Shown: piece by piece, positions 1-21,211 of the stretch
Position numbering within the stretch: position 1 is the stretch's first letter
Layout: each line of letters starts with the position of its first letter
IMG/VR virus record: IMGVR_UViG_2778261510_000015
Location: 1 to 21,211 of that record
Length of the DNA: 21,211 nucleotides
DNA from: a virus
Taxonomy: Duplodnaviria; Heunggongvirae; Uroviricota; Caudoviricetes
Reading direction: 5' to 3' (one strand)
Program-made: the position numbers and the translations under genes
Notes under the pieces: model-generated
Seen by the model: the letters and a program-made list of their open reading frames with translations, nothing else
Told to the model about the DNA's origin: nothing
The model's database searches: none

Positions 1-1284
1 TTACTTCTTCGCCTCTGCAACCACTTTACTACCCACGCCGCGGTTATTGTATTCCCACATGCGGTTGTAGTTAGTGTCATTCAGATTGCGCTGTATTTCG
101 TCGTTATCATCTACGCTGCCGGTATTACCCGCAAACGGACGATTAGAGATCACCGCATCGGCCCACGGTTTAGCCGTGTTAAAACCTTCGTTGATGGCGC
201 TATCACGGATCACCACCTGACCGTTGGTATTGGCATCAACATCCAGCGAGCGGCCCAGTTGCGCCACACCATCACCGAAAGCATTGAAACGGCTGTTTAC
301 GGCGAGGAAACCGTAGTAAATGTTGGACAGCGTAGCCGGTGCAAACACATACGCTTCTTGCTGAGTACGTGAGTTCACCACGCGGAATTCGGTGTTATCG
401 AACACCACTGCGCCGCGACCAGAAACGATATCCACATCCCCTTCAATGTAGCTGTTGGTCACCAGCGTACGCGGCTGACGATTTGTTTCCAGACGGTTCT
501 GCACACCGCTGTTGGTGACAAAGAAGGTGTTCTGACGACCGAGAATGTTAACGTTGTTAATCTGTACCTGGTCACCATCAGTACGCAGTGCCACCGCCGG
601 ATGGTTACCTGCATCTACGCTATCGCCCAGCGTGTTTTCGATGGTCAGATTTTGCAGTTGCAGGCCATTGTTTTGTGACCAGAAGACCGCAGAGCAGAGA
701 ACACCGATACTGTCGCTGCGTTTGCTCTGGCAGCTATCGTACATATACCACGCTGGTTTACCTGGCATATATTTGCCGCGCGGGTTGACGTCGTGACGCC
801 AGTCGGCAGGGCTCATGCCACCATCAAGGGAAAGCCCAATCTTCACATCAATCGGTTTTTCACCTGTACCGTACAGAGTAATTCCACCCGGAGCGGCAGG
901 GACATATACCGTTCCCTGATACTCACCAGGCATCACGGCAATATACTGGCGCTTGTTGGTGCGCTTGATAATTGCCGCATCTACCGCCGCCTGAATCGTG
1001 GTATGCGTTACACCTTGAGTGCCCGCCGGGCCGACAACAAAGTCAGGTTGCGCAGGCAGGGTAATCGGGGAAGGATTCCACGCTGCAGCACCTGGTGTCA
1101 GGGATGCAAAATAGTGTTGAGCATCGAAATTCTGCGCTTCTTTTGCCGACAGAATCGGGCGAGAAGAGGTACCAGGCGCGGTTTGATCAGAAGGACGTTG
1201 ATCGGGCGGGGTTGAGCTACAGGCGGTCAGCGTCACGCCAAAAGCCAATGCCAGCGCCAGACGGGAAACTGAAAATGTGTTCAC
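1..1284 (-). CDS. ybhC: YbhC, pectinesterase-fold outer-membrane lipoprotein (host gene flanking attB lambda)
   Basis: 427-aa ORF with GTG start; N-terminal lipoprotein signal ending in lipobox LTAC; sequence matches my recollection of E. coli YbhC, which lies next to the lambda attachment site. Confidence 0.8.
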   Translation of the reverse strand: MNTFSVSRLALALAFGVTLTACSSTPPDQRPSDQTAPGTSSRPILSAKEAQNFDAQHYFASLTPGAAAWNPSPITLPAQPDFVVGPAGTQGVTHTTIQAAVDAAIIKRTNKRQYIAVMPGEYQGTVYVPAAPGGITLYGTGEKPIDVKIGLSLDGGMSPADWRHDVNPRGKYMPGKPAWYMYDSCQSKRSDSIGVLCSAVFWSQNNGLQLQNLTIENTLGDSVDAGNHPAVALRTDGDQVQINNVNILGRQNTFFVTNSGVQNRLETNRQPRTLVTNSYIEGDVDIVSGRGAVVFDNTEFRVVNSRTQQEAYVFAPATLSNIYYGFLAVNSRFNAFGDGVAQLGRSLDVDANTNGQVVIRDSAINEGFNTAKPWADAVISNRPFAGNTGSVDDNDEIQRNLNDTNYNRMWEYNNRGVGSKVVAEAKK

Positions 1285-1330
1285 AGGTTGCTCCGGGCTA
1301 TGAAATAGAAAAATGAATCCGTTGAAGCCT

Positions 1331-1345
1331 GCTTTTTTATACTAA
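1331..1345. other. attL core (BOP'): 15-bp lambda att common core
   Basis: GCTTTTTTATACTAA read directly; left flank (gaagcctg) is the host B arm, right flank (GTTGGCCTTATAAAAAAGCATTGCTTATCAATTTGTTGCAACGAACAGGTCACTATC...) is the phage P' arm with Int arm-type sites. Confidence 0.9.
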
Positions 1346-1418
1346 GTTGGCCTTATAAAAAAGCATTGCTTATCAATTTGTTGCAACGAACAGGTCACTA
1401 TCAATCAAAATAAAATCA

Positions 1419-2489
1419 TTATTTGATTTCAATTTTGTCCCACTCCCTGCCTCTGTCATCACGATACTGTGATGCCATGGTGTCCGACTTATGCCCGAGA
1501 AGATGTTGAGCAAACTTATCGCTTATCTGCTTCTCATAGAGTCTTGCAGACAAACTGCGCAACTCGTGAAAGGTAGGCGGATCCCCTTCGAAGGAAAGAC
1601 CTGATGCTTTTCGTGCGCGCATAAAATACCTTGATACTGTGCCGGATGAAAGCGGTTCACGACGAGTAGATGCAATTATGGTTTCTCCGCCAAGAATCTT
1701 TTTGCATTTATCAAGTGTTTCCTTCATTGATATCCCGAGAGCATCAACATGCAATGCTGTTGGGATGGCAATTTTTACGCCTGTTTTGCTTTGCTCGACA
1801 TAAAGATATCCATCTACGATATCAGACCACTTCATTTCGCATAAATCACCAACTCGCTGTCCGGTAACAACAGCCAGTTCCATTGCAAGTCTGAGCCAAC
1901 ATGGTGATGATTCTGCTGCTTGATAAATTTTCAGGTATTCGTCAGCCGTAAGTCTTGATCTCCTTACCTCTGATTTTGCTGCGCGAGTGGCAGCGACCGG
2001 GTTTGTTGTTATATGGCCTTCAGCTATTGCCTCTCGGAATGCATCGCTCAGTGTCGATCTGATTAACTTGGCTGACGCCGCCTTGCCCTCGTCTATGTAT
2101 CCATTGAGCATTGCCGCAATTTCTTTTGTGGTGATGTCTTCAAGTGGAGCATCAGGCAGACACCTCCTTATTGCTTTAATTTTGCTCATGTAATTTATGA
2201 GTGTCTTCTGCTTGATTCCTCTGCTGGCGAGGATTTTTTCGTAGCGATCAAGCCATGAATGTAACGTAACAGAATTATCACTGTTGATTCTCGCTGTCAG
2301 AGGCTTGTGTTTGTGTCCTGAAAATAACTCAATGTTGGCCTGTATAGCTTCAGTGATTGCGATTCGCCTGTCTCGGCCTAATCCAAACTCTTTACCCGTC
2401 CTTGGGTCCCTGTAGCAGTAATATCCATTGTTTCTTATATAAAGATTAGGGGGTAAATCCCGGCGCTCATGACTTCGCCTTCTTCCCAT
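1419..2489 (-). CDS. int: Integrase (tyrosine recombinase), lambda Int
   Basis: 356-aa ORF matching recalled lambda Int; adjacent to attL P' arm; overlaps xis as in lambda. Confidence 0.95.
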   Translation of the reverse strand: MGRRRSHERRDLPPNLYIRNNGYYCYRDPRTGKEFGLGRDRRIAITEAIQANIELFSGHKHKPLTARINSDNSVTLHSWLDRYEKILASRGIKQKTLINYMSKIKAIRRCLPDAPLEDITTKEIAAMLNGYIDEGKAASAKLIRSTLSDAFREAIAEGHITTNPVAATRAAKSEVRRSRLTADEYLKIYQAAESSPCWLRLAMELAVVTGQRVGDLCEMKWSDIVDGYLYVEQSKTGVKIAIPTALHVDALGISMKETLDKCKKILGGETIIASTRREPLSSGTVSRYFMRARKASGLSFEGDPPTFHELRSLSARLYEKQISDKFAQHLLGHKSDTMASQYRDDRGREWDKIEIK

Positions 2490-2685
2490 TTCTGATCCTC
2501 TTCAAAAGGCTACCTGTTACTGGTCGATTTAAGTCAACCTTTACCGCTGATTCGTGGAACAGATACTCTCTTCCATCCTTAACCGGAGGAGGGAATATCC
2601 TGCATTCGCGCACCCATCGACGAACTGTTTCAAGGCTTCTTGGGCGTCGCTGGCGAGCGTTCCACTCCTGAAGTGTCAAGTACAT
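2467..2685 (-). CDS. xis: Excisionase Xis (72 aa)
   Basis: Internal Met of the 102-aa track ORF gives MYLTLQEWNARQRRPRSLETVRRW..., matching lambda Xis; ATG at 2683..2685. Confidence 0.9.
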   Translation of the reverse strand: MYLTLQEWNARQRRPRSLETVRRWVRECRIFPPPVKDGREYLFHESAVKVDLNRPVTGSLLKRIRNGKKAKS

Positions 2686-2792
2686 CGCAAAGTCTCCGCA
2701 ATTACACGCAAGAAAAAGCCGCATTGATGCGGCGATGGTAGGTCTGGATATCATTGAGCAATGAACAGGCCTCATCGAGTGTGAGGCTGTAG

Positions 2793-3137
2793 TTAGTCCT
2801 TGCGTAGCTCGCTGATTCTTCTGTAAGTCTCTGGTGCTTTGTTCCCGTACGTCTTCATTTCAGACTTCAACAGAGCAACGAGGGAATCCCATTCGTTGAG
2901 GATTCCTTTGAATGCCGGAACGCGCTTTGCAACCTTGTCGAATGAATCTCTGATTTCTGGAATCTGCTCAACAAGTGCAACGCATCGCCGGAAATCGGCT
3001 ACGTCATGTGGAGCGCCGAAGTGATGACCATAGATATTATTTTTCAGTCCACATGCGATTGAGGCAAGAGTTGCGCTACTGATGCCGACATCGCCAGTCG
3101 ATTGCCATTTCAAAACCTTCATAGCCAAATCTGACAT
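2793..3137 (-). CDS. Hypothetical protein (114 aa), b-region accessory gene
   Basis: ORF with GGAG about 9 nt upstream of ATG; no family recognised. Confidence 0.55.
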   Translation of the reverse strand: MSDLAMKVLKWQSTGDVGISSATLASIACGLKNNIYGHHFGAPHDVADFRRCVALVEQIPEIRDSFDKVAKRVPAFKGILNEWDSLVALLKSEMKTYGNKAPETYRRISELRKD

Positions 3138-3180
3138 TTCTTGTCTCCATAAAACAAAACCCGCCGTAGCGAGTTCAGAT

Positions 3181-3206
3181 AAAAGAAATCCCCGCGAGTG
3201 CGAGGA
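3181..3206 (-). terminator. Putative intrinsic terminator (hairpin CCTCGC-ACTC-GCGGGG + U-run on minus strand)
   Basis: 6-bp stem (one G-U pair) followed on the minus strand by ATTTCTTTT. Confidence 0.35.
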
Positions 3207-3225
3207 TAGTTACTTGTTCATATTA

Positions 3226-3525
3226 TTAATCGTCAATGTATTTTGAGCATTGTGGGCAATCATCAATCCCACAATACGATTCATATGCATCCTTTATTGC
3301 GTCGCGGGCTTCAGTAAGAGTATTGAATAAGTTGCAGCTATTATCTTTTTGATATAGGTAAGCTCCTAATTTATAAGCAGAAGAAGCATCATTTCCGCTG
3401 TCTAAAATTACATCGTTATGGATTCTGCACCTTGCAAGAACTCCTGATCCCATAAGGGTCTGCATAGCCCATTGCTCTTGATCTTCACACAAATCATGAA
3501 TGCTCATTTCAACACCTCTCTTCAC
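3226..3525 (-). CDS. Ea8.5-like protein (99 aa, C-terminal CxxC... DCPQC Cys cluster)
   Basis: Position equivalent to lambda ea8.5; Cys-rich C-terminus suggests a zinc ribbon; identity by position and loose recall only. Confidence 0.5.
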   Translation of the reverse strand: MKRGVEMSIHDLCEDQEQWAMQTLMGSGVLARCRIHNDVILDSGNDASSAYKLGAYLYQKDNSCNLFNTLTEARDAIKDAYESYCGIDDCPQCSKYIDD

Positions 3526-3621
3526 GTTTCACACACGTTAAGATTAACAGTGTTTTTACATGCTTTGGAAGATTTATTTTATAAAAACTCTTTTAATACA
3601 AATAGATATAATAGTTCACTA

Positions 3622-4290
3622 TTATAGCTCCTTTAATCGAGGCGGTTCTGGTAGAGGCATCCAGTGGGTTACCTCTTTGAGATACAGGTCTTCGCCATCA
3701 CCGTCATCCCAAGTGGGATTGCCATCATTAAACCAGTCGCCATATACGCCGACCTGAGTGTTGGGGATGTTTGGTGGGTAGTTGTTTTTAAAGTCAGCTG
3801 CTAACACATAGCATTGTCGCTCTCCCATTTCTGGCATTCGCTCACTACAGCTTATCCAACCATCCGGAGTTACCGGATAGTTGCCGGGTTCTTTAATGTG
3901 CAAGCGAGGCTCACCATCTTTTGGCTCAGGCCACTGGCGCTCCATGTTGATCTTCAATTTATCTTCCATAGCTGCGGTAATTTCAGCATCGCTGATGCCA
4001 GCACGGCGCTGTGCATCCCACAACAGAAACTGCATATCAGCCCACTCGCTAAGATCGTCTGGTTCGGCTGCGGCTTCCAGTGCCTCTTTTGAGAGATGTT
4101 TCAGCGGACCAATGGGGCCAACGCAGCCAAATGTGGAGTCAGACCATTTGGCATGCTCGTGGCGAATCTGTTCGCGTTCCAGTGATGCCAGTGCAATTCG
4201 TGCCAGTTCCATTTGTTCGCCACGAGTAAGTCCGTTATCAAGCGGATTTTTAATGAATAATTTGATACGTTCTTTGGTTATAGCGCTCAT
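3622..4290 (-). CDS. DUF551-domain phage protein (222 aa from the AAGGAG-preceded ATG)
   Basis: C-terminal THWMPLPEPP-type motif typical of DUF551; start chosen at ATG 4288..4290 with AAGGAG 8 nt upstream rather than the longest ORF (4323). Confidence 0.6.
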   Translation of the reverse strand: MSAITKERIKLFIKNPLDNGLTRGEQMELARIALASLEREQIRHEHAKWSDSTFGCVGPIGPLKHLSKEALEAAAEPDDLSEWADMQFLLWDAQRRAGISDAEITAAMEDKLKINMERQWPEPKDGEPRLHIKEPGNYPVTPDGWISCSERMPEMGERQCYVLAADFKNNYPPNIPNTQVGVYGDWFNDGNPTWDDGDGEDLYLKEVTHWMPLPEPPRLKEL

Positions 4291-4291
4291 A

Positions 4292-4708
4292 TCACTCTCC
4301 TTTGATGCGAATGCCTGTTGCAATGCTGTTTATGATGCTGTCAGTGCATGGGGTAGAAAGCTGGGCATCTCCAGCAATTCTCATGACCTCAACATCTGCA
4401 TATCGAATACCGAGGTGTATCAGACCGGCTATACCTGACTTAAGCCGAGCATTTTCCATAAACAGATCCTTTGCCCGCTGTTTTTCTGCCTCAAGCTCAA
4501 CGCGCAACTTTCCTACCGTTAACGCAATATCCTCGTTCTCTTGGTCGCGGCGTTTGATGTATTGCTGGTTTCTTTCCCGTTCATCCAGCAGTGCCAGCAC
4601 AACCTGAGGTGTGACTTTCATACGAAATGCCAGCAATTTTTGAGGCGTTGCTACTGTTTCAATTGCTACTGCCGCCTCACGCAGTGCCTGAGAGTTAATT
4701 TCGCTCAC
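4292..4708 (-). CDS. Ea22-like protein (138 aa)
   Basis: N-terminus MSEINSQALREAA... and C-terminus ...GIRIKGE match recalled lambda Ea22 ends; central part differs and is shorter. Confidence 0.65.
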   Translation of the reverse strand: MSEINSQALREAAVAIETVATPQKLLAFRMKVTPQVVLALLDERERNQQYIKRRDQENEDIALTVGKLRVELEAEKQRAKDLFMENARLKSGIAGLIHLGIRYADVEVMRIAGDAQLSTPCTDSIINSIATGIRIKGE

Positions 4709-4926
4709 TTCGAACCTCTCTGTTTACTGATAAGCTCCAGATCCTCCTGGCAACTTGCACAAGTCCGACAACCCTGAACGACCAGGCGTCTTCGTTCATC
4801 TATGGGATCGCCACACTCACAACAATGAGTGGCAGATATAGCCTGGTGGTTCAGGCGGCGCATTTTTATTGCTGTGTTGCGCTGTAATTCTTCGATTTCT
4901 GATGCTGAATCAATGATGTCTGCCAT
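4705..4926 (-). CDS. TraR/DksA-family zinc-finger protein (lambda Orf73-like, 73 aa)
   Basis: C4 motif CxxC...CxxC (CCECGDPIDERRR...CRTCASC) typical of TraR/DksA C4-type zinc fingers; 73 aa. Confidence 0.7.
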   Translation of the reverse strand: MADIIDSASEIEELQRNTAIKMRRLNHQAISATHCCECGDPIDERRRLVVQGCRTCASCQEDLELISKQRGSK

Positions 4927-5024
4927 CTTTCATTAATCCCTGAATTGTTGGTTAATACGCTTGAGGGTGAATGCGAATAATAAAAAAGGATCCTGTAGCT
5001 CCCTGATGATTTTGCTTTTCATGT

Positions 5025-5336
5025 TCATCGCTCCTTAAAGACGCCGTTTAACATGCCGATCGCCAGGCTTAAATGAGTCGGTGTGAATCCCATCAGCGTT
5101 ACCGTTTCGCGGTGCTTCTTCAGTACGCTACGGCAAATGTCATCGACGTTTTTATCCGGAAACTGCTGTCTGGCTTTTTTGATTTCAGAATTAGCCTGAC
5201 GGGCAATACTGCGAAGGGCGTTTTCTTGCTGATGTGTCATTGAACAAGCCCCATGTCGGCAAGCATAAGCACACAGAATATGAAGCCCGCTGCCAGAAAA
5301 ATGCATTCGGTGGTTGTCATACCTGGTCTCTCTCAT
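5025..5336 (-). CDS. Hypothetical protein in the orf61 position (ORF runs 103 aa; true start uncertain)
   Basis: Overlaps orf63 by 20 nt exactly as lambda orf61 does, but the ORF continues well past 61 codons. Confidence 0.5.
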   Translation of the reverse strand: MRETRYDNHRMHFSGSGLHILCAYACRHGACSMTHQQENALRSIARQANSEIKKARQQFPDKNVDDICRSVLKKHRETVTLMGFTPTHLSLAIGMLNGVFKER

Positions 5337-5508
5337 CTGCTTCTGCTTTCGCCACCATCATTTCCAGTTTTTGTGAAAGGGATGTGGCTAACGTATGAAA
5401 TTCTTCGTCTGTTTCTACTGCTATTGGCACAAACCTGACTCCAATTTGAGCAAGGCTATGTGCCATCTCAATACTCGTTCTTAACTCAGCAGGAGATGCT
5501 TTGTGCAT
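5317..5508 (-). CDS. Orf63-like protein (63 aa)
   Basis: Same length and overlap pattern as lambda orf63. Confidence 0.6.
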   Translation of the reverse strand: MHKASPAELRTSIEMAHSLAQIGVRFVPIAVETDEEFHTLATSLSQKLEMMVAKAEADERDQV

Positions 5509-5663
5509 ACCGCCTCCCGTTTATTATTTATCTTCTCAGCCAGCCGCTGTGTTTTCAGGGGATTTCTGATAACAGAAAGGCCGGGAAATACCCAGCCTCG
5601 CTTTGTAACGGAGTAGACGAAAGTGATCGCGCCTACCCGGATATTATCGTGAGGATGCTTCAT
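5481..5663 (-). CDS. Orf60a-like protein (60 aa from third codon Met)
   Basis: ATG at 5661..5663 overlaps the exo stop in an ATGA arrangement, reproducing the lambda orf60a/exo overlap. Confidence 0.55.
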
Positions 5664-6340
5664 CGCCATTGCTCCCCAAATACAAAACCAATTTCAGCCA
5701 GTGCCTCGTCCATTTTTTCGATGAACTCCGGCACCATCTCGTCAAAACTCGCCATGTACTTTTCATCCCGCTCAACCACGACATAGTGCAGGCCTTCACG
5801 CTTCATACGCGGGTCATAGTTGGAAAAGTACCAGGCATCTTTTCGCGTCACCCACATGCTGTACTGCACCTGGGCCATGTAAGCCGATTTTATGGCCTCG
5901 AAACCACCGAGCCGGAACTTCATGAAATCCCGGGAGGTAAACGGGCATTTCAGCTCAAGGCCGTTGCCGTCACTGCATAAACCATCGGGAGAGCAGGCGG
6001 TGCGCATACTTTCGTCGCGATAGATGATCGGGGATTCAGTAACATTCACGCCGGAAGTGAATTCAAACAGAGTTCTGGCATCGTTCTCGTACTGTTTTCC
6101 CCAGGCCAGCGCCTTAGCATTAACTTCCGGAGCCACACCGGTGCAAACCTCAGCCAGCAGGGTGTGGAAGTAGGACATTTTCATGTCAGGCCACTTCTTT
6201 CCTGAGCGGGGCTTTGCTATCACGTTGTGAACTTCTGAAGCGGTGATGACGCCGAGCCGTAATTTGTGCCATGCATCATCCCCCTGTTCGACAGCTCTCA
6301 CGTCGATCCCGGTACGCTGCAGGATAATGTCCGGTGTCAT
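5660..6340 (-). CDS. exo: Lambda exonuclease (Red-alpha)
   Basis: 226-aa ORF matching recalled lambda Exo. Confidence 0.95.
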
Positions 6341-7122
6341 GCTGCCACCTTCTGCTCAGTGGCTTTCTGTTTCAGGAATCCAAGAGCTTTCACTGCTTCG
6401 GCCTGTGTCAGTTCTGACGATGCGCGAATGTCGCGGCGAAATATCTGGGAACAGAGCGGCAATAAGTCGTCATCCCATGTTTTGTCCAGGGCAATCAGCA
6501 GAGTGTTAATCTCCTGCATGGTTTCATCGCTAACCGGAGTGATGTCGCGTTCCGGCTGACGTTCTGCAGTGTATGCGGTATTTTCGACAATGCGCTCGGC
6601 TTCATCCTTGTCATAGATACCAGCAAATCCGAAGGCGAGACGGGCACACTGAATCATGGCTTTATGCCGTAACATCCGTTTGGGATGCGACTGCCACGGT
6701 CCGATGATTTCTTTGCCTTCTCGGGTTTTGAATGGTTCGCGACGGCACTCATCCATCCACTCGGTAACGCAGATCGGATGATTACGGTCCTTGCGGTAAA
6801 TCCGGCATGTGCAGGATTCATTGTCCTGCTCAAAGTCCATGCCATCAAACTGCTGGTTTTCATTGATGATGCGGGACCAGCCATCAACGCCCACCACCGG
6901 AACGATGCCGTTCTGCTTATCAGGGAAGGCGTAAATTTCTTTCGTCCACGGATTAAGGCCATACTGGTTGGCGACGATCAACAATGCGATGAACTGCGCA
7001 TCGCTGGCATCACCTTTAAATGCCGTCTGGCGAAGAGTGGTGATCAGTTCCTGTGGGTCGACAGAATCCATGCCGACACGTTCAGCCAGCTTCCCTGCCA
7101 GCGTTGCGAGTGCTGTACTCAT
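6337..7122 (-). CDS. bet: Bet (Red-beta) single-strand annealing protein
   Basis: 261-aa ORF matching recalled lambda Bet. Confidence 0.95.
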
Positions 7123-7127
7123 CCGTT

Positions 7128-7424
7128 TTATACCTCTGAATCAATATCAACCTGGTGGTGAGCAATGGTTTCAACCATGTACCGGATGTGTTCTGCCATG
7201 CGCTCCTGAAACTCAACATCGTCATCAAACGCACGGGTAATGGCTTTTTTGCTGGCCCCGCAGCGTTGCAAATGATCGATGCAGAGTGATTCAAACAGGT
7301 GCTGTGGAAGACCTTTTTCCATGTCGTCTGCCAGTTCTGCCTCTTTCTCTTCACGGGCGATCTGCTGGTAGTGACGCGCCCAGCTCTGAGCCTCAAGACG
7401 ATCCTGAATGTAATAAGCGTTCAT
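7128..7424 (-). CDS. gam: Gam, RecBCD inhibitor, short form only (GamS, 98 aa)
   Basis: ORF matches lambda GamS; AGGAG 7 nt upstream; the GamL-specific N-terminal coding segment is present but out of frame (see findings). Confidence 0.9.
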
Positions 7425-7499
7425 GGCTGAACTCCTGAAAATGGCTGTGAAAATATCGCCCGCGAAATGCCAGGCTGATTAGGAAAACAGGAAAGGGGA

Positions 7500-7643
7500 T
7501 TAGTGAATGCTTTTGCTTGATCTCAGTTTCAGTATTAATATCCATTTTTTATAAGCGTCGACGGCCTCACGAAACATCTTTTCATCGCCAATAAAAGTGG
7601 CGATAGTGAATTTAGTCTGGATAGCCATAAGTGTTTGATCCAT
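7500..7643 (-). CDS. kil: Kil (47 aa), host cell-division inhibitor
   Basis: [47 protein letters not shown] read from internal Met of the 89-aa track ORF. Confidence 0.9.
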
Positions 7644-7776
7644 TTTTTGGGACTCCTGGCTGATTAAGTATGTCGATAAGGCGTTTCCATCCGTCACGTA
7701 ATTTACGGGTGATTCGTTCAAGTAAAGATTCGGAAGGGCAGCCAGCAACAGGCCACCCTGCAATGGCATATTGCAT
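7612..7776 (-). CDS. cIII: CIII (54 aa), FtsH inhibitor
   Basis: Hand translation from ATG 7774..7776 gives [54 protein letters not shown]; below the 60-aa track threshold. Confidence 0.9.
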   Translation of the reverse strand: MQYAIAGWPVAGCPSESLLERITRKLRDGWKRLIDILNQPGVPKNGSNTYGYPD

Positions 7777-7848
7777 GGTGTGCTCCTTATTTATACATAA
7801 CGAAAAACGCCTCGAGTGAAGCGTTATTGGTATGCGGTAACGCCGCGT

Positions 7849-8217
7849 TCAGGCGGCCTTGATAGTCATATCATCTGAATCAAATATTCCTGATGTATCG
7901 ATATCGGTAATTCTTATTCCTTCGCTACCATCCATTGGAGGCCATCCTTCCTGACCATTTCCATCATCCCAGTCGAACTCACAAACAACACCATATGCAT
8001 TTAGGTCTTTCGAAATTGCTATAAGCAGAGCATGTTGCGCCAGTATGATTAATACAGCATTTAATACAGAGCCGTGTTTATTGAGTCGGTATTCAGAGTC
8101 TGACCAGAAATTATTAATCTGGTGAAGTTTTTCCTCTGTCATTACGTCATGGTCGATTTCAATTTCTATTGATGCTTTCCAGTCGTAATCAATGATGTAT
8201 TTTTTGATGTTTGACAT
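7849..8217 (-). CDS. ea10: Ea10 (Ssb-like), 122 aa
   Basis: Length, position and sequence consistent with lambda ea10. Confidence 0.85.
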   Translation of the reverse strand: MSNIKKYIIDYDWKASIEIEIDHDVMTEEKLHQINNFWSDSEYRLNKHGSVLNAVLIILAQHALLIAISKDLNAYGVVCEFDWDDGNGQEGWPPMDGSEGIRITDIDTSGIFDSDDMTIKAA

Positions 8218-8234
8218 CTGTTCATATCCTCATA

Positions 8235-8262
8235 GATAAAAAATCGCCCTCACACTGGAGGG
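8235..8262 (-). terminator. Putative intrinsic terminator in the pL operon (hairpin GCCCTC/GAGGGC + U-run on minus strand)
   Basis: Perfect 6-bp stem with 6-nt loop, followed on the minus strand by GATTTTTTAT. Confidence 0.45.
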
Positions 8263-8399
8263 CAAAGAAGATTTCCAATAATCAGAACAAGTCGGCTCCT
8301 GTTTAGTTACGAGCGACATTGCTCCGTGTATTCACTCGTTGGAATGAATGCACAGTGCAGTGTTTATTCTGTTGTTTATGCCAAAAATAAAGGTCACTA

Positions 8400-8600
8400 T
8401 CAGGCTGCTTTGTTGTTCTGTTTACCAAGTTCTCTGGCAACCATTGCCGTCGTTCGTATTGCCCATTTATCGACATATTTCCCATCCTCTATTACAGGAA
8501 ACATTTCTTCAGGCTTAACCATGCATTCCGATTGCAGCTTGCATCCATTGCATCGTTTGAATTGTCCACACCATTGATTTGTATCAATAGTCGTAGTCAT
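8400..8600 (-). CDS. ral: Ral, restriction alleviation protein (66 aa)
   Basis: Matches recalled lambda Ral. Confidence 0.9.
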   Translation of the reverse strand: MTTTIDTNQWCGQFKRCNGCKLQSECMVKPEEMFPVIEDGKYVDKWAIRTTAMVARELGKQNNKAA

Positions 8601-8670
8601 ACGGATAGTCCTGGTATTGTTCCATCACATCCTGAGGATGCTCTTCGAACTCTTCAAATTCTTCTTCCAT
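8584..8670 (-). CDS. Orf28-like small acidic protein (28 aa)
   Basis: Hand translation MEEEFEEFEEHPQDVMEQYQDYPYDYDY; overlaps ral start by 17 nt as in lambda. Confidence 0.6.
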   Translation of the reverse strand: MEEEFEEFEEHPQDVMEQYQDYPYDYDY

Positions 8671-8728
8671 ATATCACCTCAAATAAGTGGTTTGCTGCCT
8701 AATTTCATTTTCTGGTGAACGGTGCAGC

Positions 8729-9037
8729 TTACCTCGCCGTCAGTTGTTTTGATTTCCGGTAGCCTGCCGCGTAAATGGCTACGTTTGGCAGGCAAATACT
8801 TCCACTGCATTCGTCGGTATTTTGGTTACGAATGTTGCCGAGTGATATTGCTTTTTCAGAAAGGCTTAAACGCTTTCTCGGTTCTTCCTGAACAGGTTCC
8901 TCACTGTCTGTGCCGAAGATCGAATCGATGATGTTGCATATAGCATCACGCTCGATAGCCGGCTTTCTGCGCCGCTCATGACGGCGAGTTTTGGCATTTC
9001 CTGCAAATGTTGATTTCCCGTACACGATTACCGCCAT
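8729..9037 (-). CDS. Antiterminator N, P22 gene-24 type (102 aa)
   Basis: Arginine-rich motif GNAKTRRHERRRKPAIERD closely matches the P22 N boxB-binding peptide as I recall it; GGAGG 7 nt upstream of ATG 9035..9037; not lambda N. Confidence 0.8.
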   Translation of the reverse strand: MAVIVYGKSTFAGNAKTRRHERRRKPAIERDAICNIIDSIFGTDSEEPVQEEPRKRLSLSEKAISLGNIRNQNTDECSGSICLPNVAIYAAGYRKSKQLTAR

Positions 9038-9077
9038 GATGACCTCCGTGAAGACACACATGAATGTGTGTTGATGA

Positions 9078-9197
9078 TTATTTGTTTTTGCGCTCCCACA
9101 TCCAGCCATCTACTTCAGACCAGATAGTGAATCCGATGCCGATTGCGAAAGTGATGATTGCCCCACCGAGAATTGGGTTGGTGATAATTTCCAGCAT
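9078..9197 (-). CDS. Small hydrophobic ORF (39 aa, one predicted transmembrane helix) between nutL and N
   Basis: Hand translation MLEIITNPILGGAIITFAIGIGFTIWSEVDGWMWERKNK; GGAG about 11 nt upstream; below track threshold. Confidence 0.4.
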   Translation of the reverse strand: MLEIITNPILGGAIITFAIGIGFTIWSEVDGWMWERKNK

Positions 9198-9361
9198 TTT
9201 CTTTTCTCCATGTGAAATGGCTTTGGTGATTTGATGTCAGGTGTCGATCTCCTGATTGCAGCTACCCATCATGCCCCAAAGGCAGGTGCTCACCGCTAAG
9301 CGTTAGTGCATCGACCTGCACATTCATCAAATCCCAAACCCATCTCGTTTGGTATCTGTTT

Positions 9362-9395
9362 GCGCTTTGTCAGCGCCCCATCGAAGTTAAAGAGC
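9362..9395 (-). promoter_or_regulatory. nutL: boxB (9362..9376) and boxA-like element (9387..9395), P22 type
   Basis: Minus-strand reading gives GCTCTTTAA (boxA-like) and hairpin GCGCTGACAAAGCGC (GCGCU stem, GACAA pentaloop), matching P22 boxB-left as I recall it. Confidence 0.75.
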
Positions 9396-9448
9396 CTGCC
9401 AATCTGTTCCGTTTGGCTTCCAGCGTCCTGCTGATGTGACAATAATGA

Positions 9449-9479
9449 ACCAATAGTTCGATATTATCAAGAACTATTG
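9449..9479. promoter_or_regulatory. Perfect 10-bp inverted repeat CCAATAGTTC-N11-GAACTATTGG in the presumed pL/oL region
   Basis: Read directly; the spacer contains TTGATA on the minus strand; candidate operator or promoter-overlapping binding site. Confidence 0.35.
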
Positions 9480-9645
9480 GTACGAAATTTTGTGATTTAT
9501 TAATGCAGCGAGATATGATTTTGATATATAAGGAAATTTATTTTTGTAAATGCTGCAGAGTGGTCTGTAGTTGGAGGGGGTATTGCTGGTGAGTTGGTTC
9601 GCGGTTTACCACATTTGCGGCTATTAAATATGGGAGGGCGATCGT

Positions 9646-9678
9646 GAGGAAAAGAAAACCCGGCGCTGAGGCCGGGTT
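9646..9678 (-). terminator. Intrinsic terminator in the t_imm-equivalent position
   Basis: 8-bp stem AACCCGGC/GCCGGGTT with 6-nt loop; on the minus strand followed by TTTTCTTTTCC. Confidence 0.6.
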
Positions 9679-9703
9679 CTGGTTCTGTTATCTAACTTAA
9701 GTA

Positions 9704-9832
9704 TCAAGCCGCTTTTTGTGAATGATTGATGTGAGCTTCAAAGTCGCGGCGTAGATTTTGAACGCGCTCTACACATCCGCGCATTTCAGCCAAAAGCTTA
9801 CTAACGGCAGTATAGTCAAACGCTTTAGTCAT
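9704..9832 (-). CDS. Small basic protein (42 aa), unknown function
   Basis: Hand translation MTKAFDYTAVSKLLAEMRGCVERVQNLRRDFEAHINHSQKAA; GAGGGG about 8 nt upstream; starts 14 nt after the stop of the 120-aa gene. Confidence 0.5.
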   Translation of the reverse strand: MTKAFDYTAVSKLLAEMRGCVERVQNLRRDFEAHINHSQKAA

Positions 9833-9846
9833 TTTTTTCCCCTCGT

Positions 9847-10209
9847 TTAAATGTAAGGCTCAACATCAAGGGCTGCTATTGCTGCGCACAATGCGTCAGG
9901 ATCGTCAGCATCGATGGCTTGAGCCAGGTCATTAGCCAGTATAAGTAACTTATCAATGACAGCGATTTCGCTGGTCTTATCAACAAGAAAGTGCGGGATC
10001 AGAGCATTACATACGTCTCTGAATGTCCGTAATTCTGCGACAACGTTCAAGAAGGTAGGATCTTTCTTACGGAGATCCACCAATGGCGCTACTTTAGCTG
10101 TTTTCAGCATTGCGCTAATCTCGCCAATCATTGTTCCATGCAGACGATTAAATTCATCAACAGCTCGGTCATGCAAGCTCTTGTTGATTGGCAATACGTT
10201 TTGAGTCAC
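9847..10209 (-). CDS. Hypothetical protein (120 aa), unknown function, in the rexA/rexB-equivalent slot
   Basis: GTG start with AAGGAG 8 nt upstream; no motif I recognise; acidic C-terminus. Confidence 0.65.
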   Translation of the reverse strand: MTQNVLPINKSLHDRAVDEFNRLHGTMIGEISAMLKTAKVAPLVDLRKKDPTFLNVVAELRTFRDVCNALIPHFLVDKTSEIAVIDKLLILANDLAQAIDADDPDALCAAIAALDVEPYI

Positions 10210-10477
10210 TAACTATACTCCTTATATAGGTGTTCGCCAACAGATTTTCAATATAATTTGGGCGATTTCTGAACAATAAGCACGATTTAGCAATGATTAA
10301 TTGATGTTAAGCACAAATATCTCTACGTCGTACATTTTTAACTATTTATACACATAAAATCTAATAAATGGATATAAACTTTATGATGATTTTTCTCAAT
10401 CGAATTGAATAATGATCTCTATCACATCACCCAAACGTCTCTTCAGGCCACTGGTTACCAGCTATGTGACGATGAAG

Positions 10478-11185
10478 TCACGAACTTTTCAGCCACTCCC
10501 TTGCCTCGATGTCATCCAGATGGCGAGATTGCTTCAGAATACCAGCCACATACTCCACCTTTGCTACTTGATGATAAGGCAACGTTATAGGCCTGTGGTC
10601 CTGGTTAATGCTTGTAAATTGGTATTCTCCATCTCTGTCATAGCCAAGAACCTTAATCATGTTGTGTCCTTCAACGGTTCTGACAAACACCTCATCACCC
10701 GGGAATACTTTGGTGTTAGGCTCAATGAGTACATATTCTCCTGATTTTATTCTGGGCCACATGCTGTCTCCTTTCACACGAAGACCAAAGGCATCTGGAT
10801 CATCGCTATAAATTTTGAGCCACCCATCGCGCTCTTCGGTCATCTCGATGGCACCATCAACACCAAGAATTGCCTCACCAACCACGCGCACTAACCCTTT
10901 TTTTAATTTGCCAACAAATGAAAGAGTATCTTCATCATTCGCTCCATTTAACGAAGTGCCGTGCTGAAGCCAAACAACATCAACGTTTAGAAATTTCGCA
11001 AGCGCATTCATTTTTTCCTGACGCGGTAAAGACTCAGCATTAAACCATTTGCTAACGCCTTTGGACGAAAGAGAAAGGGCACGGGCTATGGCCATCCCCC
11101 TACCATGTTCATCAAGACCAGCTTCTTTACAGGCTTGCGCTAGCCGCTGGGCGAATTCTTTGCGCACTTTTTCATTCTGAACCAT
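10478..11185 (-). CDS. CI-type prophage repressor (N-terminal HTH, C-terminal LexA-like S24 peptidase domain), non-lambda immunity
   Basis: 235 aa; HTH in the first 70 residues; GDSMWP (Ser) and a downstream Lys consistent with S24 autocleavage; sequence is not lambda cI or P22 c2 as I recall them. Confidence 0.85.
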   Translation of the reverse strand: MVQNEKVRKEFAQRLAQACKEAGLDEHGRGMAIARALSLSSKGVSKWFNAESLPRQEKMNALAKFLNVDVVWLQHGTSLNGANDEDTLSFVGKLKKGLVRVVGEAILGVDGAIEMTEERDGWLKIYSDDPDAFGLRVKGDSMWPRIKSGEYVLIEPNTKVFPGDEVFVRTVEGHNMIKVLGYDRDGEYQFTSINQDHRPITLPYHQVAKVEYVAGILKQSRHLDDIEAREWLKSS

Positions 11186-11263
11186 GAGTACGATACTAAA
11201 GCACTTGCAAAAACTTTCAGTTCAACCATAATGCGTACTGAAAGTACGAAAAAGGATATTCCT
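11186..11263. promoter_or_regulatory. oR-equivalent divergent promoter/operator region (pRM leftward, pR rightward)
   Basis: Candidate pR: TTGCAA, 16-17 bp, CATAAT. TAGTAT sits 7 nt upstream of the cI ATG (leaderless-type pRM). Inverted repeat ACTTTCAGT-N12-ACTGAAAGT (11225..11254) brackets the -10; related ACTAAAG at 11198. Confidence 0.5.
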
Positions 11264-11491
11264 ATGCAAAATCTTGATGAGCCGATTAAAGGTGTCGGCA
11301 TCCCTGAAGTTGCGAAGGCTTGTGGAGTTAGCGAAAGGGCTGTCTATAAGTGGCTCAAAAACGGCTTCCTCCCTAAGACTGAGTTTTTTGGGAAAACTAA
11401 ATACGCATCAAAAATCGAAGAGATTTCTGGTGGCAAATATCAAGCAAGCGAAATGCTTGAAATAAGCAAAAAGAACCTTCTGGCTGCATAA
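11264..11491 (+). CDS. cro: Cro-type HTH repressor (75 aa from internal Met)
   Basis: HTH PEVAKACGVSERAVYKWLKNG; AAGGA upstream of ATG 11264; divergent from cI. Confidence 0.8.
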   Translation: MQNLDEPIKGVGIPEVAKACGVSERAVYKWLKNGFLPKTEFFGKTKYASKIEEISGGKYQASEMLEISKKNLLAA

Positions 11492-11498
11492 GTAACAC

Positions 11499-11533
11499 CG
11501 CTCTTTATCAATCTGCACCGCCGACAACGCGGT
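11499..11533 (+). promoter_or_regulatory. nutR: boxA CGCTCTTTA (11499..11507) and boxB-like hairpin with GACAA loop (11517..11533)
   Basis: Read directly downstream of the cro stop; same GACAA loop as nutL. Confidence 0.65.
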
Positions 11534-11545
11534 AACTAATTAAGC

Positions 11546-11581
11546 ACTCATCGAAAGATGAGTATTAGTGTTTATTTACTT
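11546..11581 (+). terminator. tR1-equivalent terminator (hairpin ACTCATC-GAAA-GATGAGT + U-rich tail)
   Basis: Perfect 7-bp stem with GAAA loop followed by ATTAGTGTTTATTTACTT. Confidence 0.5.
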
Positions 11582-11597
11582 ATGGAAATAGTAAGAA

Positions 11598-11894
11598 ATG
11601 GAACAAACAAGTTACAGCAAACTATCACAGCGCGACGTTGATCGCGCAGAAACAGATTTACTCATCAACCTGTCAACGCTTACCCAGCGCGGTCTGGCAA
11701 AGATGATTGGCTGTCATGAATCGAAGATAAGCAGAACGGACTGGCGGTTTATTGCTTCGGTCTTGTGTGCTTTCGGAATGGCATCAGACATCAGTCCGAT
11801 TAGCAGGGCTTTTAAGTATGCGCTTGATGGAATCACAAAGAAAAAATCCCCGGCTGCCACCGAGGATTCTGAGCAAATTGATATGCAATTCTGA
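11598..11894 (+). CDS. cII: CII-type transcriptional activator (98 aa)
   Basis: C-terminus KKKSPAATEDSEQIDMQF resembles lambda CII C-terminus KKRPAATERSEQIQMEF; HTH in the centre. Confidence 0.75.
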   Translation: MEQTSYSKLSQRDVDRAETDLLINLSTLTQRGLAKMIGCHESKISRTDWRFIASVLCAFGMASDISPISRAFKYALDGITKKKSPAATEDSEQIDMQF

Positions 11895-11926
11895 GGGAAT
11901 TACTGGATCAATCCACAGGGGTCATT

Positions 11927-12826
11927 ATGACAAATACAGCAAAAATACTCAACTTCGGCAGAGGTAACTTTGCCGAACAGGAGCGTAATGTGGCAGATCT
12001 CGATGATGGTTACGCCAGACTATCAAATATGCTGCTTGAGGCTTATTCGGGCGCAGATCTGACCAAGCGACAGTTTAAAGTGCTGCTTGCCATTCTGCGT
12101 AAAACCTATGGGTGGAATAAACCTATGGACAGAATCACCGATTCTCAACTTAGCGAGATTACAAAGTTACCTGTCAAACGATGCAATGAAGCCAAGTTAG
12201 AGCTCGTCAGAATGAATATTATCAAGCAGCAAGGCGGCATGTTTGGACCAAATAAAAACATCTCAGAATGGTGTATCCCTCAAAACGAGGGAAAATCCCC
12301 TAAAACGAGGGATAAAACATCCCTCAAATTGGGGGATTGCTATCCCTCAAAACAGGGGAACACAAAAGACACTAATACAAAAGAAAAAAGAAAAGATTAT
12401 TCGTCAGAGAATTCTGGCGAATCCTCTGACCAGCCAGAAAATGATCTTTCTGTGGTTAAACCGGATGCTGCAATTCAGAGCGGCAGCAAGTGGGGAACAG
12501 CAGAAGACCTGACCGCCGCAGAGTGGATGTTTGACATGGTGAAGACCATCGCGCCATCAGCCAGAAAACCGAATTTTGCTGGGTGGGCTAACGATATCCG
12601 CCTGATGCGTGAACGTGACGGACGTAACCACCGCGATATGTGTGTGCTTTTCCGCTGGGCCTGCCAGGACAACTTCTGGTCCGGTAACGTGCTGAGTCCG
12701 GCCAAACTCCGCGACAAGTGGACCCAGCTCGAAATCAACCGTAACAAGCAACAGGCAGGCGTGACAGCCAGCAAACCAAAACTCGACCTGACAAACACTG
12801 ACTGGATTTACGGGGTGGATTTATGA
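11927..12826 (+). CDS. O: Replication initiator O (lambda type)
   Basis: 299-aa ORF matching recalled lambda O; contains the ori iterons. Confidence 0.95.
   Translation: MTNTAKILNFGRGNFAEQERNVADLDDGYARLSNMLLEAYSGADLTKRQFKVLLAILRKTYGWNKPMDRITDSQLSEITKLPVKRCNEAKLELVRMNIIKQQGGMFGPNKNISEWCIPQNEGKSPKTRDKTSLKLGDCYPSKQGNTKDTNTKEKRKDYSSENSGESSDQPENDLSVVKPDAAIQSGSKWGTAEDLTAAEWMFDMVKTIAPSARKPNFAGWANDIRLMRERDGRNHRDMCVLFRWACQDNFWSGNVLSPAKLRDKWTQLEINRNKQQAGVTASKPKLDLTNTDWIYGVDL
12275..12400. repeat. ori lambda: four iterons (ATCCCTCAAAACGAGGGA type) plus AT-rich region inside O
   Basis: Iterons tccctcaaaacgagggaaa / tcccctaaaacgagggata / catccctcaaattggggga / tatccctcaaaacagggga read directly, followed by an A-rich tract. 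Confidence 0.9.
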
Positions 12827-13524
12827 AAAACATCGCCGCACAGATGGTTAACTTTGACCGTGAGCAGATGCGTCGGATCGCCAACAACATGCCGGAACAG
12901 TACGACGAAAAGCCGCAGGTACAACAGGTAGCGCAGATCATCAATGGTGTGTTCAGCCAGTTACTGGCAACTTTCCCGGCGAGCCTGGCTAACCGGGACC
13001 AGAACGAACTGAACGAAATCCGCCGCCAGTGGGTGCTGGCTTTCCGGGAAAACGGGATCACCACAATGGAACAGGTTAACGCAGGAATGCGCGTAGCCCG
13101 TCGGCAGAATCGACCATTTCTGCCATCACCCGGGCAGTTTGTTGCATGGTGCCGGGAAGAAGCATCCGTTATCGCCGGACTGCCAAACGTCAGCGAGCTG
13201 GTTGATATGGTTTACGAGTATTGCCGGAAGCGAGGCCTGTATCCGGATGCGGAGTCTTATCCGTGGAAATCAAACGCGCACTACTGGCTGGTTACCAACC
13301 TGTATCAGAACATGCGGGCCAATGCGCTTACTGATGCGGAATTACGGCGCAAGGCTGCCGATGAACTGACCTGTATGACAGCGCGAATTAACCGTGGTGA
13401 GACGATACCTGAACCAGTAAAACAACTTCCTGTTATGGGCGGTAGACCTCTAAATCGTGCACAGGCTCTGGCGAAGATCGCAGAAATTAAAGCTAAGTTC
13501 GGACTGAAAGGAGCAAGTGTATGA
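12823..13524 (+). CDS. P: Replication protein P (DnaB loader)
   Basis: 233-aa ORF matching recalled lambda P. Confidence 0.95.
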   Translation: MKNIAAQMVNFDREQMRRIANNMPEQYDEKPQVQQVAQIINGVFSQLLATFPASLANRDQNELNEIRRQWVLAFRENGITTMEQVNAGMRVARRQNRPFLPSPGQFVAWCREEASVIAGLPNVSELVDMVYEYCRKRGLYPDAESYPWKSNAHYWLVTNLYQNMRANALTDAELRRKAADELTCMTARINRGETIPEPVKQLPVMGGRPLNRAQALAKIAEIKAKFGLKGASV

Positions 13525-13811
13525 CGGGCAAAGAGGCAATTATTCATTACCTGGGGACGCATAATAGCTTCTGTGCGCCGGACGTTGCCGCGCTAACAGG
13601 CGCAACAGTAACCAGCATAAATCAGGCCGCGGCTAAAATGGCACGGGCAGGTCTTCTGGTTATCGAAGGTAAGGTCTGGCGAACGGTGTATTACCGGTTT
13701 GCTACCAGGGAAGAACGGGAAGGAAAGATGAGCACGAACCTGATTTTTAAGGAGTGTCGCCAGAGTGCCGCGATGAAACGGGTATTGGCGGTATATGGAG
13801 TTAAAAGATGA
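13521..13811 (+). CDS. ren: Ren
   Basis: 96-aa ORF matching recalled lambda Ren. Confidence 0.9.
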   Translation: MTGKEAIIHYLGTHNSFCAPDVAALTGATVTSINQAAAKMARAGLLVIEGKVWRTVYYRFATREEREGKMSTNLIFKECRQSAAMKRVLAVYGVKR

Positions 13812-13836
13812 CCATCTACATTACTGAGCTAATAAC

Positions 13837-13868
13837 AGGCCTGCTGGTAATCGCAGGCCTTTTTATTT
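13837..13868 (+). terminator. tR2 intrinsic terminator
   Basis: Hairpin AGGCCTGC-TGGTAATC-GCAGGCCT followed by TTTTATTT; matches my recollection of lambda tR2. Confidence 0.8.
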
Positions 13869-13883
13869 GGGGGAGGGTAAATC

Positions 13884-14090
13884 GTGGCTGAGTTAATTTT
13901 CTCTGCATTGAGGATTCTCGGTGCTATGTGGATGGTGGCGACGTTCATTGTTGTTGCCAGCAGTTTTGTCCGGTTGGTAGGCGAAGGTAAAGACCTGGTG
14001 GGTGTGCTTTTCGGTAGCATTTTCCTGTGGGTGATTATCGGTGTTATGCCTGTTGTCGTAGCAAAAGTGGCGTGGCGTTTTGTGAGTTGA
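13884..14090 (+). CDS. Small membrane protein (68 aa, two predicted transmembrane helices), unknown function
   Basis: GTG start with GGAGGG 7 nt upstream; two hydrophobic stretches; sits between tR2 and ninB where lambda has only a short spacer. Confidence 0.6.
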   Translation: MAELIFSALRILGAMWMVATFIVVASSFVRLVGEGKDLVGVLFGSIFLWVIIGVMPVVVAKVAWRFVS

Positions 14091-14097
14091 GGTAACG

Positions 14098-14544
14098 ATG
14101 AAGCAAATATACATGCTTCGCAACGAAGCAATCAGAAACAACGCCATAGACGCAATACTCTCACTTCCGATCGACGACAAGTCACCTCACGAAGTCCACA
14201 TTAAAGAACCAAAGCGGAGCAATCCTCAAAACCGCCTTATGTGGGCGTTATTGCAGGACGTATCGCGTCAGGTGCTTTGGCATGGAGAGAGACTTGCGCC
14301 GGAGGACTGGAAAGACCTGTTCACTGCCCTGTGGCTTAAGACCAAAAAACTGGAGCAACGAAGTGCGCCTGGTATCGACGGTGGCGTTGTTATGCTTGGC
14401 GTGCGTACCAGCAAAATGCGAAAGGCCAGCATGACTGAGCTTATCGAAATCATGTTCTGGTTCGGCTCAGAGCGCAACGTGCGGTGGAGTGATGACTCCC
14501 GGCGAGAGTATGAATGGTCACAACGAAAAGGGAAGGCTGCATGA
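14098..14544 (+). CDS. ninB: NinB/Orf-family recombination mediator (divergent from lambda NinB)
   Basis: 148 aa; shares the NinB core pattern ...QNR.LWA.L.DVSRQV.WHG... with recalled lambda NinB. Confidence 0.75.
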   Translation: MKQIYMLRNEAIRNNAIDAILSLPIDDKSPHEVHIKEPKRSNPQNRLMWALLQDVSRQVLWHGERLAPEDWKDLFTALWLKTKKLEQRSAPGIDGGVVMLGVRTSKMRKASMTELIEIMFWFGSERNVRWSDDSRREYEWSQRKGKAA

Positions 14545-15068
14545 CTATCAAATCAAATACGCCAGCACACGACAAGGACTGCTGGCAAACGCCGCTTTGG
14601 CTTTTTGATGCGCTGGATATTGAGTTTGGATTCTGGCTGGATTCAGCTGCGAGCGACAAAAACGCTCTGTGCGCTCACTGGCTAACTGAGGCCGACGACG
14701 CGCTAAATTCTGAGTGGATAAGCCACGGTGCAATCTGGAATAACCCACCGTACAGCAATATCAGGCCGTGGGTGGAAAAAGCCGCTGAGCAGTGCATACA
14801 ACAGCGACAGACGGTAGTTATGCTTGTGCCAGAGGATATGTCAGTCGGATGGTTCAGCAAGGCTCTGGAGAGTGTCGACGAAGTTCGTATTATCACTGAT
14901 GGACGGATTAATTTTATCGAACCATCGACGGGGCTGGAGAAGAAGGGAAACAGCAAAGGCTCCATGCTGCTGATTTGGCGACCGTTCATCAGTCCTCGAC
15001 GGATGTTTACTACCGTATCCAAAGCGGCATTGATGGCGATCGGGCAGGGTGTCAGGAGGGCTGCATGA
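14541..15068 (+). CDS. Phage Dam-type N6-adenine DNA methyltransferase (175 aa)
   Basis: NPPY catalytic motif (IWNNPPYSN); start ATG overlaps ninB stop (ATGA). Confidence 0.8.
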   Translation: MTIKSNTPAHDKDCWQTPLWLFDALDIEFGFWLDSAASDKNALCAHWLTEADDALNSEWISHGAIWNNPPYSNIRPWVEKAAEQCIQQRQTVVMLVPEDMSVGWFSKALESVDEVRIITDGRINFIEPSTGLEKKGNSKGSMLLIWRPFISPRRMFTTVSKAALMAIGQGVRRAA

Positions 15069-15910
15069 TAAATGTCGTTAGTTTCTCAGGTGGCAGGACG
15101 TCAGCATATTTGCTCTGGCTAATGGAGCAAAAGCGACAGGCAGGTGAAGACGTGCATTACGTTTTCATGGATACAGGGGCAGAGCACCCTAAAACATATG
15201 AGTTCATCCGAAATATCGTCAGTAACTGGAAAATAGACTTATATTGCCTTCGTGTAATACCTAATCCAGAAATGGGGAAGGCCAGTAGTTATGAAGAGAT
15301 AGGTGTCAATGATATTGGTCCAGATCTTATACCGTGGAAAAGGATGTTGAATAAATACGGACATCCATATATCGGCGGTGCGTTCTGTACCGACAGAATG
15401 AAGTCTGTTCCATTCACCAAATATTGTCAGGAAAAGTTTGGGAAAGGAAATTACATCACATGGCTTGGCATTCGCACAGATGAACCAAACAGGCTTAAAA
15501 GGGCTAATGGTTTTCGGTACCTGGCTGATATAAGCGATTTTGAAAAACAGGATGTGCTTGATTGGTGGAGTGAGCAGAAGTTTGATCTTGGCATACAGGA
15601 GCATCTTGGTAATTGTGTTTTCTGCATAAAAAAAAGTATGCAAAAGGTGGCGCTGGCAGCCATGGATGAGCCAGAACTTGCAGATGCATTTATCAACATC
15701 CTTGATACAGAAATAAAAACAGGAAAGGAACCGGTTATGTATCGAGGGAATAATACACTTAAATCACTGATTGCCTTGTTTAGTGATATATCAAGAGATG
15801 AGTTAGCCTCAAGAATGACATCAATGCGACAGTATGATTCAGGTTCGTGTTCTGAATCATGTGAAGCATTTTCATGTCAGCTTGGATTTAATTTTGAGGA
15901 TGCGTCATGA
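15065..15910 (+). CDS. PAPS-reductase-family PP-loop protein (281 aa), occupying the ninC position
   Basis: PP-loop [12 protein letters not shown] near N-terminus; start overlaps methyltransferase stop (ATGA). Confidence 0.7.
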
Positions 15911-16089
15911 GACGACAGCGACGAAGTATCACCGACATCATCTGCGAAAACTGCAAATACCTTCCAACGAAACGCTCCAGAAATAAACGCAAGCCAATCC
16001 CAAAAGAATCTGACGTAAAAACCTTCAACTACACGGCTCACCTGTGGGATATCCGGTGGCTTAGAGAACGTGCGAGGAAAACAAGGTGA
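15907..16089 (+). CDS. ninE: NinE (60 aa)
   Basis: Matches recalled lambda NinE. Confidence 0.8.
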
Positions 16090-16189
16090 TTGACCCAAAT
16101 CGAAGTTACGAACAAGAAAGCGTCGAGCGAGCTTTAACGTGCGCTAACTGCGGTCAGAAGCTGCATGTGCTGGAGGTTCACGTGTGTGA

Positions 16190-16735
16190 GCGTTGTATAT
16201 ATGAATGCTTAAATATGGTGGAACATAATGAGAAATATAAGCAACATAGACGAATTAAGAAATAAATTATCATATGATGATGTTTTAGGTGTGCTTAGAT
16301 GGAAAGTGTCTCCTTCTAATAATGTTAAGGTTGGCAGTGTTGCTGGTTACATTAGGAGTGATGGTTATAGGATGTTAACTATCGATGGTGTAATTACTTA
16401 TGCTCACCACGTTATATGGATGATAAATAATGGTGAGATTCCATTAGGGTATAAAATTGATCATATAAATGGAGTAAGGTCAGATAATAGGCTATCTAAT
16501 CTTCGATTGGTTACACACCAACAAAATGCACAGAACCAAAAGAGAAAAATAACCAATTCGTCAGGAGTGACTGGAGTGTATTTCAATAAAGAGAGATGCA
16601 AGTGGATTGCGAATATATGCGTAGATGGGCGCACCAAATATCTTGGAATATTTGCTAGCATCATTGACGCTATTGCAGAAAGGAAGAGGGCAGAAAAAGA
16701 ACTGGGTTTTCATGAAAACCATGGCAGACCATAAC
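16190..16735 (+). mobile_element. Free-standing homing endonuclease gene insertion within ninF (approximate boundaries)
   Basis: AT-rich block interrupting a conserved gene and carrying an HNH ORF; left boundary after gtgtgtgag, right boundary at the HNH stop. Confidence 0.65.
16228..16734 (+). CDS. HNH homing endonuclease with C-terminal AP2-like DNA-binding domain (168 aa)
   Basis: HNH_3-type motif IDHINGVRSDNRLSNLRLVTHQQNAQN; AP2-like segment SGVTGVYFNKERCKWIANICVDGRTKYLGIF; markedly AT-rich codon usage. Confidence 0.8.
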   Translation: MRNISNIDELRNKLSYDDVLGVLRWKVSPSNNVKVGSVAGYIRSDGYRMLTIDGVITYAHHVIWMINNGEIPLGYKIDHINGVRSDNRLSNLRLVTHQQNAQNQKRKITNSSGVTGVYFNKERCKWIANICVDGRTKYLGIFASIIDAIAERKRAEKELGFHENHGRP

Positions 16736-16787
16736 TGCGCAGAACTGATGAGCGATCCGAATAGCTCAATGTACGAGGAAGAAGACG

Positions 16788-17399
16788 ATGGCTAAACCAG
16801 CGCGAAGACGATGTAAAAACGATGAATGTCGGGAATGGTTTCACCCTGCATTCGCTAATCAGTGGTGGTGCTCTCCAGAGTGTGGAACCAAGATAGCACT
16901 CGAACGACGAAGTAAAGAACGCGAAAAAGCGGAAAAAGCAGCAGAGAAGAAACGACGACGAGAGGATCAGAGACAGAAAGATAAACTTAAGATTCGAAAA
17001 CTCGCCTTAAAGCCCCGCAGTTACTGGATTAAACAAGCCCAACAAGCCGTAAACGCCTTCATCAGAGAAAGAGACCGCGACTTACCATGTATCTCGTGCG
17101 GAACGCTCACGTCTGCTCAGTGGGATGCCGGACATTACCGGACAACTGCTGCGGCACCTCAACTCCGATTTGATGAACGCAATATTCACAAGCAATGCGT
17201 GGTGTGCAACCAGCACAAAAGCGGAAATCTCGTTCCGTATCGCGTCGAACTGATTAATCGCATCGGGCAGGAAGCAGTAGACGAAATCGAATCAAACCAT
17301 AACCGCCATCGCTGGACTGTCGAAGAGTGCAGGGCCATCAAGGCGGAGTATCAGCAGAAACTCAAAGACCTGCGAAATAGCAGAAGTGAGGCCGCATGA
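16788..17399 (+). CDS. ninG: NinG (Rap) recombination-associated protein
   Basis: 203-aa ORF matching recalled lambda NinG. Confidence 0.9.
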
Positions 17400-17602
17400 C
17401 GTTCTCAGTAAAAACCATTCCAGACATGCTCGTTGAAGCATACGGAAACCAGACAGAAGTAGCACGCAGACTGAAATGTAGTCGCGGTACGGTCAGAAAA
17501 TACGTTGATGATAAAGACGGGAAAATGCACGCCATCGTCAACGACGTTCTCATGGTTCATCGCGGATGGAGTGAAAGAGATGCGCTATTACGAAAAAATT
17601 GA
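17396..17602 (+). CDS. ninH: NinH (68 aa)
   Basis: Matches recalled lambda NinH. Confidence 0.85.
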
Positions 17603-18251
17603 TGGCAGCAAATACCGAAATATTTGGGTAGTTGGCGATCTGCACGGATGCTACACGAACCTGATGAAAAAACTGGAGACGATAGGATTCGACACCAAAA
17701 AAGACCTGCTTATCTCGGTGGGCGATTTGGTTGATCGCGGTACAGAGAACGTCGAATGTCTGGAATTAATCACATTCCCCTGGTTCAGAGCTGTACGTGG
17801 AAACCATGAGCAAATGATGATTGATGGCTTATCAGAGCGTGGAAACGTCAATCACTGGCTGCTTAATGGCGGTGGCTGGTTCTTTAATCTCGATTACGAC
17901 AAAGAAATTCTGGCTAAAGCTCTTGCCCATAAAGCAGAAGAACTTCCGTTAATCATCGAACTGGTGAGCAAAGATAAAAAATATGTTATCTGCCACGCCG
18001 ATTATCCCTTTGACGAATACGAGTTTGGAAAGCCAGTTGATCATCAGCAGGTAATCTGGAACCGCAAACGAATCAGCAACTCACAAGACGGGATCGTGAA
18101 AGAAATTAAAGGCGCGGACACGTTCATCTTTGGTCATACGCCAGCAGTGAAACCACTCAAATTTGCCAACCAGATGTATATCGATACCGGCGCAGTGTTC
18201 TGCGGAAATCTCACATTGATTCAGGTACAGGGAGAAGGCGCGTGGGCATAA
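17580..18251 (+). CDS. ninI: NinI, Ser/Thr protein phosphatase (lambda PPase)
   Basis: From internal Met [24 protein letters not shown]...; metallophosphatase motifs GDLHG, GDLVDRG, GNHE. Confidence 0.9.
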
Positions 18252-18760
18252 GAGAACTAAACCTCACCAAAGAACAGCATGAGTGGCTGAATGGCTGGCT
18301 TGAACTGTGGGGCGCATGGGTTTATTCAGGTCGTCTGGAAAAGCGTATGAGCAGCGTAATAGCGAAGTTCATGGAGAGCGTAGAGCCGGGAAGAGTTATG
18401 ACAAGGCCAATGTGCAATGATGATGATGGAATGTTGATTTCTCAGGTCGTCGATTCCGTCATGTGCATTGACAAGAAAGCCTTTGGCATCCTCCTCAGCT
18501 ACTACGCTCATGGTTCATCTAAGCGAGCAATTGCATCCTACTATCACGCGACTGCAAAGCCACGCAAGATGTGTGGACGTGGTGGCGAGGGATGGAGAAA
18601 ACCTTCACTGGCAACCTGTAGAAACGAAATTGACGACATCCTGAAAGCGTCGTTATTTGTTTTGTACCAGCCAATGCAAAATGCTTTCAAAATGCGTAAA
18701 CGTGTTGAGAAAGTTAAGCATGTTGCTGTTAAAAGCCTTGACATGCAATTATCCATTTAG
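18242..18760 (+). CDS. Late-gene antiterminator Q, non-lambda type (resembles the DLP12 QuuD Q family)
   Basis: 172 aa from GTG; motif ...WLELWGAWV...[14 protein letters not shown]... resembles the QuuD pattern as I recall it; not lambda Q. Confidence 0.7.
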
Positions 18761-18767
18761 CCATAAT
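18738..18767 (+). promoter_or_regulatory. Candidate late promoter pR' (-35 TTGACA, 18-bp spacer, -10 CATAAT) overlapping the Q 3' end
   Basis: Hexamers read directly; position analogous to lambda pR'. Confidence 0.4.
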
Positions 18768-18777
18768 TAGAAGGTAA

Positions 18778-18823
18778 GCTGCCGTTAGTGACTCTTAAGT
18801 TGCAACGGTGGCTTTTTTTATTT
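18778..18823 (+). terminator. Candidate tR'-like hairpin/terminator downstream of pR'
   Basis: 9-bp stem GCTGCCGTT/AACGGTGGC (two G-U pairs) with 17-nt loop followed by TTTTTTTATTT. Confidence 0.4.
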
Positions 18824-18898
18824 GGGTCAGTCGTATAAAGGTCATTACGGAAGGCTGTTAACCTTCTTATCGTGGTTCGAGTCCACGCTGTCCCGCCA
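18824..18898 (+). tRNA. tRNA-like gene, anticodon GTT (Asn), 3' CCA encoded; one U-U mismatch in acceptor stem
   Basis: Hand-folded cloverleaf: acceptor GGGTCAG/CTGTCCC, anticodon stem GAAGG/CCTTC with loop CTGTTAA, T-arm CGTGG-TTCGAGT-CCACG. Confidence 0.6.
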
Positions 18899-18903
18899 AA
18901 CAT

Positions 18904-18979
18904 GCTGGTTTAGCTCCAATGGTAGAGCAGTCGCCTTGTAAGCGAATGGGTAGCGGTTCAAGTCCGTTAACCAGCACCA
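18904..18979 (+). tRNA. tRNA gene, anticodon TGT (Thr), 3' CCA encoded
   Basis: Hand-folded cloverleaf: perfect acceptor stem GCTGGTT/AACCAGC, D-arm GCTC-CAATGGTA-GAGC, anticodon loop CTTGTAA, T-loop TTCAAGT. Confidence 0.7.
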
Positions 18980-19221
18980 TAACTGAGCCGTAGCCACTGG
19001 CTATCCTGAATTCATCAGTGATAGTTACGCTGCGGCCTTCTACACATGATCTTCGTGAAAGCGGGTGGCAGGAGGTTGCGCTAACAACCTCATGCCGTTT
19101 TGCCCGTGCATATCGGTCACGAACAAATCTGATTACTAAACACAGTAGCCTGGATTTGTTCTATCAGTAATCGACCTTATTCCTAATTAAATAGAGCAAA
19201 TCCCCTTATTGGGGGTAAGAC

Positions 19222-19545
19222 ATGAAGATGCCAGAAAAACATGACCTGTTAGCCGCCATTCTCGCGGCAAAGGAACAAGGCATCGGGGCATTCCTTGCGT
19301 TTGCAATGGCGTACCTTCGCGGCAGATATAATGGCGGTGCGTTTACAAAAACAGTAATCGACGCAACGATGTGCGCCATTATCGCCTGGTTCATTCGTGA
19401 CCTTCTCGACTTCGCCGGACTAAGTAGCAATCTCGCTTATATAACGAGCGTGTTCATCGGCTACATCGGTACTGACTCGATTGGTTCGCTTATCAAACGC
19501 TTCGCTGCTAAAAAAGCCGGAGTAGAAGATGGTGGAAATCAATAA
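19222..19545 (+). CDS. S: Holin S (S107/S105 dual start MKM)
   Basis: 107-aa ORF matching recalled lambda S. Confidence 0.95.
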
Positions 19546-20005
19546 TCAACGTAAGGCGTTCCTCGATATGCTGGCGTGGTCAGAGGGAACTGATAACGGA
19601 AGACAGAAAACCAGAAATCATGGTTATGACGTCATTGTTGGCGGAGAGCTATTCACTGATTACTCCGATCACCCTCGCAAACTTGTCACGCTAAACCCAA
19701 AACTCAAATCAACAGCAGCCGGACGTTACCAGCTTCTTTCCCGTTGGTGGGATGCCTATCGTAAGCAGCTTGGCCTGAAAGACTTCTCTCCCAAAAGTCA
19801 GGACGCTGTGGCATTGCAGCAGATTAAAGAGCGTGGCGCTTTACCGATGATTGACCGCGGTGATATTCGTCAGGCAATCGACCGTTGCAGCAATATCTGG
19901 GCTTCACTGCCGGGGGCTGGTTATGGTCAGTTCGAGCATAAGGCTGACAACCTGATTGCAAAATTCAAAGAAGCTGGCGGAATGGTCAGAGAGATTGAGG
20001 TATGA
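19529..20005 (+). CDS. R: Endolysin R (lytic transglycosylase)
   Basis: 158-aa ORF matching recalled lambda R. Confidence 0.95.
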
Positions 20006-20256
20006 GCAGAGTAACCGCGATTATCTCCGCTCTGGTTATCTGCATCATCGTCTGCCTGTCATGGGCTGTTAATCATTACCGTGATAACGCCATTACCTAC
20101 AAAGAGCAGCGCGATAAGGCCACATCCACAATCGCTGACATGCAGAAGCGTCAACATGATGTAGCAGAACTCGACGCCAGATATACAAAGGAGCTTGCTG
20201 ATGCTAACGCGACTATCGAAATGCAGGAGTACATCAGGACGCAATGCCTGAAATAA
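20002..20256 (+). CDS. Rz: Rz (i-spanin), internally shortened to 84 aa
   Basis: First about 35 residues match lambda Rz ([34 protein letters not shown]...), but the ORF is 84 aa versus 153 in lambda. Confidence 0.7.
20201..20251 (+). pseudogene. Rz1: Rz1 (o-spanin) remnant: start ATGCTAA preserved, ORF only 16 codons, no lipoprotein signal
   Basis: +1-frame ATG at the lambda Rz1 start position, followed by a divergent sequence and a stop after 16 codons. Confidence 0.5.
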
Positions 20257-20288
20257 TTTTTTTGCAAATCACAAAGTCCATTTAATGA

Positions 20289-20311
20289 GCCTCGCGATGC
20301 GGGGCTTTTTT
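20289..20311 (+). terminator. Intrinsic terminator after the lysis cassette (GCCTCGC-GAT-GCGGGGC + T6)
   Basis: 7-bp stem (one G-U pair) followed by TTTTTT. Confidence 0.6.
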
Positions 20312-20318
20312 GCAATAA

Positions 20319-20344
20319 ATGCGTACCGCAACGCATGTTTTTTT
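20319..20344 (+). terminator. Second tandem intrinsic terminator (ATGCGT-ACCGCA-ACGCAT + T7)
   Basis: Perfect 6-bp stem followed by GTTTTTTT. Confidence 0.6.
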
Positions 20345-20459
20345 ACACCGAACCAGCCCCTTTGGAATGGGCCTTTGAGGATACCAGTTAGTGCTGGCGA
20401 GCCTCGGTGGGCTGGTTTCCTGTGCGGCAAAGGTTCATTTCAAAGAGTAGGTATACGCT

Positions 20460-20957
20460 ATGAAATCATTAACCCTCTTCAATCAACCAATTCGTATCGG
20501 TGAAGATGGCATGATCTGCCTCACTGATATGTGGAAAGCCAGTGGTAAAAGTGAATCTGAATCTCCGTACTACTACCTGCGAAACAAGCAGACCAAAGAG
20601 TTCTTAGCCGAGCTGGAGAAAAACCACGAATCTGTGGTTTTTACTGAGCGCGGTGTACACGGTGGAACATATGGCGGGAAGTTTGTTGCTTATGATTATG
20701 CAGCATGGCTAAACCCCGGGTTCAAGTACGCGGCCTATAAAGTCCTCGATGACTACTTCACCGGAGAACTTCAGCATCGCAACAGCTTAAGTGCGCAGCT
20801 CAACATGAAATGTCATGAGTTTGACCAGAAGAAAGACATGGCGAGCTTCTGCGGACAAGGGCTGGCAGCATGGCGCTATACGAAGCCAGTGTTGGTCGCT
20901 GAGATTAACTCCCTGGCTAACCAGCTGCAGATTACGATCCCCGGGCTTCCGGGATGA
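20460..20957 (+). CDS. KilA-N-domain protein (165 aa)
   Basis: N-terminal region with KilA-N-like pattern (...ICLTDMWKASGK...); own RBS after the terminators. Confidence 0.55.
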   Translation: MKSLTLFNQPIRIGEDGMICLTDMWKASGKSESESPYYYLRNKQTKEFLAELEKNHESVVFTERGVHGGTYGGKFVAYDYAAWLNPGFKYAAYKVLDDYFTGELQHRNSLSAQLNMKCHEFDQKKDMASFCGQGLAAWRYTKPVLVAEINSLANQLQITIPGLPG

Positions 20958-21211
20958 TTGATCGTGTCATTGAATGCGCCTCCAGAGCGGGGCGCGACTT
21001 CTCAGAGTTCATGAAAGGCGAGAAGGGCATGATGGAAGCATTGGCCTCGGTGGATGAGTTTGGCGAGCAGCTGCGCCTCAACGGCTGTGTCAATCATCAC
21101 TTTGTTAGCTACATGATGCGGAACTCGATCATGCAGGCATTCATGGACATGGCAAAAGCCGAGAGGAAAGAAGAGCGCCGGCGTAAGCGAGCGGAAGCAA
21201 AAGCGAAGTAG
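20954..21211 (+). CDS. Hypothetical protein (85 aa) with basic Lys/Arg-rich C-terminal tail
   Basis: ORF overlapping the KilA-N stop (ATGA); no family recognised. Confidence 0.45.
   Translation: MIDRVIECASRAGRDFSEFMKGEKGMMEALASVDEFGEQLRLNGCVNHHFVSYMMRNSIMQAFMDMAKAERKEERRRKRAEAKAK

Follow-up and report, generated by a model that had tools for sequence, protein, structure and literature searches.

Between the repressor gene cI and the gene N of the window, by which we mean the whole 21,211-nt stretch of phage DNA that was analysed, lies a small two-gene cassette on the minus strand (Table 1). Reading from cI, there is an AT-rich gap, a reading frame of 120 aa (ORF-A), a short spacer, a second reading frame of 42 aa (ORF-B), and a hairpin with a U-run, after which comes N. 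This layout had been described in a first-pass annotation of the DNA and was confirmed here.

Table 1. Features of the cI-N interval, in window coordinates
Feature	Position	Strand	Evidence or remark
N	8729..9109		PF25694
Intrinsic terminator, lambda t_imm	9636..9680	-	Stem 9680..9655, then U-run; 97.7% identity, 43 nt
ORF-B, 42 aa, net charge about +2	9704..9832	-	phrog_12503, 1.9e-26, residues 1-42
Spacer, 14 nt, with ORF-B Shine-Dalgarno GAGGGG (9844..9839)	9833..9846	-	Read from sequence
ORF-A, 120 aa, GTG start, Shine-Dalgarno AAGGAG	9847..10209	-	phrog_13858, 6.3e-70, residues 2-120 of 120
Conserved core of the head, ATTGAAAA-N-TTGnnn-N-CCTATATAAGGAGTATAGTTAGTG-NCCC	10202..10252	-	Two nested sigma-70-like hexamer pairs
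P2 hexamers	TTGGCG 10240..10235, 17 nt, TATAGT 10217..10212	-	Sigma-70-like
P1 hexamers	TTGAAA 10251..10246, 17 nt, TATATA 10228..10223	-	Sigma-70-like
Cassette leader ('head'), 216 nt, 27.8% GC, 12% C	10210..10425	-	Common to all three body types
Relic of lambda-type cI (last codons and stop)	10426..10453	-	blastn against lambda: 96.4% identity, 28 nt
cI-type repressor, 235 aa, HTH and Peptidase_S24	10478..11185	-	PF00717 4.4e-16; PF01381 (HTH_3) 1.2e-5

Comparison with lambda showed that rexA-rexB is precisely replaced by positions 9679-10425 (747 bp). On one side the slot is bounded by the relic of the lambda cI 3' end (10426-10453), which marks the left recombination junction, with the boundary at 10425/10426; on the other it is bounded by the lambda terminator t_imm (9636-9678), which forms the right junction, or 'tail', with the boundary at about 9678/9679. 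When lambda and the window were compared by blastn at the slot, only these flanks matched and no rexA or rexB match was obtained. The annotation had proposed a slot equivalent to that of rexAB, and the direct homology of both flanks to lambda bears this out. The same cI relic is found in a Stx2a phage, where divergence from the window begins just past it. At locus L004 the order is a lambda-type cI, the cassette, and then lambda-like t_imm, OL and pL. The arrangement is that of a moron, a discrete insertion between conserved phage sequences with a terminator at its end, and the alignments show window 9679..10425 to be a 747-bp mobile accessory module of this kind in the rexA-rexB position of lambda.

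In a lambdoid prophage, few regions are transcribed as strongly as the one between cI and N. This region is also a recognised hotspot of lysogen-expressed genes, including rexAB and bstA (PMC8585504). The cI of the window is 99% identical to that of the Stx2a phage EH0505, in which the slot holds a DUF3024 protein (PADLOC candidate PDC-S43) and an NYN-like protein instead. A check of related prophages for variable cargo had been suggested with the first description of the locus, and this sister phage answers it in the affirmative.

The terminator had been described as the cassette's own, which did not hold. The lambda match starts at the rexB stop codon and includes the TCAGC loop and the CCTCACGATCGCC tail, so that the terminator is t_imm itself, a flank common with lambda and therefore not unique to the cassette. 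Its hairpin has a folding energy of -16.7 kcal/mol (z = -2.96 against shuffles). Terminators with a CCCGGCC..GCGCCGGG stem stand behind the cassette in most lineages, including two loci that are not repressor-adjacent (L031 and L032). Between cI and ORF-A, no terminator was found.

As judged from their evolution and conservation, ORF-A and ORF-B are both confirmed as real genes. They are not chance frames, because dN/dS is well below 1 (0.04-0.17 for ORF-A and 0.07-0.41 for ORF-B), the PHROG matches are full-length, both are conserved across genera, and AlphaFold2 gives a confident model. An ORF of 42-44 aa, frequently overlooked by gene callers, follows ORF-A at 13-20 nt in 31 of 31 loci from several genera of Enterobacterales, and the pair is conserved in the Proteus phage Pm34, with 52% identity for ORF-A and 31% for ORF-B.

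Comparison of the loci further shows that the cassette of the window is one allele ('type 1') of a polymorphic family of two-gene cassettes. Behind a common head there are at least three body types; 36 of the 70 loci are type 1. Each body consists of a four-helix protein of ~115-125 aa (A) and a helical peptide of 39-49 aa (B) that nearly always ends in Ala-Ala; the A and B types are always cognate, and bodies have changed places behind eight or more unrelated S24 repressors. Profile comparison did not establish homology between type-1 and type-2 proteins (1.6% and 14%). The AlphaFold2 models of the type-1 and type-2 A proteins agree in topology, and equivalent helix N-caps in the two carry PS[FL] and [DN]P[DE].

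The contexts of these bodies are diverse. Nine S24 repressors, all Pfam-checked and the window's own counted, lie upstream of type-1 cassettes; eight are mutually distinct (20-26% identity), and the repressor at L006 is 73% identical to that of the window. One and the same type-1 allele (proteins 97-100% identical) accompanies repressors that share no more than 20-26% identity. At L042 the window's cI is followed by a type-2 body. Most type-2 and type-3 contexts have a repressor-like ORF upstream, these bodies being located 165-400 nt downstream of the repressors, and at L031 and L032 the cassette is present away from any repressor. The 747-bp segment occurs in 89 of 5,426 complete E. coli genomes, always whole (100% coverage, ~97.6% identity) and in at most three copies per genome. 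Hosts include O26, O103 and O111 Shiga-toxin-producing E. coli, Klebsiella, Salmonella and Serratia. With other lambdoid morons the cassette shares a sharp-edged insertion, an atypical leader composition, a 3' terminator and a 5' promoter-like element. It differs from them in that head and tail are conserved across several unrelated gene bodies, making it a cassette-exchange system rather than a one-off insertion.

The ORF-A family is rare, with only 36 representatives among 1.84 billion proteins. Its best-conserved parts are the C-terminus (AIAALDEKPYI-COOH) and the motifs GEISxML..AKLxP and NPSF, and the family alignment contains no conserved catalytic-type residues. An Hpt-like phosphotransfer protein was considered on account of the stretch RLHGTMIGE and rejected, the histidine not being conserved in the family alignment. 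The AlphaFold2 model is a soluble four-helix protein (pLDDT 82, pTM 0.72), and by structure comparison the fold is a generic helical bundle.

For ORF-B the prediction is one amphipathic helix with a tail behind it. Type-1 ORF-B proteins all have M1, D6, L14, C20 and the terminal Ala. The terminus, KAA-COOH, resembles an ssrA tag, with KAA differing from the canonical LAA. Across all three types, the cognate small proteins have AA at the C-terminus in every case but one (IA), an ending that is not peculiar to ORF-B, being found in 7 of the 43 putative genes of the phage. Two other assignments were considered for ORF-B. A type I toxin was rejected, since the protein lacks hydrophobic character and the promoter scan gave nothing in antisense orientation. 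A ribbon-helix-helix protein is improbable, given that there is no Pfam match, the Gly at the would-be turn is not conserved, and the type-2 and type-3 B proteins resemble a single uninterrupted helix.

Neither ORF-A nor ORF-B had a match in Pfam, NCBIfam, PADLOC, PDB or viral structure libraries. PADLOC-DB v2 contained no family for them at E<=10, and none for the type-2 and type-3 proteins at E<=1. In these searches, no homology to known defence, toxin or antitoxin families was obtained. PHROGs lists both families as 'unknown function', and a literature search returned no papers on the two proteins. The initial suspicion that the pair may be undescribed is upheld.

The gap between cI and ORF-A (10210..10477, 268 nt) has 32% GC, against 46.9% for the whole window. 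It is AT-rich, as originally noted, but the ~52 nt nearest cI are flank that includes the cI relic, and only 10210..10425 belongs to the cassette. An AT-rich head of ~240 nt, start codon included, is common to at least three kinds of cognate gene pairs. Between cassette types, homology extends from -240 to +7/+9 at 76-97% identity and stops there, the terminator being the only other homologous part; in the type-2 and type-3 set, the invariance of the head is partly by construction, since these types were found by a DNA pattern that forced the head core to be present. An alignment of 46 distinct leaders showed that leader lineages cut across body types.

Along with its two hexamer pairs, the head core contains the Shine-Dalgarno sequence AAGGAG (10223..10218), the palindrome CTATA-N7-TATAG and the GTG start (10209). 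The position of P2 is identical in 10 of 13 lineages, and its variation is promoter-like, with TTG, TAT and the final T invariant and -10 positions 4-5 varying. At L030 an insertion of 57 nt lies between P2 and the start codon, and there the Shine-Dalgarno sequence has decayed and the hexamers have improved. The predicted P2 start site falls just inside ORF-A, so that its transcript would lack the start codon of ORF-A; this sits badly with a simple model in which P2 is the cassette's own promoter. At the scan threshold used, no canonical promoter turned up in the more upstream part of the leader.

A structured RNA, sRNA or riboswitch in the leader was considered and rejected. There was no Rfam match at the gathering score, the best being isrF over the terminator (17 bits, against a cutoff of 40 bits); RNAalifold gave -2.9 kcal/mol, and the folding z-scores were +0.31 and -0.51. 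A lambda CII-type activator site (TTGC-N6-TTGC) was likewise dismissed, as the TTG motifs of the head are 11-12 bp apart and not 10. The conserved leader, the promoter-like hexamers over the ribosome-binding site, the Ala-Ala tail and the status of the cassette as an allele of a polymorphic family are all absent from the first-pass annotation.

In the lysogen, A and B would be made by read-through from the maintenance promoter of the repressor. Read-through into ORF-A is suggested by the lack of a terminator between the genes, and in a C-poor untranslated leader Rho is unlikely to stop transcription. The transcript would end at t_imm, and the promoter-like element over the ORF-A ribosome-binding site may add a transcript for B only, because its predicted start site lies just inside ORF-A. 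Both features have a counterpart in lambda, where pLIT makes rexB alone and rexAB transcripts end at t_imm. The likeness to lambda rexA-rexB takes in the identical slot, the homologous flanks, a gene pair on the same strand as cI, a transcript presumed to run from the repressor promoter to t_imm, and a possible internal promoter for the second gene, as with pLIT. In other respects the two loci differ. There is no sequence or family relationship, neither ORF-A nor ORF-B matching the Rex families in Pfam, PHROG or PADLOC, and RexA (279 aa) and RexB (144 aa) are far larger than the cassette proteins (120 and 42 aa). The candidate internal promoter lies at the 5' end of the first cassette gene and not near the second. 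No long hydrophobic segment was seen in ORF-A or ORF-B; RexB, by contrast, has been reported to form an ion channel (PMC8585504).

The most likely function, we infer, is that of a lysogen-expressed, non-enzymatic pair of partners with toxin-antitoxin-like logic, used in conflict between phages. A, in which no catalytic residue is conserved, would probably act by binding a target. The B peptide probably packs onto A as one more helix, and proteolysis by ClpXP or a similar enzyme, directed by the ssrA-like Ala-Ala ending, would make B short-lived. A shift in the supply or turnover of B, for example on infection or induction, would then leave A free to act. As in type II toxin-antitoxin systems, the genes form a small bicistronic cognate pair, adjacent and co-oriented with a spacer of 13-20 nt, the small partner is putatively protease-labile, there is a palindrome or promoter-like element at the 5' end, and the unit is mobile and polymorphic. 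Unlike such systems, the cassette has no known toxin or antitoxin fold, its large protein has no conserved catalytic residues, and its small partner is encoded downstream and has no recognisable DNA-binding domain. A role of phage against phage (exclusion or abortive infection), and not in the phage's own switch, is suggested because the cognate types shuffle freely behind unrelated repressors; in sister phages, moreover, the slot carries defence-candidate cargo. The best explanation of the whole is therefore a moron of a cassette family in the rexAB slot, expressed by read-through and encoding a toxin-antitoxin-like A/B pair for phage-versus-phage conflict, a reading that we hold tentatively and put a little short of an even chance.

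An alternative is that the cassette modulates the lysis-lysogeny switch of its own prophage, for example through RecA-dependent self-cleavage of the S24 repressor or through the timing of induction. RexA has been proposed to influence this switch in lambda. The cassette lies directly 3' of an S24 repressor of the cleavable LexA type in nearly every context, and co-transcription would couple its dosage to the repressor level. However, the association of a single allele with such dissimilar repressors means that no specific repressor or operator is recognised, and the exchange of three deeply divergent types behind the same repressor is hard to explain for a conserved host target such as RecA. 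The two cassettes found away from any repressor also argue against this reading, which we consider unlikely.

Quite unlikely, too, is a modulator of the nucleoid or of host physiology resembling TomB-Hha. Here A would be the counterpart of TomB/YmoB and B a small regulator with H-NS as a possible target, and the prophage would use the pair to tune the silencing of AT-rich foreign DNA or host traits and not to fight phages. [quoted passage not shown] The gene order, a helical protein of ~120 aa and then a small protein, mirrors tomB-hha. The invariant Cys of type-1 B recalls the functionally key Cys of Hha (PMC5155140), two type-2 B proteins have sub-threshold Pfam matches to the H-NS N-terminal domain PF22470 (E = 0.0045 and 0.022), and the low GC of the leader is typical of H-NS targets. 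A fold resemblance to TomB/YmoB was seen, weak and without sequence support; the structure search gave no YmoB match for the type-1 ORF-A of the window, and helical bundles match promiscuously. Against this reading, no match to the Pfam TomB or Hha families was obtained even at E<=1, and hhalign against the K-12 proteins gave probabilities of 0.2-0.9% for TomB and Hha and of 0.5% and 2% for H-NS. ORF-B has 42 aa and Hha 72 aa, there is no conserved Cys in the B proteins of types 2 and 3, and tomB-hha is a chromosomal core locus whereas the cassette is prophage-borne and polymorphic. Membership of the TomB/Hha families was rejected on sequence and left as a fold-level analogy for type 2 only; mimicry of the H-NS N-terminus by B was not supported either, its Pfam matches being sub-threshold and confined to type 2.

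The head, for its part, could be mainly a DNA element for self-immunity or a recombination site, and not a promoter. Nucleotide conservation runs through the start codon to +7/+9 (GTG-NCCC, whatever residue is encoded) and ends abruptly, spacer bases that a promoter could dispense with are invariant, and RNA structure is lacking. A precedent is found in BstA of the Salmonella prophage BTP1, which is also encoded downstream of a repressor in the cI-N hotspot, is lysogen-expressed, and has a Rho-independent terminator and a conserved DNA element over its upstream region and first codons (PMC8585504). This aba element comprises 29 bp upstream and the first 34 bp of the gene, so that it likewise spans the gene start, and it acts as DNA (PMC8585504). 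The head would be a comparable element; BstA itself differs from the cassette in being a single large protein, and the cassette proteins match no PADLOC model. The variation in the core fits sigma-70 hexamers, however, the hexamers of L030 persist after being uncoupled from the start codon, and the high identity could simply reflect recent recombination. We therefore think a predominantly DNA-level role for the head decidedly unlikely.

A purely selfish addiction module, which would use toxin-antitoxin logic to stabilise the prophage or the cassette with no part in anti-phage defence, is improbable. It would account for two small, tightly linked cognate genes with a putative proteolytic tag on the smaller product, for a palindrome and promoter-like element that could serve autoregulation, and for the mobile, swappable unit. 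Yet neither protein belongs to a known toxin or antitoxin family or has such a fold, B has no recognisable DNA-binding fold, and phage conflict fits the defence-cargo slot and the diversification of cognate types at least as well. Finally, the shortness of ORF-B, its frequent lack of annotation and the GTG start of ORF-A might suggest chance open frames in a non-coding spacer, but the evidence given above for two real genes refutes this, and its probability is negligible.

Returning to phage conflict as the preferred function, a broader proposal is that these cassettes form an unrecognised polymorphic class of prophage conflict systems. It would comprise at least three cognate A/B types, with head and tail serving as recombination handles for allele swapping, a four-helix non-enzymatic effector, and an Ala-Ala-tagged helical partner timed by proteolysis. 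This is possible, although we regard it as doubtful.

A previously uncharacterised family of tiny two-gene cassettes fills the cI-N slot in many Enterobacterales prophages. As the ends are conserved and non-coding and the cognate bodies interchangeable, the head sequence should serve as a simple query for further alleles, and bodies could be exchanged at the rexAB position of isogenic lambda lysogens. Should the cassettes turn out to serve defence or exclusion, the known repertoire would gain a compact mechanism that needs no enzyme and is possibly timed by proteolysis; should they turn out to be regulators, they would be relevant to the tuning of hosts by prophages.

In the window, a conserved, mobile module of two genes takes the exact place of lambda rexAB, with the 3' end of cI on one side and t_imm on the other. 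Comparison with lambda by blastn gave two matches, both confirmed by direct reading of the lambda sequence. The first, at 10426..10453, matches the final codons and the stop codon of lambda cI at 96% identity; it is a relic (..WPEETFG-stop) that lies 25-52 nt past the stop codon of the window's own, unrelated cI; evidently, the repressor gene was swapped and the old cI 3' junction was retained. The second, at 9636..9678, shares 97.7% identity with a 43-nt piece of lambda that starts at the rexB stop codon; this is t_imm, with the same stem, TCAGC loop and CCTCACGATCGCC tail. Read from these two flanks, the cassette-specific DNA therefore spans ~9679..10425 (747 bp), in place of the cI-rexA spacer, rexA and rexB. 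The first-pass annotation had proposed a cassette with its own terminator in the rexAB-equivalent slot. All of the elements it listed are present on the minus strand, and the slot assignment is literally right, with the lambda cI 3' end and t_imm flanking the cassette and the same order found in the comparison locus L004 (lambda-type cI, 92% nucleotide identity; cassette, 98.7%; lambda-like t_imm/OL/pL, 89%). The terminator, however, is not the cassette's own but lambda's t_imm.

Features of the cassette locus, and genes of the window encoding Ala-Ala-COOH ends
Feature	Position	Strand	Description
cI	10478..11185	minus	HTH_3 and Peptidase_S24 domains
cI-to-ORF-A gap		minus	268 nt; 32% GC vs 46.9% for the window
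Leader (head)	10210..10425	minus	216 nt; 27.8% GC, 12% C
ORF-A	9847..10209	minus	GTG start, 120 aa; AAGGAG eight bases 5'
ORF-A/ORF-B spacer		minus	14 nt; contains GAGGGG
ORF-B	9704..9832	minus	42 aa
Terminator	9680..9646	minus	G+C-rich hairpin, then U-run
N	8729..9109		PF25694; downstream of the cassette
Ala-Ala ends	6337..7122, 7849..8217, 8400..8600, 9704..9832 (ORF-B)	minus	
Ala-Ala ends	11231..11491, 14098..14544, 16788..17399	plus	

The terminator hairpin has an energy of -16.7 kcal/mol (z = -2.96 against shuffles). In most lineages the terminator 3' of the cassette has the same CCCGGCC..GCGCCGGG stem but other loops, including two lineages without an adjoining repressor, and it can best be regarded as a conserved boundary that closes the slot on its right-hand side. 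The terminator is probably what drives a sub-threshold Rfam match to isrF (9653..9838, minus strand; E = 0.036, 17 bits where the cutoff is 40) that extends over both it and ORF-B. Just 3' of t_imm, at 9442..9492 (minus strand), an 11-bp inverted repeat ACCAATAGTTC..GAACTATTGGT flanks a promoter-like TTGATA, 17 nt, CATTAT; OL/pL of the window's immunity type is presumably located here.

Both ORFs are genuine genes. The large and small proteins of the cassette, ORF-A and ORF-B, are full-length matches to phrog_13858 (6.3e-70) and phrog_12503 (1.9e-26), PHROG families of unknown function, with homologues in Citrobacter, Pantoea, Hafnia, Enterobacter, Serratia, Xenorhabdus and Proteus phage Pm34. 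A 42-44 aa ORF follows ORF-A by 13-20 nt in all 31 loci examined, and dN/dS values are 0.04-0.17 (ORF-A) and 0.07-0.41 (ORF-B). Between the window and locus L015, dS is ~1.3 for ORF-A and merely 0.14 for ORF-B, reflecting either intra-cassette recombination or an extra nucleotide-level constraint on ORF-B. Gene callers frequently skip ORF-B; annotation is inconsistent in the public assemblies L112, L113, L114 and L116, where the DNA is there (~4378..4506) and the 42-aa ORF is uncalled. The earlier view that neither protein belongs to an assignable family is borne out by sequence searches of Pfam, NCBIfam, PADLOC and PDB, which were empty for both. When 1.84 billion representative proteins were searched exhaustively with a profile, just 36 ORF-A relatives came up, nearly all of 105-130 aa. 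The AlphaFold2 model of ORF-A is confident and all-helical (pLDDT 82, pTM 0.72; helices 5-40, 51-73, 79-100, 104-116). In the family alignment conservation is strongest at the very C-terminus (AIAALDEKPYI-COOH) and in GEISxML..AKLxP and NPSF, with no conserved catalytic-type residues. In ORF-B the invariant residues are M1, D6, L14, C20 and the last Ala, and the residue pattern is that of a single amphipathic helix with a tail behind it that ends in KAA.

The 747-bp segment is found in 89 of 5,426 complete E. coli genomes, mostly O26, O103 and O111 strains and poultry isolates, always at full length, at ~97.6% identity and in no more than three copies per genome. Identical ORF-A proteins occur behind two different repressors, with differing neighbour genes. 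Among the type-1 lineages, those with the window's kind of coding pair, an S24 repressor lies upstream in nine cases; eight of these repressors are distinct immunity types with 20-26% identity to the window cI, and the other (L006) has 73%. Complete type-1 cassettes, with head and terminator, also occur without an adjoining repressor: L031 (3968..4488) after structural-looking genes and before Arc-like and antirepressor-like genes, and L032 (1058..1591) close to tail-fibre-like genes. The cI-N region is known as a lysogen-expressed mosaic hotspot that holds rexAB and bstA (PMC8585504), and the suggestion that the slot is a variable cargo locus holds for the Stx2a phage EH0505 (L003). There, behind a 99% identical cI, the slot (1655..3001) encodes a DUF3024 protein (PADLOC candidate PDC-S43, 7e-42) and a 285-aa NYN-like protein, and the sequence parts from that of the window just beyond the lambda cI relic. 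This record was deposited without annotation.

The main new result is one head with several bodies. A search of viral contigs with the head core gave 70 loci, in which head invariance is partly imposed by a pattern that required the core itself; in the unbiased protein-based set the same head block is present in most lineages, though not in Pm34 and L038. ORF-A relatives follow in 36 of the 70, and about six are chance matches. The remainder carry two further kinds of gene pair in the same layout, 165-400 nt 3' of repressor-like ORFs. In type 2, A has 113-125 aa and no match to the ORF-A profile, and B has 40-49 aa with the pattern ..ML.LA.RLNEIV.EM..RK...KAA; in type 3, A belongs to a remote branch of the ORF-A family (1e-17 to 1e-21; phrog_13858, 7.5e-9) and B has 39 aa and a KKAA end. 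Locus L042 has a type-2 body with the same 235-aa cI as the window. Between types, nucleotide homology (76-97% identity) runs from ~-240 to +7/+9, is absent through the coding bodies and resumes at the terminator. Leader lineages cut across body types; heads and bodies therefore recombine freely, with A and B types staying cognate. The larger family is type 2: its 80 clusters are spread over Enterobacterales, and all are "hypothetical", none with a Pfam domain. Profile comparison did not demonstrate homology between types 1 and 2 (1.6% for the large proteins, 14% for the small). The type-2 AlphaFold2 model (pLDDT 84.5, pTM 0.74; helices 18-52, 57-73, 77-94, 98-109) has the topology of type 1, and the models place PS[FL] and [DN]P[DE] motifs, common to both, at equivalent helix N-caps; a common fold is likely but unproven.

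The head is kept in lineages with ORF-A identity of only 43-50%. Two nested pairs of sigma-70-like hexamers lie in its core, ATTGAAAA-N-TTGnnn-N-CCTATATAAGGAGTATAGTTAGTG-NCCC: P1 (TTGAAA, 17 nt, TATATA) and P2 (TTGnnn, 16 or 17 nt, then TATAGT, TATAAT or TATGAT). The Shine-Dalgarno sequence falls between the two P2 hexamers, and 2 nt separate the end of the P2 -10 element from the start codon. The position of P2 is the same in 10 of 13 lineages and its variation is promoter-like, with TTG, TAT and the last T fixed and -10 positions 4-5 variable. Locus L030 (3940..4000) has a 57-nt insertion between the conserved head and the ORF-A start codon; the Shine-Dalgarno has decayed to AAAGAG and the hexamers are now TTGATT, 16 nt, TATAAT, a naturally occurring separation of the candidate promoter from the ribosome-binding site. 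A relic TTGACC marks the former start codon, and the new start is ATGACC. Transcription from P2 would be predicted to start ~3-6 nt inside ORF-A, so that ORF-A could not be made from this RNA, which might be a message for ORF-B only, as with lambda pLIT. RNA structure is ruled out as the cause of head conservation by the lack of any Rfam match or consensus fold and by folding z-scores of +0.31 and -0.51. It is possible that the head acts at the DNA level, like the aba element of bstA.

Expression of the cassette in the lysogen probably occurs by read-through from the repressor promoter, since there is no terminator between cI and ORF-A and the leader is C-poor; there is possibly a second, internal promoter. 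The small proteins of all cassettes but one (IA) end in Ala-Ala. This tail resembles the ssrA tag, the last residues of which are recognised by ClpX, and by this analogy suggests that B is a short-lived partner. The tail is not unique to ORF-B, because 7 of the 43 putative window genes encode Ala-Ala-COOH ends, against about 0.4 expected. The set includes a RecT-family recombinase (..QKVAA), DUF2528 (..TIKAA), Ral (..NNKAA), a Cro-like protein (..NLLAA) and NinB (..KGKAA), and ssrA-like C-terminal degrons may be common among this phage's early proteins.

The first-pass annotation had put the cassette forward as a candidate defence, exclusion or toxin-antitoxin-like module. Our tentative reading is that A and B are a non-enzymatic effector and its labile partner, acting in phage-versus-phage conflict. 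As rival readings, the pair may be a TomB/Hha-like host regulator, may tune the switch of its own prophage, or may be an addiction module that is selfish and nothing more. The TomB/Hha likeness is one of analogy and not of family membership: profile comparison with the real TomB, Hha and H-NS sequences gave just 0.2-2%, YmoB is absent from the top 60 structure matches of the type-1 model, and H-NS N-terminal matches are sub-threshold and limited to type 2 small proteins.

Isolated phages with these cassettes are limited to Proteus Pm34 (type 1) and Klebsiella vB_Kpn_RAH1 (type 2), and our literature search found no paper that mentions them. The window cassette represents one allele within a polymorphic family whose head and tail are conserved, an undescribed finding that deserves experimental follow-up.

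Follow-up and report, generated by a model that had tools for sequence, protein, structure and literature searches.

The segment between ninB and ninE of this lambdoid prophage raises the question whether a DNA methyltransferase gene and the gene of a PP-loop protein that follows it form one DNA-modification (anti-restriction) module, as had been proposed in a sequence-only reading, or two independent genes. The window, i.e. the whole stretch of 21,211 nucleotides that was analysed (IMG/VR record IMGVR_UViG_2778261510_000015, Caudoviricetes), was annotated with the gene order O, P, ren, terminator, ninB to ninH, phosphatase and Q, in which the nin genes are arranged as ninB-dam-ninC-ninE-ninF-...-ninG-ninH-Q. 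The open reading frames of 175 and 281 aa, the NPPY motif of the former, the stretch of ten residues with the SGG-type PP-loop at residues 6-15 of the latter, and the ATGA overlaps that join the 175-aa frame to ninB on one side and to the 281-aa frame on the other were all recovered as that reading had described them. Their coordinates are collected in Table 1.

Table 1 Features of the dam-ninC segment and its flanks, in positions of the window
Feature	Position	Strand	Evidence or remark
tR2-like intrinsic terminator, ren/nin interval	13837..13860	+	8-pair stem (6 G-C), then TTTTATTT
ninB (Orf-family recombination mediator), upstream neighbour	14098..14544	+	PF05772 E = 1.5e-48, phrog_72 E = 8e-60
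ATGA overlap, ninB stop/dam start	14541..14544	+	preceded by GGCTGC, part of the conserved linker
dam, phage-type orphan N6-adenine DNA methyltransferase, 175 aa	14541..15068	+	PF05869, TIGR01712
NPPY, catalytic motif IV of Dam, residues 68-71	14742..14753	+	read from sequence; alignment with VT2-Sakai Dam
Linker GGAGGGCTGCATGA: Shine-Dalgarno, Ala-Ala codons, dam stop overlapping ninC start	15055..15068	+	conserved across gene pairs
ATGA overlap, dam stop/ninC start	15065..15068	+	read from sequence
ninC homologue, PAPS-reductase-fold PP-loop ATP pyrophosphatase-like protein, 281 aa	15065..15910	+	
Intact PP-loop SFSGGRTS (SGGxxS), residues 6-13	15080..15103	+	invariant in 24/24 aligned homologues
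CxxC (C184, C187) in GNCVFCIKK	15614..15625	+	invariant columns; kept in fusion proteins
SCSESCE cysteine motif, C-terminal (C262, C266)	15845..15865	+	C266 invariant, C262 at least 90% conserved
ATGA overlap, ninC/ninE	15907..15910	+	read from sequence
ninE, downstream neighbour	15907..16089	+	PF05322 E = 3e-43

The location of the terminator in the ren/nin interval fits that of tR2 on the lambda map, of which it is presumably the equivalent. Lying 3′ of this element, dam and ninC belong to the pR/N-antiterminated nin operon, whose genes require N antitermination, and are translationally chained via their 4-nt ATGA overlaps, like most nin genes. Since such overlaps are the rule in the operon (6 of the 10 junctions from P to ninH in the window), the dam/ninC pair is not singled out by its coupling. 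Promoter scan, terminator scan and Rfam search returned no element inside dam or ninC. Reverse-strand open reading frames are present within dam/ninC, the largest of which encodes 134 aa (15239-15643).

The assignment of the 175-aa product as a Dam-type methyltransferase was borne out by profile searches, with matches to PF05869 (E = 8e-65, 218 bits at a cutoff of 28.1) and to TIGR01712, phage_N6A_met (264.2 bits at a cutoff of 97.05). Upon alignment, 174 of its 175 amino acids were identical to the Dam of the VT2-Sakai prophage (M.EcoVT2Dam), a member of the same families (TIGR01712/PF05869, including T1 and HP1 Dam), which is likewise encoded after ninB and likewise has NPPY. M.EcoVT2Dam is described as GATC-specific in a passage of PMC6602927 that cites Radlinska & Bujnicki 2001. 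Judged by its sequence, the window Dam is the orthologue of M.EcoVT2Dam and an orphan N6-adenine methyltransferase; the 174/175 identity suggests that it has GATC-specific m6A activity, and it would methylate GATC on replicating phage DNA. The gene context differs: the gene after dam is ninE or some other small one in VT2-Sakai and in most Stx phages, and ninC in the window.

Whether the 281-aa protein is simply the NinC of lambda had been left to an alignment, which settled the matter: over residues 1-277 of 281 it is 57% identical to lambda NinC (Nin 290, lambdap64; E = 1e-118), and it is encoded in the same place. Matches to PF01507 (PAPS_reduct, E = 5e-8) and phrog_33262 (E = 4e-113) were obtained as well, and with these E-values the motifs reflect family membership rather than chance. 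On this alignment the protein is a full-length NinC homologue at the equivalent operon position. In the ORF listing the ninC frame reaches upstream as far as a TTG (14975); its true start is the ATG at 15065, because it is preceded by the Shine-Dalgarno sequence GGAGGG and because lambda NinC and all homologues begin there. Both proteins have the N-terminal start, the PP-loop, the CxxC and a GSCSESCE tail in common, but lambda NinC comprises 290 aa and the window protein, a divergent allele, 281 aa. In the window, dam rather than ninB stands before ninC, and ninE follows directly, without ninD.

In addition to the cysteines of Table 1, C108 and C121 were invariant in the homologue alignment, and together with C184/C187 they are candidate metal or Fe-S ligands. 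As a set, the invariant C108, C121, C184, C187 and C266 would be compatible with an Fe-S cluster and ATP pyrophosphatase activity. Residues 258-281 form a disordered tail in the AF2 model (pLDDT below 50), and this cysteine-bearing tail may, by analogy alone, be the counterpart of the Cys tail that is mobile and catalytic in CysH/APS reductase. A BFVD fold search with NinC matched only unnamed or "PAPS reductase" phage proteins.

In the PADLOC defence library, NinC matched SspD (3e-14), followed by BrxP (7e-8) and DndC (5e-4); the SspD match covers profile positions 3-122 of 277, and the TIGR03183 DndC model gave 11.9 bits at a cutoff of 290.4. With SspD, DndC and BrxP, NinC has the PAPS-reductase fold and an intact PP-loop in common (SGGRTS being invariant in NinC), and an Fe-S or persulfide role would be in keeping with its conserved cysteines, but all three enzymes align to the N-terminal half of NinC alone and at scores far below the family cutoffs. 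All known phosphorothioate (PT)-writing systems require a PAPS-domain protein plus an NTPase of the DndD/SspC/BrxC type (PMC12914056). Known PT writers act with this NTPase and DndE/SspB, whereas NinC is phage-encoded and stand-alone.

Co-occurrence was used to ask whether dam and ninC travel together. In IMG/VR, the identical ninC allele was located directly after ninB, without dam, in 9 loci and after dam in 8, and ninC was present in 0 of the best 80 Dam loci. Among 5,426 complete E. coli genomes, dam was found in 1,540, the window allele of ninC in 28 and the dam-ninC junction in 18; the lambda-type ninC allele occurred in 149, the window allele hence being much rarer. Taking ninC-bearing E. 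coli genomes together (about 177), 36 had dam, which is no enrichment of dam next to ninC. Dam and ninC are not an obligate pair, and each is usually found without the other. An obligate dam-ninC module was considered and rejected, as co-occurrence in both IMG/VR and the complete E. coli genomes was that of independent assortment. The boundaries of the cassettes are in keeping with separable genes: GGGCnGCATGA was also found by sequence comparison at ninB|ninC of lambda, dam|ninC of Oslo and dam|ninE of VT2-Sakai, and the linker GGGCTGCATGA is the entry to ninC in both lambda and the window. From this comparison, the conserved GGGCnGCATGA linker can be read as the mark of nin cassette boundaries, and it would let nin cassettes recombine freely. 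Near-identical copies of the dam-ninC segment are annotated in many E. coli prophages, and an annotated dam-ninC arrangement already exists for Salmonella phage vB_SosS_Oslo. Two early genes of a lambdoid prophage, separable from each other, make up the segment.

Association with methylases nonetheless recurs throughout the NinC family. In IMG/VR, a methylase near an unfused ninC adjoined it in 14/14 loci, on either side; Dam and MT-A70 were swapped at the equivalent position beside ninC, and adjacency was also observed outside nin regions. Furthermore, DNA methyltransferases of about six families occur in fusion with NinC-type domains, in either order (Enterobacterales, Shewanella, Vibrio), and the fusion genes are located in different prophage regions. 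Fusions to PF05869 Dam formed more than 35 clusters at 90% identity, again in both orders, many of which include RefSeq full-length members, from Providencia, Proteus, Yersinia, Serratia, Rahnella, Klebsiella, Enterobacter, Salmonella and Shewanella. The remaining partners were D12 Dam (PF02086), N6_N4 (PF01555), MT-A70 (PF05063), C5 (PF00145) and an unclassified NPPF methylase. Gene-calling or frameshift artefacts were considered as the source of the PF05869 fusions and rejected, in view of dozens of distinct full-length members in many clusters, RefSeq WP_ records, acidic linkers of about 25 aa and the occurrence of both orders. For the D12 fusions, member counts of clusters P0327 and P0325 are inflated by stand-alone Dam proteins, and support came from about 12 distinct clusters whose representatives are 569-593 aa long. 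An AF2 model of fusion P0321 (pTM 0.55) had confident domains, a disordered linker (263-318) and no predicted fixed Dam-NinC interface. Going by this model and its disordered linker, the fused domains would be autonomous.

A phenotype has been published for one fusion. Piel et al. (bioRxiv 10.1101/2021.05.05.442762) reported that protein p0018 of Vibrio phage 44E38.1, a "Dam methyltransferase with PAPS reductase domain", belongs to an anti-Dnd determinant. After p0018 and p0019 had been moved into a related vibriophage, the latter was able to grow on a host that carries Dnd; even before the transfer, this recipient possessed a Dam with 96% identity to the Dam domain of the fusion, and the two genes were transferred jointly, with the domains undissected (bioRxiv 10.1101/2021.05.05.442762). 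The window NinC was 62% identical to the N-terminal PAPS domain of p0018 over residues 1-270 (E = 3e-122), with all motifs kept, and the window Dam was 38% identical to its C-terminal PF05869 Dam (E = 1e-31). The 44E38.1 protein, from a phage whose host is Vibrio, is one 479-aa polypeptide of NinC-Dam order with NCPY as Dam motif, whereas the window has NPPY and two ORFs of Dam-NinC order, the TGA of the first overlapping the ATG of the second. For p0019 (DUF6475), tblastn against the window gave no match better than E = 1.2. PAPS-carrying coral vibriophages infected both a Dnd+ and a Dnd- strain, a result that weighs on neither side. In the literature searched, no paper was found that connects NinC to the PAPS domain of the anti-Dnd fusion.

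Taken together, we consider it probable, with reservations, that dam and ninC are two autonomous, co-expressed anti-restriction functions, with a NinC that is probably DndC/SspD-like and aimed at phosphorothioate-based defence. The two genes would most likely serve the common purpose of shielding phage DNA from host restriction. Dam would protect by methylation; NinC would probably be an adenylating, sulfur-handling enzyme of DndC/SspD-like kind directed against Dnd, Ssp or BREX type 4, which could either mark phage DNA by way of borrowed host PT machinery or interfere with the latter. A shared anti-restriction role is suggested by the fusion of NinC domains to several unrelated methyltransferase families in both orders and by the methylases near ninC always adjoining it, and the link to DndC by the best defence-library matches (SspD, BrxP, DndC) along with the 62% identity to the PAPS domain of the anti-Dnd fusion; from these we infer the anti-Dnd/anti-PT activity and the chemistry of the window NinC. 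Of the DNA-modification (anti-restriction) module first proposed, the functional association is upheld by fusions, adjacency and anti-Dnd homology, and the tie between the two genes is not, as the pair is separable by the genome counts given above. Several observations count against a PT-related role or the favoured reading at large. With all genes from O to Q assigned, the nin region was found to lack a DndD/SspC/BrxC P-loop NTPase, a nickase, a cysteine desulfurase and DndE/SspB, and the matches to SspD, DndC and BrxP are sub-cutoff and restricted to the N-terminal half. Lambda carries NinC, yet to our knowledge lambda DNA from K-12 has no modification beyond host Dam/Dcm, and the lambda nin region is dispensable for plaque formation. 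The vibriophage transfer involved two genes jointly, and dam is not enriched beside ninC in E. coli.

A broader reading, which we hold only tentatively and would sooner doubt than adopt, is that the whole NinC family, the lambda protein included, is a phage counter-defence enzyme against PT-based immunity (Dnd, Ssp, BREX type 4), acting as a stand-alone mimic of DndC/SspD. NinC could then plug into host PT machinery (IscS/DndA, DndDE), marking phage DNA as self, or poison it. Being silent in dnd-free K-12, such an enzyme would explain the absence of an observed phenotype or modification, and its frequent partnership with methylases, as neighbours or in fusions, would follow from the DNA-masking nature of both functions.

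Among the rival explanations, Dam and NinC could be pure mosaic neighbours, i.e. cassettes that share an insertion hot spot after ninB, with a NinC role unrelated to modification or restriction, e.g. regulatory or recombination-accessory. Independent assortment, the common linker and the lack of dam enrichment beside ninC in E. coli all agree with this, as does the literature, in which neither a phenotype nor an interaction of lambda NinC was found and its function is given only as poorly understood or nonessential. A shared insertion site can however hardly account for fusion with some six unrelated methyltransferase families, in either order and in varied contexts, and adjacency outside nin regions with swapped methylase families, as well as the anti-Dnd phenotype published for a fusion, render the explanation unlikely. 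An obligate two-enzyme pathway to a novel hypermodified base, with NinC chemically processing the m6A that Dam produces or with Dam using a NinC product as substrate, would suit the tight linkage and coupling of the genes in the window and the existence of fusions. Each gene is mostly found alone, though; the partners include C5-cytosine and N4/N6 methylases, so that they do not all share one methylated base; Dam was present in the recipient vibriophage beforehand, and the swap added the PAPS domain and p0019, not Dam; and no fixed interdomain interface was predicted for the modelled fusion. We give this pathway next to no chance.

Two further rivals place NinC outside DNA modification altogether. 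As an auxiliary metabolic gene (AMG), ninC would encode a true PAPS/APS reductase that increases sulfur assimilation in the infected cell, perhaps indirectly for Cys/Met/SAM supply, independently of Dam. Phage PAPS reductases are commonly called AMGs, the Pfam PAPS_reduct match would fit, and the nearest solved structures were CysH/APS reductase (PDB 6vpu, 1sur, 2goy), at TM-scores of about 0.4-0.5 and about 19% identity. The CysH models, on the other hand, scored far below their cutoffs (PRK02090, 17.4 bits vs 154; TIGR02057, 12 vs 254), and similarity was limited to roughly the first 70-140 residues: in PDB searches by single sequence and by profile, the N-terminal ~70 residues of NinC alone aligned to CysH/APS reductase. 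In the CysH chains of E. coli and Vibrio that were aligned, the PP-loop motif is degenerate (SSSFG), and CysH is without a functional PP-loop, whereas NinC keeps the intact SGGxxS loop of ATP pyrophosphatases. The CysH family has a C-terminal ECGLH catalytic motif; an ECGLH-type motif is absent from the NinC C-terminus, where SCSESCE stands instead. As covalent fusion to a DNA methylase also makes little sense for a soluble metabolic enzyme, we regard this explanation as improbable. The same holds, if anything with a shade less credit, for an RNA-directed PP-loop enzyme that thiolates or otherwise modifies tRNA or rRNA (TilS, TtcA, TtuA, NcsA-like), e.g. in anticodon-nuclease evasion, with an incidental methylase association: the fusion partners are all DNA methyltransferase families, the best profile matches are the DNA-PT enzymes SspD, BrxP and DndC, and the reported phenotype concerns a DNA defence.

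The dam-ninC segment itself is ordinary. What the analysis adds is the homology of lambda NinC and the window allele to the PAPS domain of a vibriophage protein reported to overcome Dnd, and the habitual association of this domain with DNA methyltransferases in phages of Gammaproteobacteria. The ninC gene of lambda, an orphan for 40 years, thereby acquires a hypothesis that is simple to test, in the phage with the best available genetics. The results also suggest that many phage genes annotated as "PAPS reductase AMG" may in fact be anti-defence genes.

The window is a lambda-like prophage. Downstream of ninC, on the plus strand, lie ninE, ninF, an HNH endonuclease gene, ninG and ninH, followed by a NinI-type phosphatase gene, Q, tRNA-Asn, tRNA-Thr and a holin gene. 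On the minus strand, an Rfam match to the cIII thermoregulator confirmed that the leftward early operon is of the lambda type. The HNH gene looks like a mobile insertion within the nin operon; an identical copy occurs in an IMG/VR locus (L054), though ninC there differs (lambda-type). The tRNA pair occupies the same place in Salmonella phage vB_SosS_Oslo. The very hydrophobic 68-aa ORF upstream of ninB had no Pfam match; it may encode a small membrane protein, or may not be a gene.

Features of the early region and their positions in the window
Feature	Position	Strand	Remarks
lambda cIII thermoregulator RNA element	7731-7789	-	Rfam, 88.5 bits
O	11927-12826	+	
P	12823-13524	+	
ren	13521-13811	+	
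tR2-like terminator	13837-13860	+	
Small hydrophobic ORF, 68 aa	13884-14090	+	GTG start; between tR2-like terminator and ninB
ninB	14098-14544	+	
dam, 175 aa	14541-15068	+	PF05869/TIGR01712
ninC, 281 aa	15065-15910	+	PF01507, phrog_33262
HNH (HNH_3) homing-type endonuclease	16228-16734	+	between ninF and ninG; 38-nt overlap with ninF 3' end
tRNA-Asn(GTT)	18824-18898	+	directly 3' of Q antiterminator gene
tRNA-Thr(TGT)	18904-18979	+	after tRNA-Asn(GTT)
Linker G(C/G)nGCATGA (Ala-Ala-stop/Met)	14533-14544, 15057-15068, 17388-17399		also at junctions in lambda (L001) and VT2-Sakai (L151)

The window Dam was matched over its full length as a phage N6-adenine methyltransferase (PF05869, E = 8e-65; TIGR01712, 264 bits, cutoff 97), in agreement with the NPPY motif that the sequence-only reading had picked out (residues 68-71). 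It is identical at 174 of 175 positions to the Dam of the VT2-Sakai prophage, M.EcoVT2Dam, for which GATC is given as the target in PMC6602927, citing Radlinska & Bujnicki 2001; from this near-identity to a characterised enzyme, the window protein is predicted to be a GATC m6A methylase.

The 281-aa protein carries the expected SGG-type PP-loop at residues 6-15 and matched PF01507 (E = 5e-8) and phrog_33262 (E = 4e-113). Whether it is the lambda NinC homologue, a question the same reading had raised, was answered by 57% identity to lambda Nin290 (NinC) over the whole length (E = 1e-118), with the same first 24 residues and a C-terminal GSCSESCE in both. Lambda NinC itself is described as nonessential and poorly understood (PMC3224144, PMC10695390). 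Across 24 aligned homologues the PP-loop SGGRTS, DTG...EHP.TY, C108, C121, GNC184xxC187 and C266 are conserved, and C262 in at least 90%. An AF2 model of the window NinC (pLDDT 84, pTM 0.84) had a PP-loop core of Rossmann-like fold, followed by a Cys-rich tail that is disordered (residues 258-281). Many family members bear an insertion of ~60-90 aa directly after a conserved DEPxRL segment (P0076, P0125, P0129, P0150 and a 345-354-aa group, e.g. P0376 and P0389), among them one cluster of 187 members.

Phage 'PAPS reductases' are usually labelled as metabolic genes in the literature. The ATP-pyrophosphatase loop, lost in true PAPS reductases, is kept in NinC, which missed the curated CysH model by a wide margin (17 bits, cutoff 154). 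The curated DndC model was likewise missed widely (12 bits, cutoff 290), and the N-terminal half matched, in a defence library, SspD (3e-14) ahead of BrxP (7e-8) and DndC (5e-4). NinC is thus a separate clade, and by profile score it lies nearest to the DNA-phosphorothioation sulfurtransferases.

The pair had been proposed as a dedicated two-gene module, partly from the ATGA overlaps that link ninB, dam and ninC. These overlaps are present, and 4-nt ATGA/GTGA overlaps occur at 6 of the 10 consecutive junctions from P through ninH; the coupling is generic to this operon, as part of which dam and ninC are predicted to be expressed. The sequence GGGCnGCATGA, which specifies Ala-Ala followed by a stop and the start of the next gene, is common to lambda ninB|ninC, window and Oslo dam|ninC and VT2-Sakai dam|ninE, and an -AA C-terminus is found on many nin proteins, NinC homologues and NinC-methylase fusions. 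This linker at nin gene boundaries probably provides short homology permitting cassette shuffling.

Independent assortment was seen in both collections and speaks against a dedicated module. Among 64 IMG/VR loci with NinC relatives, a NinC allele at ≥98% identity followed Dam in 8 and directly followed NinB in 9, Dam was absent beside most lambda-type alleles, and alleles of 62-72% identity came after NinG; conversely, NinC was absent from all of the best 80 Dam loci in IMG/VR. In published phages the ninB-dam block matched hundreds of records without ninC, mostly Stx phages, and Oslo has ninB-dam-ninC as in the window, but with a lambda-type ninC. In 5,426 complete E. coli genomes, dam was found in 1,540, the full-length window ninC allele in 28 (18 with the window dam-ninC junction) and lambda-type ninC in 149 (18 with a dam-lambda-ninC junction). 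Thus ninC follows ~2% of dam genes and dam precedes ~20% of ninC genes, which is no more than expected, because dam is so common in nin regions (2,193 dam places versus 2,439 ninG places); dam and ninC are therefore autonomous cassettes and do not form an obligate module. We regard the gene identities and this separability as nearly certain.

A wider association was nevertheless found when a NinC-family profile was run against 1.84 billion representative proteins (2,741 relatives), with two-domain proteins among the best matches. Pfam scans gave the order NinC-PF05869 Dam (P0121, P0129, P0150), the reverse (P0122, P0124) and NinC with a D12 Dam (P0125); P0126 joins NinC to an unclassified NPPF methylase. 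Querying with one fusion retrieved >35 NinC+PF05869 clusters at 90% identity, ~12 NinC+PF02086 clusters, of which P0327 and P0325 have member counts inflated by stand-alone Dam proteins, and single NinC+PF01555, MT-A70+NinC and C5-methylase+NinC proteins. Members come from Providencia, Proteus, Yersinia, Klebsiella, Enterobacter, Salmonella, Rahnella and Shewanella, further clusters being source-named Serratia, Pectobacterium, Morganella, Pantoea and Erwinia; the genes vary in site (between replication genes and Q in Serratia, elsewhere after RecT and before int). Artefacts were ruled out by full-length members (482-520 aa) with RefSeq accessions and by acidic linkers. In an AF2 fusion model (pTM 0.55) both domains were confident and the linker disordered, a beads-on-a-string layout that fits with NinC and Dam working as separate proteins.

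Where a methylase lay within ~4 kb of an unfused ninC in the 64 loci, it was directly adjacent (≤24 nt) in 14 of 14 cases, on either side. Two IMG/VR loci (L028 and L030, 3989-5433) carry the same NinC allele after RecT and Gp157, followed with a 4-nt overlap by a PF05869 Dam in one and an MT-A70 methylase in the other. NinC, a PP-loop enzyme, is recurrently found either fused to a DNA methylase or next to one; what its partners share is being DNA methyltransferases, not any one methylated base, which argues for a place of NinC in the same process as the methylases and against its acting on what they make. Related prophages also encode C5-cytosine methylase-PF05869 Dam fusions (P0326, P0329, P0331; 734-750 aa) and a RecE-like N-terminal region joined to NinC (P0370, 824 aa); these phages seem often to string DNA-directed early functions together in a single protein.

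With an enterobacterial fusion as tblastn query, the gene for p0018 of Vibrio crassostreae podovirus 44E38.1 was found (49% identity over 92% of length), a 479-aa protein with PAPS (4-175) and Dam (299-470) domains (bioRxiv 10.1101/2021.05.05.442762). A related phage given p0018 and p0019 together grew on a Dnd-carrying host; before the transfer it already encoded a separate Dam protein, 96% identical to the Dam domain of the fusion. Piel et al. (bioRxiv 10.1101/2021.05.05.442762) speak of an anti-Dnd system and describe it as 'related at least in part' to the PAPS domain. The N-terminal domain of p0018 is 62% identical to the window NinC, above the latter's identity to lambda NinC, and the C-terminal domain 38% identical to the window Dam; no p0019 homologue was found in the window. 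The Dam domain of p0018 (44E38.1, 3995-5434) reads NCPY instead of the canonical NPPY, which raises the question whether it is a fully active methyltransferase.

Phosphorothioate writing in all known systems needs both a PAPS-domain protein and a P-loop NTPase (PMC12914056), and gene assignments gave no P-loop NTPase in the window's nin region. NinC may adenylate a substrate and move sulfur or another nucleophile, so defeating phosphorothioate-based restriction; since it lacks DndD/DndE-type partners of its own, it might borrow those of the host or interfere with them. We know of no NinC phenotype or extra modification for lambda grown on dnd-free K-12, a silence that a need for, or action on, host phosphorothioation partners would explain. 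An anti-restriction or anti-phosphorothioate role for the window NinC is close to an even call, if slightly short of it. Of the proposed modification module, then, the dedicated two-gene unit falls away, while the fusions, the adjacency and one published experiment support a shared, somewhat DndC-like role of Dam and NinC in masking DNA. The pairing of a PAPS domain with a methylase had already been described in fused form, and the window pair is an enterobacterial member of it in which the two are split.

Follow-up and report, generated by a model that had tools for sequence, protein, structure and literature searches.

What has become of ninF in this prophage, and what is the AT-rich DNA that now divides it? 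The window, the whole 21,211-nt stretch analyzed here, carries a lambda-like prophage, integrated beside ybhC, in which ninF is interrupted by DNA of different composition. A sequence-only reading had proposed an invasion of ninF by a free-standing HNH–AP2 homing endonuclease gene. After alignment, profile and structure searches and a survey of occupied and empty alleles, we think it probable that the element is a free-standing (intron-less and intein-less) I-HmuI-like HNH, or "HNN", plus AP2 homing endonuclease gene lodged in the ninF of lambdoid prophages.

Anatomy of the interrupted ninF

The features of the locus are as follows.

15907–16089, + strand: ninE, the upstream neighbor (Pfam NinE, E=3e-43); its stop overlaps the ninF start (GTGA)
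16086–16195, + strand: 5′ part of ninF, codons 1–36 and the first 2 nt of codon 37, aligned to λ and SfI ninF, with a complete CxxC...CxxC zinc ribbon
16086–16265, + strand: ninF′ ORF in its present form, 59 aa; NinF residues 1–37, then a 22-aa insert-encoded tail, IYECLNMVEHNEKYKQHRRIKK, and a stop
16192–16193, + strand: two substitutions close to the junction, CAC to CGT (His36 to Arg), in 32/32 occupied copies and 0/122 empty alleles, the latter being IMG/VR alleles picked with a pattern containing CAC, so that their uniform CAC is partly circular
16196–16734, + strand: inserted element, 539 bp, 35% GC; its first base, T, completes TGT (Cys37), and its last codon is the TAA stop of the HNH ORF
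16217–16222, + strand: Shine–Dalgarno-like GGTGGA, 5 nt upstream of the HNH ATG; read from the sequence, function presumed
16228–16734, + strand: HNH(HNN)–AP2 homing endonuclease ORF, 168 aa (Pfam HNH_3, PHROG 99), overlapping the ninF′ tail by 38 nt in a different frame
16399–16533, + strand: nuclease core, residues 58–102, with D78-H79, N87, N91-L92-R93 and N100/N103
16555–16707, + strand: AP2-type DNA-binding domain, residues ~110–160, of three strands and a helix, followed by the family's conserved C-terminal motif GFHENHG
16712–16795, + strand: possible 27-aa restart ORF (MKTMADHNCAELM...DDG, stop), in frame with the ninF 3′ part; expression conjectural
16735–16795, + strand: 3′ part of ninF, the third base of codon 37, codons 38–56 and the stop, which overlaps the ninG start (ATGGCTAA)
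16788–17399, + strand: ninG (rap), the downstream neighbor (Pfam NinG, E=1e-90), with its own GAGGA Shine–Dalgarno inside the ninF 3′ part

Alignment to the ninF genes of λ and SfI and to insert-free alleles defines a 539-bp insert at 16196–16734, within codon 37. The sequence-only reading had placed the ninF pieces close to these positions and had put the intervening DNA slightly too long, at about 545 bp. A 542-bp insert with a 3-bp deletion is an equally parsimonious parse, and the left junction may be set anywhere within 16192–16196 and the right within 16733–16735. Homology to λ and SfI ninF ends at 16191–16195 (...HVCE[R]C) and resumes at 16735. The 5′ ORF matches Pfam NinF (PF05810) at 45.7 bits (cutoff 27.5) over model positions 1–25 of 25; the 3′ coding sequence, 16736–16795, gives a peptide that matches positions 37–57 of PHROG 672. 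The insert is indeed AT-rich, with a GC of 0.35 against 0.49 in the ninE, ninF and ninG flanks. Since the flanks rejoin on excision as a complete ninF, differing at 3/171 nt from the uninterrupted allele of E. coli 1008S13, the case for an insertion goes far beyond chance. As had been read from the letters, the ninF 5′ part, the HNH ORF and the ninF 3′ part lie in three different frames (0, 1 and 2, from starts at 16086, 16228 and 16736).

That ninF is split is thus correct, but it is not simply destroyed. The interruption falls in phase 2 of codon 37, and because the first base of the insert restores Cys37 and the CxxC...CxxC domain survives, the zinc ribbon of NinF stays whole and just the 19-aa acidic tail is detached. 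NinF is in any case dispensable, as is known from the λ nin5 deletion. No empty allele with the CGT junction change was found, and the best-matching one has CAC.

The ends of the insert show no terminal inverted repeats, terminal direct repeats or target duplication. We therefore reject an IS element or transposon, since the sole ORF is the HNH–AP2 gene and such repeats are absent. No sigma-70-like promoter belonging to the insert was found. One weak terminator-like hairpin, at 16176–16191, is within chance (expectation 1.1).

The endonuclease and its relatives

The HNH motif noticed in the 168-aa ORF corresponds to a match to Pfam HNH_3 (PF13392) of 70.1 bits, well above the cutoff of 24.8, over residues 58–102; the ORF also matches PHROG 99 at E=3e-70, and a profile of its family detects I-HmuI at E=1.5e-9. 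The catalytic residues are in place. Among 37 relatives, D78, N91-L92-R93 and N103 are invariant and H79, N87 and N100 occur in at least 90%, with D78/H79 and N100 aligning to D74/H75 and N96 of I-HmuI. In I-HmuI, the Asp-His pair is reported to act as general base, with one Asn structural and another metal-binding. The AlphaFold model of the protein (pLDDT 90) has strands at 75–79 and 92–96 followed by a helix at 97–103, that is, a ββα-metal fold, whose top Foldseek match in the PDB is I-HmuI (1u3e; probability 1.00, E=1.6e-3).

The AP2-like domain proposed in the sequence-only reading is real, even though by this protein alone AP2 (PF00847) scores 15.4 bits over residues 112–143 (E=0.024), below the Pfam gathering score of 33.3. 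The family profile matches the AP2 domains of WRI1 (E=1.7e-6) and AP2IX-6 (E=0.004), and 18/37 aligned relatives match PF00847 at E≤1e-3, the best at 3e-8. In the model, strands 117–120, 125–132 and 135–142 and helix 145–159 superpose on ERF1 (1gcc) at 1.8 Å over 49 columns (Foldseek probability 0.99), and the TEM1 AP2 domain is also similar. In PADLOC, the locus matches solely generic homing endonuclease ("HEase") models, with no match to a defense system beyond these.

Relatives had been proposed to be sought in T-even or other phages, and T-even phages did not prove to be their particular home. The closest relatives, at no more than 52% identity, come from virulent siphoviruses of Klebsiella and E. 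coli, T1-like phages among them, where such HNH genes are present in multiple copies. Together with the GC contrast, this kinship with HNH genes of virulent enterobacterial phages suggests that the insert is of foreign origin. Free-standing HNN–AP2 endonuclease genes are known from the Xanthomonas phages Xp10, OP1 and Xop411 and the coliphages T1, Rtp and T5 (PMC2248197). In those phages and their siphovirus relatives they are AT-rich, often multi-copy and ~160–180 aa long, and the window protein has in common with them the boxes AH(R/H)xxW, DH, DNR, NLR and xxN, the lack of cysteine dyads and the AP2 domain that follows. The Xp10/T1-type copies are intergenic, in virulent phages, and are reported to lack conserved flanking sequence (PMC2248197). 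The ninF insert, by contrast, interrupts a gene of temperate phages and is invariably located at a single nucleotide position.

The best structural and profile match is I-HmuI of Bacillus phage SPO1 (PDB 1U3E), over residues ~32–107, with alignment of the catalytic Asp-His and Asn. I-HmuI differs in being encoded in a group I intron, in having a C-terminal helix-turn-helix instead of AP2, and in its overall identity of ~21%. It nicks one strand; the nuclease activity predicted for the window enzyme may be a nick or a double-strand cut.

Genes split by endonuclease genes offer another comparison. The HNH gene mobE lies in nrdA of Aeromonas phage Aeh1 and mobA in gene 39/60 of T4 (PMC3045599, PMC2988022), and, as with ninF, the uninterrupted host gene is present in related phages. 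There, however, virulent T4-like phages are the hosts, and the interrupted genes encode essential enzymes whose halves must reassemble, while the ninF insert sits in a temperate lambdoid prophage, in a 56-codon dispensable accessory gene of which one piece keeps a whole recognizable domain. The DNA-binding architecture of MobE is also different, not AP2, and for ninF both occupied and empty alleles are available in large numbers from a natural population. Gene 31 of Salmonella phage epsilon34, the N-terminus of eaE fused to an HNH homing endonuclease (PMC2629481), likewise has an HNH gene within an accessory early gene, in that case of a temperate lambdoid phage of the P22-like type. That fusion, however, is in frame and in the early-left operon, and its HNH is related to those of Gram-positive phages. 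The insert in the nin region is of the HNN–AP2 class, and its ORF has a separate start codon and differs in frame from ninF.

Distribution and diversity of the insert

Occupied ninF makes up 47 of ~2372 copies (~2%) in 5426 complete E. coli genomes, always with identical junctions, so the insert is far from being a general feature of lambdoid ninF. IMG/VR holds at least 120 empty and ~29 occupied loci. None of the 421 ninF-bearing phage records, among 50,697 searched by megablast and sensitive blastn, contains the insert, nor did other species yield it when one genome of each GTDB species was scanned with peptide seeds and junction patterns. HNH genes as such are not unusual in this neighborhood, contrary to what had been supposed, since related prophages have others next to ninB, dam and Q. 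What is unusual here is the location within a gene.

The HNH ORF is intact in 36/38 full-length copies examined. In RefSeq, the intact endonuclease is usually labeled an "incomplete" pseudogene and two NinF CDSs are annotated, which renders the element invisible to annotation-based surveys. Copies labeled "incomplete" in E2348/69, SW07096, E308 and AST240 might be taken as degenerate, but direct translation gives intact ORFs, and the labels are artifacts. Within the lineage there are 13 synonymous and 10 nonsynonymous polymorphisms (pN/pS 0.20), and against a 79%-identical sister lineage, L009 (run SRR25288770), dN/dS is 0.06. Purifying selection on the ORF is clear.

How recent is the event? 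The E. coli copies are 98.5–99.8% identical to one another, in keeping with the recent invasion that had been suggested. However, L009 occupies the same ninF position at 79% identity, and the association with ninF is therefore old. Its insert differs in length by 27 nt and has AGGAG where the window has GGTGGA; in complete E. coli genomes this lineage had no match.

Across 32 copies with the same junctions, the insert has a nucleotide diversity (π) of 0.005. The adjacent exons of these copies, whose SNPs include those at 16096, 16117, 16768 and 16772, have 0.029 and 0.018, values that match those of empty alleles (0.037 and 0.018). The insert is thus 4–6 times (about fivefold) less diverse than exon sequence at most 80 bp away. 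The left-exon haplotypes of 26/32 occupied copies, and the right-exon haplotypes of 30/32, are also found among empty alleles; one insert haplotype is paired with eight ninF N-terminal types, and the 32 copies display at least 20 distinct flank combinations, so that the insert is joined to almost the full range of ninF alleles. Low diversity of an insert linked to many alleles is the signature expected of homing, and the gene looks mobile. The contrast argues against long vertical co-inheritance, yet it is no proof of endonuclease-driven conversion.

Homing and its alternatives

How would such a gene move? The HNH gene lies within the early-right (nin) transcript from pR and would accordingly be silent in the lysogen and expressed in lytic growth, with translation of the protein from a Shine–Dalgarno and an ATG of its own, both located within the last stretch of the truncated ninF′ ORF. 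The occasion for homing would arise when an insert-free lambdoid genome is present in the same cell, through co-infection, superinfection or co-induction of a second prophage. We propose that the enzyme would bind through its AP2 domain and N-terminal DNA-binding parts and nick or cut at or near the intact ninF sequence ...GTGTGTGAGCACTG^CTGCGCAGAACTG..., the putative target in the empty allele lying around GAGCACTG^CTGCGC. Recombinational repair, using the occupied allele as template, would then copy the insert together with short co-conversion tracts; Red, RecA and the products of the neighboring genes, NinB/Orf and NinG/Rap, are candidate repair functions. The occupied allele would escape, its site being split by the insert and two neighboring bases altered. 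For the phage, the burden would be small, since ninF is dispensable, the zinc ribbon is preserved and ninG has its own ribosome-binding site.

Some points call for caution. The cleavage site of a free-standing endonuclease is often hundreds of bp away from the gene that encodes it (PMC2988022), and so the target may not be the insertion site. An occupancy of ~2%, with no sequenced free phage carrying the insert, is low for an efficient drive. I-HmuI-type enzymes are reportedly nickases, and homing from a nick is less efficient. Several occupied records give multiple matches to a ninE–ninG query and, by these matches, occupied and empty ninF appear to share some genomes. If the extra places do carry ninF, such co-residence would be expected only with the gene repressed in lysogens.

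Other readings of the locus have to be weighed against homing. Ordinary homologous or Red-mediated recombination in mosaic nin regions could in principle shuffle a passive insert, and it may be supposed that one old HNH–AP2 insertion no longer homes and has been spread by modular lambdoid recombination, its protein being kept for another role, such as cutting the DNA of competing or superinfecting phages (exclusion, inter-phage warfare) or aiding recombination in the nin region. The mosaic boundaries do fall at gene edges on both sides of ninF, strong purifying selection would fit any useful function, the rarity of the insert in prophages and its absence from the phage records agree with passive carriage, and phages are known to have nuclease genes at the boundaries of exchange between them (PMC10448857). 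Nevertheless, we hold this to be rather unlikely. Joining so uniform an insert to almost every empty-site ninF allele needs many crossovers within tens of bp of it, for which a break at that site is the simplest explanation; moreover, the family is one of typical multi-copy selfish HNH–AP2 genes (PMC2248197), and PADLOC offers no defense system other than "HEase". A further proposal, which we rate as doubtful and a little below passive carriage, makes the insert a maintained weapon combined with a split-gene module: the endonuclease, made from the early-right operon once the prophage is induced or the cell superinfected, would cut the intact ninF region of rival lambdoid phages and bias recombination and progeny in favor of its own prophage. 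It would be harmless to its host phage, a part of the proposal that we find equally doubtful, in that its first base restores Cys37 and the FHENHG codons provide restart ATGs for an acidic ′NinF peptide and for translation into ninG. If true, this would be a natural gene-drive and exclusion system among resident E. coli prophages.

It is tempting to see a functional split gene here, on the model of NrdA split by mobE in phage Aeh1. In such an arrangement, which is compatible with homing, NinF′ with its zinc ribbon and a restarted acidic peptide of 24–27 aa would reassemble or work separately, and translational coupling into ninG would be kept. The intact zinc ribbon and the restored Cys37 are in its favor, as are the ATGs at 16712 and 16721, which are in frame with the ninF 3′ part, keep the same frame relation in L009 despite the difference in length, and lead to a ninF stop that overlaps the start of the following gene in both lineages. 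However, these ATGs derive from codons of the FHENHG motif and are a by-product of its conservation across the HNH family in any genomic context; no Shine–Dalgarno precedes either of them, and conservation of frame is expected by chance one time in three. The NinF′ tails of the two lineages, IYECLNMVEHNEKYKQHRRIKK and IYVLLNAGDDHEDNN, are unrelated, and the tail is therefore not constrained. Further, ninG carries its own Shine–Dalgarno, and NinF has no known function by which reassembly could be judged. Hence, a functional split gene seems very unlikely. A self-splicing element, be it a group I or II intron or an intein restoring intact NinF at the RNA or protein level, would account for a precise insertion in conserved coding sequence, as is typical of such elements, but it is so improbable that it can be set aside. 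There is no match to any Rfam family at E≤10 in 15800–17100 on either strand, the RNA folding of 16165–16265 is unremarkable (z = −1.6), and the non-coding part of the insert comprises only 32 nt, into which a ribozyme is impossible to fit. An intein is excluded, since the ORF starts and stops by itself and shares its frame with neither part of ninF; stop codons are also found at both junction regions. The free-standing gene of the sequence-only reading is thus the interpretation best supported.

As an instance of a familiar type of genetic parasite, the ninF insert is clean, though it brings nothing fundamentally new. In the literature searched, we found no paper linking ninF to an HNH insertion, and what is understood of the biology of phage homing endonucleases comes, to our knowledge, almost wholly from virulent T4-like phages. 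Here, there is a compact and well-delimited case in temperate lambdoid prophages of E. coli, at one exact site. Since hundreds of empty and dozens of occupied alleles are already sequenced, and λ, a tractable model, has the empty site, homing itself, the length of co-conversion tracts and the part played by Red, Orf and Rap in repair are directly testable by λ genetics. The locus also illustrates that a selfish gene needs neither intron nor intein to invade a coding sequence if it settles at a domain boundary of a dispensable gene.

Anatomy of the interrupted ninF gene

The window is the left half of a lambda-like prophage, with the gene order ybhC (host), lambda-type integrase, Exo/Bet-like recombinases, S24 repressor, O, P, NinB, Dam, PAPS-reductase (NinC-like), NinE, interrupted NinF, NinG, phosphatase, Q and lysis genes. 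At its start (1-2489), ybhC adjoins the integrase, which has an Arm-binding domain; the prophage is therefore at or near the classical lambda attachment site. The layout around ninF is as follows:

15907-16089: ninE
16086 onwards: 5′ part of ninF (ninF′), agreeing at every base with ninF of lambda and SfI as far as 16191-16195
16196-16734: insert, 539 bp
16228-16734: HNH-AP2 open reading frame (ORF), 168 aa, within the insert
16735-16795: 3′ part of ninF (′NinF), from the return of homology to the ninF stop, which overlaps the ninG start

Alignment with lambda ninF and an uninterrupted allele places the junctions at 16195/16196 and 16734/16735. The sequence-only reading had proposed an insert of about 545 bp that leaves three coding pieces in three frames; the length is refined to 539 bp, while the position inside ninF and the frames (0, 1 and 2, by start coordinates) stand. 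GC content is 35% in the insert versus 49% in the flanks. When joined, the flanks restore the full 171-nt ninF, which has only three differences from the uninterrupted E. coli 1008S13 allele, two of them directly beside the junction (CAC to CGT, 16192-16193). An equally parsimonious parse is a 542-bp insert after GAGC with loss of one CTG.

The insertion point is in phase 2 of codon 37 (TG|C). Since the first insert base, T, remakes the Cys codon, truncated NinF retains C19-x2-C22...C34-x2-C37, and the product matches Pfam NinF over all 25 model positions. The acidic C-terminus is replaced by a 22-residue insert-encoded tail. Thus, the proposed splitting of ninF applies to the acidic C-terminus, which is cut off, but not to the zinc Cys set and the Pfam NinF region. 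The HNH ORF shares 38 nt with the ninF′ tail and has a Shine-Dalgarno sequence, GGTGGA, 5 nt before its ATG. At 16176-16205, and in occupied alleles only, the T-rich beginning of the insert (GTTGTATATAT) comes after the native ninF hairpin GTTCAC-GTGT-GTGAGC, giving a weak intrinsic-terminator-like site; its significance is doubtful because 1.1 such sites are expected in the region by chance.

Could the insert be another kind of element? An intron is rejected, as there is no Rfam family at E<=10, only 32 nt are non-coding and folding is unremarkable. Nor is it an intein, given that the ORF is not in frame with ninF and supplies its own start and stop, or a transposon, terminal repeats and target duplication both being absent. 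A simple promoter scan of the insert found no promoter of its own; therefore, its expression presumably depends on the pR transcript.

The HNH-AP2 protein and its relatives

The HNH assignment is borne out by matches of the ORF to Pfam HNH_3 (70 bits) and PHROG 99 (E=3e-70); with PADLOC, only "homing endonuclease" models are matched. Across an alignment of the protein and 36 relatives, D78, N91-L92-R93 and N103 never vary and H79, N87 and N100 are kept in at least 90%, so that catalytic residues are not lacking; D74/H75 and N96 of I-HmuI, a precedent for the catalytic domain, are the aligned counterparts of D78/H79 and N100. The ORF contains AHHxxW, DH, DNR, NLR and QQN boxes and no cysteine dyads, a set that fits the "HNN-AP2" class reported from Xanthomonas phages, T1, Rtp and T5 (PMC2248197). 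The AP2-like domain is sub-threshold for the single sequence (E=0.024). It is supported, however, by the family profile against WRI1 AP2 (E=1.7e-6), by PF00847 matches in 18 of 37 relatives and by the predicted fold: the AlphaFold model (pLDDT 90) has I-HmuI and then plant and apicomplexan AP2 domains as its best PDB matches, and ERF1 superposes on it at 1.8 Å over 49 columns.

Among precedents, the closest are nrdA of phage Aeh1, which mobE splits, and mobA in T4 gene 39/60 (PMC2988022, PMC3045599), together with the fusion of eaE and HNH in the lambdoid phage epsilon34 (PMC2629481). A further precedent is given by intergenic HNN-AP2 genes in virulent phages (PMC2248197), which encode relatives at most 52% identical to the ninF-insert protein. 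Our literature search found no paper linking ninF with HNH insertion.

Signs of mobility, distribution and age

The junctions, CGT change included, are identical in 32 of 32 aligned copies, and homology among occupied loci collapses outside about 16115-16795. These 32 copies have 20 different combinations of flanks, with Dam, NinB, NinD, PAPS reductase or NinX upstream of ninF and NinG, KilAC antirepressor or hypothetical genes downstream. Nucleotide diversity (pi) is 0.005 in the insert versus 0.029 on its left side (75 bp) and 0.018 on its right side (52 bp); in 122 empty alleles it is 0.037 (left exon) and 0.018 (right exon), and the occupied exons are practically the same as these. Most exon haplotypes of occupied copies also occur among empty alleles (left 26/32, right 30/32), and one insert haplotype occurs with eight ninF N-terminal types and both right-exon types. 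A young, uniform element amid the full diversity of old alleles is the pattern to be expected from repeated gene conversion in which co-conversion tracts are short. This alone does not prove that the element's own nuclease starts the conversion events, since lambdoid nin regions recombine freely anyway.

Of 5426 complete E. coli genomes, 45 carry the insert, at 47 places in all, each of them within ninF; identity is 95-99.8%. With ninF in about 2372 places (1711 genomes), occupancy is about 2%. In IMG/VR, occupied loci number about 29, and empty loci with the exact canonical target exceed 120; JGI and ENA metagenomes add four more. The insert was not found in the representative genome of any GTDB species, nor, sensitive blastn included, in any of 421 flank-matching records among 50,697 phage records. 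It is thus not at the same junctions in most lambdoid phages. The contrast between chromosomal and sequenced-phage ninF copies may be due to sampling, because the phage collection is highly redundant, with many lambda and Stx phages in it; alternatively, occupied prophages could be rarely isolated as plaque-forming phages.

The 168-aa ORF is intact in 36 of 38 full-length copies. One inactivated copy has an IS3-family element within the HNH gene (L008, E. coli Eco_70239, 1263-2491), and the other, on a metagenome-derived contig (L038, ~2253), has a +1 G frameshift that may be a sequencing error. A diverged second lineage (L009 1-909, Logan SRR25288770) has the same left junction within a diverged ninF (IHVCEKC|IY...), with ybcO in place of ninG downstream; its HNH ORF, of 176 aa, reads through to a TGA overlapping the ATG of the next gene. 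No match to this lineage turned up in complete E. coli genomes or among GTDB species representatives; its identity to the E. coli lineage is 79% over an ungapped 555 nt (85% in amino acids). Polymorphisms in the E. coli lineage (13 synonymous, 10 nonsynonymous) give a pN/pS of 0.20, and dN/dS between the lineages is 0.06, with dS near saturation; therefore, the HNH protein has long been under purifying selection. Because the second lineage occupies the same ninF site, the association with this site is old. Recent invasion accordingly describes the young E. coli element but not the association itself. The insertion is real, and its first interpretation is supported with refinements.

In RefSeq (PGAP), the intact 507-nt HNH ORF is often labelled an "incomplete, partial" pseudogene between two "NinF" CDSs, the second of which ("protein NinF", TTG start, ~51 aa) overlaps the HNH ORF 3′ end. 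The annotations concerned, in comparison loci carrying the insert, are at:

L003: 6193-6342, 6464-6619
L004: 3014-3067, 3237-3389
L006: 3007-3060
L007: 3366-3515

On direct translation, every one of these records yields a complete HNH ORF; the element is therefore hidden from annotation-based surveys.

Proposed homing and neighbouring modules

We propose that the HNH-AP2 gene would be expressed during lytic growth, and that the AP2 and N-terminal DNA-binding parts of the enzyme would recognise intact ninF, which it would nick or cut at or near GAGCACTG^CTGCGC. Red or RecA repair, with Orf and Rap, off the occupied allele would then copy the insert, and the occupied allele would be immune because its site is interrupted and changed. 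The phage presumably pays little in fitness, since ninF is dispensable, being located in the dispensable nin5 region, the NinF domain is kept and ninG has a GAGGA Shine-Dalgarno of its own. Two ATGs, at 16712 and 16721, share the reading frame of the ninF 3′ part, a relation that also holds in L009. A functional ′NinF restart peptide is nevertheless a low-probability add-on, because these ATGs stem from the family-wide conserved FHENHG motif and no Shine-Dalgarno precedes them.

Between dam and ninE (14975-15910) lies a 311-aa PAPS-reductase-domain protein (lambda NinC-like), with PADLOC matches to SspD (5e-14), BrxP (6e-8) and DndC. Its gene is missing from the otherwise 97-98% identical nin region of 1008S13 (L010) and is therefore a separate presence/absence module. 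Other, different HNH endonuclease genes occur in prophages with the ninF insert (L004 1450-1977; L005 and L007 1404-2015; L007 5949-6461). All lie between genes of the early-right operon, in the ninB-dam interval, ahead of ninB or past Q. HNH endonuclease genes thus seem to settle commonly in lambdoid nin/Q regions. Rather than in new biology, the value of the ninF insertion lies mainly in a tractable natural system and in the correction of an annotation error.
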